Shown: piece by piece, positions 1 through 64,000 of the stretch
Layout: each line of letters begins with the position of its first letter
Numbering within the stretch: the first letter of the stretch is position 1
From: a bacterium
GTDB taxonomy: Bacteria; Bacteroidota; Bacteroidia; Bacteroidales; UBA3663
Direction: 5' to 3'
DNA length: 64,000 bases
Assembly: GCA_963631395.1 (NCBI GenBank)
Contig: CAVGQN010000007.1
Coordinates: 165-64,164 of the forward strand
Program-made: the position numbers and the translations under genes
The notes under the pieces: generated by a model
Told to the model about the DNA's origin: nothing
Database searches by the model: none
Seen by the model: the letters and a program-made list of their open reading frames with translations, nothing else

Positions 1-1312
1 GCTTTTTCTTGGCTTCGTCATTTGCGGCGGCCTCGGCTTCATTGCGCTGTCTGTCCTTGGCTTCTATGATTGCGGAGCGCAGATTATGCAGCTCCTCGTT
101 CACTTGCTCCATACGGTCAAAATAGCCCGAATACTTTTCAGTGACTGCGTCGTACTCCTTCTGTGCTTGTTCCATGGTCAAGGTGCCATCTTTCACCTTC
201 GCTTGCAGCTTTGCACGCTCACGCTTCACCACTTCCTCCTCGGGAAACACCTCCGCACGCTCTGCTGTGTGCAGGGCCGTCGCGTTATCCAGGTATCGCA
301 CGCGTGCCTCCATCTCTTCGATGTCAGACTCAGCGCTCCACTCCTTGCGCTCGTAGGTAGCCTCCGTAGGCTCGGTGTTCACGTCAGCAGGGTGATGTTC
401 GGTCTGTGCGACGCCGTCAACTGGTATAGCAACTTCCTTTTTCTCTCCTGCTTCCGCTGCACCTTCCGACGTTGCATTTTCTGCCGTTTTCACTGTGGCT
501 TCCACATTTTCTGCATTTTTTCCGTCGTTTTCTTGCACGGAATCGGAATTGGCCATATCTTTGCCCGCAGAAGATATTGGTTGGGAAGAGTTCCCGCCTC
601 TGTCAACAGTTACACCTCTTACGGCATCAGCCGGGCTGTCAGCAACTTCAGCAACGTCGGTGTTTGCGCTGCTCCCCATCGTGGGTCCGGGCCAAACAAT
701 ATCGTTTTTATCCGTATATTTGGTTTTGAATATACCTCCACTATTTACATTCCAGTATTGACCATCGCGGGACAATTCGACATAAAGAGTGCGCTTGTGT
801 TTGTCGTCATGGATTTCCAAAAGCATATAAGTCTTGTTTGTCCTTCGGTCTTTTCCGATGCGTATTTCTCTATAGTTACGGGTCACATCTTCCACGAACT
901 CTTCGACAGATGAATATCCGGCCTCTAATATTTGGTCGCCATGCCCGGCCTCAATGTGACGAAGCCCGTATCCAACATTATTTCCACGTTCATCTTTTTT
1001 ATTGAATCCCTCGCTCAATTTAATCGGAGCTGCTTTCAGACCGCTATCCTCGTGTATTTGACCGAAAACAGTAGTACCATCCGCTGCATTAACAAAGTGA
1101 TAGCCATGCTCATCTTTTTCATCGGACAGATTTGTAGAACCAGGCTTCTCCACACCTCCTTCCGTTTGGCCATTGAGCACCTCCTCTTCTTCCTTGCGAA
1201 TTCTTTCTGCTTCTGCCTTCTTCCGCTCTGCTGCCACTCCGGCTATCTGCTGCCAGTGCTCCAGGTCGGCCTTGGCTTTGGCTACATCCTGCTTCCATAG
1301 TTTTTTTGTCAT
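1..1312 (-). CDS. Window-truncated CDS (N-terminal 437 codons, continues beyond the left edge). Large mobile-element or polyvalent-type protein with a putative Barnase/EndoU-like (PBECR-type) nuclease module, an acidic linker and a coiled coil.
   Basis: Absent from the supplied track because it has no stop inside the window. Manual reverse-complement translation from ATG 1312-1310 gives an uninterrupted frame to the edge (base 1 is a partial codon). Sequence: MTKKLWKQDVAKAKADLEHWQQ ... NNVGYGLRHIEAGHGDQILEAGYSSVEEFVEDVTRNYREIRIGKDRRTNKTYMLLEIHDDKHKRTLYVELSRDGQYWNVNSGGIFK ... D/E/N/S-rich linker ... EEMEARVRYLDNATALH ... KDRQRNEAEAAANDEAKKK. The + strand track ORFs 86-913 and 932-1300 are its antisense shadows. 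The functional label is from memory of domain families, not a search. Confidence 0.75.
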   Translation of the reverse strand, partial: MTKKLWKQDVAKAKADLEHWQQIAGVAAERKKAEAERIRKEEEEVLNGQTEGGVEKPGSTNLSDEKDEHGYHFVNAADGTTVFGQIHEDSGLKAAPIKLSEGFNKKDERGNNVGYGLRHIEAGHGDQILEAGYSSVEEFVEDVTRNYREIRIGKDRRTNKTYMLLEIHDDKHKRTLYVELSRDGQYWNVNSGGIFKTKYTDKNDIVWPGPTMGSSANTDVAEVADSPADAVRGVTVDRGGNSSQPISSAGKDMANSDSVQENDGKNAENVEATVKTAENATSEGAAEAGEKKEVAIPVDGVAQTEHHPADVNTEPTEATYERKEWSAESDIEEMEARVRYLDNATALHTAERAEVFPEEEVVKRERAKLQAKVKDGTLTMEQAQKEYDAVTEKYSGYFDRMEQVNEELHNLRSAIIEAKDRQRNEAEAAANDEAKKK

Positions 1313-1490
1313 AATTATCTCACTTTTTTCGGACAAAGGTAGTTTTTGGGTTTGGGATTCGTTTTTTATCTGTTGTCGTTCATAGCAAATTTAGGTTTTT
1401 ATTGAAAAAATCAAGGCACAAACCGCGACCGCCCGAGACCGGACGGTCTTCAGTGTATCGTCACTTTCGTGGAAGTAGGGTCAGTGAATG

Positions 1491-1534
1491 ACGAATCAGG
1501 CTGATACTTGTGAAAAAGTATCAGCCTGATTCGT
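1491..1534. repeat. Perfect 19-bp inverted repeat (hairpin or cruciform) with a 6-nt loop
   Basis: ACGAATCAGGCTGATACTT (1491-1509), loop GTGAAA, then AAGTATCAGCCTGATTCGT (1516-1534), which is the exact reverse complement. Neither side has a U-run, so it is not a canonical intrinsic terminator. Confidence 0.9.
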
Positions 1535-1644
1535 GTAGCAAAAAATGGAAAAGCCAAGGCCGGAGTCAGAGCTTGCCTTGCTATACGGCCCTCGACTCGC
1601 GCCCTAACCAAGGGGCAAATCCGTTCCTACAATGGCATTGGAAA

Positions 1645-1885
1645 TTAGAACCGGACTCCGGCGCTGACGCCTACGCCGCCAAACTGGGAGAACAGTCCGT
1701 CAAGACTGACTTGCAGGCCCATATTCGTCGGTAAGAGCCCAAACGGTCAGTCCCACATTGGCGCCGAACTGCCAGTGCCCGGGCATCTCCGTAGCAGTAT
1801 TACTTTCTTGAGCGCACACACTGGTTGTTTTTGCGAAAGACATAGCTGCGAATGCCGCAACCATCAGCAATGTATTGATTTTCAT
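1645..1885 (-). pseudogene. Small secreted Gly-rich / outer-membrane-like protein split by a 1-nt frameshift, or a decayed OMP remnant
   Basis: Track ORF 1700-1885 has a signal peptide (MKINTLLMVAAFAAMSFAKTTSVCAQ) and then stops. A second frame stays open to TAA at 1647-1645 and reads PFGLLPTNMGLQVSLDGLFSQFGGVGVSAGVRF*. That tail has alternating hydrophobic residues and a terminal Phe, as in a beta-barrel C-terminal signal. The total span is 241 nt (3n+1). Confidence 0.4.
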
Positions 1886-2037
1886 AATATTATTGAAGAT
1901 TAAATTGGTTTTTATTCGCGTAAAATTCGTAAAATATTAAACTTCACACCGCAAAGATAGGCCTAACTTACTACAAACTTCGTTCATTTGTATGACAAGA
2001 TGAATAAGAAGATAAGGCTGACTCGCAGCAGCAGTCC

Positions 2038-2562
2038 TTATTTGGGCATATCGCAGATGGTTACCTTCAGGGAATCGCCCGCTTCACTTACAGAGACATT
2101 TGAGTAGTTGGTTTTAATTTCGACTAACTTGATTCCATTACAGCCAAACACAGTGAAGTCCGGATGGGTGCAGGTATAATGGAACAATCCCTTGAGTTTA
2201 TACTTGGCGCCACTGACCTTTACGATAAGTGTCGACTCGCCATAGCCGCTTGTTTTATCGGCAGTGTATTTCATCGCAGATTCCTTCGGCAGTGGAAACC
2301 GCAAACTTATCTGTTTGTTCTCGCCAGCGTCTACAATCGAAAACGGAATTTTATCGCCGCCAGTTTCGGATAAAGCCAAATTGTTTATGATGTAATCTTC
2401 ATCACTGGCAAGACTATTGCCGTTCGAATCCAAGACATCAAACAACACGTCATTGTGTATGGAAGAGGCAACTGCCGGACAAACTTCTCCTTCAGAATTG
2501 CCACATGATGACAAAGTCAAAAATGACAATAGAAGGCAACCAATCTTGACCAACTTTTTCAT
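2038..2562 (-). CDS. Hypothetical lipoprotein
   Basis: The track ORF starts at a GTG (2595). An internal ATG at 2562 gives MKKLVKIGCLLLSFLTLSSC with a lipobox (LSSC). I recognise no family. Confidence 0.7.
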   Translation of the reverse strand: MKKLVKIGCLLLSFLTLSSCGNSEGEVCPAVASSIHNDVLFDVLDSNGNSLASDEDYIINNLALSETGGDKIPFSIVDAGENKQISLRFPLPKESAMKYTADKTSGYGESTLIVKVSGAKYKLKGLFHYTCTHPDFTVFGCNGIKLVEIKTNYSNVSVSEAGDSLKVTICDMPK

Positions 2563-2615
2563 AAAATTTTTTTCTTGTGTATGTATACGAGTCACGTTTC
2601 AATTTTTGCGGTGCA

Positions 2616-2744
2616 AAGTTACATACATAAAAGTTTTCTTCCAAGAAAAAAAGTTTTACATTTGAAAAATTATTTTATTGATATACAGCAAGTTGCAAAA
2701 TGCGATTTTTAAAAAGTTTTACATGGCAAAAAAAAGTTTTACAT
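2616..2744. repeat. Five direct copies of an AAGTT(T)TACAT-type word in an AT-rich spacer
   Basis: Three perfect copies of AAGTTTTACAT at 2651-2661, 2714-2724 and 2734-2744. Degenerate copies are AAGTTACAT at 2616-2624 and AAGTTTTC at 2631-2638. The array lies between the mscS-like stop (2799) and the lipoprotein start (2562). A -7-like box TAACTTTG sits on the - strand at 2621-2614. Confidence 0.7.
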
Positions 2745-2798
2745 TGGCCACGTCAAGATGGTCCACTGCCCGTCTACAAGTGCGCGATTCTCCGGGCC

Positions 2799-3986
2799 TT
2801 AAAGTTTTTCCTCAAGAGCCTTTCCGCCGGAGCGCTGGAAGGCCGTGAGACCGTACTTCTGCAGCGAGGCCAAGGCATATTCGACCAGACGGGCCTGAAT
2901 CTCCTCGTATTCCTCCCACACCTTGGTACGGCTGAAGGCATACAACTGGACCGGAATGCCCTCGCACCCGGCATTGAGCTGGCGCACCATGTGGGTCATG
3001 CGGGTATTGAAGTCCGGACTTTGACTGATATACTGCTGCATCTGCCGACGGAAGACCTCGAGGTTGGTGGCCTCGCCGACACGCGCCGTCTCGGGAAGTG
3101 TGCCTTCCTGACGGCATTGCTCGACCTCCGAAGCTGTCAGAAAGCGCACCGAGTACATGTCGACACTGACCGTGCGCGTGATGCGGCGGCCATTGCCCGC
3201 CTGCATCCCCTTCCAGTTCTGAAACGTGTCGGAGAGCAGTGTGCAGGGCGGCACGGTCAGGATGGTATTGTCCCAGTTCTGCACTTTGACCGTGGTCAGC
3301 GTTATCTCTATCACCACACCGTCTACATTACGCGACGGCATACAGATCCAGTCGCCCACCGAGACCATATCGTTGAAGAGCAGCTGCACGCCGGCCACAA
3401 GGCCCTTGATGAGGTCCTGGAACACCAGCATCATGACACCGGCCATGACACCTAGGCCGGATATGAGATAGGCGGGCGATTTGTCTATCAGCACGCTCAC
3501 CGCCAGGATGGCAGCAATGACGGAGAGGAATATCTGAATGGTCTGCACCAGGCCCTTGAGCGACTTCAGACGCGTCCAGTCTCGGCCTTTCTCCCGATTG
3601 GAAACCAGCAATGCCTGAAACAGCGCATCGGCCAGGATGCAGAGGAACCTCGTGATACAAACGATGAGATAGACACCGGCCAGACGGCTCACCACGACGG
3701 CCAGCGTACCCCTGGTGACCAGCGGCAGGGCGAACAGCAGGACTATAGAGGGGATAATGTCGCCAAAGGCACGAATGACCTTGTCGCTCAAGATGACATC
3801 GTCGACACCGGTCTTCGTGCTGCTGGCCAGCCGATGCAAGGCCGGCGTGAAGATACGCCGGAAGAAGAAATCGAAAAGGAACGCTGCCAGGAATATCCCG
3901 GCCACAATGGCCAAACGCCAGTACCACGCAAGGGCCTGGTCGGCATCGCTGAGGTTGTGCTCCATCCAGTCTATCAACGTCTTCAT
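2799..3986 (-). CDS. Mechanosensitive ion channel family protein (MscS-like)
   Basis: Track ORF of 395 aa. N-terminal TM helices are followed by an MscS beta-domain signature (VSVGDWICMPSRNVDGVVIEITLTTVKVQNWDNTILTVP). Confidence 0.85.
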   Translation of the reverse strand: MKTLIDWMEHNLSDADQALAWYWRLAIVAGIFLAAFLFDFFFRRIFTPALHRLASSTKTGVDDVILSDKVIRAFGDIIPSIVLLFALPLVTRGTLAVVVSRLAGVYLIVCITRFLCILADALFQALLVSNREKGRDWTRLKSLKGLVQTIQIFLSVIAAILAVSVLIDKSPAYLISGLGVMAGVMMLVFQDLIKGLVAGVQLLFNDMVSVGDWICMPSRNVDGVVIEITLTTVKVQNWDNTILTVPPCTLLSDTFQNWKGMQAGNGRRITRTVSVDMYSVRFLTASEVEQCRQEGTLPETARVGEATNLEVFRRQMQQYISQSPDFNTRMTHMVRQLNAGCEGIPVQLYAFSRTKVWEEYEEIQARLVEYALASLQKYGLTAFQRSGGKALEEKL

Positions 3987-4019
3987 CTGCTTTGTCTCCT
4001 ATATCTGACGGCAACAATA

Positions 4020-4802
4020 TCAAAGGCTTCCCTTGGCTTTCTTGAGCTCGAGCAGGAACTTCTCGGCACGGGTCAAGTCTTCCGGCGTATCTATGCCGAC
4101 GGTCTCGATGTCGACAACCCGCACGGTGATGTGCATGCCGTTCTCCAGCCAGCGCAGCTGCTCCAGGCTCTCGGCCTTCTCCAGCGGGGTCTGCTCCATG
4201 GCCGTAATCCGAGCCAGTGCTTCCGGACGGTAGGCATAGAGCCCGATGTGCTTGTAGAAGACGTGGCGCTGCAGCCACTCGCTTTGGTCCACACCACGCA
4301 GATACGGAATGACGGAACGGCTGAAATAGAGCGCCTGACTGCGCGAGCCGAGAACGACCTTCGGACTGTTGGGGTTTGTCAATGCAGCCAGGCCATCTTC
4401 GGGATGGAAGGGCTTGACCAGCGTAGCTATCTCGGTGTGGGCGTCCATAAAGCAATCTTTAACGGCCTGTATCTGACGGGCGTCGATAAATGGCTCGTCG
4501 CCCTGCACGTTGATGATGACGTCATACTCGATGCCGAGCGCCTCACGCACCTTGCAGTAAGCCTCCTGCACGCGGTCGGTGCCGCTCTTGTGGTCGGCCG
4601 AAGTCATTACGACACGACCCTTGAAGCCCTCGACGGCATCATAGATGCGGGCATCGTCGGTGGCTACGACGGCCATATCTACCAGTGGGGCTACCTTTTC
4701 GTACACTCTCTGGATGACCGGCTTGCCGCCCAGTATGGCCAATGGCTTGCCCGGAAAACGTGTGCTCGCATAGCGGGCCGGAATGATTGCTATTACTTTC
4801 AT
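4020..4802 (-). CDS. kdsB: 3-deoxy-manno-octulosonate cytidylyltransferase (CMP-KDO synthetase)
   Basis: Track ORF of 260 aa. MKVIAIIPARYASTRFPGKPL and QGDEPFI are typical KdsB motifs. Confidence 0.92.
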   Translation of the reverse strand: MKVIAIIPARYASTRFPGKPLAILGGKPVIQRVYEKVAPLVDMAVVATDDARIYDAVEGFKGRVVMTSADHKSGTDRVQEAYCKVREALGIEYDVIINVQGDEPFIDARQIQAVKDCFMDAHTEIATLVKPFHPEDGLAALTNPNSPKVVLGSRSQALYFSRSVIPYLRGVDQSEWLQRHVFYKHIGLYAYRPEALARITAMEQTPLEKAESLEQLRWLENGMHITVRVVDIETVGIDTPEDLTRAEKFLLELKKAKGSL

Positions 4803-4862
4803 ATCTGTTGCTTTTGTATTTTGTTTGTATTAAGAATTATATTCCCGATAGAGGCCGTTGCC

Positions 4863-4957
4863 GTTTGCCCGTAAAAGAAGAAACGTTTCGCCGGCAGAAC
4901 TGGATTCGAATTTGCCCATAGCGGAGGGATTTGGTTTGCCCATAAAAGTGAAACGGC
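4863..4957. repeat. Degenerate direct repeats (GTTTGCCCRTAAAAGWGAAACG) in the relA-kdsB spacer
   Basis: GTTTGCCCGTAAAAGAAGAAACG at 4863-4885, a partial copy ATTTGCCCATAGCGG at 4910-4924, and GTTTGCCCATAAAAGTGAAACGG at 4935-4957. Spacing is 47 and 25 nt. Confidence 0.5.
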
Positions 4958-4995
4958 TTGCTCGCAAGTGAGCACGGGCCTTTGACCAAGAAGTC

Positions 4996-6888
4996 CTACA
5001 TGTTGCGCACTTCCTCTACGCCCTTGACCTGCTCGATGATGCGCATGGCCTCGGAGAGCTCGAAGGCCGACGGCACCTGCACCTTGACTCGGGTCGTGAC
5101 GATATAGTCTTCGGTGACGGTGTGCAGCGAGTCGATGCTGAGATGGAGGTCGTTGCTGATGACGTTGACCAAATCGAGCAGCAACGAGTTGCGGTCGACA
5201 CTGTTGATGACGATATGGGTCGGATAGGTGCGGTTGGGCAACACTGGCAGCGACACGTCGACAATCGAATCACCCTCTTTGACCGACAGCTGAATGGCCT
5301 CCGGGCAGTTGCGCTTGTGGACGATGATGCTGCCGTCGGAACGCTTGAAGCCGGAGATTTCGTCGCCGGGCAGCGGATTGCACTTGTCGCAGAGGCAATA
5401 GGGGAAGTTCTCGGCGGTGATGCCGCTCTTGCCCAACATGACGTTGACGGCACGGCGGGCCTTGTAGGTGCAGACGTGGTTGAGCCAACTGGGTTCTGGC
5501 GAAGTCAGGTCGTCGGTGCCGACCTCCACGCGGTCGCCGCGCTTGAGGACGGTGAAGATGCTGCAGAGTTTGCCGTTGATGCGGGCGAACTTGGCGTGAT
5601 TGCCCACATTGGTGTGTATCTCATAGGCCATGTCGAGCACGGTCGACTCTTTGGGCAGCACGATGCTGTTGCCTTTGGGCGTGAAGACGATGATGTCGTC
5701 GTTGTAGAACGAACTGACCACGCTCTCCATGAAGCCGCCGTCGGCCCCGGACTGGGCGATGTCTTTGAGCACGCCCTTGAACTTGAGCACCCACTTGTCG
5801 ATAGATTCCGTACGGTCTATCACACAACCCTGCTGCGAGTTGCGGCGCATCGACTCGGTGGCGATATGTATCTCGGCCCAACCGCCCATGTGCGTCATCA
5901 CCTGCACGTGGATGGCCTGATAGCCGTTCTCCTTGGGCTGGTCGATGTAATTGATCATCGAGTAGGGACGCTCTTTGTACAAGTCGGTCAGCAGGCTGTA
6001 TATGCGCAGGCACTGGTTCTTCTCGCTCGGCCCGTCGGGGTCGGCATCGAAGACGATGTTGATGATGTGCACGTGCTCGAGTTCCTTGAACGTCTGCCCG
6101 GATTTCTGCATCTTGCGCCACAGGGCATAGACCGAGCGCGCCTTGGCAAAGACCTGCGCCTTGATACCCTCGTTGGCCAGCGTCTCTCTGATGGGAATCA
6201 GGAACTCCTGGATGTCAGCCTCGTGCTGCTGCATGTACGAGTTGATCTTGCGCTCGACTCTCTCGTACTCGTGCGGCGAGCGGAACTTCATCGAGAGGTT
6301 CTCCAGTTCTGACTTGATGTCGTAGAGCCCGAGGCGGTTGGCCAAAGGCGCATAGAAATAGTCTGTTTCGGAGGCAATCTTCATCTGCTTGTCAGGGCGC
6401 ATGCTGTCGAGGGTGCGCATGTTGTGCATGCGGTCGCTCAACTTGATGAGTAGTGCCCGGATGTCGTACTGTATGGAGTCGAGCATCTGCTTGAAGTTGT
6501 CTATCTGCTTGGAAACCTTGTAATTGCCGTCGGCCTTTTTGGTCAAGACTCCCACCAGGAAGGCCACATCGTTGCCGAACTCGTTGCGGATGTCTTCGAT
6601 GGTGAAGTCGGTGTCTTCCACAACGTCGTGCAGCAAGGCCGCAATGATGCTGTTGGTGCTAAGCCCCAACTCGACCAGTGCAATACGGGCCACAGAAATA
6701 GGATGCGTGATGTACGGGATGCCGCTCTTGCGGGCCTGCGTGGCATGCGCCTTGGCCGCGAGGGCATAAGCCGCCTCGATGCTCGGCATGTCGCTGGCCG
6801 GTAGCCGTTCTCTGCAACGCTCAAACAGTTCTTCCTTCATCTCTTCTACCATTCTGGTGGCCTCTTCGGCTGAAATCTTGCCTTCCAT
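4996..6888 (-). CDS. Bifunctional (p)ppGpp synthetase/hydrolase, RelA/SpoT family
   Basis: Track ORF of 630 aa. It has an HD hydrolase motif (HPISVARI...LLHDVVEDT), a RelA_SpoT synthetase core, a TGS segment and a C-terminal ACT-like domain. Confidence 0.9.
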   Translation of the reverse strand: MEGKISAEEATRMVEEMKEELFERCRERLPASDMPSIEAAYALAAKAHATQARKSGIPYITHPISVARIALVELGLSTNSIIAALLHDVVEDTDFTIEDIRNEFGNDVAFLVGVLTKKADGNYKVSKQIDNFKQMLDSIQYDIRALLIKLSDRMHNMRTLDSMRPDKQMKIASETDYFYAPLANRLGLYDIKSELENLSMKFRSPHEYERVERKINSYMQQHEADIQEFLIPIRETLANEGIKAQVFAKARSVYALWRKMQKSGQTFKELEHVHIINIVFDADPDGPSEKNQCLRIYSLLTDLYKERPYSMINYIDQPKENGYQAIHVQVMTHMGGWAEIHIATESMRRNSQQGCVIDRTESIDKWVLKFKGVLKDIAQSGADGGFMESVVSSFYNDDIIVFTPKGNSIVLPKESTVLDMAYEIHTNVGNHAKFARINGKLCSIFTVLKRGDRVEVGTDDLTSPEPSWLNHVCTYKARRAVNVMLGKSGITAENFPYCLCDKCNPLPGDEISGFKRSDGSIIVHKRNCPEAIQLSVKEGDSIVDVSLPVLPNRTYPTHIVINSVDRNSLLLDLVNVISNDLHLSIDSLHTVTEDYIVTTRVKVQVPSAFELSEAMRIIEQVKGVEEVRNM

Positions 6889-7028
6889 ATCGTAAATCTA
6901 TTTCTTGTCCAACGGTGTTGTAAATCGATTTCTTGACCAACTGCGCAAATAAACTACTTGCCAATGGTGTTAATCAATTGCTTATCCAACTGTGTAAATC
7001 CTTATCTTTCCTGCTAATCGCTCAACTG
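6889..7028. repeat. Five tandem degenerate units of about 23-36 nt, each ending in CCAAC(T/G)G; the last unit contains the merR-family stop codon
   Basis: Unit boundaries read on the + strand: 6889-6914, 6915-6943, 6944-6966, 6967-6992 and 6993-7028. The array fills the entire spacer between the merR-family stop (7014) and the relA/spoT start (6888). Confidence 0.7.
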
Positions 7029-7367
7029 GTCTACTATGCCCTGCAACTGACGGCGGATGCTGTAGAGATGCGTGATGACCTCTTGCTTGATTTCTTCCTC
7101 CTCTTGATTGCTTGACAAGGTACGGCGCACGCCGGCAATGGTTTTGCCCTCGGTATGGCGCATCCTGTAGATCATCTGCAGGTTCTCCAAATCCTTCTTC
7201 CTGTACAGCCGGGTCTCACCTTTGGTGCGCATGGGCTTGACGGCCTTGGGAAAGTCCCGTTCCCATTTGCGCAACACTTCGACAGAAACGCCGATTATCT
7301 CGGCCACTTCGCCTATGGTGAAATACTGCTTCGTCTGTATGTCTGTTTGCTCCAGAGGGGTCTTCAT
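7014..7367 (-). CDS. MerR family transcriptional regulator
   Basis: Track ORF of 117 aa. The N-terminal HTH reads YFTIGEVAEIIGVSVEVLRKWERDF...RLYRKKDLENLQMI. Confidence 0.8.
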   Translation of the reverse strand: MKTPLEQTDIQTKQYFTIGEVAEIIGVSVEVLRKWERDFPKAVKPMRTKGETRLYRKKDLENLQMIYRMRHTEGKTIAGVRRTLSSNQEEEEIKQEVITHLYSIRRQLQGIVDQLSD

Positions 7368-7376
7368 GTGTTCATC

Positions 7377-7511
7377 GTGTGTTTAGTTTGTCGGCTGCCC
7401 GGCATTTAGTCCTTCGGCTGTTATGTGTTAGTGCATTGACTGCCATGCATTTAATCCATCGACTGCCATATGTTAGCACTTTGATTGCCATGCATTAATC
7501 CATCGACTGCC
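7377..7511. repeat. Six tandem units of 21-24 nt (equivalent to three units of about 45 nt); the last unit contains the final codons and stop of the M23 peptidase gene
   Basis: + strand units: 7377-7399, 7400-7420, 7421-7444, 7445-7467, 7468-7489 and 7490-7511. Units 4 and 6 (ATGCATT(T)AATCCATCGACTGCC) differ by a single indel. Units 3 and 5 are clearly related. Confidence 0.75.
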
Positions 7512-8466
7512 CAGCGTTTTCGGACATGGAGAGCATCTCCTCATACTGCTCGGGGGTCAAATCGAGGTAGTAATAGTTGGCGGGATTCTGAGGAACGTCC
7601 TTTAAGCGAACCTCATAATGCAGGTGCGGCCCGGTAGCCACGCCCGACGAACCAACTTCGCCTATCTTGTCGCCACGCCTGACTGACTGCCCGGCGTTGA
7701 CGTATTTCTTAGACAGATGTGCATACCGTGTCGTGTAGCCATACCCATGGTCTATGACGATGCAAAGGCCATAGCCCTTGTCGTACCCAGCTTTTGACAC
7801 CCGGCCATCGCCCGTAGCAAAGACCTCGGTGCCTTTCTCGGCCGAGAAGTCCATACCCTCATGAAGTTTGAGTATACGGTACACGGGGTGCATGCGGTAG
7901 CCATAGCCTGATGCCATATACTTCAGATTCTTGTCCGCCACCGGTTGGATGGCAGGTATGTGACGCAGACGGTCGGCCTGGTCCCGGCACAACGTCACCA
8001 GTTCGTCAAACGACTTGGACTGCAAGTGCAATTGCTGCTCGACCAAATCCATCTTGCGGGCTACGCCAATCACCAAGTCAGCATCGCTCAACATGCGCAA
8101 GGTGTCGTAGCGCTGACTATTCTGCAACAGCTGCTTGCGCATCTCCGACCCAATCGGATCGCCCTGCAACAATATCCTGTACATATTGTCATCGCGTTGG
8201 CCGATATCCTCGAGCACTTCCATCGCCGCATCAAGACGGGCTTCGAGCATTTGGTATTCTTGCTTCAGCACCTCATGCTCTTTCTCCAGACGCCATTGCG
8301 ACGGCGAACCTATCCAGAAGAAGAAGGCATAAAGGATAAGCGCTCCGATAATCGTACCCGACAGCAGATGCCTGATGACCGCATACAAGTGCCGCCACCT
8401 GGAGGGTACGCTGCGTTCGTAACGTCCCTTCTTCGGGTTGTATTTGAAGTGTATCCAATGTGCCAT
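7495..8466 (-). CDS. M23 family metallopeptidase (peptidoglycan DD-endopeptidase type)
   Basis: Track ORF of 323 aa. An N-terminal TM segment and coiled coil are followed by an M23 core (HEGMDF...GYGLCIVIDHGYGYTTRYAHL...GPHLHYEV). Confidence 0.88.
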   Translation of the reverse strand: MAHWIHFKYNPKKGRYERSVPSRWRHLYAVIRHLLSGTIIGALILYAFFFWIGSPSQWRLEKEHEVLKQEYQMLEARLDAAMEVLEDIGQRDDNMYRILLQGDPIGSEMRKQLLQNSQRYDTLRMLSDADLVIGVARKMDLVEQQLHLQSKSFDELVTLCRDQADRLRHIPAIQPVADKNLKYMASGYGYRMHPVYRILKLHEGMDFSAEKGTEVFATGDGRVSKAGYDKGYGLCIVIDHGYGYTTRYAHLSKKYVNAGQSVRRGDKIGEVGSSGVATGPHLHYEVRLKDVPQNPANYYYLDLTPEQYEEMLSMSENAGQSMD

Positions 8467-8735
8467 CTTATCTTAGCTTGCAGCCTTTCTTTCGTTTAAA
8501 TCCCTTGTTCCCCAGACCTTCGGCCTTTACCCTAAGCGCTTTGACCGTCAGCCTTCCCTTGGCTTTTTGCGTCACCTGCGCCTTCGGCCATTACCTTAAG
8601 GGCTTTGGCCTAATAGCTTTGACCATCAGCCTCACTTGGCTTCTCGTGTCGCCAACACCTTCGGTCTTTATCCTAAGCACTTTGACCTAATGGCTTTAAT
8701 CATCAGCTTTCCTTGGCATCTAGTATCGCCGGCAC
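8467..8735. repeat. Tandem repeat of 64-77-nt units (about 3.5 copies) between the tRNA-Pro(GGG) terminator and the M23 start
   Basis: Each unit starts with CCTTCGG: 8517-8580 (64 nt), 8581-8657 (77 nt) and 8658-8735 (about 77 nt). A decayed partial unit occupies 8467-8516. Shared sub-words are CTAAGSRCTTTGRCC and CATCAGCYT. Confidence 0.8.
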
Positions 8736-8906
8736 CCGCTTCAGAGTGGAAAAGAAGAGACAATATGCGGCAAATATGGATATTTTTGACGACATTCCCA
8801 AATTTTTGGGCATATTTCAGTCAGCAGCTCCTTAAAAATTATATTTTTGCCATACAGGACACAATATCCCGACAGCACAAATCGTGTTGCAAAGTCGTTT
8901 ATCCAC

Positions 8907-8943
8907 ACAAAAAAATCGGCTACCTTTTGCAAGATAACCGATT
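8907..8943 (-). terminator. Intrinsic terminator after tRNA-Pro(GGG)
   Basis: On the - strand the stem is AAUCGGUUA / UAGCCGAUU (9 bp including one G-U pair) with a 12-nt loop, followed by a run of U residues (UUUUU after the stem, contiguous with the stem's terminal UU). It starts 4 nt after the tRNA 3' end. Confidence 0.6.
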
Positions 8944-8946
8944 CTG

Positions 8947-9020
8947 TCGGGATGAGGCGACTCGAACGCCCGACCTCGCGCCCCCCAGACGTGTACTCTA
9001 ACCAACTGAGCTACATCCCG
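8947..9020 (-). tRNA. tRNA-Pro (anticodon GGG)
   Basis: Manual cloverleaf. Acceptor stem is CGGGAUG/CAUCCCG. D arm is GCUC-AGUUGGUUA-GAGU. Anticodon loop is CUGGGGG. T arm is GGGCG-UUCGAGU-CGCCU. Discriminator is A and CCA is not encoded. There is one A-C mismatch in the anticodon stem. Confidence 0.85.
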
Positions 9021-9106
9021 AACGAGGTGATTCTGATTCTATTGAGTTCGCAAGCGTCTTTAACCTTTCGGCCAACCGCCTACTCTTCAATCCTCAAAAC
9101 CGAGCG

Positions 9107-9138
9107 CAAAGGTACGCTATTTTTTCAGAAGAAACAAA
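9107..9138 (-). promoter_or_regulatory. Bacteroidetes-type promoter (-33 TTTG / -7 TACCTTTG) for tRNA-Pro(GGG)
   Basis: On the - strand TTTG lies at 9138-9135, followed by a 20-nt spacer and TACCTTTG at 9114-9107. This implies a precursor leader of roughly 80 nt. Confidence 0.5.
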
Positions 9139-9188
9139 TTTTTTGCGACTTTTTTTGCTTTTTGACGTCATATATCCGTTTTTTGCGA

Positions 9189-10412
9189 CTACTGGACGCC
9201 AAACATACGGCATACTCGCTCAATACCTTCCACTAAACGGTCTACTTCTTGCTCTGTGTTGTAGAACGAGAAGGAAGCCCTCACCGTACCTTCTATGCCC
9301 AAAGACGTCATCAATGGCTGGGCACAATGGTGACCCGTCCGGACTGCTATACCCATCTTGTCAAGCAAAAGGCCCATGTCGTAATGATGTATTCCGCGCA
9401 CAAGGAAACTTAAGACGGCACTTTTGTCAGTGGCATTACCGTAAATCTGCATTCCTGGAATCCGGGAAAAGCGTTCTGTTGCGTAGTCCAACAGGCTGTG
9501 CTCGTAGTCGGCAATGTTGTCCATCCCGATTGCGTCGACATAATCAAGGGCGGTTGCCAAAGCAACCGTTCCAACAAAGTCGGGTGTGCCGGCCTCGAAC
9601 TTATAGGGCAACTCATTGAACGTTGTCTTCTCAAACGAAACGGACTGTATCATCTCTCCGCCCCCCTGATAGGGCGGCATCTGTTCGAGCCACTTCCGTT
9701 TGCCATACAAAACTCCGACGCCTGTAGGCCCGTAAATCTTGTGCCCAGAGAAGACGAAGAAGTCAGCATCAAGCGACTGTACATCTATCTTCAAGTGCGG
9801 AACGGACTGTGCACCATCGACCAGAACGGGCACGCCATGACTGTGTGCAATGTCGATTATCTCTTTTATCGGATTGACCGTGCCAAGCACATTGCTGACG
9901 TGAGTGATGCTGACCAGTTTCGTACGGTCTGTGAAAAGACTGCGGTAATTGTCCATGTCCAGTTCCTGCCTATCATTGAGACCGACCACCTTGAGCACAA
10001 TATGATGACGGCGCTGAAGTAACTGCCAGGAGACAATATTGGAGTGATGCTCCATACCGGACACAATAACTTCGTCACCATCCTGCAGGAAAGCATCGCC
10101 GAACGAAGAAGCGACCAAATTGATAGACTCTGTCGTACCACGCGTGAAGACTATCTCGTCGGAAGAGGCAGCATTGATAAACGTCTGCACCCGCCGGCGT
10201 GCCGATTCATGCAGGTCTGTAGCATCCTGACTTAAGAAATGAACCCCGCGGTGCACATTCGCATTGTGATGAAGATATCCTTCTGTAAGCCGGTCCACTA
10301 CACACTGTGGCTTTTGCGTCGTAGCTCCATTGTCTAGATAAACCAACGGCTTGCCATAGACTTGTGTAGACAGAATCGGGAAATCCTTGCGGATGGCTAA
10401 AACATCTAGCAT
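9189..10412 (-). CDS. sufS: Cysteine desulfurase, SufS/CsdA subfamily (class V aminotransferase)
   Basis: Track ORF of 407 aa. FPIL...VYLDNGATTQKP, HHNANVHRGVH, FSGHKIYGPTG and RTGHHCAQP are SufS-type motifs. Confidence 0.88.
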   Translation of the reverse strand: MLDVLAIRKDFPILSTQVYGKPLVYLDNGATTQKPQCVVDRLTEGYLHHNANVHRGVHFLSQDATDLHESARRRVQTFINAASSDEIVFTRGTTESINLVASSFGDAFLQDGDEVIVSGMEHHSNIVSWQLLQRRHHIVLKVVGLNDRQELDMDNYRSLFTDRTKLVSITHVSNVLGTVNPIKEIIDIAHSHGVPVLVDGAQSVPHLKIDVQSLDADFFVFSGHKIYGPTGVGVLYGKRKWLEQMPPYQGGGEMIQSVSFEKTTFNELPYKFEAGTPDFVGTVALATALDYVDAIGMDNIADYEHSLLDYATERFSRIPGMQIYGNATDKSAVLSFLVRGIHHYDMGLLLDKMGIAVRTGHHCAQPLMTSLGIEGTVRASFSFYNTEQEVDRLVEGIERVCRMFGVQ

Positions 10413-10440
10413 GCTTATAGAGTATTAATAGGTCTTTAAT

Positions 10441-10473
10441 TAAGAAAAGCCCATACGCAAAGTACGGGCTTTA
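10441..10473 (-). terminator. Intrinsic terminator ending the ribosomal supercluster (after rplQ)
   Basis: Hairpin GCCCGUAC-UUUGC-GUAUGGGC with one mismatch, followed by UUUUCUU on the - strand. The + strand also carries a T-run, so it may work in both directions. Confidence 0.6.
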
Positions 10474-10496
10474 TAAAATATTCCTTATGCTATTGA

Positions 10497-11012
10497 TTAT
10501 TCAGCAGCAGGAGTCTCAGCAACAGGTTCGGTAGGAGCCTCAGCTACAGCCTCTGGCTTTGTCTCTGTAGCGGCCTCAGCAGCGGGAGCATCAGCAGACT
10601 TCTTGGCACGTGAACGACGTGTCTTTGTCTTCTTCTCCTCCTTAGCCATGTTGTCGTTGTAGTCGACAAACTCTACCATTGCAGTAGAGGCATTGTCACC
10701 CAAACGGCTGCCGAGTTTCAAGATGCGGAGATAACCGCCTGGACGGGTAGCAATCTTCTCGGCGATTTCACCGAACAGAATCTTGACTGCCTCCTTATCC
10801 TGAAGTTTGGCGAAGACGAGACGGCGATTGTTGGTCGAATCCTCCTTTGCACGGTTGATGATAGGCTCAGCATAAATGCGGAGAGCCTTGGCCTTGGCTA
10901 CAGTAGTAGTGATACGCTTGTATGTAATCAACGATACCGTCATGTTCGAAAGGAGAGCCTTCCTATGCGAACTGGTGCGTCCAAGGTGATTGAATTTCTT
11001 ATTGTGTCTCAT
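10497..11012 (-). CDS. rplQ: 50S ribosomal protein L17 with an Ala/Glu/Pro-rich C-terminal tail
   Basis: Track [27 protein letters not shown]. Sits at the end of the alpha operon. Confidence 0.96.
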
Positions 11013-11020
11013 TGTTGTAA

Positions 11021-12013
11021 TTAATCTTTATCAAGTTTATACTTCGATATATCCATGCCGAAGTGGAGATTCAAGCTCTGAAGAAGTTCTTCCAACTCAG
11101 TAAGAGACTTCTTACCGAAGTTGCGGAACTTCAGGAGATCGGTCTTGTTGAATACAACCAAATTGCCAAGGGTCTCGACTTCTGCACTCTTCAAGCAGTT
11201 GAGAGCGCGAACCGAAAGATCCATATCGGTAAGCTTGGTCTTGAGTAACTGACGCATATGAAGTACCTCCTCATCAAACACTTCATTCGACTCAGAGTCG
11301 TTAGACTCGAGAGTAATCTTCTCGTCGGAGAAGAGCATGAAGTGATAAATCAGAATCTTGGCAGCCTCACGCAAAGCGTCTTTTGGATGAATCGAACCAT
11401 CAGTGTCTACTTCAATCACCAATTTCTCATAGTCAGTCTTCTGCTCGACACGGAAGTTCTCAACAGTATACTTGACGTTGCGGATTGGAGTGAAAATAGA
11501 ATCGATAGGTATAACAGTCACTTCTGCATTCGGAACCCGATTCTCTTCAGCCTGAACATATCCACGACCCTTATTGATAGTCAGCGTAATCTCGAAACTT
11601 GCACTATTGTCCATATGGCAGATAACCAAATCAGGATTAAGCACATCGAAAGAGCTCATACCAAGACGGAAATCGCCGGCCTTAAGCACTTCTTGATTCT
11701 TGACTGAAATCTTAACGGTCTCGTTTTCTGTGCCTTCGACGATCTGCTTCAAACGAACCTGCTTGAGGTTAAGGATGATGTTCGTGACATCCTCGATAAC
11801 GCCTGGGATGGTTGCAAACTCGTGCTCAACACCACTGATTTTGACAGAAGTGAATGCAAAACCTTCGAGTGAAGAAATCAATATACGGCGTAAAGCATTA
11901 CCGACTGTAATGCCGTAGCCTGGTTCCAGAGGTCGGAATTCAAACTTTCCAGAGAACTGGTCAGCTTCCAACATGATAACCTTTTCGGGTCTTTGAAATG
12001 CTAATATCGCCAT
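11021..12013 (-). CDS. rpoA: DNA-directed RNA polymerase subunit alpha
   Basis: Track ORF of 330 aa with conserved N- and C-terminal domains, flanked by rpsD and rplQ. Confidence 0.97.
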
Positions 12014-12023
12014 GGACTAACTA

Positions 12024-12629
12024 TTATTTAGAGTACAATTCGACAATGAGCTGTTCCTGAATGTTCTCAGGAATATCTGCACGGTCTGGAGTGTGAAGGT
12101 ATTTGCCTGTGAGGGTGTTCTGATCCCACTCAAGCCAAGGATACTTGCTGTGCTGGAATCCTGACAGAGAATTCTCAATCACCTCAAGTGACTTGCTGCG
12201 CTCACGAACACCGACAATCTGGCCGGGCTTCACCGAATATGATGCGATGTTTACAACCTTACCGTCTACAACGATATGCTTGTGCAGGACAAGCTGACGG
12301 GCAGCTGCACGTGTAGGTGCAATGCCAAAACGGTAAACGAGATTGTCAAGGCGGCTCTCCAAAAGCTGAAGAAGTACCTCACCGGTAATGCCCTTCGTAC
12401 GCTCAGCCTTCTCAAACATACGACGGAACTGTGCTTCAAGCACGCCGTAGGTATATTTAGCCTTCTGCTTCTCGCGAAGCTGTGTTCCATACTCGGACAA
12501 TTTCTTACGACGATTGAGACCGTGCTGACCAGGAGCATAGTTCTTCTTGGAAAGAACCTTGTCCGGTCCATAGATAGCCTCACCTAATTTGCGGGCAATG
12601 CGGGTTCTAGGTCCAGTATATCTTGCCAT
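12024..12629 (-). CDS. rpsD: 30S ribosomal protein S4
   Basis: Track ORF of 201 aa. [17 protein letters not shown]. Confidence 0.97.
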
Positions 12630-12707
12630 AGTTTCTTACAATTAAAAAATTAAATTAAAACCAACTTCCAAAGTTAGATAAAAAACTGTACAAAATCTGT
12701 AAAGACA

Positions 12708-13097
12708 TTATACACGACGACGCTTTGGAGGGCGGCATCCATTGTGTGGAAGCGGTGTTACGTCGATGATTTCAGTTACCTCGATACCGGCACCATGCAC
12801 GGTACGGATAGCTGACTCACGGCCATTACCTGGACCTTTGACATAAGCCTTCACTTTACGAAGACCGAGATCGTAGGCGATTTTCGCGCAATCCTGAGCT
12901 GCCATCTGAGCAGCATAAGGAGTATTTTTCTTCGAACCTCTGAAGCCCATCTTACCAGCAGACGACCATGAAATCACCTGTCCCTCGCTATTCGCAAGCG
13001 AAACAATAACATTGTTGAAAGATGAATGTACATGGAGCTGACCATTAGCATCAACTTTGACGTTACGCTTTTTAGCTGCAACTGTTTTCTTTGCCAT
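12708..13097 (-). CDS. rpsK: 30S ribosomal protein S11
   Basis: The track ORF begins at a TTG (13103). The ATG at 13097 gives the canonical [15 protein letters not shown] start. Confidence 0.95.
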
Positions 13098-13112
13098 AAT
13101 CAATCAGTTTAA

Positions 13113-13493
13113 TTACTTAGTAGCCTTCTTCTTGTTAGCAACAGTCTTCTTCTTACCCTTACGTGTACGAGCATTGTTCTTAGTGCTCTGTCCACGGCAA
13201 GGAAGACCAAGACGGTGACGGATACCACGGTAACAACCGATATCCATGAGACGCTTGATGTTCAGTTGAACTTCAGAACGAAGATCGCCCTCTACCTTGT
13301 AGTTGGCACCGATATACTCACGAATAGCGGCGGCCTGTTCATCAGTCCAATCTTTTACCTTGATGTCTTTATCGACACCAGCATTCGTTAAAATGGTATT
13401 TGCGGCACTACGACCGATACCATAAATGTAAGTCAACGCGATTTCTCCACGCTTGTTCTGCGGGAGATCCACGCCTACAATTCTAACTGCCAT
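13113..13493 (-). CDS. rpsM: 30S ribosomal protein S13
   Basis: Track ORF of 126 aa. [27 protein letters not shown]. Confidence 0.97.
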
Positions 13494-13548
13494 ATTACTA
13501 TATTAATAATGTGTTTTTTGCGAAAAATGCTTGCAAATATAAGAAATA

Positions 13549-13665
13549 TTATCCTTGACGCAGTTTAAACTTAGGATTTTTCTTATTAATTACATACAAA
13601 ACGCCGTGGCGACGGACGATTTTGCAATCCGGAGTGCGCTTTTTAAGCGAAGCTTTAACTTTCAT
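13549..13665 (-). CDS. rpmJ: 50S ribosomal protein L36
   Basis: Too short for the track. Manual translation gives [38 protein letters not shown] (38 aa), located between infA and rpsM. Confidence 0.93.
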
Positions 13666-13680
13666 ATCGTTGTAAGTTTT

Positions 13681-13899
13681 TTATTTGTATCGGAATGATA
13701 TTCTGCCCTTCGACAGATCGTATGGAGACATCTCGACTCTCACCTTATCTCCAGGAAGAATCTTGATATAATGCATTCGCATCTTACCGGAGATATGAGC
13801 AGTAATCTCGTGCCCGTTTTCAAGTTCTACGCGAAACATCGCATTGGACAATGCCTCGACGATTGTTCCATCTTGTTCTATTGCTGCCTGTTTTGCCAT
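13681..13899 (-). CDS. infA: Translation initiation factor IF-1
   Basis: Track ORF of 72 aa. [41 protein letters not shown]. Confidence 0.97.
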
Positions 13900-13915
13900 A
13901 TAATTGTTATGGAAT

Positions 13916-14698
13916 TTAGATAAATCTGTCGCCTAACACATCTTTGATATACTCAAAGCTGGAAAGTATCTCAGTCCGGTCTTCACGAATGGCAACGCAA
14001 TGCTCATAGTGGGCCGACCAAGAATGGTCTCGCGTTCTAATCGTCCAACCGTTACGGTCGATGGTAACATTCTTGGAACCGATGTTAATCATTGGCTCGA
14101 TGCAGATGCACATACCCGGTCGTAACAAAGGACCAACACCACGACGTCCGTAATTCGGGACATCAGGATCTTCATGAAGCTTCCTGCCTATTCCGTGACC
14201 AGTCAGTTCGCGAACTACAGAATAACCATGATGCTCACAATAATCCTGCACTGCATTACCGATATGGCCTACACGATTACCCGACTTTGCTTGTTCTATG
14301 CCGAGCATTAGAGACTCTTTGGTAGTCTTGAGCAGCTTCAGAACTTTCTCTTCGACCTCTCCTACCATAAAGGTATAGCAACTATCACCATTGAAACCAT
14401 TCAACACAGCTCCACAATCGCAGCCTACTATATCTCCTTCTTTCAAGACATAATCAGACGGGAATCCGTGCACGACTTCGTCATTGACTTCGATACACAA
14501 AGTACCCGGAAAACCTTCATATCCCTTAAAACCGGGAATCCCTCCATGGTCTCTAATAAACTGCTCTGCAATCTCATCAAGACGTCGGGTAGTAATGCCT
14601 GGTTGAACCCACTTGGCGACTTCGCCAAGCGTTTGTCCAACCAGGTCGTTAGCTTGACGCATCAATTCGATTTCCTCGTCAGTCTTCAGAAATATCAT
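13916..14698 (-). CDS. map: Type I methionine aminopeptidase
   Basis: Track ORF of 260 aa with metal-ligand motifs ([16 protein letters not shown]). Confidence 0.95.
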
Positions 14699-14708
14699 TT
14701 CCTAAAAA

Positions 14709-16049
14709 TCAATATGCGGCAACAGAACCTGAACGGCCCTTGATTCTTCCATTCTTCATAAGTCCATCATAATGGTGCATCATCAGATGAGATTCAATCT
14801 GTTGAAGCGTATCCAATACGACGCCTACCAAAATCAGAAGAGAAGTACCACCGAAGAACTGTGAAAACGATGTGCTAATACCGAACAATTGTGCGATGCA
14901 CGGCAAGATAGCAACTATGGCAAGGAAAATAGAACCCGGAAGGGTAATCCTTGACATAATAGAATCAAGATACTCAGCAGTCTGTTTGCCAGGCTTGATA
15001 CCAGGTATAAATCCATTCTGTGACTTCATAGCCTCTGACATCTGTACGGGATTCATAGAAATCGCAGTATAGAAGTAAGTGAAGACTATAATCAGAATAG
15101 CCAAAACAAAATTGTATGCAAAACTGTCTGGACGAGTGAATGCACTCCAGAAGCCATCGTTAGATGTGCTGTATCCGGAAAGCACCATCGGCACAAACAT
15201 GACAGCCTGAGCAAAGATGATAGGCATAACGCCGGCAGCATTCACCTTGAGAGGAATGTACTGACGGACACCGCCATACTGACGGTTGCCTCTGATTTGT
15301 TTTGCATACTGTACCGGAATCTTGCGAGTTCCCTGAACGAGCATAATGCAAATGGCAATAACGACCAAGAGGAAGAAAATTTCCAAAAGGAACATTACCA
15401 AACCACCGGCACCATTGTTACGATCCGCAAACTCAATAGAAAGAGCTTGCGGGAAACGGGCAATGATACCAATCATAATCAAGAATGAAATTCCGTTGCC
15501 AATACCCTTATCAGTGATACGCTCGCCCAACCACATGACAAACATACTGCCTGCCGTAAGTATCACAATGCTTGTGATAATGAAGAATGGACCGTAGTCA
15601 ATGATAGGAGAATTAGCACCAGCAAGAGCATACTTGGAGTTAATACTTGCAATATATGCCCAGCTTTGGAAAATCAGAATCAAGACCGTCAACTGACGCG
15701 TGTACTGATTAATTTTGTTACGACCGCTCTCACCGTCACGTGCAATCTTTTGGAAAGACGGGACTACCATGGTGAGAAGCTGGATTACAATCGAAGCCGA
15801 GATATAGGGCATAATACCCAAGGCGAAGATTGAGGCATTCGAGAAAGCACCTCCTGAAAACATGTCCAAGAGGGCCAACAAACCCTCGCCAGCAGCAGAC
15901 TTCTGACTTGCCAAAAGACCAGTGTCAATACCTGGCAAGGCAATGAAGGTACCGAGACGATATACAGCGCACAGACCGACAGTCCAAAGGATGCGTGTAC
16001 GCAGTTCTTCAATCTTCAAGATGTTTTTGAATGTCTCAAAAATTCTCAT
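14709..16049 (-). CDS. secY: Preprotein translocase subunit SecY
   Basis: Track ORF of 446 aa. Polytopic membrane protein in the conserved spc-operon position. Confidence 0.97.
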   Translation of the reverse strand: MRIFETFKNILKIEELRTRILWTVGLCAVYRLGTFIALPGIDTGLLASQKSAAGEGLLALLDMFSGGAFSNASIFALGIMPYISASIVIQLLTMVVPSFQKIARDGESGRNKINQYTRQLTVLILIFQSWAYIASINSKYALAGANSPIIDYGPFFIITSIVILTAGSMFVMWLGERITDKGIGNGISFLIMIGIIARFPQALSIEFADRNNGAGGLVMFLLEIFFLLVVIAICIMLVQGTRKIPVQYAKQIRGNRQYGGVRQYIPLKVNAAGVMPIIFAQAVMFVPMVLSGYSTSNDGFWSAFTRPDSFAYNFVLAILIIVFTYFYTAISMNPVQMSEAMKSQNGFIPGIKPGKQTAEYLDSIMSRITLPGSIFLAIVAILPCIAQLFGISTSFSQFFGGTSLLILVGVVLDTLQQIESHLMMHHYDGLMKNGRIKGRSGSVAAY

Positions 16050-16054
16050 GGGAA

Positions 16055-16525
16055 TTATGCTTTTTCTGAAGCCTGGGCTCCAATCTTAACTACAGAACCT
16101 CCGGCAGCTACAATTGCGTCTTCAGCCTTCTTAGAGAATGCATTTGCCGAAACGGTTACCGCAACTGAGATAGCGCCATTAGCCAAAACCTTAACAAGCT
16201 GTTTCTTTGAAACCAGACCAGCAGCCTTCAATTCGTCCAAACCGACAGAAGACAAAGACTTGCTTGTTGCAAGTTTGTCGATAGTTGAAAGGTTGATAGC
16301 CTTGTATTCAACACGGTTGATATTCTTGAAACCGAACTTTGGCATACGACGCTGGATAGGCATCTGACCGCCTTCGAAACCAATCTTTTTCTTGTAACCA
16401 GAACGCTGCTTGGCACCCTTGTTACCACGGGTAGAAGTACCACCCAAACCAGAACCGGCACCACGTCCAATACGCTTACGAGTCTTGACAGAACCGGGAG
16501 CTGGCTTCAAATCACTTAAGTTCAT
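16055..16525 (-). CDS. rplO: 50S ribosomal protein L15
   Basis: Track ORF of 156 aa. MNLSDLKPAPGSVKTRKRIGRG. Confidence 0.96.
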   Translation of the reverse strand: MNLSDLKPAPGSVKTRKRIGRGAGSGLGGTSTRGNKGAKQRSGYKKKIGFEGGQMPIQRRMPKFGFKNINRVEYKAINLSTIDKLATSKSLSSVGLDELKAAGLVSKKQLVKVLANGAISVAVTVSANAFSKKAEDAIVAAGGSVVKIGAQASEKA

Positions 16526-16609
16526 TTTGAGAAACTTATTTAATCATTATTATTAAGGCGGCGCCGACTTGGTTGCCCTATAGTCGCCGGCATCCACCCA
16601 GATGGTTTA

Positions 16610-16786
16610 TTAGTCGACAATTGTAACAAGGTGACGAACCTTACGGATCTGACCTCTTGTACACTCGTTATCAGGGAGTTCGCGGACAAGGCCCATACGC
16701 TTCAATCCGATAGCATCAAGAGTGAGTTTCTCTGTCTTCGAGCACTTGATACGACTGCGAATAGCTTTAACTTTGATTGTTGCCAT
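16610..16786 (-). CDS. rpmD: 50S ribosomal protein L30
   Basis: Below the track's size cutoff. Manual translation gives MATIKVKAIRSRIKCSKTEKLTLDAIGLKRMGLVRELPDNECTRGQIRKVRHLVTIVD* (58 aa). Confidence 0.92.
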   Translation of the reverse strand: MATIKVKAIRSRIKCSKTEKLTLDAIGLKRMGLVRELPDNECTRGQIRKVRHLVTIVD

Positions 16787-16798
16787 AGTAAGAAACTT

Positions 16799-17317
16799 TT
16801 AACCTTTGAATACTACTTCAAGTGAAACGCCTCTACTCTCTGCAACCTGCTTGGCGTCACGAAGCTCCATAAGAGCTGCGAGTGTAGCCTTAACAAGGTT
16901 GTGAGGGTTAGAAGAACCCTTGGACTTAGCCAAAACGTCCTTGATACCTGCACTCTCAAGGACAGCACGCATAGCGCCACCTGCTATAAGACCAGTACCG
17001 GCAGAAGCAGGAATCAGAACAACGCGTGAACCACCGAACTTGGCTTCAACCTCGTGAGGAATAGTTCCCTTATGAGTAGTAATCTTAACCAAATTCTTCT
17101 TGGCAGACTCGACACCCTTAGAAATGGCAGCCTGAACTTCACCAGCCTTACCGTGACCAAGACCAACGATACCATTACCGTCACCTACTACAACAATAGC
17201 AGCGAAGGAGAATGTACGGCCACCCTTAGTAACCTTAGTAACTCGGTTGATAGCAACTAGACGGTCTTTCAGTTCGTCTACATTGACATTCTTTACTTTA
17301 TTATTCATAACAGCCAT
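16799..17317 (-). CDS. rpsE: 30S ribosomal protein S5
   Basis: Track ORF of 172 aa. [25 protein letters not shown]. Confidence 0.97.
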
Positions 17318-17322
17318 TCAAT

Positions 17323-17664
17323 TTAAAATTTGAGACCACCGTTGCGAGCGCCATCGGCAAGAGCCTTTACGCGGCCATGGAACAAATAACCATTGCGGTC
17401 AAAAACAGCCTCTGTAATGCCAGCCTCGAGACACTTCTTGGCGATTGCTTCACCAACCTTGGTGGCAATCTCCGTCTTTGTGCCCTCTGTGATGCCCTTT
17501 GAAGAAGCCGAAACCAATGTCTTGCCTTCAAGGTCATTGACAGCCTGTACATAAATGGCCTTGTTGCTGCGGAACACGCTGAGACGCGGTCTTGAAGCAG
17601 TACCATTTACATGTTTGCGAATGCGGTGCTTAATCTTAATTCTTCTTTCTTTCTTAGTAATCAT
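17323..17664 (-). CDS. rplR: 50S ribosomal protein L18
   Basis: Track ORF of 113 aa in the spc-operon position. Confidence 0.96.
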
Positions 17665-17688
17665 AATCGTCCGATTTTAAAAGGTTAA

Positions 17689-18243
17689 TTATTTAGCACC
17701 GGCAGACTTGCCAGACTTGCGGCGAATCTGCTCACCCACATAAAGAACACCCTTGCCTTTGTATGGTTCAGGCTTGCGGAAAGAACGAATCTTAGTGCAA
17801 ATCAGACCGAGCAGAGCCTTATCACAAGACTCAAGTGTAATCAGAGGATTCTGGTTACGCTCTGACTTGGTGGTCACCTTGACCTCTTTAGGCAGAACAA
17901 TATAAATGGCATGAGAATAGCCAAGAGACAACTCAAGAACATTTCCGTTGTTTGAAGCACGATAGCCGACACCAACGAGTTCAAGTTCCTTCTTGTAGCC
18001 ATCACCACAACCGATGATCATGTTGTTGATCAAAGAGCGATAAAGACCATGAAGAGCTTTCGTCTGCTTATCATCGTTAGGACGAGCAACCGTAAGCTTG
18101 CCGTCTTCGATACCTACAGTAATACCTCCTGAAAGGCCCTGGCTCATTTCGCCGTTCTTACCTTTTACAGTAACGACATTATCCTTAACGGTGACTGTTA
18201 CACCTGAAGGAATAGCAATGGGTAATTTACCAATTCTTGACAT
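17689..18243 (-). CDS. rplF: 50S ribosomal protein L6
   Basis: Track ORF of 184 aa. MSRIGKLPIAIPSGVTV. Confidence 0.97.
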   Translation of the reverse strand: MSRIGKLPIAIPSGVTVTVKDNVVTVKGKNGEMSQGLSGGITVGIEDGKLTVARPNDDKQTKALHGLYRSLINNMIIGCGDGYKKELELVGVGYRASNNGNVLELSLGYSHAIYIVLPKEVKVTTKSERNQNPLITLESCDKALLGLICTKIRSFRKPEPYKGKGVLYVGEQIRRKSGKSAGAK

Positions 18244-18259
18244 AGCTTAACCTCCTATA

Positions 18260-18655
18260 TTAATAGATGTAACACAAAACTTCGCCACCTATCTTCTGCA
18301 CAGCAGCTTCCTTGTCAGTCATCACACCACGAGAAGTAGAAAGGATAGCGATGCCGAGTCCATTGAGGACACGCGGCATATCCTTATAGCCTACATACTT
18401 GCGGAGACCTGGAGTGGAAACGCGAGTAAGACTCTTGATAGCATTCACTTTGGTTGCAGGGTCATACTTAAGAGCAACCTTAATAGTACCTTGAGGTCCA
18501 TCCTCAATGAACTTGTAATTCAGGATGTAACCCTTCTCGAAGAGAATCTTGGTGATCTCTTTCTTTAAATTTGACGCAGGAACTTCAACTACACGATGGT
18601 TTGCCTTAATCGCGTTACGAAGGCGGGTCAAATAATCTGCGATTGGATCAGTCAT
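18260..18655 (-). CDS. rpsH: 30S ribosomal protein S8
   Basis: Track ORF of 131 aa. MTDPIADYLTRLRNA. Confidence 0.97.
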   Translation of the reverse strand: MTDPIADYLTRLRNAIKANHRVVEVPASNLKKEITKILFEKGYILNYKFIEDGPQGTIKVALKYDPATKVNAIKSLTRVSTPGLRKYVGYKDMPRVLNGLGIAILSTSRGVMTDKEAAVQKIGGEVLCYIY

Positions 18656-18770
18656 TTGATTTGTTTGTTAAATTAATCCGGACTTCCGGACAATATTTAA
18701 TAAAAAACTATATATATGGAATATCCAGCAGGAAAAATCCTACAGATATTCCAATATTTTAATAGGAAGG

Positions 18771-19058
18771 TTACCAGCTTGCCTTACGAACACCTGGAAT
18801 CAAACCGGCAGAAGCCATCTCACGGAACTGAATACGAGAGAGACCGAACTGACGGATATAACCCTTCGGACGACCAGTAACCTTGCAACGGTTGTGCAGG
18901 CGAACTGGAGAAGCGTTCTTCGGGAGAGACTGAAGTGCCTGAGCAGCTTCATAGTCACCAGCATTGGCTGCCTTCTTCAACTCAGCACGCTTTGCAGCAT
19001 ACTTAGCGACAAGAGCCTGACGCTTCACCTCACGGGCTACCATTGAAATCTTTGCCAT
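18771..19058 (-). CDS. rpsN: 30S ribosomal protein S14
   Basis: Track ORF of 95 aa. [32 protein letters not shown]. Confidence 0.96.
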
Positions 19059-19064
19059 AGTCTA

Positions 19065-19619
19065 TTACTTTTTAGTGTTCTTGAATGGAAGACCGAAAGC
19101 CTTCAGAAGAGCGAAACCTTCTTCATCCGTCTTAGCAGTTGTCACGAATGTGATGTTCATACCAAGAATGCGCTGGATGCTATCGATGTTAATCTCAGGG
19201 AAGATAATCTGCTCGGTGATACCCAGCGTATAGTTACCGCGGCCATCGAACTTTGATTCGATGCCGTTGAAGTCACGGATACGAGGCAGAGCCACCCTAA
19301 TCAAACGCTCGAGGAACTCGTACATCATCTGATGACGAAGAGTAACCCTAGCACCGATAGGCATCTGCTTACGAACCTTGAACTGTGCGATATCCTTCTT
19401 TGACAAAGTCTGCACAGCCTTCTGGCCAGTAATAGCAGTAAGCTCAGCGATAGCAGTCTCGATAATCTTCTTGTCAGCGACAGCATCACCAAGACCTTCG
19501 TTGATTACAATCTTCTCAAGAACAGGAACCTGCATTACCGACGAATAGCCGAACTGCTTAACCAAAGCAGGGACAATAGTTTCCTTATAATATTGCTTTA
19601 ATGTTGCGGTATTTGCCAT
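19065..19619 (-). CDS. rplE: 50S ribosomal protein L5
   Basis: Track ORF of 184 aa in the spc-operon position. Confidence 0.97.
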
Positions 19620-19636
19620 GTTTTGTTTCCTTTCGC

Positions 19637-19918
19637 TTATTTAATGGTTACCTTCATAGCCTTGCCGTTCGAACGCATTGGTTTGCCCTCTGCATTTACC
19701 GGATTAAGCTTAGAAACATGAATAGGAGCCTCCTTTTCGATGATACCACCTTGAGGATTCTTGGCATTCGGCTTAGTACTCTTCTTGACGATATTTACGC
19801 CTTCGACGATAGCACGCTTGTTCTCTACATCAACAGAGAGGACCTTTGCGATCTTTCCCTTGTTCTTGCCAGAGTTTACATAAACGGTATCGCCCTTCTT
19901 AATGTGTAACGTATTCAT
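19637..19918 (-). CDS. rplX: 50S ribosomal protein L24
   Basis: Track ORF of 93 aa. [19 protein letters not shown] (KOW motif). Confidence 0.95.
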
Positions 19919-19931
19919 AACCTGACATTAT

Positions 19932-20297
19932 TTAGAGCACTTCTGGTGCCAGTGAAACAATCTTCATGTTGGCAGCACGCAACTCACGGGCAACGGGGCC
20001 AAAGATACGTGAACCACGCATTTCGCCTGCGTTGTTCAGAAGGACGCAAGCATTGTCATCGAAACGGATATAAGTGCCATCAGCACGGCGCACCTCTTTC
20101 TTGGTACGAACAATGATAGCCTTGCTGACAGTACCCTTCTTCATATCGCTCGAAGGGATAACACTCTTAACGGTCACTACGATAATATCACCTACAGATG
20201 CATATCGACGACCGGTACCACCTAATACACGGATGCAAAGGCATTCCTTACCGCCAGAGTTATCGGCGATCTTAAGTCTTGATTCAGTCTGTATCAT
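19932..20297 (-). CDS. rplN: 50S ribosomal protein L14
   Basis: Track ORF of 121 aa. [18 protein letters not shown]. Confidence 0.97.
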
Positions 20298-20301
20298 AAT
20301 A

Positions 20302-20559
20302 TTACTTAGCCTTTTCGATGATTTCTACTAAACGCCATGTTTTAGTTTTGCTCAGCGGACGAGTTTCCATCAGGAGGACGCGATCTCCTACCTGCGCTTC
20401 ATTCTTTTCGTCATGGGCATGGTATTTCTTTGTCTTATTGACAAATTTACCATAGATCGGATGTTTCTCCTTGTACTTCACAGTAACTGTGATGGTTTTA
20501 TCCATCTTGTCGCTGGAGACGATTCCGATTCTCGTTTTTCTTAGATTTCTTGTTTCCAT
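20302..20559 (-). CDS. rpsQ: 30S ribosomal protein S17
   Basis: Track ORF of 85 aa. Confidence 0.96.
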
Positions 20560-20595
20560 GAAAAAATCTGTTGTGAAAATGTTTGTTTGAATTGA

Positions 20596-20799
20596 TTAAC
20601 GTACGGCTTCATCCACCTGACGGGCATCAAGCTCAGTCATAAGACGTGCAATATTGCGACGTGTCTCACGAATCACCATGGGGTTGTCAAGAGGACTTAC
20701 CGTATGGTTGAACTTCAGAGAATCCAGCGTTGCCTTCTGCTCAGCAATACGACCTTTCAACTCATCTAATGTAAGATTTTTAATTTCTTTAGCTTTCAT
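20596..20799 (-). CDS. rpmC: 50S ribosomal protein L29
   Basis: Track ORF of 67 aa. Confidence 0.95.
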   Translation of the reverse strand: MKAKEIKNLTLDELKGRIAEQKATLDSLKFNHTVSPLDNPMVIRETRRNIARLMTELDARQVDEAVR

Positions 20800-20816
20800 T
20801 TTCGGTCATTTTTACT

Positions 20817-21251
20817 TTAAAGGACAATGAGTTCTGGATCATAGTCGCGGCGAACGACAAATTTTGTCTGCACAGGGAGCTTTTGTGCACCAAGACGAAG
20901 AGCCTCTTTTGCAACTTCAAAAGGTACACCTTCAATCTCAAACAATATTCTGCCGGGGTTGCAATCTGCTACCCAGCCTTCCGGATCACCCTTACCTTTA
21001 CCCATTCGGACATCTGCAGGCTTACGAGTATACGGCTTATCCGGGAATACACGACACCAGAGTTGACCTTCACGCTGCATGTAGCGGGTGATAGCGATAC
21101 GAGCGGCTTCTAGCTGACGCGAATTGATCCATTTGTTCTCAAGCGTCTTGATTCCGAACGAACCGAAAGCAAGCTGATTACCACGTTGGGAGTTACCCTT
21201 GAGGTTGTTCTTTTGCTGTCTACGGAACTTAGTTCTTTTCGGCTGTAACAT
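20817..21251 (-). CDS. rplP: 50S ribosomal protein L16
   Basis: Track ORF of 144 aa. [14 protein letters not shown]. Confidence 0.97.
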
Positions 21252-21278
21252 TTTTTAAAGCTTCTAAATCGTTAATAC

Positions 21279-22031
21279 TTATTTTTTGTTGTTACGGAAA
21301 CCACCGCGACGCTGTCCGCGACCTTCACCGCGATTACCGCGCTCTCCGCGATTGTCGTGATGACCAGTTTCCTTCTGCTTGGCAAAATTAGGAGCAAGAT
21401 CCTTCTTGCCATAAATTTCGCCTCTGCAGATCCAAACCTTGATACCAATCAAACCTACCTTGGTCAAAGCTTCAGCAAGAGCATAATCGATATCTGCACG
21501 GAACGTATGCAAAGGAGTACGACCCTCCTTATAGAGTTCCTTACGAGACATTTCAGCACCGTTGAGACGGCCACTGAACTGAATCTTGATACCTTCTGCA
21601 CCTGAACGCATAGCTGACTGGATAGCCATCTTGCAAGCACGACGGTAAGCTACACGGCCCTCCAACTGACGAGCAATATTGTCAGCGACAATACGGGCGT
21701 CAACTTCAGGCTTCTTTACCTCGTAGATGTTAATCTGAACATCCTTATCAGTAACAGACTTCAGTTCTTCCTTGAGCTTGTCAACTTCAGAACCTCCCTT
21801 GCCGATAATGACACCTGGACGTGCTGTGCAAATGGTGATTGTCACCAATTTCAAAGTACGCTCGATAACGATACGGCTAATCATTGCCTTAGAAAGACGC
21901 GCATTGAGATACTTACGTATCTTGGCATCCTCAACAACGATGTCACCACAATTTTTGGTTGCAAACCAGTTTGAATCCCAACCACGGATGATACCCAAAC
22001 GGTTACTAATTGGAGAAATTTTCTGTCCCAT
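21279..22031 (-). CDS. rpsC: 30S ribosomal protein S3 (Arg/Gly-rich C-terminal tail)
   Basis: Track ORF of 250 aa. [23 protein letters not shown]. Confidence 0.97.
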
Positions 22032-22039
22032 TGTGGTGA

Positions 22040-22444
22040 TTATTTAGATTCTTTGTTAATAGTATCAACATACAAAGTCACATGATTGCTACGCTTGCGA
22101 ACCCGATAAGCACGACCTTGAGGTGCTGGACGGAGACGCTTGATAGTAGCACCTTCATCAACTGTAATTGAAGAAATCTTAAGTTCTCCAGCTTCAACCT
22201 TATTGCCGGTCTTCTGCTCATAGTTAGCGATGGCTGACTTCAGAAGAAGTTCAACACGAGCGGCTGCTTCCTTGTTAGAGAAATGAAGAACACCAAGAGC
22301 CTTGGTCACCTCCATACCACGTACCATATCGGCAACGAGACGCATCTTACGAGGAGAGGTAGGAATATTGTTGTACTTAGCGAAATAGGTATTCTTACGA
22401 ATTTCCTTCAGCTTATTGGCAGAGTTTTGTTTTCTATTAGCCAT
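22040..22444 (-). CDS. rplV: 50S ribosomal protein L22
   Basis: Track ORF of 134 aa. Confidence 0.96.
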
Positions 22445-22472
22445 TTTCTTGAATTTATTTAGTAAGACCTAT

Positions 22473-22739
22473 TTATTTGCCATTACCATGGTGACCTCGG
22501 AAAGTACGAGTCATTGAAAACTCGCCAAGCTTATGGCCAACCATATTTTCAGTTACGTAAACCGGAACGAACTTATTGCCGTTGTGAACAGCGATTGTAT
22601 GACCTACGAAATCAGGAGAGATCATAGAAGCTCTAGACCAAGTCTTGATGACTGACTTCTTGCCAGACTCATTCATGGCAAGAATCTTCTTTTCGAGCTT
22701 TACGCTAATAAACGGGCCTTTTTTTAAGGAACGACTCAT
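22473..22739 (-). CDS. rpsS: 30S ribosomal protein S19
   Basis: Track ORF of 88 aa. [15 protein letters not shown]. Confidence 0.97.
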
Positions 22740-22766
22740 ATTATTTAATTAAATAATGTGTACTGA

Positions 22767-23594
22767 TTACTTTTTATTAGCTCTCTCTATGATATACTTG
22801 CTGGACTGCTTCTTAGGTGCACGAGTCTTAAGACCCTTTGCATACAAGCCCTTACGAGACCTTGGATGACCACCAGACTGACGGCCTTCGCCACCACCCA
22901 TCGGGTGATCTACAGGGTTCATAACTACACCGCGGTTGTGTGGACGACGGCCCAACCAACGAGAGCGTCCTGCTTTACCACTCTTCTCAAGAGCGTGATC
23001 AGAATTGCCTACAGAACCAATAGTAGCCTTGCAAGTAGCAAGAATACGGCGAGTTTCGCCTGAGGGCAATTTGATAACTACATAGTCGCCTTCCTTAGAA
23101 GTGAGCTGTGCGAAGTTACCTGCTGAACGGACCAAAACGGCTCCCTGTCCAGGACGGAGCTCGATATTGTGGATGACAGTACCGACCGGAATGTCCTTGA
23201 GCGGGAGGCTGTTACCAACCTCTGGAAGAGCATTGCTTCCCGACATAACCTTCTTGCCTACCTCCAATCCGTCTGGAGCGAGGATGTAACTCTTCTCACC
23301 GTCTACATAGTAGAGAAGAGCGATACGAGCGGTACGGTTTGGATCGTACTCGATTGTCTTAACGATTGCAGGCACGCCATCCTTGTTGCGCTTGAAATCG
23401 ATAAAGCGGTAAGACTGCTTGTGTCCACCACCGATATAACGCATGGTGAGACGGCCCTGGTTGTTGCGGCCACCGGTTCTTTTCTTGCCATAAGTAAGAG
23501 ACTTTTCAGGAGTTGAAGAAGTAATCTCCTCAAAAGTACTGATGGCTTTGCCTCTCTGGCCCGGTGTTGTGGGCTTAAATTTTCTTATTGCCAT
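22767..23594 (-). CDS. rplB: 50S ribosomal protein L2
   Basis: Track ORF of 275 aa. [15 protein letters not shown]. Confidence 0.97.
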
Positions 23595-23609
23595 TTGTTT
23601 TTAGCATTT

Positions 23610-23705
23610 CCGGTCGTCACAAGCACAATTTCTGAATTTCCGAGTTACTATCAGACTTATCCTTTAGGCTTTCGAAATACTTTGCTGCACTTGGAGGACG
23701 ACCGA
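23610..23705 (-). other. Structured RNA-like element inside the unusually long (125 nt) rplW-rplB spacer
   Basis: On the - strand, UCGGUCGUC (23705-23697) pairs with GACGACCGG (23618-23610). The adjacent CAAGUGCA/UGUGCUUG helix extends this to about 17 bp. The enclosed region has further local hairpins (UUUCGAAA, CUGA...UCAG). Confidence 0.4.
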
Positions 23706-23719
23706 TGAATTATGAATAA

Positions 23720-24055
23720 TTAGTTGACGTTTGCGTAGAAATCAATCTTGTCGCCATCTTTCAATGTAACGTAAGCTTTCTTAAAAGCAGAAACCTTACC
23801 AACGACGAGACCTTTTTTCGTATAACGGCTCTTAATTTTGCCGGGGTAGTTGATAGTATTTACATCTACAACCGAAACTCCGAACTTAGCCTCTACGGCT
23901 TTCTTGATCTGGATTTTATTAGCAGCGGGATCAACATAAAAGCCATAAACGCAATTAACCGGGGCGCTTCCGTCCTTCTTCTTGCGTGGCTGAGAAGACT
24001 TGTCTGTGCGAGAAGTCATTTTCTCAGTAATGATAGGTTTAATCAAAATTGCCAT
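23720..24055 (-). CDS. rplW: 50S ribosomal protein L23 (with a basic internal insertion)
   Basis: Track ORF of 111 aa. MAILIKPIITEKMT ... KKAYVTLKDGDKIDF. Confidence 0.94.
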   Translation of the reverse strand: MAILIKPIITEKMTSRTDKSSQPRKKKDGSAPVNCVYGFYVDPAANKIQIKKAVEAKFGVSVVDVNTINYPGKIKSRYTKKGLVVGKVSAFKKAYVTLKDGDKIDFYANVN

Positions 24056-24069
24056 TGTTGTCTATAGCT

Positions 24070-24690
24070 TTAAATGTTGTTAACCGAATCAACAGCGCTC
24101 TCAGAAATCACGAGAGTGTTGCTATTCAAAACCGCATATGTGTTGAGAGTCTTAGCTTCCAGCACATTAACGTTTTTCAGATTACGAGCGGACAAATATA
24201 CGTTTTTATTGCTTCCGTTCAAAACAAAAAGAGACTTTTTGTCGTTAATCTGAAGGTTTTTAACCAAGTTCACAATCTCTTTGGTAGATGGAGTTTCCAA
24301 ATTGAAGTCTTCAACAACAACAATTGAATTCTCTGCAGCCTTGGCTGAAAGAACCGACTTACGTGCCAATGACTTAACCTTCTTGTTGAGCTTGAAGCTA
24401 TAGTCACGAGGCACGGGACCGAACACACGGCCACCACCTACGAGAACAGGCGAATTGATGTCACCACGACGTGCGCCGCCTCCGCCTTTCTGACGGCCGA
24501 GCTTGCGTGTTGATCCTGAGATTTCGCTACGCTCCTTAGACTTGTGAGTTCCCTGACGCTGATCTGCAAGGTACTGCTTAACAGCCAGGTAAACGACATG
24601 ATTGTTAGGTTCGATACCGAACACTGAATCATTCAGGACTACCTTACGACCGGTATCCTTACCTTCCTTGTTAAATACGCTCAGTTCCAT
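24070..24690 (-). CDS. rplD: 50S ribosomal protein L4
   Basis: Track ORF of 206 aa. Confidence 0.96.
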
Positions 24691-25307
24691 TACTTCTCAA
24701 TTGTTAAAAGTGAACCCCTTGAACCAGGAACAGAACCCTTCACCAAAAGGAGGTTGTGCTCCGGAATAATCTTCAGAATCTGAAGGTTCTGAACAGTCAC
24801 CTGTACATTACCCATTTGGCCGCCCATACGGAGACCTTTGAAAACACGTGCAGGATAAGAACATGCTCCAATAGAACCTGGCTTACGCAGACGGTCGTCC
24901 TGGCCGTGAGTAGACTGGCCTACACCACCGAAACCATGACGCTTTACAACGCCCTGGAATCCATGACCCTTAGATGTTCCGATAACATCGACATACTCGA
25001 CGTCAGAGAACAAATCTACAGTGATAACATCACCGAGGGCGTACTCCTTGTCATAACCCTTAAACTCAGCAAGGTGCTTCATTGGAGCGACACCAGCTTT
25101 CTTGAGGTGACCCATTACAGGCTTAGAAACGTGCTTTTCAGTCGTTTCCTCGAAGCCGACCTGAACAGCTTCGTAGCCATCTTTCTCAATCGTCTTGATT
25201 TGAGTCACAACACAAGGACCTACTTCAATTACAGTGCATGGCACGTTCTTGCCATCAGCACTGAAGACGGAAGTCATTCCGACTTTTTTGCCTAATAATC
25301 CTGGCAT
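24690..25307 (-). CDS. rplC: 50S ribosomal protein L3
   Basis: The track ORF extends to 25343. The ATG at 25307 gives the canonical [15 protein letters not shown] start. Confidence 0.95.
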
Positions 25308-25437
25308 AATTTCAGTTACTTGTTTTTGTATGGCGGGATTCACAACAATAGTAGAAAATCCACATACGATTAATGAATAAATAACACATTACGCCGTCTG
25401 TCATCCGCTCTCGCGGTGACAGTCCGGCTCATATAAA

Positions 25438-25740
25438 TTACATCTTAATCTCTACATCAACTCCGGAAGGGATCTCAACCTTCATCAATGCATCAACAGT
25501 CTTGGATGTTGCATTGATATCGATGAGGCGCTTGTAGCAGTTCAACTCGAACTGCTCACGGCTCTTCTTGTTGACGAAAGTAGAACGGTTCACCGTATAG
25601 ATGCGCTTGAATGTAGGCAGCGGAATAGGGCCACTAACCTTTGCACCCGTTGACCGTACAGTCTTGACAATCTTCTCGGCAGACTTGTCTACCAGACTAT
25701 GGTCGAAAGACTTCAGTTTGATACGAAATTTCTGATCCAT
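25438..25740 (-). CDS. rpsJ: 30S ribosomal protein S10
   Basis: Track ORF of 100 aa. Confidence 0.97.
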
Positions 25741-25787
25741 ATTTTGTATTGTTTTATTACGTTTGTTTAGAGTCCGGAAAATCCGAA

Positions 25788-27917
25788 TTACTTAATCAAG
25801 TCTACACGGCCACCGCATTCCTCAAGAACCTTCTTGGCATTGCCCTTGTCAACCTCGGCATAGTGATGGAATTCCATGGTTGAGCTGGCACGACCGGAAG
25901 TAATGGTACGGAGATCCGTTACATAGCCGAACATTTCGGCCAACGGAACCATAGCCTTTACGATACGGGCGCCGCTGCGTGATGTATCCATACCTTCTAC
26001 CTGGCCTCTACGCTTGTTCAAGTCTGAGATAACATCGCCCATCGACTCCTCGGGGGTAACGACCTCAACCTTCATAATAGGTTCAAGAAGGATAGGCTGC
26101 GCCTGTTCGCAGCAAGCCTTGAAAGCAAAGTTGGCAGCGAGTTCGAATGACAACTGGTCAGAATCGACTGGGTGGAAAGAACCATCCTCAAGGGTAACCT
26201 TGATTGAGTCAACAGGATAGCCGGCCAATACACCATTCTTCATAGCATTCTGGAAGCCCTTCTGTACAGACGGGATGAACTCGGCAGGTACATTACCGCC
26301 CTTGACAATGCTCTCGAACTGCAAACCTGTAACACCTTCGTCAGCAGGACCAACAGTAACGATGATGTCGGCGAACTTACCACGACCACCGGACTGCTTC
26401 TTGTAGACCTCACGGTGACGAGTAACGGTACCCTTGATAGCCTCCTTATAGGTAACCTGAGGACGACCCTGGTTGCACTCTACCTTGAACTCACGCTTCA
26501 GACGGTCGATGATGATATCAAGGTGAAGCTCACCCATACCGGAGATAACAGTCTGACCGGTCTCTTCGCTTGTCTTAACCGTGAAAGTAGGATCTTCCTC
26601 AGCCAACTTAGAAAGACCAATACCGAGTTTGTCGAGATCCTTCTGTGACTTAGGCTCTACAGCAATACCGATCACAGGATCAGGGAATGTCATAGACTCA
26701 AGAACAATAGGATTGTTCTCATCGCACAAAGTATCACCAGTACGGATATCCTTGAAACCTACACCTGCGCCAATGTCGCCGCAACCGATTTCTTCCATAG
26801 GATTCTGATGGTTGGAGTGCATCTGGAACAGACGGCTGATACGTTCGCGCTTGTCAGAACGTGGGTTATAAACATACATACCAGCCTGGATTGAACCAGA
26901 GTATACGCGGAAGTAGCAAAGACGTCCGACGTACGGGTCAGTAGCAATCTTGAATGCCAAAGCCGACATAGGCTCATCATAGCTAGGACGACGGTCTATC
27001 TCCTCATCGGGATCCTTAGGATTGTGACCAATGATGGCTGGGGTATCAAGAGGTGAAGGCAAATAGCGAACTACTGCATCGAGCAGTGGCTGAACGCCCT
27101 TGTTCTTGAATGAAGAGCCACACAATACGGGGAAGACCTCCTGTGCGAGGGTTGCCTTACGCAGAGTGGCATAAATCTCATCGTTGGTGATGGTGGAAGG
27201 ATCATTGAAGTACTTCTCCATAAGAGCGTCGTCAAAGTTGGCGCACTGCTCAAGGATTTTCTCGCGATACTCTTCGGCCTCCGGAAGGAGTTCGGCAGGA
27301 ATATCATCGATTTCGTACTCTGCACCCAAAGTCTCATCATGCCAATAGATAGCCTTCATCTCAATGAGATCGATAACGCCTTTGAAGGTCTCCTCGCAAC
27401 CGATAGGCAACTGGATAGCCAAAGAGTTGGCACCAAGCATATCGTGCATCTGCTGGACAACCTCAAGAAAGTTAGCGCCCGAGCGGTCCATCTTGTTTAC
27501 ATATGCAATACGGGGAACATTGTACTTCTCAGCCTGACGCCATACGGTCTCTGACTGAGGCTCAACGCCACCGACAGCGCAATACGTAGCAACAGCACCG
27601 TCCAGGATACGGAGCGAACGCTCCACCTCTACGGTAAAGTCTACGTGGCCTGGGGTATCGATCAAATTGAACTTATACTTCTCACCCTTGAAATTCCAGA
27701 AGGCAGTAGTAGCGGCAGAAGTAATGGTTATACCACGCTCTTGCTCCTGTGCCATCCAGTCCATAGTGGCGGAACCATCGTGAGTCTCGCCAATCTTATG
27801 GGTCTTTCCTGTATAATAAAGAATACGTTCTGAAGTTGTAGTCTTGCCGGCATCGATGTGTGCCATAATGCCGAAGTTACGCGTATACTTCAGTTGTTCG
27901 TCTTTAGGATGTGCCAT
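25788..27917 (-). CDS. fusA: Elongation factor G
   Basis: Track ORF of 709 aa. [24 protein letters not shown]. Confidence 0.98.
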
Positions 27918-27954
27918 TTATTCTCTATATATTTAAAATGTGTAAGAAGTGTTA

Positions 27955-28434
27955 TCAGAACTTGAAGTGAGCGAATGCACGGTTGGCCTCGGCCATCTTG
28001 TGCATATCTTCCTTACGCTTGAAGGCGCCACCCTGTTCGTTGTAGGCATCCATAATTTCGGCAGCGAGCTTGTCGGCCATTGACTTTCCGCCACGCTTGC
28101 GGCTGTAGATAATCATATTCTTCATCGAGATAGATTCCTTTCTATCACTACGGATTTCAGTAGGAACCTGGAAAGTGGCGCCACCGATACGGCGTGACTT
28201 AACCTCGACCTGAGGAGTGATGTTGTCCAGAGCCTTCTTCCAAATATCAAGAGGAGCAATCCCCTCCTTCTCGGCCAGCTTCTTGTTGACGATGTCGATA
28301 GCGGTATAGAAGATTGTGAATGCTGTACTCTTCTTGCCATCATACATCAGATGGTTGACGAACTTCGTAACCTTAACTTCGTTGAAGACGGGATCCGGGA
28401 GGATAACTCTCTTCTTCGGCTTTGCTTTTCTCAT
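27955..28434 (-). CDS. rpsG: 30S ribosomal protein S7
   Basis: Track ORF of 159 aa. Confidence 0.97.
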
Positions 28435-28580
28435 TGTTTTGTTTGTTTAGTGTGTTTGGCTGTTTCTCTGTAGGAAATACTTCATCTCGCACCGATGTGC
28501 GGATTACTCAACCTATTAGAGCCTTACCAACTTCTGTGATTGTGAAAGGTTGCTTAACTCTCTTGCTTTGCGTGTGCAGA

Positions 28581-28970
28581 TTACTTCTTAGCTGCAGCTG
28601 CCTTCGGACGCTTGGCACCGTACTTCGAACGACGCTGTGTGCGACCGTTGACGCCGGCAGTATCCAAAGTTCCGCGAACGATGTGATAACGTACACCCGG
28701 AAGATCCTTGACACGACCGCCACGGACCATTACAATCGAGTGCTCCTGCAAGTTGTGGCCTTCTCCTGGGATGTAAGAGTTAACCTCCTTGCCGTTAGTC
28801 AAACGAACACGTGCTACCTTACGCATAGCAGAATTAGGCTTTTTAGGAGTAGTGGTGTAAACACGAACGCAGACGCCGCGACGCTGTGGGCATGATGCCA
28901 GGGCCGGTGACTTGCTCTTGTCTTCCAATACTACACGACCTTTTCTAACTAACTGTTGAATAGTAGGCAT
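28581..28970 (-). CDS. rpsL: 30S ribosomal protein S12
   Basis: Track ORF of 129 aa. [12 protein letters not shown] ... [14 protein letters not shown]. Confidence 0.97.
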
Positions 28971-29111
28971 TTTGTTTTACTTTTTGTTTGTTTATGAATT
29001 AATTCTCGTTGCTTAGCTTCACGAATAGGCACAATACGCCCAAAAGTATACGCTAAAGCGGGGCAAAGATAGCATAAATATTTCACATACAGACGATAAT
29101 CGCTCTCCAAT

Positions 29112-29156
29112 CACAAAAATAAATCCGCAATTGACCACAAAAGCCAACTGCGGATT
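29112..29156 (-). terminator. Probable intrinsic terminator downstream of the acyl-CoA dehydrogenase gene
   Basis: On the - strand, AAUCCGCAGUUG pairs with CAAUUGCGGAUU (12 bp with one mismatch, 11-nt loop), followed by UAUUUUUGUG. It lies 175 nt after the stop at 29331. Confidence 0.5.
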
Positions 29157-29330
29157 ACAAACTCAATCTCTTTTTGTCTTTCAAATAGATGAATAAATTC
29201 AAACGTCCTACGGATGTCTTTTATAAAGTTCCTCAAGTAAGAACTCAAAGCGGCAGGCTTTGCGATGTTTCCATCCTCTCAGGTGTCTATGAAGAAAGAA
29301 ACGCCTTTATTCATTCTATTTTTACAGACC

Positions 29331-31043
29331 TCACTTGCGATAATTGACAAGGTCTTCCGGCTGCGCATCCGATACGAAGTCGCTGTGTTTCTCGACCTCG
29401 GCTGCTGCATAGCGGACAAAGACCTTTGCGCTCTTGTCGAACAAGTCCGGACGCTTAGTCGCATCACCCAAAATCAAGATAGACATAACCGTATAAGCGG
29501 CCATCTCATAAAGATGACGGCTGCAGAAGTCCTTAAACTCGTCGTTCTTCAAGTCAACAACCTTCTGTACGGAAGCATTGTACTTGGCAGCCATCTTCTC
29601 GGCACGAGACTTCAGAGCAGCATATTCTGCTGAAATCTCTGTCTCAGCCAACAGGTCTTCGATTACCTGAGAATAGAAGCCATTGGTGACATAACGGATA
29701 GCAGCTACGGTCTGCAGCTGTGTCGTACCCTCGTAGATGGATGTGATACGGGCATCACGATACAAACGCTGACATGCATACTCGAGCATAAAGCCGGAAC
29801 CGCCGTGTATCTGAATGCAGTCGTAAGTGTTCTGGTTGGCAAACTCAGAGTTCATTCCTTTCGACAACGGAGTAAACGAATCGGCCAACTTAGAGTATTT
29901 CTTCAGTTCCTGCTTCTCCTCTGGAGTAAGTTTACGCTCACGTTCGATATCCTCAAGGCACTTATACACATCCACATAACGGGCAGTAGCATAGAGCAGC
30001 GAACGACCGGCATCCAATTTCGCTTTCATAATAGAGAGCATATCGTAGACAGCCGGGAAGTTGATAATCTCGTTACCGAACTGACGACGGTCCTTTGCAT
30101 AGGCAAGGCCCTCCTCATAGGCAGCAGCAGAGATACCTACCGACTGAGCAGCAATACCCAAACGGGCGCCGTTCATCAGAGCCATCACATACTTGATAAG
30201 TCCCAGGTTGCGGCTTCCGCAGAGTTCTGCTTTCGCATTCTTGTACACAAGTTCACAAGTCGGCGAACCGTGTATGCCGAGTTTGTTTTCGATACGACGT
30301 ACACTCACGCCCCCTTGACGCTTGTCATAGATAAACATCGAGAGTCCGCGGCCGTCCTTAGTACCTTCCTCCGAACGGGCGAGTACCAGGTGAATGTCAG
30401 AGTCGCCGTTGGTGATAAAACGCTTACAGCCATTCAGACGCCAGCAGTTCTCCTGCTCATCGAAAGTTGCCTTCAGCATCACGCTCTGCAGATCGGAACC
30501 TGCATCCGGTTCCGTGAGGTCCATAGACATGGTCTCTCCTGCACAAACGCGAGGCACATAACGGCGACGCTGGTCTTCATCACCGAACTCATACAAAGTT
30601 TCGATACAATCCTGCAGCGACCAGATATTCTCGAATCCGGCATCGGCCGTAGCTATCATCTCATTGATGACGGTATAGGCTGTACAGGGGAAATTCAGGC
30701 CATCGTAGCGACGCGGCATAGTAACGCCGCAGAGGCCGGCCTTAACCGTTGCATCGAGGTTCTCGTACGTCTTTGAAGCGTAGCGCACACGGCCATTCTC
30801 ACAATGAGGGCCTTCAGCATCCACTGCTTCTGCATTGGGAGCGATGATATTGGCGCAGATATCGCCAGTCAGTTCGCAGACACGATTGTATGAATCCATT
30901 GCATCCTCAAAGTTCTGAGGTGCATAGTCAAAGGTATCCTTATCGGCGTAATCGCGCTCTTTGAGTTCTACGATACGCTTCATCAAAGGACTATTCTCAA
31001 GCTGGAACTTAAGTTCCGGATGATCTGTATAAAAATTAGCCAT
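29331..31043 (-). CDS. Acyl-CoA dehydrogenase family protein (long 570-aa form)
   Basis: Track ORF with ACAD middle and C-terminal domain motifs. Immediately downstream of etfBA on the - strand (etfB-etfA-acd order). Confidence 0.88.
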   Translation of the reverse strand: MANFYTDHPELKFQLENSPLMKRIVELKERDYADKDTFDYAPQNFEDAMDSYNRVCELTGDICANIIAPNAEAVDAEGPHCENGRVRYASKTYENLDATVKAGLCGVTMPRRYDGLNFPCTAYTVINEMIATADAGFENIWSLQDCIETLYEFGDEDQRRRYVPRVCAGETMSMDLTEPDAGSDLQSVMLKATFDEQENCWRLNGCKRFITNGDSDIHLVLARSEEGTKDGRGLSMFIYDKRQGGVSVRRIENKLGIHGSPTCELVYKNAKAELCGSRNLGLIKYVMALMNGARLGIAAQSVGISAAAYEEGLAYAKDRRQFGNEIINFPAVYDMLSIMKAKLDAGRSLLYATARYVDVYKCLEDIERERKLTPEEKQELKKYSKLADSFTPLSKGMNSEFANQNTYDCIQIHGGSGFMLEYACQRLYRDARITSIYEGTTQLQTVAAIRYVTNGFYSQVIEDLLAETEISAEYAALKSRAEKMAAKYNASVQKVVDLKNDEFKDFCSRHLYEMAAYTVMSILILGDATKRPDLFDKSAKVFVRYAAAEVEKHSDFVSDAQPEDLVNYRK

Positions 31044-31061
31044 AGTTTTCGGGAATCAAGT

Positions 31062-32105
31062 TTACTTGGAGTTCTTCTTGTAGTACTTAATCATCTTGGG
31101 GATGACCTCCTCGACGGTTCCATTGATGACATAGTCGGCAATGGCATTAATCGGAGCATTCGGGTCGCTGTTGATGGAAATGATGATTCCAGACTCCTGC
31201 ATACCGGCGATGTGCTGTATCTGACCGGAAATACCGCAAGCGATATAGACCTTAGGACGCACGGTGACACCCGTTTGGCCTATCTGTCGGTCATGGTCTA
31301 CGAAACCGGCATCGACGGCAGCACGCGAAGCACCAACCTCGGCATGCAGTTCTTTAGCCAAGTCAAAAAGCATGTCGAAGTTCTCCTTCGAGCCCATACC
31401 GTAACCGCCGGAAACAACTATTGCAGCACCTTTCAGGTTGTGCTTGGCCTTTTCTACATGGCGATCGATAACCTTTACGACATATTCTGTCTCAGGCACA
31501 TACTTGGCGACATCGTGTTTGATGACCTCTCCCTTATAGTTCGGGTCCAACACTTCTTTCTTCATGACGCCCTCTCGCACAGTAGCCATTTGCGGACGAT
31601 GCTCCGGATTGACGATGGTAGCCACGATATTGCCTCCGAAAGCAGGACGAATCTGATAGAGTTTGTTGTCGTAGTGCTTACGAATGGGTTTCTTCTCCTC
31701 GTCAAAGCCGACATTCATATCAAAGTCGCCAATCTCCAGTTCCGTGCAGTCGGCGGTCAGACCGCTAAACAAGGCAGAAGAGACACGCGGACCGAGATCA
31801 CGGCCGATGACGGTAGCTCCCATCAGGCAAATCTGCGGGTCTTCCTCCTTAAACAGATTGACCAGGATTGCCGTGTGGGGGTTGGAAGTATAGGGGAAGA
31901 GACCCGGGGCGTCGAACACATGTACTTTGTCCACGCCATAAGGCATTACCTGCTTCTCGATGCCGTCCAGATTAGATCCGGCACAAATGCACTCAAGTTG
32001 GGCACCAAGGGTATTGGCCAACTTGCGGCCCTTGGTCAGAAGCTCTAGAGAGACATCCTTTACGGTTGTACCCTCAATCTCGCAATATACAAATACGTTG
32101 TTCAT
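31062..32105 (-). CDS. etfA: Electron transfer flavoprotein subunit alpha (EtfA/FixB)
   Basis: Track ORF of 347 aa with the C-terminal FAD-binding region (YIACGISGQIQHIAGM). Confidence 0.92.
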   Translation of the reverse strand: MNNVFVYCEIEGTTVKDVSLELLTKGRKLANTLGAQLECICAGSNLDGIEKQVMPYGVDKVHVFDAPGLFPYTSNPHTAILVNLFKEEDPQICLMGATVIGRDLGPRVSSALFSGLTADCTELEIGDFDMNVGFDEEKKPIRKHYDNKLYQIRPAFGGNIVATIVNPEHRPQMATVREGVMKKEVLDPNYKGEVIKHDVAKYVPETEYVVKVIDRHVEKAKHNLKGAAIVVSGGYGMGSKENFDMLFDLAKELHAEVGASRAAVDAGFVDHDRQIGQTGVTVRPKVYIACGISGQIQHIAGMQESGIIISINSDPNAPINAIADYVINGTVEEVIPKMIKYYKKNSK

Positions 32106-32140
32106 AATGTACGATTTCCTTTTTACGATTTACGATTGGG

Positions 32141-33022
32141 TTAACCGATAATCTTTTCGTTCAACAATTCGACAATCAAATTCTCGACATCAGCATCACT
32201 GCCCGTCATCGTACGGCTCTCTTTGGCCTTGAAGACAATATTCTGAACCGTTTTGACATTGGTCGGCGAACCGGTTTTGCCCACTTGCTTCATATCGGCA
32301 TTGATGTCGGCAGCACCCCACTGGGTAATATTCAGGTAAGACTTATCGACATTGGCAGCGGCAATCTCTTCGGCCTTGTCAGCAGGGCGTTCGGCTGGAG
32401 CTGTTGCATTTTTGTACTTCATGACACGCTTTGCATTGCGCGGACGGCATGGAGCAGCCGAGCCATTGACTGTGACGACCAGCGGCAGGGGCGCTTCAAC
32501 CGTCTCCACACCTCCGTCAATATGACGCTTGATGACTATCTTGCGGGCCTTCTCATCGAGGGAGAGAATCTCCTCGGCATAAGTCACTTGGGTCAGGCCG
32601 AGTTTTTCAGCTATCTGCGGACCTACCTGGGCCGTATCTCCATCGATGGCCTGACGACCGCCGAGGATGATGTCATAGTTGCCTATCTTACGGATGGCCT
32701 GGCTGATAGTGTAGGATGTGGCCAATGTATCGGCGCCGCCCAAACAGCGGTCGGTGATAACATAACCGGCATCAGCGCCACGGAAAAGCGACTCGCGGAT
32801 TACTTCGGCCGACTTCGGGAGTCCCATAGTCACTACCGAAACCGTAGAGCCGGGGAACTGTTCCTTCAGGCGGAGTGCCTGCTCGAGTGCATTGAGGTCC
32901 TCTGGATTGAAGACGGCTGGAAGTGCAGCACGGTTGACGGTGCCTTCCGGAGTCATTGCATCAGGACCCACATTGCGTGTGTCAGGTACCTGCTTGGCAA
33001 GTACGATAATGTTCAATGCCAT
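32141..33022 (-). CDS. etfB: Electron transfer flavoprotein subunit beta (EtfB/FixA)
   Basis: The track ORF is over-extended to 33154. The ATG at 33022 gives MALNIIVLAKQVPDTRNV, the typical EtfB N-terminus. Confidence 0.9.
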   Translation of the reverse strand: MALNIIVLAKQVPDTRNVGPDAMTPEGTVNRAALPAVFNPEDLNALEQALRLKEQFPGSTVSVVTMGLPKSAEVIRESLFRGADAGYVITDRCLGGADTLATSYTISQAIRKIGNYDIILGGRQAIDGDTAQVGPQIAEKLGLTQVTYAEEILSLDEKARKIVIKRHIDGGVETVEAPLPLVVTVNGSAAPCRPRNAKRVMKYKNATAPAERPADKAEEIAAANVDKSYLNITQWGAADINADMKQVGKTGSPTNVKTVQNIVFKAKESRTMTGSDADVENLIVELLNEKIIG

Positions 33023-33060
33023 AAACTTATTATTGTTTTTTAGATTATAACTTTCTGTGG

Positions 33061-33091
33061 CAAAGGTAGACATTATTTTCTTGTCGGCAAA
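33061..33091 (-). promoter_or_regulatory. Bacteroidetes-type promoter for etfB-etfA-acd
   Basis: On the - strand, TTTG at 33091-33088, a 19-nt spacer, then TACCTTTG at 33068-33061. It lies 39 nt upstream of the etfB ATG. Confidence 0.5.
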
Positions 33092-33278
33092 ACAAAACAA
33101 AAACGAAAAACGAAATTCAGACTTTGAAATGATAAAAAAAACAGATAATAGCACTTAAAGTTTGCACATAATTCAAAAAAGTGTGCGTCGTTTTTAGAAT
33201 ATATATGGGAAAGAAACGAAGAAGGCAGACACTCTTTTTTTGCGAGTATCTGTCTTCTTGTTCTCTTTTTCAAGAAGT

Positions 33279-33320
33279 GAACCTATCAGGCTCAAACGGA
33301 GAACCCGTCAGGTTCAAAAG
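33279..33320. repeat. Two tandem 22-nt units just downstream of the asd stop
   Basis: GAACCTATCAGGCTCAAACG at 33279-33298 and GAACCCGTCAGGTTCAAAAG at 33301-33320. The period is exactly 22 nt. Confidence 0.55.
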
Positions 33321-33344
33321 GGAATGTCCATCAGAGGAAGCGCC

Positions 33345-34364
33345 TTATCGCTTCAAGCCATTGTTGGCAATCAACCACTCTCCTATCTGGACGGCATTAA
33401 GAGCGGCGCCCTTACGGATTTGATCGCCTGTCAGCCAAAGCGTATTGCCATTGTCATCGGCAAGGTCCTTGCGCACACGTCCTACGAAGACATCATCCTT
33501 TCCGGCGCTGTCGATAGGCATCGGGTAGACATAATTCTGAGGATCATCGACCAAAGTAACACCGGGAGCAGCAGACAAAGCCTTGCGGATTTCCTCGACA
33601 CTCAGAGGACGCTCTGTCTCGAACCATACACTCTCGGAGTGTGAGCGCAGTGAAGACACGCGGACGCAGGTTGCAGACGTACGAACGTCGCTATGCATGA
33701 TTTTGCGTGTTTCATTAAACATCTTCATCTCCTCCTTCGTATAGTCGTTTTCCGTCATTTTGTCTATCTGCGGAATAACATTGTAAGCCAGCTGGTGAGG
33801 GAATTTGTTGATGGTCTCGACCTTGCCGGTCTCAACGATTTCCTTGTACTGCTGCTGGAGTTCGGCCATAGCTGCAGCACCGGCACCTGAGGCGCTCTGA
33901 TAAGAAGAGATATGAATCTTGCGGATATGACTAAGCTGTTCGATGGGCTTCAAGACTACAACCATCATGATGGTCGTACAGTTCGGGTTAGAGATGATTC
34001 CCTTAGGACGGTCGAGAGCATCGGCAGCATTGCACTCAGGCACGACCAACGGCACATCGGGGTCCATACGAAAAGCACTGGAGTTGTCAATCATGACAGC
34101 GCCGTACTTTGTAATATCAGCGGCAAACTCCTTGCTGGCATCACCACCGGCAGAGGTAAATGCGATATCCACGCCCTTAAAGTCCTCCGGATTGTGTGTC
34201 AGTTCCTTGACAACAATTTCTTTTCCCTTGAAGTTGTAGGTACGGCCTGCGCTACGCGAAGAACCGAACAACAGCAGTTCGTCAATAGGAAAATTACGCT
34301 CATCGAGCACACGGAGAAACTCCTGGCCTACGGCTCCGGAGGCACCAACAATTGCTACTTTCAT
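33345..34364 (-). CDS. asd: Aspartate-semialdehyde dehydrogenase
   Basis: Track ORF of 339 aa. [20 protein letters not shown] ... NPNCTTI. Confidence 0.94.
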
Positions 34365-34510
34365 TGTTTACTATTTAATAGTGAATAAAATCTACGTTAT
34401 GCGAGGCACAAAGATAAGCAAAAAGTTCAGAAGAACGACCAAATAGTCAACCAAACAGCGATTCTTCTATCAAAAATCTCCAAGAAGCGACTTGTTTTGG
34501 AAAGGAGGCA

Positions 34511-36688
34511 TTACACATTCTTCATACTCAATGACAATCTGCCACGTTTCAAGTCCACGCTCTTGACCCTGACTTTCACTTGCTGGTGAAGCGATACAAT
34601 CGAATTGGGGTCTTTGACAAAGCAATCAGCCATCTCCGACACATGTACCAGACCTTGTGTATGCACACCGATATCGACAAATGCGCCGAAGTTGGTTACG
34701 TTGGTGACTATACCCGGCAAAATCATACCTTCCTGCACATCCTCGAGCGTCCGCACCTCTTGGCTGAAACTGAACTCCTCCAGTGGTTCGCGGGGGTCAC
34801 GGCCAGGCTTGGCTAGCTCGCTGAATATATCCTGCAGCGTAGGCAAACCGAGCGACATTCCGGTTTTGTCGGAGGCAGTCACATAGCGTTGCAGTTCCAC
34901 CTTGTCGCGCAAGGTCTTACCCTTCTCTCCTATCAAATCCGAGACAGAGCAGCCCAAGTCTTCAGACACCCTCTCGACCACCCAATATGACTCGGGGTGA
35001 ACTGCACTATTGTCCAAAGGATTCGGTCCGTTGCTGATACGGAGGAAACCTGCAGCCTGCTGAAAAGCCTTGGCTCCCATACGCGGCACATCCTTCAGGT
35101 CCTCGCGAGTATGAAATGCTCCATGCTCCTCTCTGTAATCCACAATATTCTGGGCCAAAGCAGGTCCTAGGCCCGATACATAGGTAAGCAGGTGCTTCGA
35201 GGCAGTATTCACATTTACGCCGACCTTGTTTACGCAGCTCTCAACCGTCAGGTCCAAACTGTGTTTCAAGGCCGTTTGGTTGACATCCTTTTGGTATTGG
35301 CCGACGCCGATGGAATTCGGGTCAATCTTCACCAGTTCAGCCAGCGGATCCATCAACCGGCGACCAATAGAGACAGCGCCCCTTACGGTCACATCCTCGT
35401 CCGGGAACTCTTCACGGGCGACCTTCGAAGCCGAATAGATAGAAGCGCCGTCCTCGCTCACCACAAAGACTTTCACCCTGTGTTGGGTCACGCAATCCAG
35501 GCCTCTTACGAACTCTTCGGTCTCGCGGCTTGCCGTTCCGTTGCCGATAGAGATTGCTTCAATACCATATTTTTTCACGAGTTCCTCCATCGTATCCACG
35601 GCATCGACAAAGCGGCTCTTGGGCGGATGCGGATAGATTACGTCATGGTGCAGCAGATTACCCTCAGCATCCAGGCAGACTACCTTGCAACCCGTTCGGA
35701 ATCCAGGGTCGAGCGCCAACACCCGTTTTTGGCCCAGAGGCGGTGACATCAACAGTTGCTCCAGGTTACGGACGAAGATACGTATGGCTTCCTCGTCGGC
35801 CTTCTCCTTCGAACTCTGCGCGAATTCAGTCTCTATCGAAGGTTTCAGCAGGCGCTTGAACCCGTCAGCGACAGCTTCGGCCACTAACTTGCCGGCCTCG
35901 CTTCCGTTGTGCACATACTGGCGGTTCAGGCGCTCCATACAGACGGCATCGTCACCCTCTATATTTACCCGCAAGAATCCTTCTGCCTCACCTCTACGCA
36001 TGGCAAGCAGACGATGCGAAGCGCACCGGGACAGTTTCTCCTTAAAGTCGAAATAGTCCCTATATTTCTGGGCCTCCTCTTCCTTGTCCTTTACCACCTT
36101 GCTGCGGATGGTTGCATCGAACCCGAAGTTGCGGCGCACGATGCCACGCGACTGTTCGTTCTCGGAGATGGCCTCCGCAATGATATCCTGTGCTCCGGCG
36201 ATGGCCTCTTCCTGCGTCTGCACGCCTTTAGCTTGGTCGACATAATGGCCCACCTGCATACCGACAGGCATATCAGAACGGGACATTGCGGCCTGAGCGA
36301 GAAGAAACTGTGCGAAAGGCTCCAGTCCCTTTTCCTTGGCTATTTGCGCACGCGTTCGGCGTTTGGGCCGATACGGCAAGTAGATATCCTCCAGTTCCGT
36401 TGGGTTCCAGTTGTCTTCGATACGCTTGCGCAGTTCGTCGGTAAGTTTGCCTTGCTCTTCGATGGTTCGCAGGATAGTATCTTTCCTCTTCTCGATTTCG
36501 TCCAGTCTGTCACGCTGGTCGGCGATATCGGCTATCTGCACCTCGTTCAGTCCGCCCGTTGCCTCTTTGCGATAGCGGCTGATAAACGGTATGGTACAGC
36601 CATCGGCAAGCAGGCCGAGAGTTGCTTCGACCTGCTTGTATGGTATATTGAGCGTATTGCTGATTAGAGTGGCGAACAAGTTGTTCAT
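34511..36688 (-). CDS. tex: Tex-like transcription accessory protein (S1 RNA-binding domain at the C-terminus)
   Basis: The track ORF is over-extended to 36874. The ATG at 36688 gives MNNLFATLISNTLNIPYKQVEATLGLLADGCTIPFISRYRKEATGGL, the canonical Tex N-terminus. Confidence 0.9.
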   Translation of the reverse strand: MNNLFATLISNTLNIPYKQVEATLGLLADGCTIPFISRYRKEATGGLNEVQIADIADQRDRLDEIEKRKDTILRTIEEQGKLTDELRKRIEDNWNPTELEDIYLPYRPKRRTRAQIAKEKGLEPFAQFLLAQAAMSRSDMPVGMQVGHYVDQAKGVQTQEEAIAGAQDIIAEAISENEQSRGIVRRNFGFDATIRSKVVKDKEEEAQKYRDYFDFKEKLSRCASHRLLAMRRGEAEGFLRVNIEGDDAVCMERLNRQYVHNGSEAGKLVAEAVADGFKRLLKPSIETEFAQSSKEKADEEAIRIFVRNLEQLLMSPPLGQKRVLALDPGFRTGCKVVCLDAEGNLLHHDVIYPHPPKSRFVDAVDTMEELVKKYGIEAISIGNGTASRETEEFVRGLDCVTQHRVKVFVVSEDGASIYSASKVAREEFPDEDVTVRGAVSIGRRLMDPLAELVKIDPNSIGVGQYQKDVNQTALKHSLDLTVESCVNKVGVNVNTASKHLLTYVSGLGPALAQNIVDYREEHGAFHTREDLKDVPRMGAKAFQQAAGFLRISNGPNPLDNSAVHPESYWVVERVSEDLGCSVSDLIGEKGKTLRDKVELQRYVTASDKTGMSLGLPTLQDIFSELAKPGRDPREPLEEFSFSQEVRTLEDVQEGMILPGIVTNVTNFGAFVDIGVHTQGLVHVSEMADCFVKDPNSIVSLHQQVKVRVKSVDLKRGRLSLSMKNV

Positions 36689-36737
36689 GGTAAATGAATG
36701 GGTATTTATTTCTGAATGCGTCACTTGAGAACGTTCA

Positions 36738-38048
36738 TCACTGATGGTTACGGTGGAAGATTCCGATGCGCTCCTCGAACAGCTTCTCCTGCTCCGGTTT
36801 GAAGAACGAAGTGCAGACACGGACACCCTGCTCATGGCTTCCCATCGTATCCAGCGGATAGACAGAGATGCCATAGTACATCAGTTCCTTGGTAAGTTGG
36901 AGGTCCGTCATACCGGGATACTGAACCGTAAAGTAGAAGCCGTCGGCCAAAGGTTCGCCCATATCGTTGTCATAGACAAGGTAGAATCCGTTGTTGAGCA
37001 ACACCTTCTTCATAAAAGCGGCACGTCGGCCATACTCGCGCACCTGACCCACAAAGTTGTACCGACCGTCACAGGCGGCTTCCATCATGGCAGCCATAGC
37101 GTGCTGGACACTGTGACAACAGCCCGAACTCAACGTGTAGATGACACGCGCATCAAGGAAACGGCCGAACTCGCCTACGCCGAACATCTCCTGCAGCGGC
37201 TTGTACACCCGATTGTAAAGTGCATCGCTAATGCAGCAGACGCCAATACGCTGGCCGGCATACGAGAATGCCTTCGAACCGGAGATGGTCATGACATAGT
37301 TGTCGGTATAACGGGCCACCGTAGCCTGATACGGAGCCTGGAACGGATGGGACAAGTCGCGGCGGAAGTCCATAGCGAAATAAGCCAGGTCCTCCAGCAC
37401 GATGACATCATACCGCGTGGCCAACTGGCCGATGCCTTTCAGTTCTTCGTCCGTAAAGCACACCCACGACGGGTTGTTGGGATTGGAGTAGACAATACCG
37501 GCAATGTTGCCACCGCTCATGATTTCGTCCAGTTTGGCAATAAGTGCCTCGCCGCGATAATCATGGATATCCAAGCCCATCGTCTTCAGTCCGATGACCT
37601 TGCACTGATCGGTCTGCACCGGGAATCCGGGATGAATAAACAAAATCGTATCCTTGTCGGGGCAAGCCAGATGAAGGGTAGTGAATACCGCAAATGTGCC
37701 TTGCATCGAACCTACCGTAGCGATGCATCCTTGAGGTTTGAGGTCAATGCCGATAAAAGCCTTGACAAAGTTGGAGGCAGCATTCTTCAACCGGTCGATA
37801 CCTGCATTGGGCGGATAGATAGCCGCGCAACCCTCGTCGAGAGCTTTCTTCTCGGCATCAATACCGATTTGCGAAGGTTTCAAGCCCGGTACACCCATCT
37901 CTAGATGGATAAAAGGCTGGCCCGTCTTTTGTTCGAGGATTTTACTGAGCGTCGCGATGTCGCGTATAGTCGCCCTGCTGAAATCGCCGAGGCGCATCGA
38001 ATCGATGGCCTCAGTGACGGTATTGTAATCCAATGGTGTCTGCATCAT
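36738..38048 (-). CDS. PLP-dependent aminotransferase, class I/II fold
   Basis: Track ORF of 436 aa. It contains a SGSKAFSYAGQR lysine motif and sits last in the ior/paaK gene string. Confidence 0.85.
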   Translation of the reverse strand: MMQTPLDYNTVTEAIDSMRLGDFSRATIRDIATLSKILEQKTGQPFIHLEMGVPGLKPSQIGIDAEKKALDEGCAAIYPPNAGIDRLKNAASNFVKAFIGIDLKPQGCIATVGSMQGTFAVFTTLHLACPDKDTILFIHPGFPVQTDQCKVIGLKTMGLDIHDYRGEALIAKLDEIMSGGNIAGIVYSNPNNPSWVCFTDEELKGIGQLATRYDVIVLEDLAYFAMDFRRDLSHPFQAPYQATVARYTDNYVMTISGSKAFSYAGQRIGVCCISDALYNRVYKPLQEMFGVGEFGRFLDARVIYTLSSGCCHSVQHAMAAMMEAACDGRYNFVGQVREYGRRAAFMKKVLLNNGFYLVYDNDMGEPLADGFYFTVQYPGMTDLQLTKELMYYGISVYPLDTMGSHEQGVRVCTSFFKPEQEKLFEERIGIFHRNHQ

Positions 38049-38055
38049 ATCGTCT

Positions 38056-39363
38056 TTAATCGTGGAAATTACGCAAATCCTTCACGTGCTTTGCCTTGCC
38101 GATCGAACGTTCGATGGAGCCCGGTTCCTTGATATGGATATTAGGCTTGATACCGACCAGACTTACGATGCGGTCATAGAGCGGCTTGATGAAAGGCATC
38201 TGTTTGGACGGATTGGGCGAGAAGAACTCCATACGCAGTTCGACATCCAGGTCGAACGTGTCTTCGTTGTTCTTGCGGTCGACGGTGATGAAATATTGCG
38301 GAGTGAAAGCCGGGAATTCCGTAAGCACAGTCTCAATCTGGGACGGGAAGACATTCACGCCTCTGATGATCATCATATCGTCCGAACGGCCGAGGATGCG
38401 GTCCATACGCACTGATGTACGACCACAACGACATCTGTCGTATATCAGGCGAGTCAAGTCGCGGGTACGGTAGCGAAGTATAGGCATAGACTCTTTGCAA
38501 AGGCTCGTAAACACCAGTTCGCCGAATTCGCCTGGCTTGCATGGCTCGAGAGTATCCGGATTGATAATCTCGGGGAAGAACATATCCTCCCACAGATGAG
38601 TGCCGTCCTGATACTCGCACTCGCCGCCTACACCCGGTCCGGACATCTCCGTCAGACCATAGATATCCAGGGCCTTGATGTGGAGTTTTGACTCCAGTTC
38701 CTTGCGCATGCCTTCGGTCCATGGTTCTGCGCCGAAGAAGCCCACACGGAGTTTCAGGTCTTCGATGTTAATCTTGTCGCTCTTCTCGAGCACCTCAGCA
38801 AGGCGCAATGCATACGATGGGGTGCAGCAGAGGACGGTCGTGCCGAAGTCTTTCATCACCATGATTTGCTTCTCGCTGTTACCGGCAGAAGTCGGCAGCT
38901 GCACGGCACCGCGCACATGGGCGCCATCATGAGCGCCGAGACCGCCCGTGAAGAGGCCATAGCCATACGATACCTGCACCACATCGCCAGGACCTACATC
39001 GCCGGCAGCCATCACACGGGCCACGCCCTCAGCCCAGTTGGCCAGGTCGTTGTCCGTATAGGTGCCGACCACGGGTTTGCCCGTTGTGCCGGAAGAGGCG
39101 TGAATGCGGCGCACCTCAGTCATCGGCACGCTCTGCAGGCCAAAGGGATATTCGTCGCGCAGGTCCGTCTTGGTCGTAAACGGCAGTTTGTGTATGTCTT
39201 CTATACCTTTGATGTCGGAGGGTTTGACACCCATCTTGTCCATCTTGTTGTGGTAGAACGGCACCTTGTCGTAGCACGTCTGCACCACCTTCCGGAGCCG
39301 TTCGCTCTGCAGGGCCGTCATCTCTTCGCGGCTCATGCATTCATATTTAGGATTATGAATCAT
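38056..39363 (-). CDS. paaK: Phenylacetate--CoA ligase family protein (PaaK paralog 1)
   Basis: Track ORF of 435 aa. SSGTTGKPVV, GYGLTE-like and the C-terminal PaaK domain. Confidence 0.9.
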   Translation of the reverse strand: MIHNPKYECMSREEMTALQSERLRKVVQTCYDKVPFYHNKMDKMGVKPSDIKGIEDIHKLPFTTKTDLRDEYPFGLQSVPMTEVRRIHASSGTTGKPVVGTYTDNDLANWAEGVARVMAAGDVGPGDVVQVSYGYGLFTGGLGAHDGAHVRGAVQLPTSAGNSEKQIMVMKDFGTTVLCCTPSYALRLAEVLEKSDKINIEDLKLRVGFFGAEPWTEGMRKELESKLHIKALDIYGLTEMSGPGVGGECEYQDGTHLWEDMFFPEIINPDTLEPCKPGEFGELVFTSLCKESMPILRYRTRDLTRLIYDRCRCGRTSVRMDRILGRSDDMMIIRGVNVFPSQIETVLTEFPAFTPQYFITVDRKNNEDTFDLDVELRMEFFSPNPSKQMPFIKPLYDRIVSLVGIKPNIHIKEPGSIERSIGKAKHVKDLRNFHD

Positions 39364-39481
39364 TTTTTATTTTGTTTGTTCTTTACTTGTTCAGTTCTCG
39401 CCTTGGCACATTCGTTCCTCGCCTTGACAAAAGCGGAGCAAGTCTGACCTTGCTCCTTTGTCTCCACTGCCCGACCGTCTG

Positions 39482-39895
39482 TTACATCAGGGCATCGAAC
39501 GCGAGTTCGGCTTTCTTCCGGTACGACAGCGCCGTACAGCTTGCTATCAAAGTGCCCTCCTGGTTGGAGATATGCACCTCGCAATAAGGGAGCTTGTGAT
39601 GACTGAACGTCAAGGTAGCTTCGGCCACGAGATGGTCTCCCAACTTGCCCGAATTGTGGAAGGCAATGGTGTTTTCGATGCCTACGGTCAAAAGGCCCTG
39701 GCTGTTCATCACGCCAGCCACGGCGAGGTCGGCCAAAGTAAACAAGCATCCGCCCTGACACACGCCTCCGCCATTGAGATGCCTTGTCTCGACATCCATC
39801 TCGGCCCTGGCGTAACCCTCCCGTATCTCGGTAAGCTGCATTCCGTTGGCAGCCGCCATACGGTCGTCCTTGTTCAGCAGTTCGAGGAGCGTCAT
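39482..39895 (-). CDS. PaaI-family hotdog-fold thioesterase
   Basis: Track ORF of 137 aa. LNGGGVCQGGCLFTLADLA is the PaaI/4HBT-type motif. Its start overlaps the ACT gene stop in an ATGA. Confidence 0.82.
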   Translation of the reverse strand: MTLLELLNKDDRMAAANGMQLTEIREGYARAEMDVETRHLNGGGVCQGGCLFTLADLAVAGVMNSQGLLTVGIENTIAFHNSGKLGDHLVAEATLTFSHHKLPYCEVHISNQEGTLIASCTALSYRKKAELAFDALM

Positions 39896-40332
39896 AGTGC
39901 TTTTTCCATCAAAGCCTGGATATCCGACTCGCTGGCCTCCTTCAGTTTGTTCTTGGTGATGATTTCCTGAGCCCGTTCCGTCTCGTGGACACGGAGCACG
40001 AGGATGCCTTTGCCTCCAAGCAGAAAGCTATAAAGATAGCGGACAGAGATACCGGCCTCAGAGAGGATTCCGATGGCCTGTGCAGCCATACCCGGGGCAT
40101 CGTCCACCACAAGGGCAAACACATTGGGCATCATCACATTGAACCCCGCTTCGAGCAGCGACTTGTAAGCCTGCTCGGGCTCGGTGCAGAGCACGCGATA
40201 TATTGCGAATTCCGGAGAGTCGGTCAGTGTAGAGGTTATAATCTGGTGACCGCCCTTCTTGAGCACATCGAGGACACGGACCAGCGAACCGGCCTCGTCG
40301 TCGATGAATACGGAAAGTTGTCTGATTGTCAT
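39892..40332 (-). CDS. ACT domain-containing protein (tandem ACT)
   Basis: Track ORF of 146 aa with two ACT-like beta-alpha-beta-beta-alpha-beta halves (LSVFIDDEAGSL..., ALVVDDAPGMAAQ...). Confidence 0.8.
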   Translation of the reverse strand: MTIRQLSVFIDDEAGSLVRVLDVLKKGGHQIITSTLTDSPEFAIYRVLCTEPEQAYKSLLEAGFNVMMPNVFALVVDDAPGMAAQAIGILSEAGISVRYLYSFLLGGKGILVLRVHETERAQEIITKNKLKEASESDIQALMEKAL

Positions 40333-40360
40333 ATTGCTTGATTTTGGCGTTTTTATTCCA

Positions 40361-40430
40361 TGTACAAATCTTACGGCCCGTTAAAACTCACAACCCGTTC
40401 AGGCTGCACATTCAAGTCTCGCGGCCCGTT
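40361..40430. repeat. Degenerate tandem units ending in (G/A)CCCGTT, downstream of the paaK-2 stop
   Basis: ACAAATCTTACGGCCCGTT at 40364-40382, a half unit ending ACCCGTT at 40393-40399, and CACATTCAAGTCTCGCGGCCCGTT at 40407-40430. Confidence 0.45.
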
Positions 40431-40442
40431 CTGGCTCCGGCC

Positions 40443-41777
40443 TTATTGGTAGACCTTGCGCTTGTCCACCACGCGGACGGCCTTGCCGTCGCTGACGGGC
40501 AGCGAACCCTTGGGCACCAGTTTGACGATAGGAGTGAGCAGGATTTCGTCCTTGAGCTGACGGGTCACTTCCTTCTTGAGGGCCTGCAGACGCGGATAGT
40601 CGTCGGTGAAGAGTTCCTCCAGTTCGACCTCTACGGTCATATTGTCGTTCTCCTCATCGGTGGTCAAAGTGATGAGATAGTTGGAAGCGAGTTCCTTGAA
40701 ATTCATCAGAATCTTCTCGATCTGAATCGGGAAGATGTTGACGCCTCTCAATACCATCATATCGTCAGAGCGGCCCTTCATACGGTCCAGGCGGACATGG
40801 TTGCGGCCACAAGGGCAAGTCCGGCCCAGCACACGGGTCAAGTCACGCGTACGGTAGCGCAGCAGCGGCATGGCCTCGCGGCAGATGCTGGTCAGCACGA
40901 GTTCGCCGATTTCTCCGTCCGGCACGGGCTCAAGAGTCTCTGGGTTGACGATTTCCACGATGTAGTAATCCTCCCAGAAGTGCATACCGTTCTGCTCCTT
41001 GCACTCGAAGCCGACGCCCGGTCCGCACATCTCCGACATACCGAACGAGTTGTAGGCCTTGACGCCCAGCATCTCCTCGATACGCTTGCGCTGCTCCTCG
41101 CTGTGAGGTTCGGCGCCGATGGCCAAGACCTTCAGTTTCGTATCCCTCCGCGGGTCAACGCCCGTCTCCTGCATGACTTCGTAGAGACGAGTGACGTAGG
41201 AAGGCACAGCGTGCACTGCCGTGGTGCCGAAGTCCTTCATGAACTTGATCTGACGCAGCGAGTTGCCGGCAGCGGCCGGCACCGTCAACATACCCAGACG
41301 CTCTGCTCCGTACTGGAATCCGAGGCCGCCCGTAAACATACCATAGCCCGACGAGTTCTGGAACACGTCGTCCGGTCTAAGTCCGACCATCCACAGGTTA
41401 CGTGCCACCTGATTGGCCCACTCGTCGAGGTCATTCTGGGTGTGGAGTATCACCGTCGGATTGCCGGTCGTACCCGAACTGGAGTGCAGACGGACACAGT
41501 CGCGCAAAGGCACGCAAGCCAAACCGAACGGATAGTTCTCACGCAGGTCCTGCTTGGTCGTGAAGGGGATGCGGCGCACATCCGCTACGCTCTTTATGCT
41601 TTCGGGAGTCACTCCGGCCTCCTCAAGGCGCTTCTTGTAGAAGGGGTTGGCAAGACAGCGTCTTACCGTATCTTGCAGACGTTTCACCTGGAGAGCTTCA
41701 ATCTGCTCTCGGGTCATGGTTTCGTGTTCCTTGTCGAAATATTGGCACGAATCCTCCGGTACTGGGAATTTTGACAT
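40443..41777 (-). CDS. paaK: Phenylacetate--CoA ligase family protein (PaaK paralog 2)
   Basis: Track ORF of 444 aa. SSGTTGNPTV. Paralogous to 38056-39363. Confidence 0.9.
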   Translation of the reverse strand: MSKFPVPEDSCQYFDKEHETMTREQIEALQVKRLQDTVRRCLANPFYKKRLEEAGVTPESIKSVADVRRIPFTTKQDLRENYPFGLACVPLRDCVRLHSSSGTTGNPTVILHTQNDLDEWANQVARNLWMVGLRPDDVFQNSSGYGMFTGGLGFQYGAERLGMLTVPAAAGNSLRQIKFMKDFGTTAVHAVPSYVTRLYEVMQETGVDPRRDTKLKVLAIGAEPHSEEQRKRIEEMLGVKAYNSFGMSEMCGPGVGFECKEQNGMHFWEDYYIVEIVNPETLEPVPDGEIGELVLTSICREAMPLLRYRTRDLTRVLGRTCPCGRNHVRLDRMKGRSDDMMVLRGVNIFPIQIEKILMNFKELASNYLITLTTDEENDNMTVEVELEELFTDDYPRLQALKKEVTRQLKDEILLTPIVKLVPKGSLPVSDGKAVRVVDKRKVYQ

Positions 41778-41828
41778 GGTCGATGGATTTATGTTGGTCG
41801 GGCGACCCGTAGGTCCGTCCCTGATTGG

Positions 41829-42419
41829 TTAGACATTCTCGGTTTCGTTGACGGCGGCGACACCGGCATCGAAAGCCTTCAGATTGGCTTCGACCACAGC
41901 CTCACCCTTACGGGCAAAGACTCGTGCCACTGCAGCACGAAGGTCTTCGGTCGAAAGAATCTCGATATACGGGGCAGCCATACCCAGCAGGACGACATTA
42001 GCCGAACGGGCCGAGCCCATATCCTTGGCTATCTTCTCGATGTTCAGTTTGGCCACCTTAGGCAGTTTGTTCAACTGGGCGTCGATGTCGGCCTCGTCGG
42101 GATAGTTGGGGATATTGACGAAAGGCTGCGTTGAGGTCACCACTGCCGCGCTCTTGGAGAGATAGGGCAGATAGCGGAGCGCCTCCATAGGCTCCATGCT
42201 GATGATGACATCGCATTCCCCTTGGGGTATGAGGTCCGAGTAGATGGTCTCCGTCGAGAGACGCAGGTTGGACTGCACGTCTCCACCACGCTGGCTCATG
42301 CCGTGGACCTCAGCCTGCTTCAGATTCAGACCTGCTGCCGTGGCAGCCTCTCCGATGATGGTGGCAATACTCAGGATGCCCTGGCCACCAACGCCACATA
42401 GAATAATATCTTTTTTCAT
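41829..42419 (-). CDS. iorB: Indolepyruvate:ferredoxin oxidoreductase subunit beta
   Basis: Track ORF of 196 aa. GVGGQGILSIATIIGEAA...HGMSQRGG. Confidence 0.9.
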   Translation of the reverse strand: MKKDIILCGVGGQGILSIATIIGEAATAAGLNLKQAEVHGMSQRGGDVQSNLRLSTETIYSDLIPQGECDVIISMEPMEALRYLPYLSKSAAVVTSTQPFVNIPNYPDEADIDAQLNKLPKVAKLNIEKIAKDMGSARSANVVLLGMAAPYIEILSTEDLRAAVARVFARKGEAVVEANLKAFDAGVAAVNETENV

Positions 42420-42460
42420 ACATTAAAAGCTATAACATTATATATAATAGGCCATACGCA

Positions 42461-44074
42461 TCAAGCCTTCTTGGCTGCGGCAGCCTTCTGACGGGCATGA
42501 CGGGCCAAAGTCTGGATGCACTCTCGGCGCGGTATGATGACCGAAACTCCGTTGTAGTTGATTTCCTCGCGAATGAGCGCCTTGATTTCCTCAATCTTGG
42601 TCGGCTGCGGAACAATCACACGCACATGCTCGGGTTCGACACCGAGTGCCAGGCAGATAGCCTCGTACTTGCTGGTTCCAGCCGAGTCCTGTCCGCCGGT
42701 CATGCCGGTCGTCAGATTGTCAGAGATGACCACCACGATATTGCTCTTGTCGTTGACGGCATCAAGCAGACCCGTCATACCGCTGTGGGTGAATGTCGAG
42801 TCGCCGATGATGGCGAGCGACGGCCAAAGACCTGCATCGGCAGCGCCCTTTGCCATAGTAATCGAAGCGCCCATATCGACGGTCGAGTCCATAGCCTTGA
42901 ACGGAGGCAGAGCACCCAGCGTATAGCAACCGATATCGCCGAACACGCGAGCCTTGTCGCCGAACTCGGCAACGACCTCGCGGATAGCGCCGTACACATC
43001 ACGGTGTCCGCAACCCTGGCAGAACTGCGGAGGACGGCCGGCCATCACTGGCGACGGGTCGAAAGCCACGTGGTTCTCAACACCCAGAGCCTTGGCGACA
43101 TTGTCGGGATTGAGTTCTCCGGTGCGGGGCAGGTTGCCGGTCAGACGGCCCAGAATCTTGTATCCGACACCCAGCAGACCCTTGATTTCCTGCTCGACGA
43201 CGGGCTGGCCGTCCTCCACTACGAGCAGGCTGTCAGACACGGCGGCCAGCTGCTGTATCTCCTTGGCAGGCAGCGGATACTGCGATATCTTGAGCACGTT
43301 CATCGTGTTGCCTACCGACTCCTTGACGTAGTTGTAACCGATGCCCATGCATACGACACCCATCCGGCTGGCAGGAGCTTCGGTCATCTCGAGGCGGTTG
43401 TACGGGCTCTGCTCGGCAGCCTCGGCCATGCGCGACTGCTTCTCGATGAGCGAGGCATACTGACGCTTGGCATTGCCCGGCAGGAGCACCCAATGTGTGC
43501 GGTCCGTCTCTGGATGCAGCGCATTCATCTCCGTAGCTTCAGACTTCACCTCGACGGCTGCACGGCTGTGGGCCAGACGTGTCACGACACGCATCAGGAC
43601 CGGTTCCTTGAGGTCCTCAGAGAGTTTGAACGCCTCCTCGACCATATCGTATGCCTCCTGCTGGTTAGAAGGCTCGAAGACAGGCACCATAGCGAACTTG
43701 CCGTAGAAGCGCGAGTCCTGCTCATTCTGGCTCGAGTGCATCGACGGGTCGTCGGCCACGAGCACTATCAGGCCGCCGTTGCATCCGGTGATGGCACTAT
43801 TGACAAAACAGTCTGCACAGACGTTCATACCCACATGCTTCATGCAGACCAAAGCACGCTTGCCGGCATACGACATACCCAAAGCAGCCTCCATGGCCGT
43901 CTTCTCGTTGGTACACCAGCGGCTGTGGATACCGCGTTCCTGGGTCAAAGGATGGGACTGGATAAATTCCGTGATTTCCGTCGACGGTGTGCCTGGATAA
44001 GCATACACACCGCTCAGACCTGCATGCAAAGCGCCGAGCGCAATGGCTTCGTCACCTAATAGGAGTTTCTTCAT
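42461..44074 (-). CDS. iorA: Indolepyruvate:ferredoxin oxidoreductase subunit alpha (TPP-binding)
   Basis: The track ORF is over-extended to 44245. The ATG at 44074 gives MKKLLLGDEAIALGALHAGLSGVYAYPGTPSTEI. It also has the CQGCGHRD Fe-S motif and the GDSTFTHSG TPP motif. Confidence 0.92.
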   Translation of the reverse strand: MKKLLLGDEAIALGALHAGLSGVYAYPGTPSTEITEFIQSHPLTQERGIHSRWCTNEKTAMEAALGMSYAGKRALVCMKHVGMNVCADCFVNSAITGCNGGLIVLVADDPSMHSSQNEQDSRFYGKFAMVPVFEPSNQQEAYDMVEEAFKLSEDLKEPVLMRVVTRLAHSRAAVEVKSEATEMNALHPETDRTHWVLLPGNAKRQYASLIEKQSRMAEAAEQSPYNRLEMTEAPASRMGVVCMGIGYNYVKESVGNTMNVLKISQYPLPAKEIQQLAAVSDSLLVVEDGQPVVEQEIKGLLGVGYKILGRLTGNLPRTGELNPDNVAKALGVENHVAFDPSPVMAGRPPQFCQGCGHRDVYGAIREVVAEFGDKARVFGDIGCYTLGALPPFKAMDSTVDMGASITMAKGAADAGLWPSLAIIGDSTFTHSGMTGLLDAVNDKSNIVVVISDNLTTGMTGGQDSAGTSKYEAICLALGVEPEHVRVIVPQPTKIEEIKALIREEINYNGVSVIIPRRECIQTLARHARQKAAAAKKA

Positions 44075-44154
44075 CGTTGATATTTTCTTTTTATTGTGTA
44101 CTATTATATATATTGTTTCGTCTTTTGTCCGCATCGGCCTCTCACGGCCGAGGG

Positions 44155-45285
44155 TCAAAAAGCAATCTGTGTCTGAATCTGGATGCGGCTGTAGGTGCCG
44201 TGGTCCCACGAGTTGCTCCACGTATACTGCGCCTGGACGCGGCACTTGCGGAAGAACCAGTACTGTAGTCCGACAACCAAGTTGGTCTGGTCCTTCTCGT
44301 AGTCCTCATAGAGCGTCCCCCCTCCGGCCGGAGTCCAGTACTCGACGTCTTTGGCTCCGCAGAAGTAGTCGACCGAAGCGATGGCATCGAGTTGGCCGAC
44401 GATGGGCACCGACGTGACGGCATAGGCACCCCACGAGTGAATGTCGCCGTCCCTGCCGCCCAGCACCTCGCCCCGCACGGACAGGCAACGGTTCTTCCAG
44501 TAGTCGGTCTGTCCGCCCTTGGTCTTGTACTCCGCGCCGACCGTCCAACGGTCCCGTCGATAGCAGTCACCGACTTCGATACGCGGACACAAGGTGCTCG
44601 TTCCGACAGCCGTGGCGTAGCCCTTCTGTGCCGAGGCGACCAGCTTCAATCCCTTCAGCGGGCGGTAGTCGAGTTTGACAATGATGTCTTTCTTGTTATC
44701 CTCGTCCTTGCGGTTGATGCCGCTGCCGTTGAGAAGCTGAACATTGTAGTACAGGCGGTCGTCAAAGAGCTGGCCGTAGAGTTCGATGCCGAGGTCTCGG
44801 CCATACTGCACCCCGTAGAGGGGGTCAGAGCCGCAGCCGGTCAGATAGGTGACGGCTTGACTATAGACGTCAACCAGTTCGCAGACCGTCGGCGAGTAGG
44901 GATTCTCCATAGACAGCTGGTTCTTGAACTGTCCGAAGCGAACGGTCAGCGACTTGTCCGGTGTAATCCGGTAGTCCGTATAGAACTCCTGCACCACACT
45001 GCTGAAGTCGTGCATGAAGAGGAACGACCAGCGGTCCGTCACTTGTGCCTTGACCCAAAGCAAGGTGCGCTTGATGTCGAGCGTATTGCTGTTCTTCCCG
45101 TCCTGGCGAGTGTAGGTGTAACCGGCCTGTGCGTAGCCATTGAACTTGAACCTGCTGATCAGGTCCTTGGCCCAATAGCCCTCATCCTGACCCGACTGGG
45201 CGGATTGGCCTGATTGCGCCGTCAATGGGACGGCTGACATCCAGACGGCCATGGCCAAAAGCACATTCCTCGCCTTGCGGTTCAT
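44155..45285 (-). CDS. Outer-membrane porin, phosphate-selective porin O/P-like family
   Basis: The track ORF is over-extended. The ATG at 45285 gives a signal peptide (MNRKARNVLLAMAVWMSAVPLTAQS). The body is rich in beta strands and the C-terminus ends ...QTQIAF. Confidence 0.75.
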   Translation of the reverse strand: MNRKARNVLLAMAVWMSAVPLTAQSGQSAQSGQDEGYWAKDLISRFKFNGYAQAGYTYTRQDGKNSNTLDIKRTLLWVKAQVTDRWSFLFMHDFSSVVQEFYTDYRITPDKSLTVRFGQFKNQLSMENPYSPTVCELVDVYSQAVTYLTGCGSDPLYGVQYGRDLGIELYGQLFDDRLYYNVQLLNGSGINRKDEDNKKDIIVKLDYRPLKGLKLVASAQKGYATAVGTSTLCPRIEVGDCYRRDRWTVGAEYKTKGGQTDYWKNRCLSVRGEVLGGRDGDIHSWGAYAVTSVPIVGQLDAIASVDYFCGAKDVEYWTPAGGGTLYEDYEKDQTNLVVGLQYWFFRKCRVQAQYTWSNSWDHGTYSRIQIQTQIAF

Positions 45286-45287
45286 CC

Positions 45288-46859
45288 TCACTTCGAATAG
45301 CATTTGAATATACGCTCCACCTTGGCGCTGTTCATCTTCGGCGTGACGAGCGACACTATCCACACCACGACAAATCCGCCCAGCATGGCCACGGCACCGC
45401 AGTCGATGGGGTTCATCAGGGCATTGCCGCTCATCATGTTCACCAGCGTAAGCCCCACGCCCCATACGAAGCAGGCCCATACCGATGCCTTGGTCACGCC
45501 CTTCCAGTAGAGACCCAGCAGGAACGGTGCCAGGAAGGCTCCGGCCAAAGCGCCCCACGAGATGCCCATCAGCTGGGCAATGAACTGCGGCGGATTGAGC
45601 GCTATCATCAGGCTTATCACGACGAAGAAGACAATCAGCACACGCATGATGACGACCTTGCGGCGCTCTATCTTCTCGGCCACCGTATCGTCTATCTCGC
45701 CTTCAGGAGCCTCGTCGGGAAGTGTCTTCTTGTCGCGGTAAATCAGGTCGAGCGTCATGGTCGAAGCGGAAGTCAAGACCAGTGAGGCCAGCGTCGACAT
45801 AGAGGCCGAAAGCACCAGCAGCACGACGAGCGCAATCAGAATGTCAGGCAACGTCTCGAGCATAGAGGGGACGATAGAGTCGTAGGCATAACTGCCGCTA
45901 GCCGTCACTGCAGGCTCGGGATACAAGCGTCCGAAACCGCCCAGGAAGTAGCAGCCGCCCGAAACGACCACTGCAAACAGCGTCGAGATGACCGTACCCC
46001 GACGGATGGCGCTGTCGTCGGAGATGGAGTAGAACTTGCCCACCATCTGCGGCAGACCCCATGTGCCCAGCGAGGTCAGGATGACCACACCGAGCAGGCT
46101 CATGGCATTCGGTCCGAACCACGAGGCGAAGTCGCCGGGCTGGAAGCCGGCAAACAGTCCTGCGCGGTCGGTCTCCAGATCATGGGCCGTCGGCACGCAC
46201 TCGGCCATCTGCTGCACCGCCGACGTCAGGCCGCCTTGGTTGCCCACCACCACGAAGATCAGTATCACGATGCCGAAGAGCATGATGATGCCCTGTATGA
46301 AATCGTTGATGGCCGTGGCCTTGTAGCCGCCCAGTATGACGTAGATGGCTGTAAAGACGGCCATCAGCATGGCACAATACTCGTACGGGATGCCGAATCC
46401 CATCTCAAAGAGCTTGGAGATACCCATATACACGCCTGCCGTGTAGGGGATAAGGAAGACAAAGGCGATGATGGAAGCCGCCACACGCAGGCCCATGCTT
46501 CCGTATCGGATGCCGAAGAAGTCAGGCATCGTGCGGCTCTGTATGTGCCGTGTCATCAGGCGCGTCCGGCGAGCCAGCACCAGCCAGGCGAGCAGCGAAC
46601 CGACAAGGGCGTTGCCCACACCTATCCATGTCGATGCCAAACCGTATTTCCAACCGAACTGTCCAGCATAACCCACGAAGACCACAGCCGAAAAGTAGGA
46701 AGTGCCATAGGCAAAGGCTGTCAACCAGCCACCCACGGAACGTCCGCCGAGTATGAATCCGTCGACTGAGGCAGCCTGCTTGCGGGAATAGATTCCGATG
46801 GCTATCAGGACGGCGAAAAACAGAACGGTCAAAAAAAACTTAACAAACACGGTAAGCAA
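45288..46859 (-). CDS. Sodium:solute symporter (SSS) family transporter
   Basis: Track ORF of 523 aa with about 13 TM helices and an SSS N-terminal pattern (GFILGGRSVGGWLTAFAYGTSYFSA). Its stop lies 2 nt before the porin ATG. Confidence 0.85.
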   Translation of the reverse strand: MLTVFVKFFLTVLFFAVLIAIGIYSRKQAASVDGFILGGRSVGGWLTAFAYGTSYFSAVVFVGYAGQFGWKYGLASTWIGVGNALVGSLLAWLVLARRTRLMTRHIQSRTMPDFFGIRYGSMGLRVAASIIAFVFLIPYTAGVYMGISKLFEMGFGIPYEYCAMLMAVFTAIYVILGGYKATAINDFIQGIIMLFGIVILIFVVVGNQGGLTSAVQQMAECVPTAHDLETDRAGLFAGFQPGDFASWFGPNAMSLLGVVILTSLGTWGLPQMVGKFYSISDDSAIRRGTVISTLFAVVVSGGCYFLGGFGRLYPEPAVTASGSYAYDSIVPSMLETLPDILIALVVLLVLSASMSTLASLVLTSASTMTLDLIYRDKKTLPDEAPEGEIDDTVAEKIERRKVVIMRVLIVFFVVISLMIALNPPQFIAQLMGISWGALAGAFLAPFLLGLYWKGVTKASVWACFVWGVGLTLVNMMSGNALMNPIDCGAVAMLGGFVVVWIVSLVTPKMNSAKVERIFKCYSK

Positions 46860-46887
46860 GTTTTGTATAGTGGTACAATATTATAAG

Positions 46888-47886
46888 TCAGAAGCGGTGG
46901 AAGCCCATAATCTGGCGCATCTCTTCCACACTTTGGCTGACGATGGCCCGGGCCTTCTCTGCGCCCTGGTCGCGGACTTTGTTCAGATAGTCGGCGTCGG
47001 CATAGATTTCCTTGTAGCGCTCGCGTATGGGCCGTGTCACTTTGAGCACATCCTCGGCAATCTGCATCTTCAGGTCGCCGTAGCGGATGGAGCAGTCGTT
47101 CCAGGCTGCGAGGAACTGGTCATAAGTTTCCTGCGTGCTGACGAGCTTGAGGAAGAAGAACAGATTCTTGATGGGCTCGGTCATCTCGCTGTTTGGCTCA
47201 GCCGGAGTCATGTCCGTCACGGCCTTCTTGAACTTCTTGATGACCACATCGTCCTCGTCGTTGATGTAGATGCAGTTTCCTTCGCTCTTGCCCATCTTGC
47301 CACTGCCGTCCAGGCCGGGCACCTTGACTGGCTCGCCCTTTGCCTCATAGGGCTTCGGCTCGACCATAAAGTCCGTCTTGTAGAAGTGGTTGAAGCGGAC
47401 GGCGAAGTTGCGCGCCATCTCGAGGTGCTGCAGCTGGTCCTTGCCGACGGGCACGAAGTTGGCCTTGTGCTGCAGGATATCGGCAGCCATCAGAACCGGA
47501 TAGGTCAGCAGTCCGGCGTTGACGTTGTTGGGCTGCTTGCGGGCCTTGTCCTTGAAGCTCACCGTCTTCTCGAGTTCGCCGAGATAGGCATGCATGTTGA
47601 GCAGCGTGTAGAACTCGCACGTCTGCGGCACGTCGCTCTGTATGTAGATGACGCACTTGTCCGGGTCCATGCCGGCGGCGAGGTATTCTGACAGGATGCT
47701 GCGCACGTTGGGGTTGAGCACCTGGGGGTCAGGCTGTGTGGTCAGCGAGTGGTAGTCGGCGATGAAATACCGGCAGTCATAGTCACTTTGCATCTCGACA
47801 AAGTTGCGCAAGGCACCGTAGTAGTTTCCCAAATGCAGATGTCCGGTAGAGCGGATGCCGCTCAGCACGACAGGTTTCTTTTCCAT
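46888..47886 (-). CDS. trpS: Tryptophan--tRNA ligase
   Basis: Track ORF of 332 aa with HIGH-type (TGHLHLGN) and KMSKS-type (KMGKS) motifs. Confidence 0.95.
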   Translation of the reverse strand: MEKKPVVLSGIRSTGHLHLGNYYGALRNFVEMQSDYDCRYFIADYHSLTTQPDPQVLNPNVRSILSEYLAAGMDPDKCVIYIQSDVPQTCEFYTLLNMHAYLGELEKTVSFKDKARKQPNNVNAGLLTYPVLMAADILQHKANFVPVGKDQLQHLEMARNFAVRFNHFYKTDFMVEPKPYEAKGEPVKVPGLDGSGKMGKSEGNCIYINDEDDVVIKKFKKAVTDMTPAEPNSEMTEPIKNLFFFLKLVSTQETYDQFLAAWNDCSIRYGDLKMQIAEDVLKVTRPIRERYKEIYADADYLNKVRDQGAEKARAIVSQSVEEMRQIMGFHRF

Positions 47887-48202
47887 ATTGAGTTCGTTTT
47901 TTTGCTTTTTTCGTTGTACAAAGCCCGTATTAGGCCAAAATCAGGTGCAAAGATACAAAACATTTTCCTAACGCGCAAGAAACGGACAAGAATATCGACA
48001 AATATTTGGCAAAAACTCTTTTTTTGCCGCATTTTGACATAAAACGACGCCGGGCGATTCTATTTTTCCATCGAAAAGGCGCATTTTTGCCCCATTTTCG
48101 GCACATTTTGGAGTAAGGCAGGTTGTCTTTTGACGAAAATATGTATATTTGCCCTCACAAAACAACATTGATTTGCCGTTCAGGCACCATTTGAGCTACG
48201 TG

Positions 48203-48721
48203 ATGAAAAGGATTGGACTGTTGAGCGACACCCACGCCTGGTGGGACGACCGCTACCTGAAGTACTTCGCTCCATGCGACGAAATCTGGTTGGCCGGCGA
48301 TGTGGTGGACGAGACAATCTGCGACCGGCTGGAAGCGACGGGCAAGGTGTGCCGCATCGTATGGGGCAACGCCGACCCGCACTCCATGCGCCTCCGCTAC
48401 CCCAAGGACCAGAAGTTTACGCTCGAGGGCGTCTCGGTGTGGATGACGCACATCGGCGGCTATCCCGGCCGTTGGCCCAGAGACCTGTACCAGGCCCTGC
48501 GGCAGAACCCGCCGATGCTCTTCGTGTGCGGGCACTCACACATCTGCAAGGCCGTCTACGACCACAACCTGCACACACTCGTGCTCAATCCGGGAGCAGC
48601 AGGCACACAGGGAATACAGGTCCAGCGCACGCTGATGCGTTTCACCCTCGACCAGGGGCAAATCAAAGACCTGGAAGTGATAGAATTGAGCAACGGATCG
48701 GCCCAGTCGGCCGCCCAATGA
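48203..48721 (+). CDS. Metallophosphoesterase family protein (YfcE/MJ0936-like)
   Basis: The ATG at 48203 inside the track ORF gives MKRIGLLSDTHAWWD. GDVVD and GHSH metal motifs follow. Confidence 0.8.
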   Translation: MKRIGLLSDTHAWWDDRYLKYFAPCDEIWLAGDVVDETICDRLEATGKVCRIVWGNADPHSMRLRYPKDQKFTLEGVSVWMTHIGGYPGRWPRDLYQALRQNPPMLFVCGHSHICKAVYDHNLHTLVLNPGAAGTQGIQVQRTLMRFTLDQGQIKDLEVIELSNGSAQSAAQ

Positions 48722-48909
48722 CCACTTCGAGTTGACAAAGCGCGGCCTTTTGGCGTGCAATCCCGACAAAATGCCGGCCCGCCGGGTCAATGTGGTGGAT
48801 TTTTCCATACCTTTGCCGGCCCAGCGCATACAGTTTGCGCTCGAGTCAGCCGACACGACAAGACTCATAGGCACAACAAGTAAGATAAGATTCAGACAAA
48901 CTGAAGACT

Positions 48910-49491
48910 ATGTACAAAAACAACGAAGATTTCAACCGGGCCATCGCCGAGGCCATCGCCGTCCTGGAGAAAGGAGGCGTCATCCTCTACCCCACCGACA
49001 CGGTGTGGGGACTCGGCTGCGATGCCACCAATAGCGAGGCCGTACGCCGCATCTACCAGATCAAGAGGCGCGAGGACTGCAAGTCCATGCTTTGTCTGTG
49101 CGACGCCATCGGACGCGTGGACTATTACTTCAAGGACGTTCCCGACACGGCCTGGGACCTTTGGGACGTGGCCGACAAGCCGCTCACCCTCATCCTGCCG
49201 CGAGCCCGCAATGTCGCTCCCGAACTCATCGCCGCCGACGGCACGATGGGCATGCGCATCACGTCCGAGCAGGTCAGCCACGCACTCTGCGCCCGCCTAA
49301 AGAAACCGCTGGTCAGCACTTCGGCCAACATCAGCGGACAGCCCACGGCACGCTGCTACGCCGACATCTCGGACGAAATCAAGCAGGCCGTCGACTACAT
49401 CGTGCCCCTGCGCCAGGACGAACGCGAGAATCCCGCTCCGTCGGGCATCATCAAGGTCGGTGACGGCGGACTCATCAACGTCATCCGATGA
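48910..49491 (+). CDS. tsaC: L-threonylcarbamoyladenylate synthase (YrdC/TsaC type)
   Basis: Track ORF of 193 aa. ILYPTDTVWGLGCDATN ... STSANISGQP. Confidence 0.88.
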   Translation: MYKNNEDFNRAIAEAIAVLEKGGVILYPTDTVWGLGCDATNSEAVRRIYQIKRREDCKSMLCLCDAIGRVDYYFKDVPDTAWDLWDVADKPLTLILPRARNVAPELIAADGTMGMRITSEQVSHALCARLKKPLVSTSANISGQPTARCYADISDEIKQAVDYIVPLRQDERENPAPSGIIKVGDGGLINVIR

Positions 49492-49551
49492 CCGGACAAA
49501 ACATCATCGGCAAACAAACAAAAAGCAAGAGCAACCGACAAAGACGGGGAA

Positions 49552-51360
49552 ATGAGAAATTCCAAATGGTTTGACAAGATTCTGACTTGGGAGAGCAACC
49601 ACGTCACCGAGCAACACCTGGTGCTGATACTTGCCTTCCTGACGGGCCTGGGAGGCGCTGTGGCCGCCCTTATCCTCAAATGGCTTATCCACACCTTCCA
49701 GCACCTGTTGGTCGCCCCCTTCGGCGAGGGAGCCGACTACCTCTACCTGCTGTGGCCGGCCGTCGGCATCCTCATAGCAGGCGTCTACGTGCGCTACATT
49801 CTCAAGGACGACATCTCGCACGGCGTCACCAAGATTCTGTACGCCATCTCCCAGCGCAAGTCCATCATCAAACTGCACAACATCTACTCCAGCATCCTGG
49901 CCTCGAGCGTGACCATCGGATTCGGCGGTTCGGTAGGTGCCGAGGCGCCTATCGTGCTGACGGGCTCTGCCATCGGCTCCAACCTGGGCCGTAAGTTCCG
50001 CCTGGACCAGCACGCACTGATGATTCTGCTCGGATGCGGAGCCACGGCCGCCATCGCCGGCATCTTCAAGGCCCCGATAGCCGGACTGCTGTTCACCATC
50101 GAGGTTCTGATGCTCGACCTGACGGCTTTCTCCATCATGCCCCTGCTCATCTCGTCGGTCACGGCTGCCTCCGTTGCCTATGCCGTCGACGGTCCAACGG
50201 CCATGTTCAGCTTCAACGACGTGATGGACTTCAACCTCGAGCGCATCCCGTTCGTCATCTTGCTGGGCATCTTCTGCGGCTTCGTGTCGCTCTATTTCAC
50301 CCGCACCACTTTCGTGGCCGAGGACTGGTTCAAGCGTATGCGCAGTCCGTGGACCAAATGGCTGTGCGGCGGCCTGTTCCTGAGCGTCTCCATCTTCCTG
50401 CTTCCTCCCCTCTACGGTGAGGGCTACGACAGCATCCAGCAGCTCTACAACGGCCACTACAGCGAGATTGCCGACCGCTCGCTCTTCGGCGCCCTTATCG
50501 ACCACACCGGCAGCGACGGCATACAAGACACGCAGTTCCTGGTCATCTGTGTGTTTATCGTCCTCATCATGCTGACCAAATCGTTTGCGACGGCTGCCAC
50601 CAACGGAGGTGGCGGTGTGGGCGGCACCTTCGCCCCATCCTTGTTCCTGGGCAACTTCGCTGGTTTTCTCTTTGCCTACGTCCTCAACCACTTCGGCTGT
50701 TTCACCTACCTGCCCTCGCCCAACTTCGCCGTGTTCGGCATGGCTGCGGTGATGAGCGCCGTGATGCACGCCCCCCTGATGGGCGTCTTCCTGTCGGCCG
50801 AACTGACCGGACGCTTCGACCTCTTCCTGCCGCTCATGATTGCCTCGTGCATCTCTTACGTCACGATTCTCTTCTTCGAGCCCTACTCCATCTACACCCG
50901 CCGTCTGGCACTCAAGGGCGAACTCATCACGCACCACAAGGACAAGGCCGTGCTCACGCTTCTGCACCTCGAGGATTTTGTCGAGACCGACTATCAGGTC
51001 ATCTCGCCCGACATGAAGCTCGGAGATTTGGTCAAGCTGGTGTCAAAGGCCCGCCACAACACCTTCCCGGTGTGCGAGAGCGACGGACACTTCCTGGGCA
51101 TCGTGACGCTCGACGACATCCGCAACATCATGTTCCAGCCCCGGCTCTACGACCGCATGTCGGTGCAGGACATCATGATTGGTCCGTTGGCCAAAATCCA
51201 TCCCGAGATGAATATGGCTGAAGTCATGAACCTCTTCGACAACACCAACGCCTGGAGCCTGCCCCTCATCGACCAGTCGGGCACCTATCTTGGCATGCTC
51301 TCCAAGAGCCATATCTTCAAGAGCTACCGCGAGATGCTGACCAAGTTCAGCGAGGACTGA
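49552..51360 (+). CDS. ClC-family chloride channel/transporter with a C-terminal CBS pair
   Basis: Track ORF of 602 aa. GSVGAEAP and GGVGGTFAPSL are selectivity-filter motifs. Two CBS-like repeats sit at the C-terminus. Confidence 0.88.
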   Translation: MRNSKWFDKILTWESNHVTEQHLVLILAFLTGLGGAVAALILKWLIHTFQHLLVAPFGEGADYLYLLWPAVGILIAGVYVRYILKDDISHGVTKILYAISQRKSIIKLHNIYSSILASSVTIGFGGSVGAEAPIVLTGSAIGSNLGRKFRLDQHALMILLGCGATAAIAGIFKAPIAGLLFTIEVLMLDLTAFSIMPLLISSVTAASVAYAVDGPTAMFSFNDVMDFNLERIPFVILLGIFCGFVSLYFTRTTFVAEDWFKRMRSPWTKWLCGGLFLSVSIFLLPPLYGEGYDSIQQLYNGHYSEIADRSLFGALIDHTGSDGIQDTQFLVICVFIVLIMLTKSFATAATNGGGGVGGTFAPSLFLGNFAGFLFAYVLNHFGCFTYLPSPNFAVFGMAAVMSAVMHAPLMGVFLSAELTGRFDLFLPLMIASCISYVTILFFEPYSIYTRRLALKGELITHHKDKAVLTLLHLEDFVETDYQVISPDMKLGDLVKLVSKARHNTFPVCESDGHFLGIVTLDDIRNIMFQPRLYDRMSVQDIMIGPLAKIHPEMNMAEVMNLFDNTNAWSLPLIDQSGTYLGMLSKSHIFKSYREMLTKFSED

Positions 51361-51374
51361 CAAAGGCCGTTTTG

Positions 51375-51489
51375 CAACCCAACTGGATTTTTTTTGAAAC
51401 TCAACTGGATTTATTTTAAAACCCAACTGGGTTTATTTTGGGCCATGACTGAGATGCGTTTTGCTTTTTGACTGAGATGCTGAATCCAT
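51375..51489. repeat. Five tandem units of about 22-25 nt starting 15 nt after the ClC stop
   Basis: CAACCCAACTGGATTTTTTTTGAAA at 51375-51399, CTCAACTGGATTTATTTTAAAA at 51400-51421 and CCCAACTGGGTTTATTTTGGGC at 51422-51443. Two further units each carry GACTGAGATGC, at 51447-51457 and 51470-51480. Confidence 0.7.
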
Positions 51490-51624
51490 CCGCCCGGCTT
51501 CGGTCAAAAAGTGTATGATGACGCTTGAAATTTTCACATTATCTTTGCACCGAGATTCCGCCTAAACAGATGTCGGAATCAGAAGATGCACTGAAAAGCG
51601 ATTGTATAAAAAACTAAGAGAAAC

Positions 51625-52140
51625 ATGCGTAAAGAATCGAGAGCAATGGACAGCAAATGGGCCTTGGAGGTAATGCACAAAGCTCCATACATTACCGTAA
51701 GTTTTGTAGATGCCGACGGGAAAGCATACTGCGTGCCTTTGTCGCTCGCATCGGAAGACGATGTGAACTGGTATTTCCACGGTGCCTTGGAGGGCAAGAA
51801 AATGGAAGCCATCGAGGCACACCCCGAGGTTTGTCTTTCGGCCGTAACCCGCTGCACACCTACCGTCGGCCCAAAAGACGGCAGTTTTACGTTGCAATAC
51901 AATTCGGCCATTGCTTTTGGCCAGGCTGAGATAGTCACCGATGACGAGGAAAAGATTCACGGACTTCGCCTGATTTGCCAACGTTTCCTCCCGCAACACA
52001 TGGACGCCTTTGACCAAAGCATAGCCCGTTCTTTATCCCGCACTGCCGTGGTGCGCATTTCAGTTACGGAACCTCCTGTCGGCAAGCGAAAGCAATACGA
52101 CAAAAACGGCGAGGAAATGAAATACGGGAGGATGGAATAA
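51625..52140 (+). CDS. Pyridoxamine 5'-phosphate oxidase-like FMN-binding family protein
   Basis: Track ORF of 171 aa with a split-barrel family pattern (PYITVSFVDADGKAYCVPLS ... AIAFGQAEIVTDDEEK). Confidence 0.75.
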   Translation: MRKESRAMDSKWALEVMHKAPYITVSFVDADGKAYCVPLSLASEDDVNWYFHGALEGKKMEAIEAHPEVCLSAVTRCTPTVGPKDGSFTLQYNSAIAFGQAEIVTDDEEKIHGLRLICQRFLPQHMDAFDQSIARSLSRTAVVRISVTEPPVGKRKQYDKNGEEMKYGRME

Positions 52141-52160
52141 CTAAAGAACGGCTTTCAACA

Positions 52161-52248
52161 CAGATAACTGCAAGTGACAACGCAGATATCTGCAATCGTA
52201 AATGCAGATATCTGCGTTGCCTTGTGCAGTCGACTGTACTTTTGCGGC
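52161..52248. repeat. Four exact 22-bp-period tandem units, each starting with a 10-12-bp palindrome; units 2 and 3 also form a 16-bp perfect inverted repeat
   Basis: Units: CAGATAACTGCAAGTGACAACG (52161-82), CAGATATCTGCAATCGTAAATG (52183-204), CAGATATCTGCGTTGCCTTGTG (52205-26) and CAGTCGACTGTACTTTTGCGGC (52227-48). AACGCAGATATCTGCA (52179-94) is the exact reverse complement of TGCAGATATCTGCGTT (52203-18). Confidence 0.85.
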
Positions 52249-52288
52249 TGGAGGACAAAATAAAGGGAAGGGCATTCCCCTCCGAACC

Positions 52289-53071
52289 TTATTTCTGTCC
52301 CCGGATATTCTCCCTGGAGCGGTTGATGTAGGCGAGCAGGCGGGATGTGTCGTGCTGGCGGATGATGTCGGAGAGCTCGGTCAGCTGCGCTACTATCGAG
52401 TCTATCTGCTCGGGCGAATGGGGATTGAAGAGAATCTCGGTCAGGAGATAATCGTCCTCACTGAGCAGGCCGCGGGCGATGTCCATATGCTTCTTGAACG
52501 TCGTGCCCGGAGCGTCCTGCGGTTTCATCACGCCCGTAAAGGCCAGGGTAGAGACGAAGGGAATGGTCAGCGAGTAGGCAATGGTTTCGTCGTGGCCGGC
52601 GAAGGTGTACTCGAAGATATTGAGCCGCAGACTGGCATAGACATCGTGGAAGAAAGCCTTGCCCGCCTCGTCGCTCTCGCTGATGATGATGGCATAGTTG
52701 CGGCTGAGGTCGCTGAGGTTGGCAAATGTCGGACCGAACATCGGATGCGTCGAGACAAAAGGATGGCCCGAAGCGGCATAGAACTCGGGCAGTCCCGTCT
52801 TGACAGACGCAATGTCGCTCAGCATACAGCGCTTGTCGAGATAGGGAAGCACCTGCTCGAAGACGGGCAAAGTGTTGCTGATGGTCACGGCATTGATGAG
52901 CAGGTCGGGATTGAACTCGCGGATTTCGTCGAAGGTGGTGAACCGGCGTACGTTCAGACAGTAGCGGAGTTTCTCCGCATGGCGGGCATAGACGGCCACG
53001 TCATGGTCCATACATAGTGTATCGGCCATGAACATGCCCATCTTGCCGCTGCCTAGGATTACAATCTTCAT
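52289..53071 (-). CDS. tyrA: Prephenate dehydrogenase
   Basis: Track ORF of 260 aa with an N-terminal Rossmann motif (MKIVILGSGKMG) and an SVK...HPMFGP core. Confidence 0.85.
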   Translation of the reverse strand: MKIVILGSGKMGMFMADTLCMDHDVAVYARHAEKLRYCLNVRRFTTFDEIREFNPDLLINAVTISNTLPVFEQVLPYLDKRCMLSDIASVKTGLPEFYAASGHPFVSTHPMFGPTFANLSDLSRNYAIIISESDEAGKAFFHDVYASLRLNIFEYTFAGHDETIAYSLTIPFVSTLAFTGVMKPQDAPGTTFKKHMDIARGLLSEDDYLLTEILFNPHSPEQIDSIVAQLTELSDIIRQHDTSRLLAYINRSRENIRGQK

Positions 53072-53086
53072 CGGAGGAGCAGGTTA

Positions 53087-54154
53087 CTAGCGGTTGATAA
53101 TCTCCATCTGCCGGCGTACGGACTCCGTGTGGATGGCTTCGAAGACGTCTTTGATGAAGTCTACCCCCATGCCGAGCTGCGCACCTTCCTGACTGCGTTT
53201 GGTCAGAATCTCGTCATAACGCTGGGCCTGCAGCACGGAGATGCCGTTCTCCTTCTTGTACTGGGCCACCTCGCACGATATGCGCATGCGCTTGGCCAGA
53301 ATCTCGAGTATCTTCTCGTCTATCTCGTCAATCTGCAGACGCAGGTCGGCCAGGTCTTCGGTCGTCTTGGCCGTGTCGCGGATGACCAGTGCGCGGAGTA
53401 TCTCCTCGAGCCGTTCGGGCGTGACCTGCTGCTTGGCATCGCTCCAGGCCTCGTCGGGATTGCAATGGCTCTCGATGATGAGTCCGTCGAAGCCGAGGTC
53501 CATGGCCTGCTGACTAAGCGGCTGGATGAGGTCGCGGCGTCCGCCCATGTGCGAAGGGTCGGCGATGATGGGCAGGTTCGGGAAACGACGGCGCAGTTCG
53601 ATGGCAATATGCCAGTTGGGCACATTGCGGTAGATGCTCTTGTCGGCGCTGGAGAATCCGCGGTGTATGACTCCCAGCCTGTGGATACCGGCGCGGTAGA
53701 TGCGCTCGATGCCGCCCACCCAGAGTTCGACGTCGGGGTTGACAGGATTCTTGATGAGCACGGGCACGTCGTGTCCCTGCAGGGTGTCGGCTATCTCCTG
53801 CATGGCGAAGGGGTTGGCCGTGGTGCGTGCGCCGATCCAGAGGATGTCTACGCCAAAGGCCAGGGCAGCCTCGACATGGGCCTTGGTGGCTACCTCAACC
53901 GAAGTGTACATACCGGTTTCGGCCTTGAGTTTCTGCAGCCACGGCAGACCAATCATGCCTACGCCCTCAAATCCGCCCGGCTTGGTGCGCGGCTTCCAGA
54001 TGCCGGCACGGAATACCTTAATGCCACGTGCTGCCAAATCACGACCTGTGGTCAGAACCTGCTCTTCACTCTCGGCGCTGCATGGACCGGCTATTACCAG
54101 CGGACGCTTGGCATCCATGCCCGGCAGCAGTATCGACTCGAAATTCATTTCCAT
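53087..54154 (-). CDS. Bifunctional 3-deoxy-7-phosphoheptulonate (DAHP) synthase / chorismate mutase type II
   Basis: Track ORF of 355 aa. An N-terminal KDSA/AroG-like TIM barrel is followed by a C-terminal CM_2 helical domain (LRLQIDEIDEKILEILAKRMRISCEVAQYK). Confidence 0.88.
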   Translation of the reverse strand: MEMNFESILLPGMDAKRPLVIAGPCSAESEEQVLTTGRDLAARGIKVFRAGIWKPRTKPGGFEGVGMIGLPWLQKLKAETGMYTSVEVATKAHVEAALAFGVDILWIGARTTANPFAMQEIADTLQGHDVPVLIKNPVNPDVELWVGGIERIYRAGIHRLGVIHRGFSSADKSIYRNVPNWHIAIELRRRFPNLPIIADPSHMGGRRDLIQPLSQQAMDLGFDGLIIESHCNPDEAWSDAKQQVTPERLEEILRALVIRDTAKTTEDLADLRLQIDEIDEKILEILAKRMRISCEVAQYKKENGISVLQAQRYDEILTKRSQEGAQLGMGVDFIKDVFEAIHTESVRRQMEIINR

Positions 54155-54242
54155 AATATATGCTTTTTAAGTAAGTTTTGTTTTATAAGTTCTTGTTAGT
54201 CCGACGCCCCAATGCGGTGACGGGCCTTGCCCTCGAAGCGCC

Positions 54243-55415
54243 TCAAAGTCCTGCGGCCTGTATGCGCAGCAAAGCTTCCTGCATCTTCTCGAACGGGGCG
54301 CAAAGGCTGATGCGGATGTATCGTTCGCCGTTGTGACCGAAGATGAATCCGGGCGTGATGAAGACGCGCGCCTGCTGCAGCACGGGTTCGGTGACGGACT
54401 CGGCTCCTGCAGCACTGTCGGGAATACGTCCCCACAGGAAGAGGCCGCGCTGGTCGGGGTCAAAGCTGCAGCCCAGATGTCGCATGATCTGCTCGGCGGC
54501 AATGCGGCGCACCTGATAGGCTTCATTCTGACGCTTGTAGTAGTCGGCCGGATTGTGAAGGGCGGCTACGGCAGCCTTCATCATGGGCCGGAACATGCCC
54601 GAGTCGACGTTGCTCTTCACGCGGACTATCCAATCGATGTACTCCTTCTTGGCCACCACGATACCCTGGCGCCATCCCGCCATCGAGTGGCTCTTTGACA
54701 TCGAGTTGAACTCCATGCAGATGTCTTTTGCTCCCGGCACACAGAATATCGACAGCGGCTTGTCGTTGAGGATGAACGAATAGGGATTGTCGTTGACGAT
54801 GACGATATTGTGACGGCGGCCGAAGTCGACTATCTTGCCGAGCAGCTCCATCGTGGCGCAATGGCCCGTCGGCATGTGCGGATAGTTGACCCACATCAGT
54901 TTGACCTCGTCGATGTCCGGACGGGCCTCAAGAGCGTCAAAGTCCGGTTCCCAATCGTGTTCGGGTGTCAGGTCGTAAGTCACTACCTCTGCCCCCACCA
55001 GCCGGCTGACGGACGTATAGGTCGGATAGCCCGGATCGGGCACGAGCACCTTGTCGCCGGGGTTGAGCAAGGCCATACTCACATGCATGATGCCTTCCTT
55101 GGACCCAATCAGGGGCAGCATCTCGGAGGCGGGGTCAAGCGTCACGCCATACCAATGTCCGTAGAAGGAAGCCCAGGCCTCTCTCAGTTCTGGCAGGCCC
55201 ACGTAGCTCTGATAGCTGTGCGCATCGGGCCGCATGACGTCCTCTATCAGGGCCATGACGGTCTCTGACGACGGCTTGAAGTCCGGGCCGCCGATGCCGA
55301 GGTTGATGACGGCAGGGCCGCCCTGACGGTTCATGGCTGCCACCTCCTTGAGCTTGCGCGAGAAGTAGTATTCCTCGACGTGGCCTATTCTTTGTGCGGG
55401 TCTTATCTCTTTCAT
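54243..55415 (-). CDS. PLP-dependent aminotransferase (class I), probably aromatic/prephenate aminotransferase
   Basis: Track ORF of 390 aa. NSMSKSHSMAGWR is the lysine motif. Its start overlaps the pheA stop (ATGA at 55412-55415). Confidence 0.85.
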   Translation of the reverse strand: MKEIRPAQRIGHVEEYYFSRKLKEVAAMNRQGGPAVINLGIGGPDFKPSSETVMALIEDVMRPDAHSYQSYVGLPELREAWASFYGHWYGVTLDPASEMLPLIGSKEGIMHVSMALLNPGDKVLVPDPGYPTYTSVSRLVGAEVVTYDLTPEHDWEPDFDALEARPDIDEVKLMWVNYPHMPTGHCATMELLGKIVDFGRRHNIVIVNDNPYSFILNDKPLSIFCVPGAKDICMEFNSMSKSHSMAGWRQGIVVAKKEYIDWIVRVKSNVDSGMFRPMMKAAVAALHNPADYYKRQNEAYQVRRIAAEQIMRHLGCSFDPDQRGLFLWGRIPDSAAGAESVTEPVLQQARVFITPGFIFGHNGERYIRISLCAPFEKMQEALLRIQAAGL

Positions 55416-56269
55416 CGGTCAAAGATTTCGGTATTCTCCTTGTACTCGCCCAGTATCTGGAAGTCGGTGGCAAAGGGCCGTACGGCGTCCAGGGCATTGC
55501 GGTACTGGATGTAGTCGTCGAAGGTCAGGTCGATGAAAAACCGGTACTCGAACTCGCGGCCGATGATGGGCATGCTCTGTATCTTGGTGAGGTTCATGCC
55601 GTAGAAGGAGAGGATGGTGAGCACTTTGGTCAGCGAACCCTGTGTGTGACGCACGCAGAAGTCGATGCTGGCCTTGTTGATTTCGTCGCGCTTGACGGTC
55701 AGGACCGGTGCGAACTTGTCCTGCAGAATGAGGAAACGGGTGAAGTTGCGCTTGTTGGTCTCTATCCCGCGGGCCAGTATCTCCATGCCGTACAGGTTGG
55801 CGGCATACTCCGAGCAGATGGCGGCATGGCCAACCAGGTTGCGCTCTTTGATGATCTTGGCCGAACCTGCCGTATCGGCCATCTCGGCTACCTTGACATT
55901 GGGCAGGCGCGTCTGCAGGAAGACCTCGCACTGACGCAGGGCTATCGGGTGAGAATTGACCTCGACGAGGTCGTCCATCTTCGTGCCCGGCAGAGCGCAC
56001 AGGACGTGGCTGATGTGCAGGCGATGCTCGCCCACAATCTGCAGTTGCGAGTTGCGCAGCAGTTCGTGGTTCTGCAGCAGGTTGCCGGCTATGGTGTTCT
56101 CGATGGCCACGATGCCCAGTACGCCCGGGTCTGCGGCCAGGGTGTCGAACACGCCCTGAAAGGTCGTGCAGCACACCGTCTCAAGGTCCTGGCCGGCGAA
56201 GTACTGCTTGGCCGCCCACTCGTGGTAACATCCCTTCTGGCCCTGTATGGCCACCTTCATTTTGCTCAT
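55412..56269 (-). CDS. pheA: Prephenate dehydratase
   Basis: The track ORF begins at a GTG (56371) and reads through a terminator hairpin. The ATG at 56269 (MSKMKVAIQGQKGCYHEWAAKQYF) is the plausible start, with ATG 56260 as an alternative. PDT and C-terminal ACT domains are present. Confidence 0.88.
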   Translation of the reverse strand: MSKMKVAIQGQKGCYHEWAAKQYFAGQDLETVCCTTFQGVFDTLAADPGVLGIVAIENTIAGNLLQNHELLRNSQLQIVGEHRLHISHVLCALPGTKMDDLVEVNSHPIALRQCEVFLQTRLPNVKVAEMADTAGSAKIIKERNLVGHAAICSEYAANLYGMEILARGIETNKRNFTRFLILQDKFAPVLTVKRDEINKASIDFCVRHTQGSLTKVLTILSFYGMNLTKIQSMPIIGREFEYRFFIDLTFDDYIQYRNALDAVRPFATDFQILGEYKENTEIFDR

Positions 56270-56281
56270 ATATGCGTTGTA

Positions 56282-56318
56282 TAAAAAAAGAAGTCCCGAC
56301 TTTTTAAGGTCGGGACTT
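56282..56318 (-). terminator. Attenuator terminator of the Phe/Tyr leader
   Basis: On the - strand AAGUCCCGAC-CUUAAAAA-GUCGGGACUU forms a perfect 10-bp stem, followed by C and seven U residues. It ends 13 nt upstream of the pheA ATG. Confidence 0.8.
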
Positions 56319-56363
56319 ATGTGGTTTATGAATTTATCAGCTTTGCTTGTTTCACCGTTTCGC

Positions 56364-56447
56364 TCATGCACACACGCGACTGCCCGACCTTACATCTTCT
56401 GCAAAGTAAAAATAATAATAGGAATAAAATCGTCCAAAAGACTTCAT
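56364..56447 (-). CDS. Phe/Tyr-rich leader peptide (27 aa) of the pheA-tyrA operon
   Basis: Manual translation gives MKSFGRFYSYYYFYFAEDVRSGSRVCA*. Nine of the twelve codons 4-15 are Phe or Tyr. The ORF lies between a promoter and the attenuator terminator. Confidence 0.75.
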   Translation of the reverse strand: MKSFGRFYSYYYFYFAEDVRSGSRVCA

Positions 56448-56479
56448 GTCGGATGTGAAACTTTTATTATTTTCGGCGG

Positions 56480-56511
56480 CAAAGGTAAAGCATATTTTCT
56501 GCACTTCCAAA
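56480..56511 (-). promoter_or_regulatory. Bacteroidetes-type promoter of the aromatic operon leader
   Basis: On the - strand, TTTG at 56511-56508, a 20-nt spacer, then TACCTTTG at 56487-56480. It lies about 33 nt upstream of the leader ATG. Confidence 0.6.
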
Positions 56512-56706
56512 TTTTTGGCAGATTTTTTGCCATTTATATTTTACTTTTCCGACAAAACCGCTTGGAGATAGGGCTTTTTAGCACCTAAAATGCAACTAAT
56601 CGTGCAAAATGCATTATCTTTGCGCTTGTATCGGGACGGACCCGAATCTGTTTGAACAAGACATTATCTACACACTATACCAAATTATAACGTAAAATTT
56701 AAGATT

Positions 56707-57705
56707 ATGGTAAATTACAAAGATCTGGGCCTGGTCAACACCCGTGAGATGTTTGCCAAGGCAGTAAAGGGCGGATATGCCATTCCGGCCTTCAACTTCA
56801 ACACAATGGAGCAGATGCAGGCTATCGTACAGGCAGCCGTTGAGACCAAGTCTCCTGTCATCATGCAGGTTTCGAAAGGCGCCCGCAAGTACGCCAACCC
56901 GACCATCCTCCGCTACATGGCTGAAGGTGCCGTACAGTATGCCAAGGAGTTGGGTCTGCCCAATCCTCAGATTGTCCTCCACCTCGACCACGGCGACAGC
57001 TTCGAGACTTGCAAGGACTGCATCGACATGGGCTTCTCTTCAGTGATGTTCGACGGTTCTGCCCTCCCATACGAGGAGAACATCAAGATCACAAAGCAGG
57101 TTGTTGACTACGCTCACAAGTACGACGTTACGGTCGAGGCCGAGCTCGGCGTATTGGCTGGCGTAGAGGACGAGGTTAGCTCTGCTACATCTCACTATAC
57201 CAAGCCCGAGGAGGTTATCGACTTCGCTACCCGTTCAGGTTGCGACTCTCTGGCCATCTCTATCGGCACAAGCCACGGTGCATACAAGTTCACTCCTGAG
57301 CAGTGCACACGCGACCCCAAGACCGGCAAACTCGTTCCCCCTCCGCTGGCATTCGACGTGCTCCACGAAATCGAGAAGAAGCTCCCCGGATTCCCTATCG
57401 TACTCCACGGTTCTTCATCAGTTCCACAGGAAGAGGTCGACACCATCAACAAGTATGGCGGCAAGCTGCCTGATGCCATCGGTATCCCTGAGGAGCAGCT
57501 CCGCGAGGCTGCCAAGAGCGCTGTCTGCAAGATCAACATCGACTCAGACTCACGTCTGGCTATGACTGCAGCTATCCGCAAGCACCTGGCCGAGAATCCT
57601 TCACACTTCGATCCTCGCCAGTACCTCACTCCTGCCCGCGACAATATGAAGAAGATGTACATCCACAAGATTGTAGACGTACTCGGATCAAACGACAAAC
57701 TCTAA
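56707..57705 (+). CDS. fba: Class II fructose-1,6-bisphosphate aldolase
   Basis: Track ORF of 332 aa. AIPAFNFNTMEQMQAIVQAA...HLDHG...HGSSS. A -7-like box TATCTTTG is at 56615-56622. Confidence 0.94.
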   Translation: MVNYKDLGLVNTREMFAKAVKGGYAIPAFNFNTMEQMQAIVQAAVETKSPVIMQVSKGARKYANPTILRYMAEGAVQYAKELGLPNPQIVLHLDHGDSFETCKDCIDMGFSSVMFDGSALPYEENIKITKQVVDYAHKYDVTVEAELGVLAGVEDEVSSATSHYTKPEEVIDFATRSGCDSLAISIGTSHGAYKFTPEQCTRDPKTGKLVPPPLAFDVLHEIEKKLPGFPIVLHGSSSVPQEEVDTINKYGGKLPDAIGIPEEQLREAAKSAVCKINIDSDSRLAMTAAIRKHLAENPSHFDPRQYLTPARDNMKKMYIHKIVDVLGSNDKL

Positions 57706-57762
57706 GCACCGACGGTTAGGCTCTGCACAAGGGCCTTTCCGCTTTGCATAGCATAATAACCC

Positions 57763-57811
57763 GAGAGGGGCAGAATGGTAATTTCCCATTCTGCCCCTCT
57801 CTCTTTTTTTC
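57763..57811 (+). terminator. Intrinsic terminator after fba, between convergent genes
   Basis: GAGAGGGGCAGAATGG (57763-78) and CCATTCTGCCCCTCTC (57786-801) form a perfect 16-bp stem, followed by TCTTTTTTT. Confidence 0.85.
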
Positions 57812-57822
57812 TTTTGCTTCTA

Positions 57823-59199
57823 TTAAAAGAGGAACTTGATGATGTCGTTGAGGTTGACCAGTATCAGCAGCAAGAGGACGAATCCGAAGCCAATGTACTG
57901 AAGGATGTCTTTCACCTTGTCGCTCAGCGGACGGCGTATGATGGCCTCGATGATGAGTATCATGATGTGGCCGCCGTCAAGGGCCGGGATGGGCAGTATG
58001 TTCATAAAGGCCAAAGCCACTGAGAAGAAAGCCGTCAGCGACCAGAAGGTCCGCCAGTGCCATTCCTCGGGGAAGATGGAACCCATGGTGCCGAAACCGC
58101 CCAACTCGCGTGCGCCCTCCTTGGTAAAGACGAGCTTGAACTGCCGCACATAGTTATAGAGCATATCCCATCCCTGTCTGAATCCGGCCGGGATGGCCTC
58201 AGCCAAGGTGTACTCGATATGGGTGAAGCACTCCATGCCGATGAGGTTTTTCTGATAGATGCCCAGCTTGCCGTCATCGCCCAAGCCGACCGAAGCAACC
58301 TGCAACTTACCGTCGCGCCAATAGCTGACTGCCACGGTGTCGCCGCAATGCAGCGCCAACTGACTGCGCACCTGATGGGCGTAGGGTGTCGGCACGCTGT
58401 CGATGGCCACGATGCTGTCACCGACGGCCATTCCGGCAAGTGCAGCCGGCGTTCCTTCGCCTATCTCGCCCAGCACCATCGGCATCCGTACGTCTACGAA
58501 CTGCGCCAAAGCCTCCTTGTGAGCCAGGAAATGTGTGCCGAGTGTATCCGGCAGAGCTATGGCAAGACGGGCGCCGCCACGTTCGACGGTCACGTCGTTG
58601 CCCAGCAGGAGCGCCGAACCCAGGGCATTGTAGTCCCTGATTTCCTTGCCGTCCACGGCCACGATGAGGTCACCGTCTTCGAAGCCGACGGCTTTGGCCA
58701 GTTCGCTGTAGTTGACGCCGTAAGGCAGGTTCTTGGGTTCTATGATATCCTTGCCGTAATGCCAGCTCAAACCGATGTAGATGACGACGGCCAGGATCAG
58801 GTTGTTGAGCACGCCGCCCACCATAATCATAAACCGCGCGAAACGGCTCTTCTTGATAAAGGCATCCGTACGCTCGAAGTCGGCCGACCCGCTGTCGTGG
58901 GTCTCGTCAATCATACCGACTATGGCGCAGTAACCGCCCAGCGGTATCCAGCCAATGCCGTACTCGGTGTCGCTCGGATTGACCAGCTTGGGGAAATGGA
59001 TGAGGTCCAGCAGATGCAGGCCTTTTTTGTTCCAGCGCAGAAGGGCAAAGTTGGTGGTATCGAAGAAGAGATAGAACTTCTCTACTCCGACCTTGAAGAT
59101 GCGTGCCCACATGAAGTGGCCCAACTCATGTACAAAGACAAGGATGGATAGACTGGCAATCAGTTCGAATGCCTTAAACCAGAAAACTGATGAAAACAT
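57823..59199 (-). CDS. rseP: RIP metalloprotease RseP (site-2 protease, M50 family)
   Basis: The track ORF is over-extended to 59373. The ATG at 59199 gives MFSSVFWFKAFELIASLSILVFVHELGHFMWAR with the HExxH motif, followed by PDZ-like segments. Confidence 0.9.
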   Translation of the reverse strand: MFSSVFWFKAFELIASLSILVFVHELGHFMWARIFKVGVEKFYLFFDTTNFALLRWNKKGLHLLDLIHFPKLVNPSDTEYGIGWIPLGGYCAIVGMIDETHDSGSADFERTDAFIKKSRFARFMIMVGGVLNNLILAVVIYIGLSWHYGKDIIEPKNLPYGVNYSELAKAVGFEDGDLIVAVDGKEIRDYNALGSALLLGNDVTVERGGARLAIALPDTLGTHFLAHKEALAQFVDVRMPMVLGEIGEGTPAALAGMAVGDSIVAIDSVPTPYAHQVRSQLALHCGDTVAVSYWRDGKLQVASVGLGDDGKLGIYQKNLIGMECFTHIEYTLAEAIPAGFRQGWDMLYNYVRQFKLVFTKEGARELGGFGTMGSIFPEEWHWRTFWSLTAFFSVALAFMNILPIPALDGGHIMILIIEAIIRRPLSDKVKDILQYIGFGFVLLLLILVNLNDIIKFLF

Positions 59200-59212
59200 T
59201 TTGACAAAATTA

Positions 59213-60379
59213 TTATATGCCCAGTATCTCGCGCGCCTTGATACGGGCCTCTGCATCGATGGCAAAGTAATCCTCGAGTGAAGGCTGGGCCACAAGCGGC
59301 ATGGCCTGAAGGGTCTTGGCATTGACCTCGGCCATCTGCAGGAAGCGGCACTTACCCTGACGGAAGGCGGCATTTGTCACCTCATTGGCTGCATTGAGCA
59401 CGCAGGTGCGGTCGCCTCCTTCGGCCAAAGCGTCAAAGGCCAGCTGCAAGTTGGGGAAGCGGTCCAAGTCGGGACGTTCGAAGGTCAACGATGCATAGTC
59501 GTCGATGGTCAACTTGCCGTTGATGTGGCTCGGCATGCGGTTCGGATAGCCCAGGGCATAGGCGATGGGCACCTTCATGTCGGGCATGCCGAGTTGCGCC
59601 TTTATCGCTCCGTCGGGGAACTGCACCATGCTGTGCACGATGCTCTGCGGATGCACGCACACCTCAATGCGGTCCACGGTCATGCCGAAGAGCCAACGGG
59701 CCTCGATGACTTCAAAGCCTTTGTTCATCATCGATGCCGAATCGATGGTTATCTTGGCGCCCATATCCCAGTTGGGATGCTTGAGGGCCTGACTGGCCGT
59801 GACATCGCGCATCTGCTCCATACTGAAGGTACGGAACGGACCTCCCGAGGCTGTGATTATCAGCTTCTCGGGTTCGCCCTCCCCCTGCAGGCACTGGAAG
59901 ATGGCCGAGTGCTCGGAGTCGACCGGCAGGATAGGCACCTGATACTCTTTGCACAAGTCCATAATCAAACGTCCGGCTACGACGAGGGTTTCCTTGTTGG
60001 CCAAAGCCAATACCTTGTGAGCCTTGATAGCAGCCACCGTGGGGCGCAATCCGGCAAAGCCTACCATCGCCGTGACGACCATGTCTATAGGTTCGGCCTG
60101 AACGACCTGGCAAAGGCTGTCGGCGCCAGTCCAAACTTTGATGGGCAAGTCAGCCAGGGCTTCCTTGACCTGCGGATAGTACGTTTCGTCGGCGATGACC
60201 ACGACTTCGGGCCGGAACTCCCGCGCCTGCTTGACGAGAAGCTCGGCGCTGCGGTTGGCCGTGATGGCATATACCTCAAACAAGTCCGGATGCTCGGCAC
60301 ACACCTCGAGCGTCTGCCGCCCGATGCTGCCCGTGCTGCCCAATATGGCCAGACTGCGTTTTTTGATATTCTGATTCAT
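59213..60379 (-). CDS. dxr: 1-deoxy-D-xylulose-5-phosphate reductoisomerase
   Basis: Track ORF of 388 aa. LAILGSTGSIGRQTLEV ... LPVDSEHSAIFQCL. Confidence 0.95.
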   Translation of the reverse strand: MNQNIKKRSLAILGSTGSIGRQTLEVCAEHPDLFEVYAITANRSAELLVKQAREFRPEVVVIADETYYPQVKEALADLPIKVWTGADSLCQVVQAEPIDMVVTAMVGFAGLRPTVAAIKAHKVLALANKETLVVAGRLIMDLCKEYQVPILPVDSEHSAIFQCLQGEGEPEKLIITASGGPFRTFSMEQMRDVTASQALKHPNWDMGAKITIDSASMMNKGFEVIEARWLFGMTVDRIEVCVHPQSIVHSMVQFPDGAIKAQLGMPDMKVPIAYALGYPNRMPSHINGKLTIDDYASLTFERPDLDRFPNLQLAFDALAEGGDRTCVLNAANEVTNAAFRQGKCRFLQMAEVNAKTLQAMPLVAQPSLEDYFAIDAEARIKAREILGI

Positions 60380-60422
60380 TATATTGTTTCAACAATGTTG
60401 ATTTATAGCGGAATAAGCGATG

Positions 60423-61307
60423 TTATAGCGACATGAGCGCGACGGGGTCTACCCAGTTTCCCCGGTGCCAGACCTGAATGCCGACCCAGCTGTCGGGCAA
60501 GATACGGCTGGTCATGATGCTGTCGGAAGCGGCCACATTCGTCTCGCCGGAGGGCTTGCTGCCTGCATGGCCCATGACCTGCCCGGGCATAAGCGTCTCG
60601 CCGCCTTCGACCATGACTGAGGTCAGATGACTGAATATAGAGACATAATCGTCGCCGTGCTGCAGCACTACCTGGAAGCCTTGGTCCATGAGATAGGTAC
60701 ACTGGATGACCGTTCCCTCGGCCGGAGCCAGCACCGGCATTTCATCGGCCAGTCCGACGCAGGTGATGCGCACGGCCGTCTCCCCGTCCGACATAGTGCT
60801 GAGAAGCTCTCCTTTGACAGGTGTCAGGAAAGTCGGCGACTGATGCCCCGCGCCATGGCGGTGAAGGATATTGAGGGCAAACTGCTCCTGCTCTTCATAA
60901 CCGGTCACGAAAGCCGTTTCGCGTGCCGACGCCACAAGCGACGACGTGTCGCGGAAGACCTGCACGCTACTGTCGTACGGCTGCACGGCTTCAGTCTGGC
61001 CTTCACCCTTGAGCACCGCAACGAGGTTGTCGAGATAAGCGGCACGCAAGTCGTTCTCGTGCTCCAGGCTGTCGATGCGCATGGCGCTCTGTATCAGTAT
61101 CGAACGCTTGTAGGGGTCGAAATAGCCCGGCACATACTTGCGCAGTGGCGGAAAAGCGAAAACCAGGAAGAGCAAACCTATGGCAGTCAGCATACCGCAC
61201 ACGAAGAACAAGACATACCGCACACGGCGATGCCTCTTTCTCAACTTCGTGTCCGAGATATAGACCACCTCTGTGTCGCTGCTCAACTTCTTGTTGTCGT
61301 CTGTCAT
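60423..61307 (-). CDS. Membrane-anchored M23/LytM-domain protein (active-site motifs degenerate)
   Basis: The track ORF starts at a TTG (61331). The ATG at 61307 gives MTDDNKK. A TM helix (VLFFVCGMLTAIGLLFLVFAF) is followed by a C-terminal LytM-like beta domain (APAEGTVIQ...VLQHGDDYVSIFSHL). Confidence 0.7.
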   Translation of the reverse strand: MTDDNKKLSSDTEVVYISDTKLRKRHRRVRYVLFFVCGMLTAIGLLFLVFAFPPLRKYVPGYFDPYKRSILIQSAMRIDSLEHENDLRAAYLDNLVAVLKGEGQTEAVQPYDSSVQVFRDTSSLVASARETAFVTGYEEQEQFALNILHRHGAGHQSPTFLTPVKGELLSTMSDGETAVRITCVGLADEMPVLAPAEGTVIQCTYLMDQGFQVVLQHGDDYVSIFSHLTSVMVEGGETLMPGQVMGHAGSKPSGETNVAASDSIMTSRILPDSWVGIQVWHRGNWVDPVALMSL

Positions 61308-61452
61308 CTTGTCTCGTCTTGTCTGCAACAAAAACGCTGTTGCCTATCGGCCTTGGCGGCAGTATACAATGCCGCAAATTTAGTTATTTTTTTCAACATA
61401 TCTGACTTTTCACGGTTTTTTATTGCCCGAGCAACAATATTTTCCCCATTTG

Positions 61453-61484
61453 TTTGCAAAACATCTCATATTTCAATAACTTTG
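61453..61484 (+). promoter_or_regulatory. Bacteroidetes-type promoter for ispD
   Basis: TTTG at 61453-61456, a 20-nt spacer, then TAACTTTG at 61477-61484. This implies a 5' UTR of roughly 70 nt. Confidence 0.55.
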
Positions 61485-61558
61485 CAGGGCGGTTTCGGCT
61501 CCCGTTCGAGTCTAAACCGACACTGAGACACATTAATAGTGACCAAAACCCTGTTGGC

Positions 61559-62335
61559 ATGAAGAACGTTGCAGTACTCTTGGCCGGTGGCAGCGGACAC
61601 CGTATGCAGACGACCGAACCGAAGCAGTTCATACGGATTGCAGGACGCTCTATACTCGAACACAGCATACGGGCCTTCAGCCTCAATGCCGGAATAGACG
61701 AGATAGTCGTCGTTGGCCATGCCGACTACCTGGACCGCATACGGCAGATTGCCGCACCCTACCCCAAGGTTCGCCACATTGTGCCTGGAGGCAAGGAGCG
61801 GTACCACTCCAGCCTGGCCGCCATAAGTCTCTACTCCTCTCCCCTCGGGTCGGCAGCGGACGATGAGCCAGCAGCGAGCAGTGATTCGGCAGCGGACGAT
61901 GGCTCGACAACCGTCAACCTCCTCATACACGATGCCGTACGTTGCCTCGTCTCGCAGCGCATCATCACCGACACCGTCGAGGCTCTTAAGGAGCATCGGG
62001 CCGTCGAAGTGGCCGTACCATGTACCGACACCATCTGCGAGGTGGACAGCAACGGTTGTATCGTCCGCATCCCCGACCGGTCTACACTTCGCAACGTGCA
62101 GACCCCGCAGGGATTCCGTCTCGAGACCATCCGGGAAGCATACGGCACTGGACTCAAGGACCCGAACTTCGTCACAACCGACGACTGCGGCGTTGTGCTC
62201 CGCTACCTGCCGGATGTGCCCATCCACGTTGTGGACGGCGAAACGACGAACATCAAAATCACCTACCCCGAGGATTTGGTCCTGGCCGAAAAGATACTCT
62301 CAGCTGTCAAAGACGCAGGTAACGCTGCAGATTGA
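61559..62335 (+). CDS. ispD: 2-C-methyl-D-erythritol 4-phosphate cytidylyltransferase family (IspD-like) with an acidic loop insertion
   Basis: The ATG at 61559 inside the track ORF gives MKNVAVLLAGGSGHRM ... PGGKERYHS ... LIHDAVR. An alternative assignment as another sugar-phosphate cytidylyltransferase cannot be excluded. Confidence 0.8.
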   Translation: MKNVAVLLAGGSGHRMQTTEPKQFIRIAGRSILEHSIRAFSLNAGIDEIVVVGHADYLDRIRQIAAPYPKVRHIVPGGKERYHSSLAAISLYSSPLGSAADDEPAASSDSAADDGSTTVNLLIHDAVRCLVSQRIITDTVEALKEHRAVEVAVPCTDTICEVDSNGCIVRIPDRSTLRNVQTPQGFRLETIREAYGTGLKDPNFVTTDDCGVVLRYLPDVPIHVVDGETTNIKITYPEDLVLAEKILSAVKDAGNAAD

Positions 62336-62462
62336 GCAAAAAAAGTAGCAGACTGAGTAAACCCAAAGAGCCATTATCACTCATATATTATATAGGGGAA
62401 CATTTCATATAGGCAAAAATTAAACTCAAACATATAGACAAACATTAAAGACAAATGCAGTT

Positions 62463-63209
62463 ATGAAAAAGATGATTCTCACAGGCATGATTCTATCTCT
62501 CGCCTTCGTACAGAGCGGCAACGCACAGAGTATTCTGTCTAACCTACTCTCAGGCGTCACCCAAGCAGCCACTTCATCGACCACAACGTCAACATCAAGC
62601 AGTAGCACTTCGTCTACAACATCAGACGTGCTTGGCAACGTGCTCAACAGCGTCGTCAGCAGCGCTACCAGCTCTCTCGACTCTACCGCATCCAAGACCT
62701 CAAGCTTGCTCAGCAACTTGATTTCTTCCGTAGCCGGCGACGTTACCACCACAGCTAGCAGCGTAGTAGGCTCATGGAGCTACACCGAGCCTGCCGTACA
62801 GTTTGAGAGCGAAAACTTCCTCACTCAGGCCGGAGGTTCTGCCATCGCAGAGAAACTGGAAACGAAACTGGCTTCCATTTACAAACTCGTAGGCATCAAG
62901 GCCGGTCAGCTTAACTTCACGTTCGATGCTAGCGGCAATGTAACCTACGGTGTAGGCAAAATCAGCCGCACAGGTACATACACCTTCAATAGCGAGGACA
63001 AGACTATCACCATCACTACTGCTGCTGGATTTACAGTCAAGTCTTACGTCACTGTATCCGGCAACTCGATGATCCTCACATTCGACGGTACGAAACTGCT
63101 CTCCTTGATGAAGACGCTCGGCAGCAAGTTCAACGCCCTCAGCACCATCACTTCTCTGGCCAACAGCTACCAGGGCATGAAGGTAGGTTTCACCTTTGCA
63201 AAGAAATAA
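62463..63209 (+). CDS. DUF4923-family secreted protein with a Ser/Thr-rich N-terminal region
   Basis: Track ORF of 248 aa with a signal peptide. GSWSYTEPAVQFESENFLTQAGG and the C-terminal GFTFAKK resemble the Bacteroidales DUF4923 pattern as I remember it. Confidence 0.7.
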   Translation: MKKMILTGMILSLAFVQSGNAQSILSNLLSGVTQAATSSTTTSTSSSSTSSTTSDVLGNVLNSVVSSATSSLDSTASKTSSLLSNLISSVAGDVTTTASSVVGSWSYTEPAVQFESENFLTQAGGSAIAEKLETKLASIYKLVGIKAGQLNFTFDASGNVTYGVGKISRTGTYTFNSEDKTITITTAAGFTVKSYVTVSGNSMILTFDGTKLLSLMKTLGSKFNALSTITSLANSYQGMKVGFTFAKK

Positions 63210-63255
63210 ACACTAAGCAGAAATCGCACCTAGGCCGACGAAAGCCAATTTTTCC

Positions 63256-63291
63256 GGATGTCTCCCCACTAGGGGAGGCATCCTTTTTTTT
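63256..63291 (+). terminator. Intrinsic terminator after the DUF4923 gene
   Basis: GGATGTCTCCCC-ACTA-GGGGAGGCATCC (12 bp with one G-U pair), followed by eight T residues. Confidence 0.85.
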
Positions 63292-63460
63292 ATGAGAGGA
63301 ATCTTTTAGGCGTGAGTATGCCATAGAGAGTGAGTTACCATAGAGAAATGGACCTAGCCTCGCAAGAAGTCCAGCCTCTTAAAGGAATATGGCTTCCCAC
63401 AACGAAACTATCGACACTTCCCTCAATGTATATCTATGCCAACGAACGGAGGCACTAGGA

Positions 63461-63713
63461 TGATGGAGTGTAGAGAGATGAGAGCGAAGGGAGATGAGTG
63501 GAAGGTTACTGGGTCGAGAGTAATGGCAGAGAAAGTGCGTAGACTTGAATAATGAGAGTTGAGAAGAACACAGAATAGAAAGTAAAGAGCGAGTGGTAGA
63601 GAGAAGTGGGTGGAGAGTAGAGTGTAGAGTGTAGAGTGCATGTGGTGGGAGGAGGTATTGGGAGTGAAGAAGATAGAAAAGTGAAAGGTTATAAGTGGTA
63701 TGAAAAAGAAAAA
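63461..63713. other. Strand-asymmetric tract, nearly C-free on the + strand and G-free on the - strand
   Basis: By eye I count about 10 C in about 253 nt, in a window of roughly 50% GC. The tract is purine-rich on the + strand and contains (GTAGAGT)x3 at 63617-63637. Confidence 0.85.
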
Positions 63714-63737
63714 AGTCCGGAGATTACTCTCCGGACT
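63703..63737 (-). terminator. Intrinsic terminator after tRNA-Pro(CGG)
   Basis: On the - strand AGUCCGGAG-AGUAAU-CUCCGGACU (9 bp), followed by UUUUUUCUUUUU. Confidence 0.8.
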
Positions 63738-63767
63738 TTCCCACTTCAGGCATTATCCTGTTGTGAA

Positions 63768-63843
63768 TGGTCGGGGTGACCCGACTCGAACGGGCGGCCT
63801 CTACGTCCCGAACGTAGCGCGCTACCAACTGCGCCACACCCCG
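63768..63843 (-). tRNA. tRNA-Pro (anticodon CGG), CCA encoded
   Basis: Manual cloverleaf. Acceptor is CGGGGUG/CACCCCG. D arm is GCGC-AGUUGGUA-GCGC. Anticodon arm is CUACG-UUCGGGA-CGUAG. T arm is GCCCG-UUCGAGU-CGGGU. Discriminator A is followed by CCA. Confidence 0.9.
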
Positions 63844-63915
63844 AGAAGAATTGGACTGCGTCGGACCGATGGTCAGATAAGGTCCAATCCTCTTTTTATT
63901 GTGTCTGAACAGGAA

Positions 63916-64000
63916 TTAGTCCTGATTCAGATTAACGCGCTTGAAATCTGTTGCGGTGAGTCCCTTCTGGGCCTTGTCCATGTACTGCTGTACATTAATC
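63916..64000 (-). CDS. 3' end of an unidentified CDS entering from the right edge
   Basis: The - strand frame is open from the window edge to TAA (63918-63916): ...INVQQYMDKAQKGLTATDFKRVNLNQD*. It is too short to assign. Confidence 0.4.
   Translation of the reverse strand, partial: INVQQYMDKAQKGLTATDFKRVNLNQD

Follow-up and report, generated by a model that had tools for sequence, protein, structure and literature searches.

The left edge of the analysed DNA, a window of 64,000 nucleotides (G000:C7:165-64164), raises the question of what is encoded by the long truncated ORF on its minus strand, and whether this ORF belongs to an integrated element or to the host. An earlier note, made from the sequence alone, had proposed a polyvalent-type mobile-element protein with a nuclease module, situated at the border of such an element. 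Among the "arsenal" proteins that phages and plasmids encode, polyvalent proteins form a large class. Their functions are predicted, and to our knowledge almost no experiments have been performed on them. In the published model (Iyer, Burroughs, Anand, de Souza and Aravind, 2017, J Bacteriol, PMC5512222), those encoded by phages travel inside the virion, enter together with the injected DNA, and are then split into individual effectors by metallopeptidase domains that they carry themselves. The same study described a "third context", i.e., polyvalent genes without any phage context, which are host-acquired remnants. We consider it fairly likely that a phage-type polyvalent effector gene begins with this ORF, and that the gene is resident in the host, outside any recognisable prophage or conjugative element.

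Extent and layout of the truncated ORF

Translation from the ATG at position 1312 to position 1 confirmed the stop-free frame of 437 codons that the earlier note had read. The frame was still open across the last 164 nt to the end of contig C7, which gives 492 codons in total. Therefore, the truncation is an assembly break and not the effect of the window edge alone, and the gene does extend mostly beyond the window, as the earlier note had expected. In the open-ended ORF listing, the frame was given as 2..1336 with a TTG start, and the ATG at 1312 lies inside it. The two antisense shadow ORFs reported earlier on the plus strand (86..913 and 932..1300) were also present in the ORF listing.

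The features of the region are given in Table 1. A three-part layout had been described before and proved correct in essence, but the linker was shorter than the 130 aa first estimated. The leader showed 70% identity over 43 aa to the syntenic ORF of a sister species (G019), and the linker 67% over 42 aa to the linker of the same ORF. The motifs GYGLRHIEAGHGDQ, EIHDDKHKR and YWNVNSGGIFK were found in the module. The linker ends in ADVNTEPTEA (window 359-388), which is the start of the InPase module in homologues, and the InPase domain itself is absent from the ORF in the window. This module edge without its domain was probably left by recombination. At the contig end, the final ~67 residues of the frame match residues 632-700 of the homologue P0005.

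The -7 promoter consensus of Bacteroidetes is TAnnTTTG. A match to it was found before the ATG, and TAGATTTG stands at the equivalent place in G019. Scans of the region for sigma-70 promoters and terminators gave background level only.

Table 1. Features at the left edge of the window (positions in the window).
Feature	Position	Strand	Basis or remark
5' part of polyvalent-type ORF	1..1312	-	Translation; 437 codons in window, 492 to contig end
Leader, residues 1-61, with LEHWQQIAGVAAERKKAEAERIRKEEEE	1130..1312	-	Common to G019 syntenic ORF and P0002
Conserved 153-aa module, residues 62-214; predicted BECR-like (PBECR-related) RNase domain with N-terminal beta-hairpin extension	671..1129	-	
Low-complexity linker rich in A, V, E, S, D, G; residues 215-320 (~105 aa)	353..670	-	
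E/A/K/R-rich segment from residue 321, probably helical	1..352	-	Composition
TACCTTTG, match to -7 promoter consensus TAnnTTTG	1334..1341	-	Ends 21 nt upstream of ATG 1312; promoter role putative
19-bp perfect inverted repeat, 6-nt loop	1491..1534		Kept in G019
Broken small gene	1645..1885	-	61-aa signal-peptide ORF 1700-1885, then other frame 1645-1722 with MGLQVSLDGLFSQFGGVGVSAGVRF and stop
Orphan lipoprotein ORF, LSSC lipobox	2038..2595	-	Likely start MKKLVK at 2562
Three AT-rich direct repeats (AAAAAGTTTTACAT...)	2648..2759	+	Between lipoprotein and MscS genes, at GC switch

The ORF probably continues on a second contig of the assembly, C67. An ORF of 958 further stop-free codons was found there, correctly oriented and without a stop at the contig end that faces C7, and it carries an HEYAH zincin-like motif and a MuF_C/PBECR domain. 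Blocks matching both contigs are held by a single ORF in G019, the module is fused to a C67-type segment in P0002, and a giant ORF of Prevotella (L027) matches first C7 and then C67. No overlap exists between the two contigs, and the join is one that we infer from these homologues. If C67 is the continuation, the gene would encode ~1,450 aa or more.

The module family and its predicted fold

By exhaustive profile search, the module (residues 62-214) was traced to about 1,030 clusters of proteins (50% identity). Nearly all belong to Bacteroidales, and most consist of proteins of 2,000-6,500 aa. The best 150 of the ~1,030 matches were all close relatives. All of the 59 homologues (59/59) match the ORF through the module, which takes an N-terminal, middle or C-terminal position in them, and their domain partners are InPase, PBECR1, PBECR3, MuF_C, LPD3, LPD23 and ddrB-ParB. 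One giant member has LPD14, InPase, LPD23 and MuF_C, and another has LPD5, LPD1, MuF_C and LPD38. The best fold matches of the module in BFVD are likewise domains within large phage polyvalent proteins. The shared domains and the architecture syntax of the class were thus found through the homologues and the giant members, whereas the 492 aa on C7 hold one recognisable module, and MuF_C and the zincin motif lie only on the C67 ORF, probably of the same gene. These architectures support the polyvalent-type assignment made in the earlier note.

The ORF itself gave no match above threshold in Pfam, NCBIfam, PHROGs or PADLOC. Matches to WSD, DUF4600, tape-measure, SMC and PbeC were rejected as low-complexity or coiled-coil noise. 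The module is a widespread family for which no Pfam, NCBIfam, PHROG or PADLOC model exists.

The AlphaFold model of the whole module had a pLDDT of 89.9 and a pTM of 0.86. In module numbering, the modelled helices 55-69 and 75-85 are followed by four antiparallel strands, i.e., 88-94, 99-107, 111-119 and 126-135, and this is the BECR topology as defined in PMC5512222. His58 is invariant in the family, and position 130 is Ser in at least 90% of members and Thr in the rest; these are His119 and Ser191 of the ORF. The residues conserved in BECR/PBECR domains are therefore in place, with the His on the first core helix and the Ser/Thr on strand 4. His, Thr, Asn, Tyr and Trp residues are the invariant polar positions of the family, Asp and Ser are near-invariant, and all invariant residues are intact in the window ORF. 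His119, His124 and Ser191 are candidate catalytic residues. A model of the core only (residues 111-203) had a pLDDT of 62.5. We take the N-terminal hairpin subdomain to be integral to the domain, because the core alone is modelled poorly and its fold search returned noise.

The best PDB match of the module model in Foldseek was a BECR toxin, 7m5f_C (E 1.4e-3, 22% identity over 103 columns), and it was the only match with a probability of 1.00. The TM-scores of this pair were only 0.32/0.39, with an rmsd of 10.9 A. RelE, colicin E5/D, barnase and EndoU were not among the Foldseek PDB matches, and no second BECR structure was among the top ones. NTF2/cystatin-like folds appeared at E ~1. A sequence-profile search of the PDB with the module gave nothing meaningful.

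A recurrent sub-threshold match in Pfam was PBECR3 (PF18812). The query scored 14.4 bits (E 0.037) against a Pfam gathering cutoff of 30, and the best relative reached about 23 bits (E 6.4e-5 to 7.9e-6). The PBECR3 match was seen at E <=1 in 9 of the 23 family members examined, always in one register at profile positions 30-104. PBECR3 and PBECR1 were the sole functionally named families among the recurring matches of these members; DUF6488 was matched weakly in 20 of the 23. By hhalign, the module was compared with ten true PBECR3 domains, nine of them from genomic matches above the cutoff, and a probability of 5.4% (E 0.0072) over 46 columns was obtained. In this register, the His of GYGLxH falls on the PBECR3 His. 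For the nuclease module proposed in the earlier note, modelling gave BECR topology and a BECR toxin as top match, and the suggested HMM searches returned a recurrent PBECR3 register, but every PBECR score lay below the Pfam cutoff, and the hhalign probability and the TM-scores were low.

For the same reasons, the module may not be an RNase at all. It may be another small alpha+beta domain, i.e., a binding or adaptor domain or a different enzyme, which shares the helix-plus-sheet topology with BECR. The low hhalign probability, TM-scores below 0.4 beside the NTF2/cystatin-like matches, the weak DUF6488 match and the lack of a solved structure in the profile search would agree with this. However, the invariant and near-invariant polar residues point to an enzyme, the His and the Ser/Thr are placed as in PBECR domains, the BECR toxin is the sole PDB match with a probability of 1.00, and no functionally named family other than PBECR3 and PBECR1 recurs among the matches. 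In addition, a true PBECR3 occupies the same slot in G019. We hold a domain other than an RNase to be the less likely reading. A PBECR-like nuclease is plausible and the likeliest reading of the module as modelled, with family membership below the cutoff. The RNase activity of the module, like any present-day function of the gene, is something that we infer.

Genomic setting and module exchange

The core neighbours of the locus are MscS-KdsB-RelA/SpoT. The hairpin, the broken gene, the orphan lipoprotein and the direct repeats to the right of the ORF, as noted before, were all found. The hairpin has no T-run and belongs to no real Rfam family, its sole match being a spurious miRNA. The MGLQVSLDGLFSQFGGVGVSAGVRF remnant of the broken gene resembles the final strand of a small beta-barrel protein of the outer membrane, and this C-terminal remnant is also present in G019. 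No homologue of the lipoprotein ORF was found in 25 congeners including G019, and it gave no PHROG match. The repeats are local and tandem-like. The core genes have a GC content of 0.57-0.60, which falls to 0.36-0.47 left of about 2.75 kb. The segment is an accessory one and differs in composition.

In the sister species G019, a polyvalent gene stands at the same site with its module swapped: a true PBECR3 (55.6 bits) lies in the same slot after the same leader. No capsid homologue was found in G019. The contig G318:C72 shares the N-terminal sequence of the G019 ORF and holds an open frame of 865 aa, so that the gene in G019 may be no longer than about 865 aa. Comparison with sister strains, which the earlier note had called for, thus gave a divided answer: the region is absent from most congeners, as an accessory segment would be, but G019 keeps the gene in place. 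Exchange of modules between lineages by recombination is the best explanation of these sequences. The same leader and linker around PBECR3 in one species and around the present module in the other would be a clean natural module replacement, which supports the idea of a recombinational arms race.

It is conceivable that the ORF is what remains of a former prophage gene in decay, without function and open by chance or through recent truncation, and that the host neither expresses nor uses it. The N-terminal ~1,700 residues of the giant versions are absent, an InPase-module edge is left without its domain, a broken outer-membrane gene adjoins the ORF, and the PHROG and PADLOC libraries give no matches. 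Such decay agrees poorly with at least 492 and 958 stop-free codons, with a module that has lost none of its invariant residues, and with a TAnnTTTG motif before the ATG both here and in G019. The sister species also keeps an intact version with a different module, and comparable short loci with varying content persist at several chromosomal sites. Hence we regard decay as unlikely, and the reading as a host-resident gene is retained.

The integrated element was considered next to this. Giant versions of the gene are prophage genes in 8 of 22 genomes, where a capsid homologue lies 12-24 kb away on the same contig. At the Lepagella muris locus, which illustrates this in detail, a SU10-type capsid gene, an Amidase_3 lysin, PHROG matches and an integrase were found. 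The distance of the module to integrases gave mixed, weak results; co-localisation with the capsid gene was much clearer. In these prophages, some 1,000-2,000 residues of the giant ORF precede the module. Cultured carriers include Lepagella muris NM04_E33 and Millionella massiliensis Marseille-P3215; in a third, Prevotella amnii DSM 23384, the frame spans 2,058 aa and no capsid homologue was found. On long contigs, seven short homologous loci have housekeeping genes on both sides, and an eighth (L023) has them on its one side before the contig end.

At the window locus, no such phage-type setting beside virion or packaging genes was found. The capsid gene found beside the giant versions has no homologue in the assembly, and neither the phrog_32516 protein nor the N-terminus of the L027 giant ORF gave a match there. 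As the assembly consists of 132 contigs and is 92% complete, it may lack phage genes, or these may have stayed unassembled. No T4SS, relaxase or tra genes were seen on C67 or among the Pfam annotations up to 10 kb from eight homologous loci. C67, the probable continuation beyond the contig end, where the earlier note had advised a look for integrase, tra or phage genes, carries no phage, capsid, tra or integrase genes and no PHROG matches. Its other genes are not adjacent to the G019 polyvalent gene and lie on a different G019 contig, and therefore the left flank has no synteny support. No tRNA gene was found in window 1-5000, and no Rfam family in the intergenic region. A clean empty site was not found in the congeners: in G013 and G003, MscS is followed by an NhaC-like transporter, a 678-aa protein and ThrRS, genes that in the present assembly (G000) follow MetK on C35. 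Because the genes are rearranged beyond MscS, no clean insertion boundary can be drawn. Of the border suggested at or left of about 2.7 kb, the accessory, low-GC character of the segment was upheld, but no tRNA, integrase, tra or capsid gene accompanied it in the places searched.

An intact prophage or other integrated element, whose border the window touches and whose remainder lies on unassembled or missing contigs, would agree with the prophage-borne giant versions, the incomplete assembly that breaks inside the gene, and the low-GC segment absent from most congeners, but it is quite improbable, since the ORF has its own promoter-like motif and its start is separated from the lipoprotein gene by only ~0.7 kb and from MscS by ~1.5 kb, unlike the interior position of prophage modules, with no match in the assembly to the capsid and phrog_32516 proteins and with the same arrangement in G019, whose gene may be short. 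The locus best fits the "third context" of PMC5512222, i.e., a host-resident, phage-derived polyvalent gene.

According to this host-resident reading, the product would be one long polypeptide in which unrelated effector modules are joined by low-complexity linkers, and the gene, broken by the assembly gap, would have its remainder on C67. The first module may be an uncatalogued relative of PBECR, a BECR-fold metal-independent endoRNase with an extra N-terminal beta-hairpin subdomain, in which His119 of the first core helix and Ser191 of strand 4 are the likely catalytic pair. In other Bacteroidales, the module is carried inside prophage ORFs of 2,000-6,500 aa. The copy in the window would be shorter and host-resident, beside core genes and with its own promoter-like motif; it may be derived from phage, with lineages swapping modules at the locus by recombination.

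The locus adds to the evidence that short versions stand at fixed chromosomal sites, i.e., next to MscS, Lon/TGT, and DUF6621-SpoU-RadA. A broader proposal, which is speculative and which we think unlikely as it stands, is that Prevotellaceae and other Bacteroidales keep such short, promoter-equipped polyvalent genes as a domesticated module-swapping system against phages or competing bacteria. If true, the system would be a host-side counterpart of phage polyvalent proteins, would consist of effector arrays derived from phage with a BECR-like RNase among them, and would need some way of controlling self-toxicity. Short versions at fixed sites without phage genes in gut Bacteroidales bear on the domestication of effectors by hosts. 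The confident predicted structure and the clear candidate catalytic pair make the module directly testable as an RNase. A practical warning for genome annotation is that metagenome assemblies routinely break in polyvalent genes, which are then missed by ORF tracks that leave out frames truncated at an edge.

Comparison with known systems

The ORF and its relatives share several features with the polyvalent proteins of PMC5512222. Unrelated effector modules are set on low-complexity linkers, and the module co-occurs with InPase, MuF_C, PBECR1/3, ddrB-ParB and LPD1/3/5/14/23/38. C67, the probable continuation, carries a zincin-like HEYAH motif, module content differs between orthologous loci, and the giant versions stand beside capsid and lysin genes. 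On the other hand, the first module falls outside all Pfam polyvalent-domain models. Unlike the prophage versions, the window copy starts at a short leader beside core genes and is much shorter (at least 492 aa), and packaging and injection would not apply to it unless a helper phage exists.

With PBECR3 (PF18812) and the PBECR clade, the module shares an N-terminal helix followed by a four-stranded sheet, in which the helix carries a His and strand 4 a Ser/Thr. Polyvalent proteins contain both domains, sub-threshold HMM matches fall in one register, and the two are interchangeable in the same slot, as in G019. The module differs in its score below the gathering cutoff and the profile-profile probability of 5%, in an extra ~54-residue beta-hairpin subdomain that is seemingly needed for core folding, in a further conserved His (GYGLxHIExxHG), and in its own YWNVNS motif.

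The best structural match of the module model, CdiA-CT of Serratia marcescens BWH57 (7M5F chain C), is a BECR-fold CDI toxin. Its depositors proposed a His/Glu/His/Arg active site on the helix-sheet face (PMC8616854). The TM-score is only 0.32-0.39, and the ORF has neither a CDI delivery domain nor a recognisable adjacent immunity gene. Delivery differs as well, with contact-dependent secretion for the toxin, and a phage virion or residence in the host for the module.

Helicobacter jhp1044 (PMC5512222) belongs to another phylum, has other modules, and is found in recognisable prophages. However, its PBECR and ParB modules are extensively reshuffled between the orthologous loci of different strains, and this reshuffling is likened to what was seen between the window and G019, in P0002, and in the L003/L025 and L108/L109 pairs.

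The edge-truncated frame and its protein class

Translation of the minus strand from ATG 1312 to the left edge of the window (1312 to 1) gave 437 residues with zero stops, and the large edge-truncated ORF described in the earlier note was thus confirmed. On leftward extension, the frame stayed open across a further 164 nt, i.e., 492 codons to the contig end, so the truncation is due to a gap in the assembly as well as to the window edge. The window spans 165-64164 of contig C7, and the assembly of this genome has 132 contigs and is 92% complete. When open ends were allowed, the frame was listed together with two shadow ORFs on the plus strand (86-913, 932-1300), and an ordinary ORF track would show these in place of the edge-cut ORF. 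The upstream motif TACCTTTG fits the Bacteroidetes -7 promoter consensus. Because TTG 1336 falls within this motif, ATG 1312 is the likelier start.

Features of the left end of the window, given as window positions or ORF residues
Feature	Position	Strand	Remarks
Leader	residues 1-61	-	contains LEHWQQIAGVAAERKKAEAERIRKEEEE
Strongly conserved module	residues 62-214	-	alignment of 23 homologues
Linker	residues 215-320	-	rich in A, V, E, S, D, G; ends with ADVNTEPTEA (309-318)
E/A/K/R-rich stretch	from residue 321	-	from composition
TAnnTTTG motif TACCTTTG	1334-1341	-	ends 21 nt before ATG 1312
Broken outer-membrane beta-barrel-like gene	1645-1885	-	signal-peptide ORF and out-of-frame C-terminal strand (…GVGVSAGVRF, then stop)
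Three copies of AAAAAGTTTTACAT…	2648-2759		AT-rich spacer, GC 0.36, from the orphan lipoprotein gene to the MscS gene 3' end

The ORF was scanned against Pfam, NCBIfam, PHROGs and PADLOC, and no model scored above threshold. In a search of 5.8 billion proteins, all homologues (59/59) matched the ORF through the module, which was placed N-terminally, centrally or C-terminally depending on the homologue. It was accompanied there by InPase, PBECR1, PBECR3, MuF_C, LPD3, LPD23 and ddrB-ParB domains, i.e., polyvalent-protein families defined in Iyer et al. 2017 (PMC5512222). In an exhaustive profile search, 1,030 clusters passed E <= 1e-3; most are proteins of 2,000-6,500 aa, and some contain the module twice. 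One giant member carried LPD14, InPase, LPD23 and MuF_C, and a second carried LPD5, LPD1, MuF_C and LPD38. By these architectures, clusters and domain contents, membership of the ORF in the polyvalent class, as the earlier note had proposed, is firm. The class itself is already known; the module is new as an unmodelled family.

Among the 23 diverse homologues, 27 module positions were invariant, an enzyme-like set including Tyr-Gly-x-x-His of GYGLxH and Tyr-Trp-x-Val-Asn of YWNVNS. The similarity of the ORF to homologues ends at ADVNTEPTEA, where their InPase domain starts, and this point looks like a recombination junction. The last ~67 residues before the contig end matched residues 632-700 of a homologous protein, P0005 (46%).

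The module is nearly restricted to Bacteroidales. When one genome was scanned for each species, 67 loci were obtained, among them loci in isolates of Lepagella muris, Millionella massiliensis, Prevotella amnii and Prevotellamassilia timonensis. It was also seen at 57-74% identity in assembly bins assigned to Desulfovibrionaceae, Lachnospiraceae, Anaerovoracaceae or Bacillota (L026, L028, L029, L030, L063). Three of these are short contigs (6-12 kb), which are likely mis-binned because the family is otherwise Bacteroidales-specific. L030 and L063, on 53- and 151-kb contigs, may be true transfers or bins with wrong labels.

Probable relation of the module to BECR ribonucleases

PBECR3 (PF18812) was the recurring Pfam match of the module, with 14.4 bits for the query, 9 of the 23 members matching and a best E of 7.9e-6. 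These matches always covered one module region against profile positions 30-104. However, all scores were under the 30-bit gathering cutoff. Alignment of the module with ten true PBECR3 domains by hhalign gave a probability of 5.4%.

The confident AlphaFold model built from the alignment (pLDDT 89.9, pTM 0.86) showed beta-hairpins at 21-54 and two helices (55-69, 75-85), after which come four strands in antiparallel order (module numbering). As defined in PMC5512222, the BECR core comprises an N-terminal helix that bears a His, together with four or five strands, of which strand 4 bears a Ser/Thr. In the model and alignment, the invariant His58 (ORF His119) and the conserved Ser/Thr130 (ORF Ser191) occupy these places. 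The sole PDB match with a Foldseek probability of 1.00 was 7m5f_C, a CdiA-CT toxin of 119 residues called BECR-fold by its depositors (PMC8616854), with low TM-scores of 0.32/0.39. The best viral structure matches were internal domains in large phage polyvalent proteins.

The beta-hairpin subdomain (ORF residues 62-115, …FG.I….GL..APIKLSEG…) is not represented in the PBECR3 profile. When the hairpins were left out, the core folded poorly (pLDDT 62.5 versus 89.9 with them) and its fold search gave nothing; by these predictions the subdomain is required for a confident fold of the whole domain. The PBECR-like nuclease suggested in the earlier note is the most likely reading of the module, but the module cannot be placed within PBECR3. 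It is most aptly treated as a PBECR-related family that no model covers and in which the N-terminal beta-hairpin subdomain is obligatory. We lean towards the view that it works like a PBECR RNase, in which case it would cleave RNA via His119 and Ser191.

Probable continuation and accessory setting

Contig C67 of the same genome ends in a minus-strand frame of 958 codons, open at the contig end facing the window's contig, C7. This frame contains MuF_C and a HEYAH zincin-like motif and shares 66% identity with a segment of a 1,920-aa polyvalent protein. The order C7 then C67 was found in three independent comparisons. A single ORF of the sister species G019 combines the leader and linker of C7 with two blocks of C67; in P0002, a protein 90% identical to the window ORF, the module is fused to a C67-type segment; and in a giant Prevotella ORF (L027) the C7 match is at residues ~1755-1976 and the C67 match at ~3330-3410. 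The two contigs have no overlap, so we infer the join rather than read it, and the ORF probably continues on C67. The gene lies mostly beyond the window, as was claimed. On the model in PMC5512222, the zincin-like domain would cleave the polyprotein within its linkers.

The other genes of C67 (570-9837), i.e., two Fic/DOC genes, a Schlafen AlbA_2/HATPase_c_4 gene, an FGE-sulfatase-domain gene and a PEGA-repeat gene, form a probable left flank that is reminiscent of a defence island or other variable region. At C67 nucleotides 5-200 there is a repeat of which G019 has at least 12 copies, and the contig break at this end is attributed to it. No obvious immunity gene was recognized; a 152-aa ORF downstream on C67 had no matches.

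The border of an integrated element had been suggested at or left of ~2.7 kb. The composition of the window is distinct left of ~2.75 kb, 24 congeners and 16 further genomes from the order lack the module, the orphan lipoprotein is missing from 25 congeners, and polyvalent-type sequence occurs in 4 of 39 species of the genus. This segment is therefore accessory. The suggested border was borne out only in part: no integrase, tra or phage gene was found on C67, and no tRNA gene in window 1-5000; no known RNA family was found in 1-3000. The repeats beside the 3' end of the MscS gene sit exactly at the composition switch and could be promoter elements of the lipoprotein gene or a recombination scar. 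The C-terminal remnant of the broken small gene is also present in G019, so its disruption is older than the split of both species.

Prophage and chromosomal versions

The giant versions are prophage genes. In Lepagella muris, a 5,369-aa ORF lies near genes for an SU10-type capsid and an Amidase_3 lysin; PHROG-matching genes, an integrase and another giant ORF are also nearby. In 8 of 22 genomes, one contig carries both the module and a homologue of this capsid, 12-24 kb apart. Because each genome has one or two such capsid genes, we estimate that less than one co-localisation would be expected by chance.

The closest relative, G019 (MscS 95% identical), carries a polyvalent ORF at the same site, with 70% identity in the leader and 67% in the linker and a different first module. 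A true PBECR3 domain (55.6 bits) fills the module slot after the same leader, which also speaks for the BECR-like reading of the module, and this natural swap at one locus is new. The G019 assembly also breaks within the gene, which goes on at G019:C13. A 3.8-kb contig (G318:C72, L095/L104) of a genome from another family of the order encodes an 865-aa frame whose N-terminus is letter-for-letter that of the G019 ORF beside MscS (G019:C18, L020). It is probably the G019 gene in complete form; the identity reflects either wrong binning of the contig or a transfer that took place very recently.

On long metagenomic contigs, eight short loci with homology were placed amid housekeeping genes, e.g., Lon, TGT, LptF/G, ClpXP, RecQ, DnaG and RadA, and the Pfam annotations up to 10 kb away include no integrase, no phage gene and no tra gene. 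This recurrence of short versions at chromosomal sites is also new. At two of the sites, DUF5063 … methyltransferase-Lon-TGT and MFS … DUF6621-SpoU-RadA, the polyvalent genes vary between samples in both number and domain content, e.g., 748+137+1920 aa versus 689+548 aa, and 332+558 aa versus 306+627+1626 aa. The loci compared were L003 versus L025, and L108 versus L109 versus L024. In L024, a 1,365-aa ORF with a C5 DNA-methylase domain (11965-16062) directly follows a module-bearing 655-aa ORF and adjoins Lon; here a methylase of polyvalent type is placed within the chromosome.

The present copy may have been domesticated as an effector, or it may be a remnant in slow decay. A third context has been described for polyvalent proteins without phage or conjugative surroundings, read as host-acquired from element remnants and possibly defensive (PMC5512222). 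The window locus is like this context, i.e., a polyvalent gene in a genome that, as G019, has no homologue of the capsid.

Follow-up and report, generated by a model that had tools for sequence, protein, structure and literature searches.

A 64,000-nt stretch of contig CAVGQN010000007.1 (GenBank assembly GCA_963631395.1; Bacteroidales, UBA3663), referred to here as the window, carries on its reverse strand an operon of four genes for the synthesis of Phe and Tyr, encoding a prephenate dehydratase (pheA), a class I/II aminotransferase, a DAHP synthase fused to chorismate mutase (DAHPS/chorismate mutase) and a prephenate dehydrogenase (tyrA). Upstream of pheA, a Bacteroidetes-type promoter with a 20-nt spacer between TTTG and TACCTTTG precedes a short ORF, which starts at the ATG at 56447 and stops at the TGA at 56366-56364 (− strand), and a G+C-rich hairpin of 10 bp followed by a C and then seven U residues (Table 1). 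Transcription would be expected to start near 56473. The leader ORF contains Phe at codons 4, 7, 13 and 15, all TTT, and Tyr at codons 8, 10, 11, 12 and 14 (four TAT and one TAC). The U-tract lies 13 nt and the hairpin end 21 nt from the pheA ATG at 56269. No upstream gene ends in the hairpin; the neighbor on that side is the divergent fbaA on the + strand. A scan of the whole window for leader-like ORFs followed by a terminator identified only the pheA leader.

Table 1. Features of the pheA leader region and the downstream operon in the window
Feature	Position	Strand	Basis or remark
TTTG, −33 promoter element	56508..56511	−	Read from sequence; TTTG/TTG at same spacing kept in relatives
TACCTTTG, −7 promoter box, Bacteroidetes TAnnTTTG type	56480..56487	−	Read from sequence
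Candidate region 1a, UCCGAC	56448..56453	−	Partner of the arm 2 3′ half in the MFE fold of the full-length RNA
Leader ORF, 27 codons + TGA, encodes MKSFGRFYSYYYFYFAEDVRSGSRVCA	56364..56447	−	Sequence; orthologous F/Y-rich ORFs in 67 loci
Regulatory codon run, leader codons 4-15	56403..56438	−	4 Phe, 5 Tyr
Candidate region 1b, CGAUUUUAU (Arg-Phe-Tyr codons)	56424..56432	−	Can pair with arm 2 GUAAGGUCG
Arm 2, UAAGGUCGGG, antiterminator 5′ strand	56383..56392	−	Starts 10-11 nt past the last F/Y codon
GUGUGUG block 3′ of arm 2	56369..56375	−	Conserved in alignments A1 and A2
Arm 3, CCCGACCUUA, antiterminator 3′ strand	56305..56314	−	Overlaps terminator 5′ arm and loop
Intrinsic terminator hairpin, AAGUCCCGAC-(8 nt loop)-GUCGGGACUU	56291..56318	−	Terminator scan; −16.7 kcal/mol
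Terminator U7 tract	56283..56289	−	Sequence and terminator scan
pheA, prephenate dehydratase, first regulated gene	55412..56269	−	
Class I/II aminotransferase (aspC3 position in F. psychrophilum)	54243..55415	−	
DAHP synthase fused to chorismate mutase	53087..54154	−	
tyrA, prephenate dehydrogenase	52289..53071	−	

The original prediction had described the two promoter elements and their spacer, a 27-amino-acid leader in which nine of codons 4 to 15 specify Phe or Tyr, a perfect complementarity between arms 2 and 3, and a terminator made up of a 10-bp hairpin and a U7 tract; all of these coordinates and codons were recovered when the − strand was read, and the hairpin was also detected by the terminator scan. 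The identities of the four operon genes were confirmed as well. Two longer ORFs said to mask the region do exist, one a GTG-initiated extension of pheA (55412-56371, − strand) and the other a 113-amino-acid ORF on the + strand (56247-56588). Both were rejected as real genes because they are not conserved in relatives and overlap the terminator; the annotation is corrected accordingly, with both ORFs spurious and the pheA start at 56269. The strand opposite the leader is also free of stop codons, owing to its composition.

Arm 2 (UAAGGUCGGG) is a perfect 10-nt complement of arm 3 (CCCGACCUUA), and the predicted duplex between them (2:3) has an energy of −17.9 kcal/mol, compared with −8.9 kcal/mol for dinucleotide shuffles (z, −4.9; 0/200 shuffles as good). 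The sequence CCCGAC is common to the antiterminator and the 5′ arm of the terminator (3:4), and because this strand is shared the two helices are mutually exclusive. RNAalifold gave no pairing partner for the GUGUGUG block. An extended antiterminator formed through the conserved UGUG and CAAUA blocks was also considered and rejected, as RNAalifold yielded no consensus pairing for either.

Of 80 pheA loci compared, mostly from Bacteroidales, 67 had an F/Y-rich mini-ORF immediately upstream of the gene, and four of the 80 had too little upstream DNA to judge. The leader was absent from four Bacteroidales pheA loci. Across ∼980 kb of related loci, 9,667 mini-ORFs were found, of which 81 had at least seven F/Y in 10 residues; all but three of these (78/81) lay on the pheA strand, no more than 500 nt upstream of that gene. 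In 64/69 loci a TAnnTTTG box precedes the leader ATG, with a median of 21 nt between the G of the −7 box and the ATG (32 nt in the window), and a CGA codon preceded the F/Y run in 51/69 leaders. Leaders keep their ATG, their reading frame and the F/Y character of the residues, while third codon positions and the order of Phe and Tyr vary. Each of the 59 distinct Bacteroidales-type leaders has at least two Phe and at least three Tyr codons, with means of 5.4 Tyr and 4.2 Phe per leader. Phe is encoded by TTT in 85% of cases in the leaders versus 32% in the pheA CDS, and Tyr by TAT in 57% versus 55%. TTT is the wobble-decoded Phe codon.

The arrangement of the helices is conserved along with the leader. 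A terminator with a U-tract was found in nearly all leader loci, at a distance from pheA ranging from ∼6 to 135 nt, and in ∼64/67 loci the best partner of the terminator 5′ arm was located at leader nt 52-60. The gap between the last F/Y codon and arm 2 has a modal length of 11 nt (median z versus shuffles, −3.1). The frame in which arm 2 is read changes from clade to clade (KVG versus RSG), which places its conservation at the RNA level.

Compensatory changes were identified in both helices, although independent events are few, with roughly three to four clade-level switches. In the structure-agnostic MAFFT alignment A1, the antiterminator had a covariation score of 0.181 versus 0.080 for shuffles (0/500 as high), and slid controls reached at most 0.061. 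Pair 68/157 of this alignment was GC in 32 sequences, UA in 28 and UG in two, and pair 70/155 was GC in 59 and AU in three, with no sequence unpaired at either. When run de novo without arm 4, RNAalifold returned the 2:3 helix as the sole consensus structure. In the terminator alignment, 88% of cells were paired, 8/10 pairs had changed on both sides, and the covariation score was 0.327 versus 0.185 for shuffles (0/500 as high). An alignment of relatives had been suggested with the original prediction as a check for F/Y codon runs and for covariation in both helices, and the comparative evidence on these points is strong.

Two candidate partners for arm 2 lie upstream of it. Region 1a was seen only in the window and in one further locus (L001), and is thus not conserved. 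In Prevotellaceae-type loci arm 2 pairs consistently with region 1b (−8 to −14 kcal/mol), and in other loci this pairing is weak; the corresponding 1:2 helix (CCGAUUUUAY:GUAAGGUCGG) occurs only in this clade, and a 1:2 anti-antiterminator helix was consequently discarded as a family-wide feature. The 1:2 partners in the window are weak (∼−9 kcal/mol versus −17.9 kcal/mol for 2:3), and one of them is window-specific. The arm 2 core begins 22 nt before the window stop codon, such that a ribosome positioned at this stop would cover just 0 to 2 of the 6 core nt, whereas in 38/50 scored leaders a ribosome at the stop would mask all six. Nascent window RNA free of ribosomes was predicted to fold into the antiterminator, and constrained folds of the nascent RNA with a ribosome at codons 8 to 15 had 2:3 in the MFE structure. 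For the full-length window RNA, the terminator state was computed at −45.3 kcal/mol and the forced antiterminator state at −42.1 kcal/mol, which indicates that the outcome would be decided kinetically. Given the incomplete masking at the stop codon, the ribosome-free antiterminator fold and the weak 1:2 pairing, termination under repletion would depend on the relative timing of ribosome and RNA polymerase. For the window, the simple two-helix logic of the original prediction is incomplete.

Searches of RNA and protein libraries were also conducted. At E values up to 10, Rfam gave no match at the locus to Phe_leader (RF01859), the family of the Escherichia coli pheL-pheA attenuator, in sequence or structure; among leader families Thr_leader scored best, with 16.7 bits (E value, 3.5) where the gathering score is 55. 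At gathering thresholds, one tRNA and nothing else was identified across the whole window. Matches to the sRNA families ncr982, GibS and MicC were dismissed, being below threshold and driven by the terminator alone. No Pfam or NCBIfam model matched the leader peptide. None of Rfam, NCBIfam and Pfam contains the Bacteroidales leader family.

Four sequence features of the trpL/pheL/hisL class were found at this locus, namely a cluster of end-product codons, a terminator, a mutually exclusive antiterminator, and placement of the codons relative to arm 2. The conserved promoter, F/Y-rich leader, terminator and covarying antiterminator support the original reading as a ribosome-mediated attenuator, and it is highly likely that the element controls transcription of pheA and the aminotransferase, DAHPS/chorismate mutase and tyrA genes by this means. 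Transcription would start a few nt downstream of the promoter, and a ribosome would enter the 27-codon leader ORF. Translation of the leader, stalling of the ribosome and the response to Phe and Tyr are deduced from the sequence. If charged tRNA-Phe or tRNA-Tyr were scarce, the ribosome would stall within codons 7 to 15 with its leading edge just before arm 2, leaving arm 2 free to pair with arm 3 as it emerges and to tie up the 5′ arm of the terminator; with 2:3 formed, RNA polymerase would read on into pheA. If both amino acids were plentiful, the ribosome would pass over arm 2, which could then be caught by region 1, and the 3:4 hairpin with its U7 tract would form and end transcription ∼13 nt before pheA. 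The operon for Phe and Tyr synthesis would thus very probably be on only when Phe or Tyr is short in this gut/rumen Bacteroidales bacterium.

A variant of this scheme retains the attenuator and treats it as effectively a sensor of Phe, with the Tyr codons adding little, for example if charging of tRNA-Tyr were rarely limiting. The bias toward the wobble codon, seen for Phe and lacking for Tyr, fits such a sensor, as does the behavior of the sole tested leader with mixed Phe and Tyr codons, Corynebacterium glutamicum aroR, which responds to Phe and not to Tyr (PMC11802643). However, every distinct leader keeps its Tyr codons, these outnumber the Phe codons, which would be hard to explain if they were inert, and the operon carries tyrA besides pheA. 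A sensor of Phe alone is therefore considered unlikely.

Other explanations dispense with attenuation of transcription by a ribosome. The leader transcript could be a stand-alone sRNA or small-protein gene with the hairpin as its own terminator, with pheA driven separately and the complementarity of the arms incidental. A terminated product of ∼190 nt would accumulate under repletion, sRNAs and leader peptides derived from attenuators are reported to act in trans in Sinorhizobium, and the weak sRNA matches in Rfam point the same way, albeit through the terminator. The 13 nt between U-tract and pheA ATG leave no room for a promoter, though, and the concentration of F/Y-rich mini-ORFs upstream of pheA and the covariation of arms 2 and 3 also argue against this arrangement, which is very improbable; a role in trans would in any case supplement attenuation rather than replace it. 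Control of translation, with the initiation region of pheA blocked in the 3:4 state and exposed in the 2:3 fold, would suit the short distance from the hairpin to the ATG in the window. Initiation in Bacteroidetes is, moreover, thought to use an unstructured A/U-rich upstream sequence instead of a Shine-Dalgarno site. Set against this are the canonical U-tract that follows the hairpin in almost all loci and the spread of hairpin-to-pheA distances, which is at odds with occlusion of a start site; the authors of a study on Flavobacterium psychrophilum also describe transcriptional read-through (PMC9723704), and translational control appears highly unlikely. Finally, antitermination could bypass the ribosome and depend instead on another factor, for example a metabolite riboswitch, an RNA-binding protein or contact with a tRNA as in T-boxes, with the mini-ORF as a by-product of U/A-rich sequence. 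Nothing specific favors such a factor beyond the U-richness of the sequence and the lack of stop codons on its reverse strand. No T-box or metabolite riboswitch fold was found upstream of the terminator, either by Rfam at the locus (E values up to 10) and over the window or by RNAalifold, which predicted no conserved structure besides 2:3 and 3:4. The selective conservation of ATG, frame and F/Y identity, with third positions and F/Y order free to vary, and an 11-nt spacing to arm 2 that fits the footprint of a ribosome make this explanation extremely improbable.

The mechanism proposed for the window is already known, being textbook attenuation, and the literature contains a matching Flavobacterium element. 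Guerin et al. 2021 (ISME Commun, PMC9723704, Table S7, SI D9) listed the leader peptide attenuation element THC0290_N_0195 upstream of pheA-aspC3 in F. psychrophilum, with a 5′ transcribed region, a mapped transcription start site and condition-dependent read-through. It belongs to the same phylum and precedes the same operon head (pheA, then an aminotransferase), and its leader is likewise Phe/Tyr-rich and 27 amino acids long (MNTNNTFYSNNSFYFYWNIGRDCYMVI). Counted from the ATG, the first nucleotide of arm 2 is nt 56 in F. psychrophilum and nt 55 in the window, and the last nucleotide of the stop codon is nt 84 in each; both have a UCCCG-type terminator 5′ arm followed by a U-tract. Analysis of the published sequence gave −14.7 kcal/mol for the arm 2 pairing and −13.7 kcal/mol for the terminator (−16.7 kcal/mol in the window). 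The two differ in class (Flavobacteriia versus Bacteroidia) and in arm 2 sequence (GGGAUUG versus GGUCGGG), and the F. psychrophilum leader contains a Trp and fewer consecutive aromatic residues. The F. psychrophilum element has transcriptome support from its authors, whereas that of the window, from an uncultured organism, is known from its sequence. PMC9723704 contains neither a comparative or covariation analysis nor an account of the Bacteroidales family.

The E. coli pheL-pheA attenuator (PMC3082878, PMC11802643) resembles the element of the window in that Phe codons cluster in a short leader ORF, the antiterminator and terminator helices are alternatives, and pheA is preceded by an intrinsic terminator. 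Its leader has Phe codons only and precedes one bifunctional gene, whereas the window combines Phe and Tyr codons ahead of a four-gene Phe and Tyr operon. The window also differs in its Bacteroidetes-type promoter and in a 1:2 helix that is weak or clade-specific. A leader-peptide attenuator family recognized in the same phylum is the Bacteroidetes tryptophan peptide leader RNA, presumably the 'Bacteroid-trp' motif of Weinberg et al. 2010; the leader carries Trp codons ahead of the trp operon. This leader is an in silico motif cited in the supplementary information of PMC9723704.

Phe and Tyr codons are also mixed in the aroR-aroF attenuator of C. glutamicum (Neshat et al. 2014, summarized in PMC11802643), which precedes an aromatic-pathway operon with a DAHP synthase gene and whose Phe-Tyr-Phe leader has three regulatory codons compared with nine in the window, in a different phylum and before a different first gene. 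This leader responded to Phe limitation and not to Tyr availability (PMC11802643). With aroR and the 27-amino-acid Phe/Tyr/Trp leader of F. psychrophilum (PMC9723704) as precedents, the earlier description of a combined Phe and Tyr leader as unusual was overstated.

Full-text literature searches identified no description of the Bacteroidales pheA leader. The abstract of Vitreschak et al. 2004 (FEMS Microbiol Lett) reportedly mentions attenuators in Bacteroidetes/Chlorobi. Bacteroidetes were outside the coverage of Naville & Gautheret 2010. The Bacteroides thetaiotaomicron atlas names only generic sORFs 'reminiscent of leader peptides', and the supplements searched hold no entry for the prephenate dehydratase locus.

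On a wider scale, the window could belong to an uncatalogued, Bacteroidota-wide family of two-input attenuators, answering to Phe or Tyr and with look-alikes in Planctomycetota and Lentisphaerota, that terminates mainly through masking of arm 2 by the ribosome and not through a 1:2 hairpin, with the conserved YGUGUG block, immediately downstream of arm 2, as a synchronizing RNA polymerase pause. This proposal is doubtful as it stands. A pause at YGUGUG would couple transcription and translation in bacteria without Shine-Dalgarno-led initiation.

The pheA leader leaves the general understanding of attenuation unchanged. The alignment of 62 sequences could be the starting point for an Rfam family covering this leader, which current RNA and protein libraries miss, and the element may offer a compact natural switch responsive to Phe and Tyr for the engineering of Bacteroides. 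For the organisms themselves, it accounts for the probable mode of regulation of aromatic amino acid synthesis across a large set of Bacteroidales from gut and rumen.

In the window, the region 5′ of pheA very probably encodes a ribosome-mediated transcription attenuator, and the original prediction to that effect is supported. Reading of the − strand returned the predicted coordinates for promoter, leader ORF, pairing arms, hairpin, and U-tract alike, and the terminator was recovered independently by a consensus terminator scan. The leader ORF carries 4 Phe and 5 Tyr residues inside codons 4 to 15, and 13 nt separate the U-tract from the pheA ATG (56269). The four-gene operon described downstream was also borne out, with products identified as prephenate dehydratase, an aminotransferase, a DAHP synthase-chorismate mutase fusion, and prephenate dehydrogenase.

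Parts of the putative pheA attenuator, as positions in the window
Feature	Position	Strand	Detail
−33 promoter element TTTG	56511-56508	−	Sequence read
−7 box TACCTTTG	56487-56480	−	20-nt spacer after TTTG; sequence read
Leader ORF, encodes MKSFGRFYSYYYFYFAEDVRSGSRVCA	ATG 56447 to TGA 56366-56364	−	Sequence read
Arm 2 (antiterminator 5′ strand) UAAGGUCGGG	56392-56383	−	Perfect complement of CCCGACCUUA
Arm 3 (antiterminator 3′ strand) CCCGACCUUA	56314-56305	−	Perfect complement of UAAGGUCGGG
Terminator hairpin AAGUCCCGAC/GUCGGGACUU	56318-56291	−	Followed by C and U7
Terminator U7 tract	56289-56283	−	Sequence read

A PheA protein scan using one genome per species identified 80 loci, mostly from Bacteroidales gut and rumen metagenome-assembled genomes with a few from Planctomycetota and Lentisphaerota. 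The closest was 98% identical, and Candidatus Liminaster (Bacteroidales incertae sedis) was among the named relatives. Mini-ORFs rich in Phe and Tyr (F/Y) were present 65 to 215 nt upstream of pheA in 67 of the 80 loci, with 7 to 10 F/Y per 10-residue window. When 9,667 ATG-initiated mini-ORFs from both strands of ∼980 kb were scored as a control, 81 reached at least 7/10 F/Y, 78 of which were pheA leaders; no second leader-like ORF followed by a terminator was found in the window. In 64 of 69 loci, the leader ATG was preceded by the Bacteroidetes −7 box TAnnTTTG, with a TTTG/TTG element at a fixed distance upstream of the box. Since the G of this box lies so close to the ATG (median, 21 nt; window, 32 nt), the leader ORF would begin very near the transcript 5′ end, at a short distance from the putative transcription start site.

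Four Bacteroidales loci with sufficient upstream DNA lacked the leader. No leader at all was found at three of them (L045, L052, and L057), and the fourth (L026:2710-3000), where a −7-like box and a terminator-like hairpin (GGCCCGACAUGCAAAUGGCGGGAUUUUUU) still precede pheA but the F/Y ORF is gone, looks like a decayed attenuator. At another locus, L008:2875-3000, about eight tandem copies of an 11-nt unit resembling GGAAGTGACAG lie between terminator and pheA, a gap of 135 nt compared with 13 to 60 nt elsewhere. Analogous F/Y-rich leaders with strong terminators behind them precede pheA in the Planctomycetota/Lentisphaerota loci L076:2850-3000 (MNSTFSNFYYFGFYGFFGYFTRNASGEPVSLLR), L077:2860-3000 (MNTVPYGSYYFAFRFGG), and L078:820-1012 (…TARFEYGYAYVFAF, from its DNA). 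The L078 leader uses GC-rich TTC/TAC codons, and the predicted antiterminator partner in L076 likewise directly follows the last F/Y codon.

Nearly all loci carry a G+C-rich hairpin and U-tract between leader and pheA. For each locus, the best duplex of the terminator 5′ arm was sought across the whole leader, and in ∼64 of 67 loci the best partner lay at nt 52 to 60 from the ATG, arm 2 starting most often 11 nt past the last F/Y codon. Across loci this antiterminator (2:3) duplex had a median z of −3.1 against dinucleotide shuffles; in the window it reached −17.9 kcal/mol versus −8.9 for shuffles, with none of 200 as good. When 62 distinct leaders were aligned with MAFFT (alignment A1) with no structural guidance, the arms nonetheless stayed in register, F/Y runs were conserved, and both helices covaried. 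The terminator (3:4) was paired in 88% of cells with a covariation of 0.327 (shuffle mean, 0.185, 0/500 as high; slid controls, ≤0.12) and changes on both sides in 8 of 10 pairs. For the antiterminator, 71.6% of cells were paired and covariation was 0.181 (shuffle mean, 0.080, 0/500 as high; slid controls, ≤0.061), its 6-bp core being paired almost always. Pair 68/157 was G-C in 32, U-A in 28, and U-G in 2 sequences, and pair 70/155 was G-C in 59 and A-U in 3 (Bacteroides and Tannerellaceae types), neither being unpaired in any. Independent compensatory events were few, at roughly three or four clade-level switches. RNAalifold on the arm 2-arm 3 segment without arm 4 returned the 2:3 helix as the sole consensus structure.

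At 157/173, 30 of the 62 leaders carry a mismatch (C·A in most) in the terminator stem, at a position that the antiterminator pairs perfectly. The mismatch makes the two folds less different in energy and may be tuning that brings the competing helices nearer in stability. A YGUGUG(C) block 6 to 10 nt 3′ of arm 2 (window 56369-56375, − strand; A1 columns ∼80 to 92) is conserved in almost all lineages in any frame, and RNAalifold identified no pairing partner for it. The elemental pause consensus is G−10/Y−1/G+1, and the spacing of the block from the arm 2 G-run resembles it as judged by eye.

Other explanations of the region were weighed. A hairpin marking the 3′ end of the upstream gene is impossible because that neighbor, a class II fructose-bisphosphate aldolase gene, is divergent (+ strand). 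Both long ORFs described as masking the leader do exist but are unconserved in relatives: the GTG-extended pheA frame reaches back into the leader in 7 of 69 loci only, and the opposite-strand frame has a median open length of 63 aa among relatives, so neither was retained as a gene. Nor is arm 2 conserved as peptide; since its reading frame differs by clade (…CKVG versus …VRSG), arm 2 is conserved as RNA. Elsewhere in the window, a 171-aa ORF convergent with tyrA (51625-52140, + strand) resembles the NimIJ (E value, 3e−18) and NimABCDEF (1.5e−16) 5-nitroimidazole reductase families, and was taken as a Nim-like family member and not called a resistance gene because it scored 66 bits versus a curated cutoff of 270.

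Window RNA was folded under constraints imitating the ribosome footprint, and with a ribosome at any of codons 8 to 15, before arm 4 is made, 2:3 was in the MFE structure. At full length, the fold energies (terminator, −45.3 kcal/mol; forced antiterminator, −42.1 kcal/mol) imply an outcome decided kinetically, as in classical attenuators. The proposed two-helix logic is incomplete for the window: the stop codon and the pairing of arm 2 with an upstream region (1:2) depart from this simple picture. A universal 1:2 helix was rejected, as CCGAUUUUAY:GUAAGGUCGG recurs consistently among Prevotellaceae-type loci alone (−8 to −14 kcal/mol) and is weak in Muribaculaceae and Bacteroides types; arm 2 of the window pairs slightly better (∼−9 kcal/mol) with a nonconserved UCCGAC just 5′ of the ATG. 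Among 63 distinct leaders, the stop is a UAA directly 5′ of arm 2 in about one-quarter, lies ≤12 nt after the arm 2 core start in another quarter, and is further downstream in the rest. A ribosome at the stop would mask all 6 core nt in 38 of 50 scored leaders, but only 0 to 2 in the window, with its stop 22 nt beyond the core start. Given this placement and the weak 1:2, termination under repletion in the window would require the ribosome to be crossing arm 2 during transcription of arms 3 and 4, subsequent formation of 1:2, or the two together. An Arg CGA codon (window 56430-56432, − strand) stands immediately before the first F/Y codon in 51 of 69 leaders; it falls within the 1:2 pairing in the Prevotellaceae-type clade and is kept also where 1:2 is weak.

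All 59 distinct leaders hold both residues, with at least two Phe and at least three Tyr. TTT makes up 85% of Phe codons in the leaders versus 32% in pheA, and TAT 57% versus 55% of Tyr codons, with no such bias; this codon choice is consistent with a Phe-sensing role.

Vitreschak et al. reportedly described attenuators in Bacteroidetes/Chlorobi in 2004. The locus matched no Rfam family and the leader peptide no NCBIfam or Pfam model; the sole Rfam match at the gathering threshold in the 64-kb window was a tRNA gene (63771-63843, − strand). The element would work like pheL/trpL but falls outside the Rfam Phe_leader family. A Bacteroides thetaiotaomicron transcriptome atlas mentions only generic sORFs “reminiscent of leader peptides.” Guerin et al. 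(PMC9723704) annotated a 27-aa Phe/Tyr/Trp-rich leader before pheA-aspC3 of Flavobacterium psychrophilum, whose transcription start site is mapped and which shows read-through under nutrient-poor conditions; they also reported similar elements for hisG, trpE, and ilvE and referred to a Bacteroidetes Trp leader motif already described. In that leader, arm 2 begins at nt 56 after the ATG (window, nt 55), the stop ends at nt 84 as in the window, and the terminator 5′ arm is likewise of the UCCCG type; judged from the published sequence, it represents this element in a second class of the phylum. With this annotation and the Phe-Tyr-Phe aroR leader of Corynebacterium glutamicum, which responds to Phe and not Tyr (PMC11802643), the description of a combined Phe and Tyr leader as unusual is overstated. 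The element is best classified as the Bacteroidales version of the Bacteroidota pheA leader earlier noted in a Flavobacterium. To that record the present analysis adds that the leader is widespread in Bacteroidales, that both helices covary, that Phe and Tyr codons always occur together, and that the stop codon varies in position.
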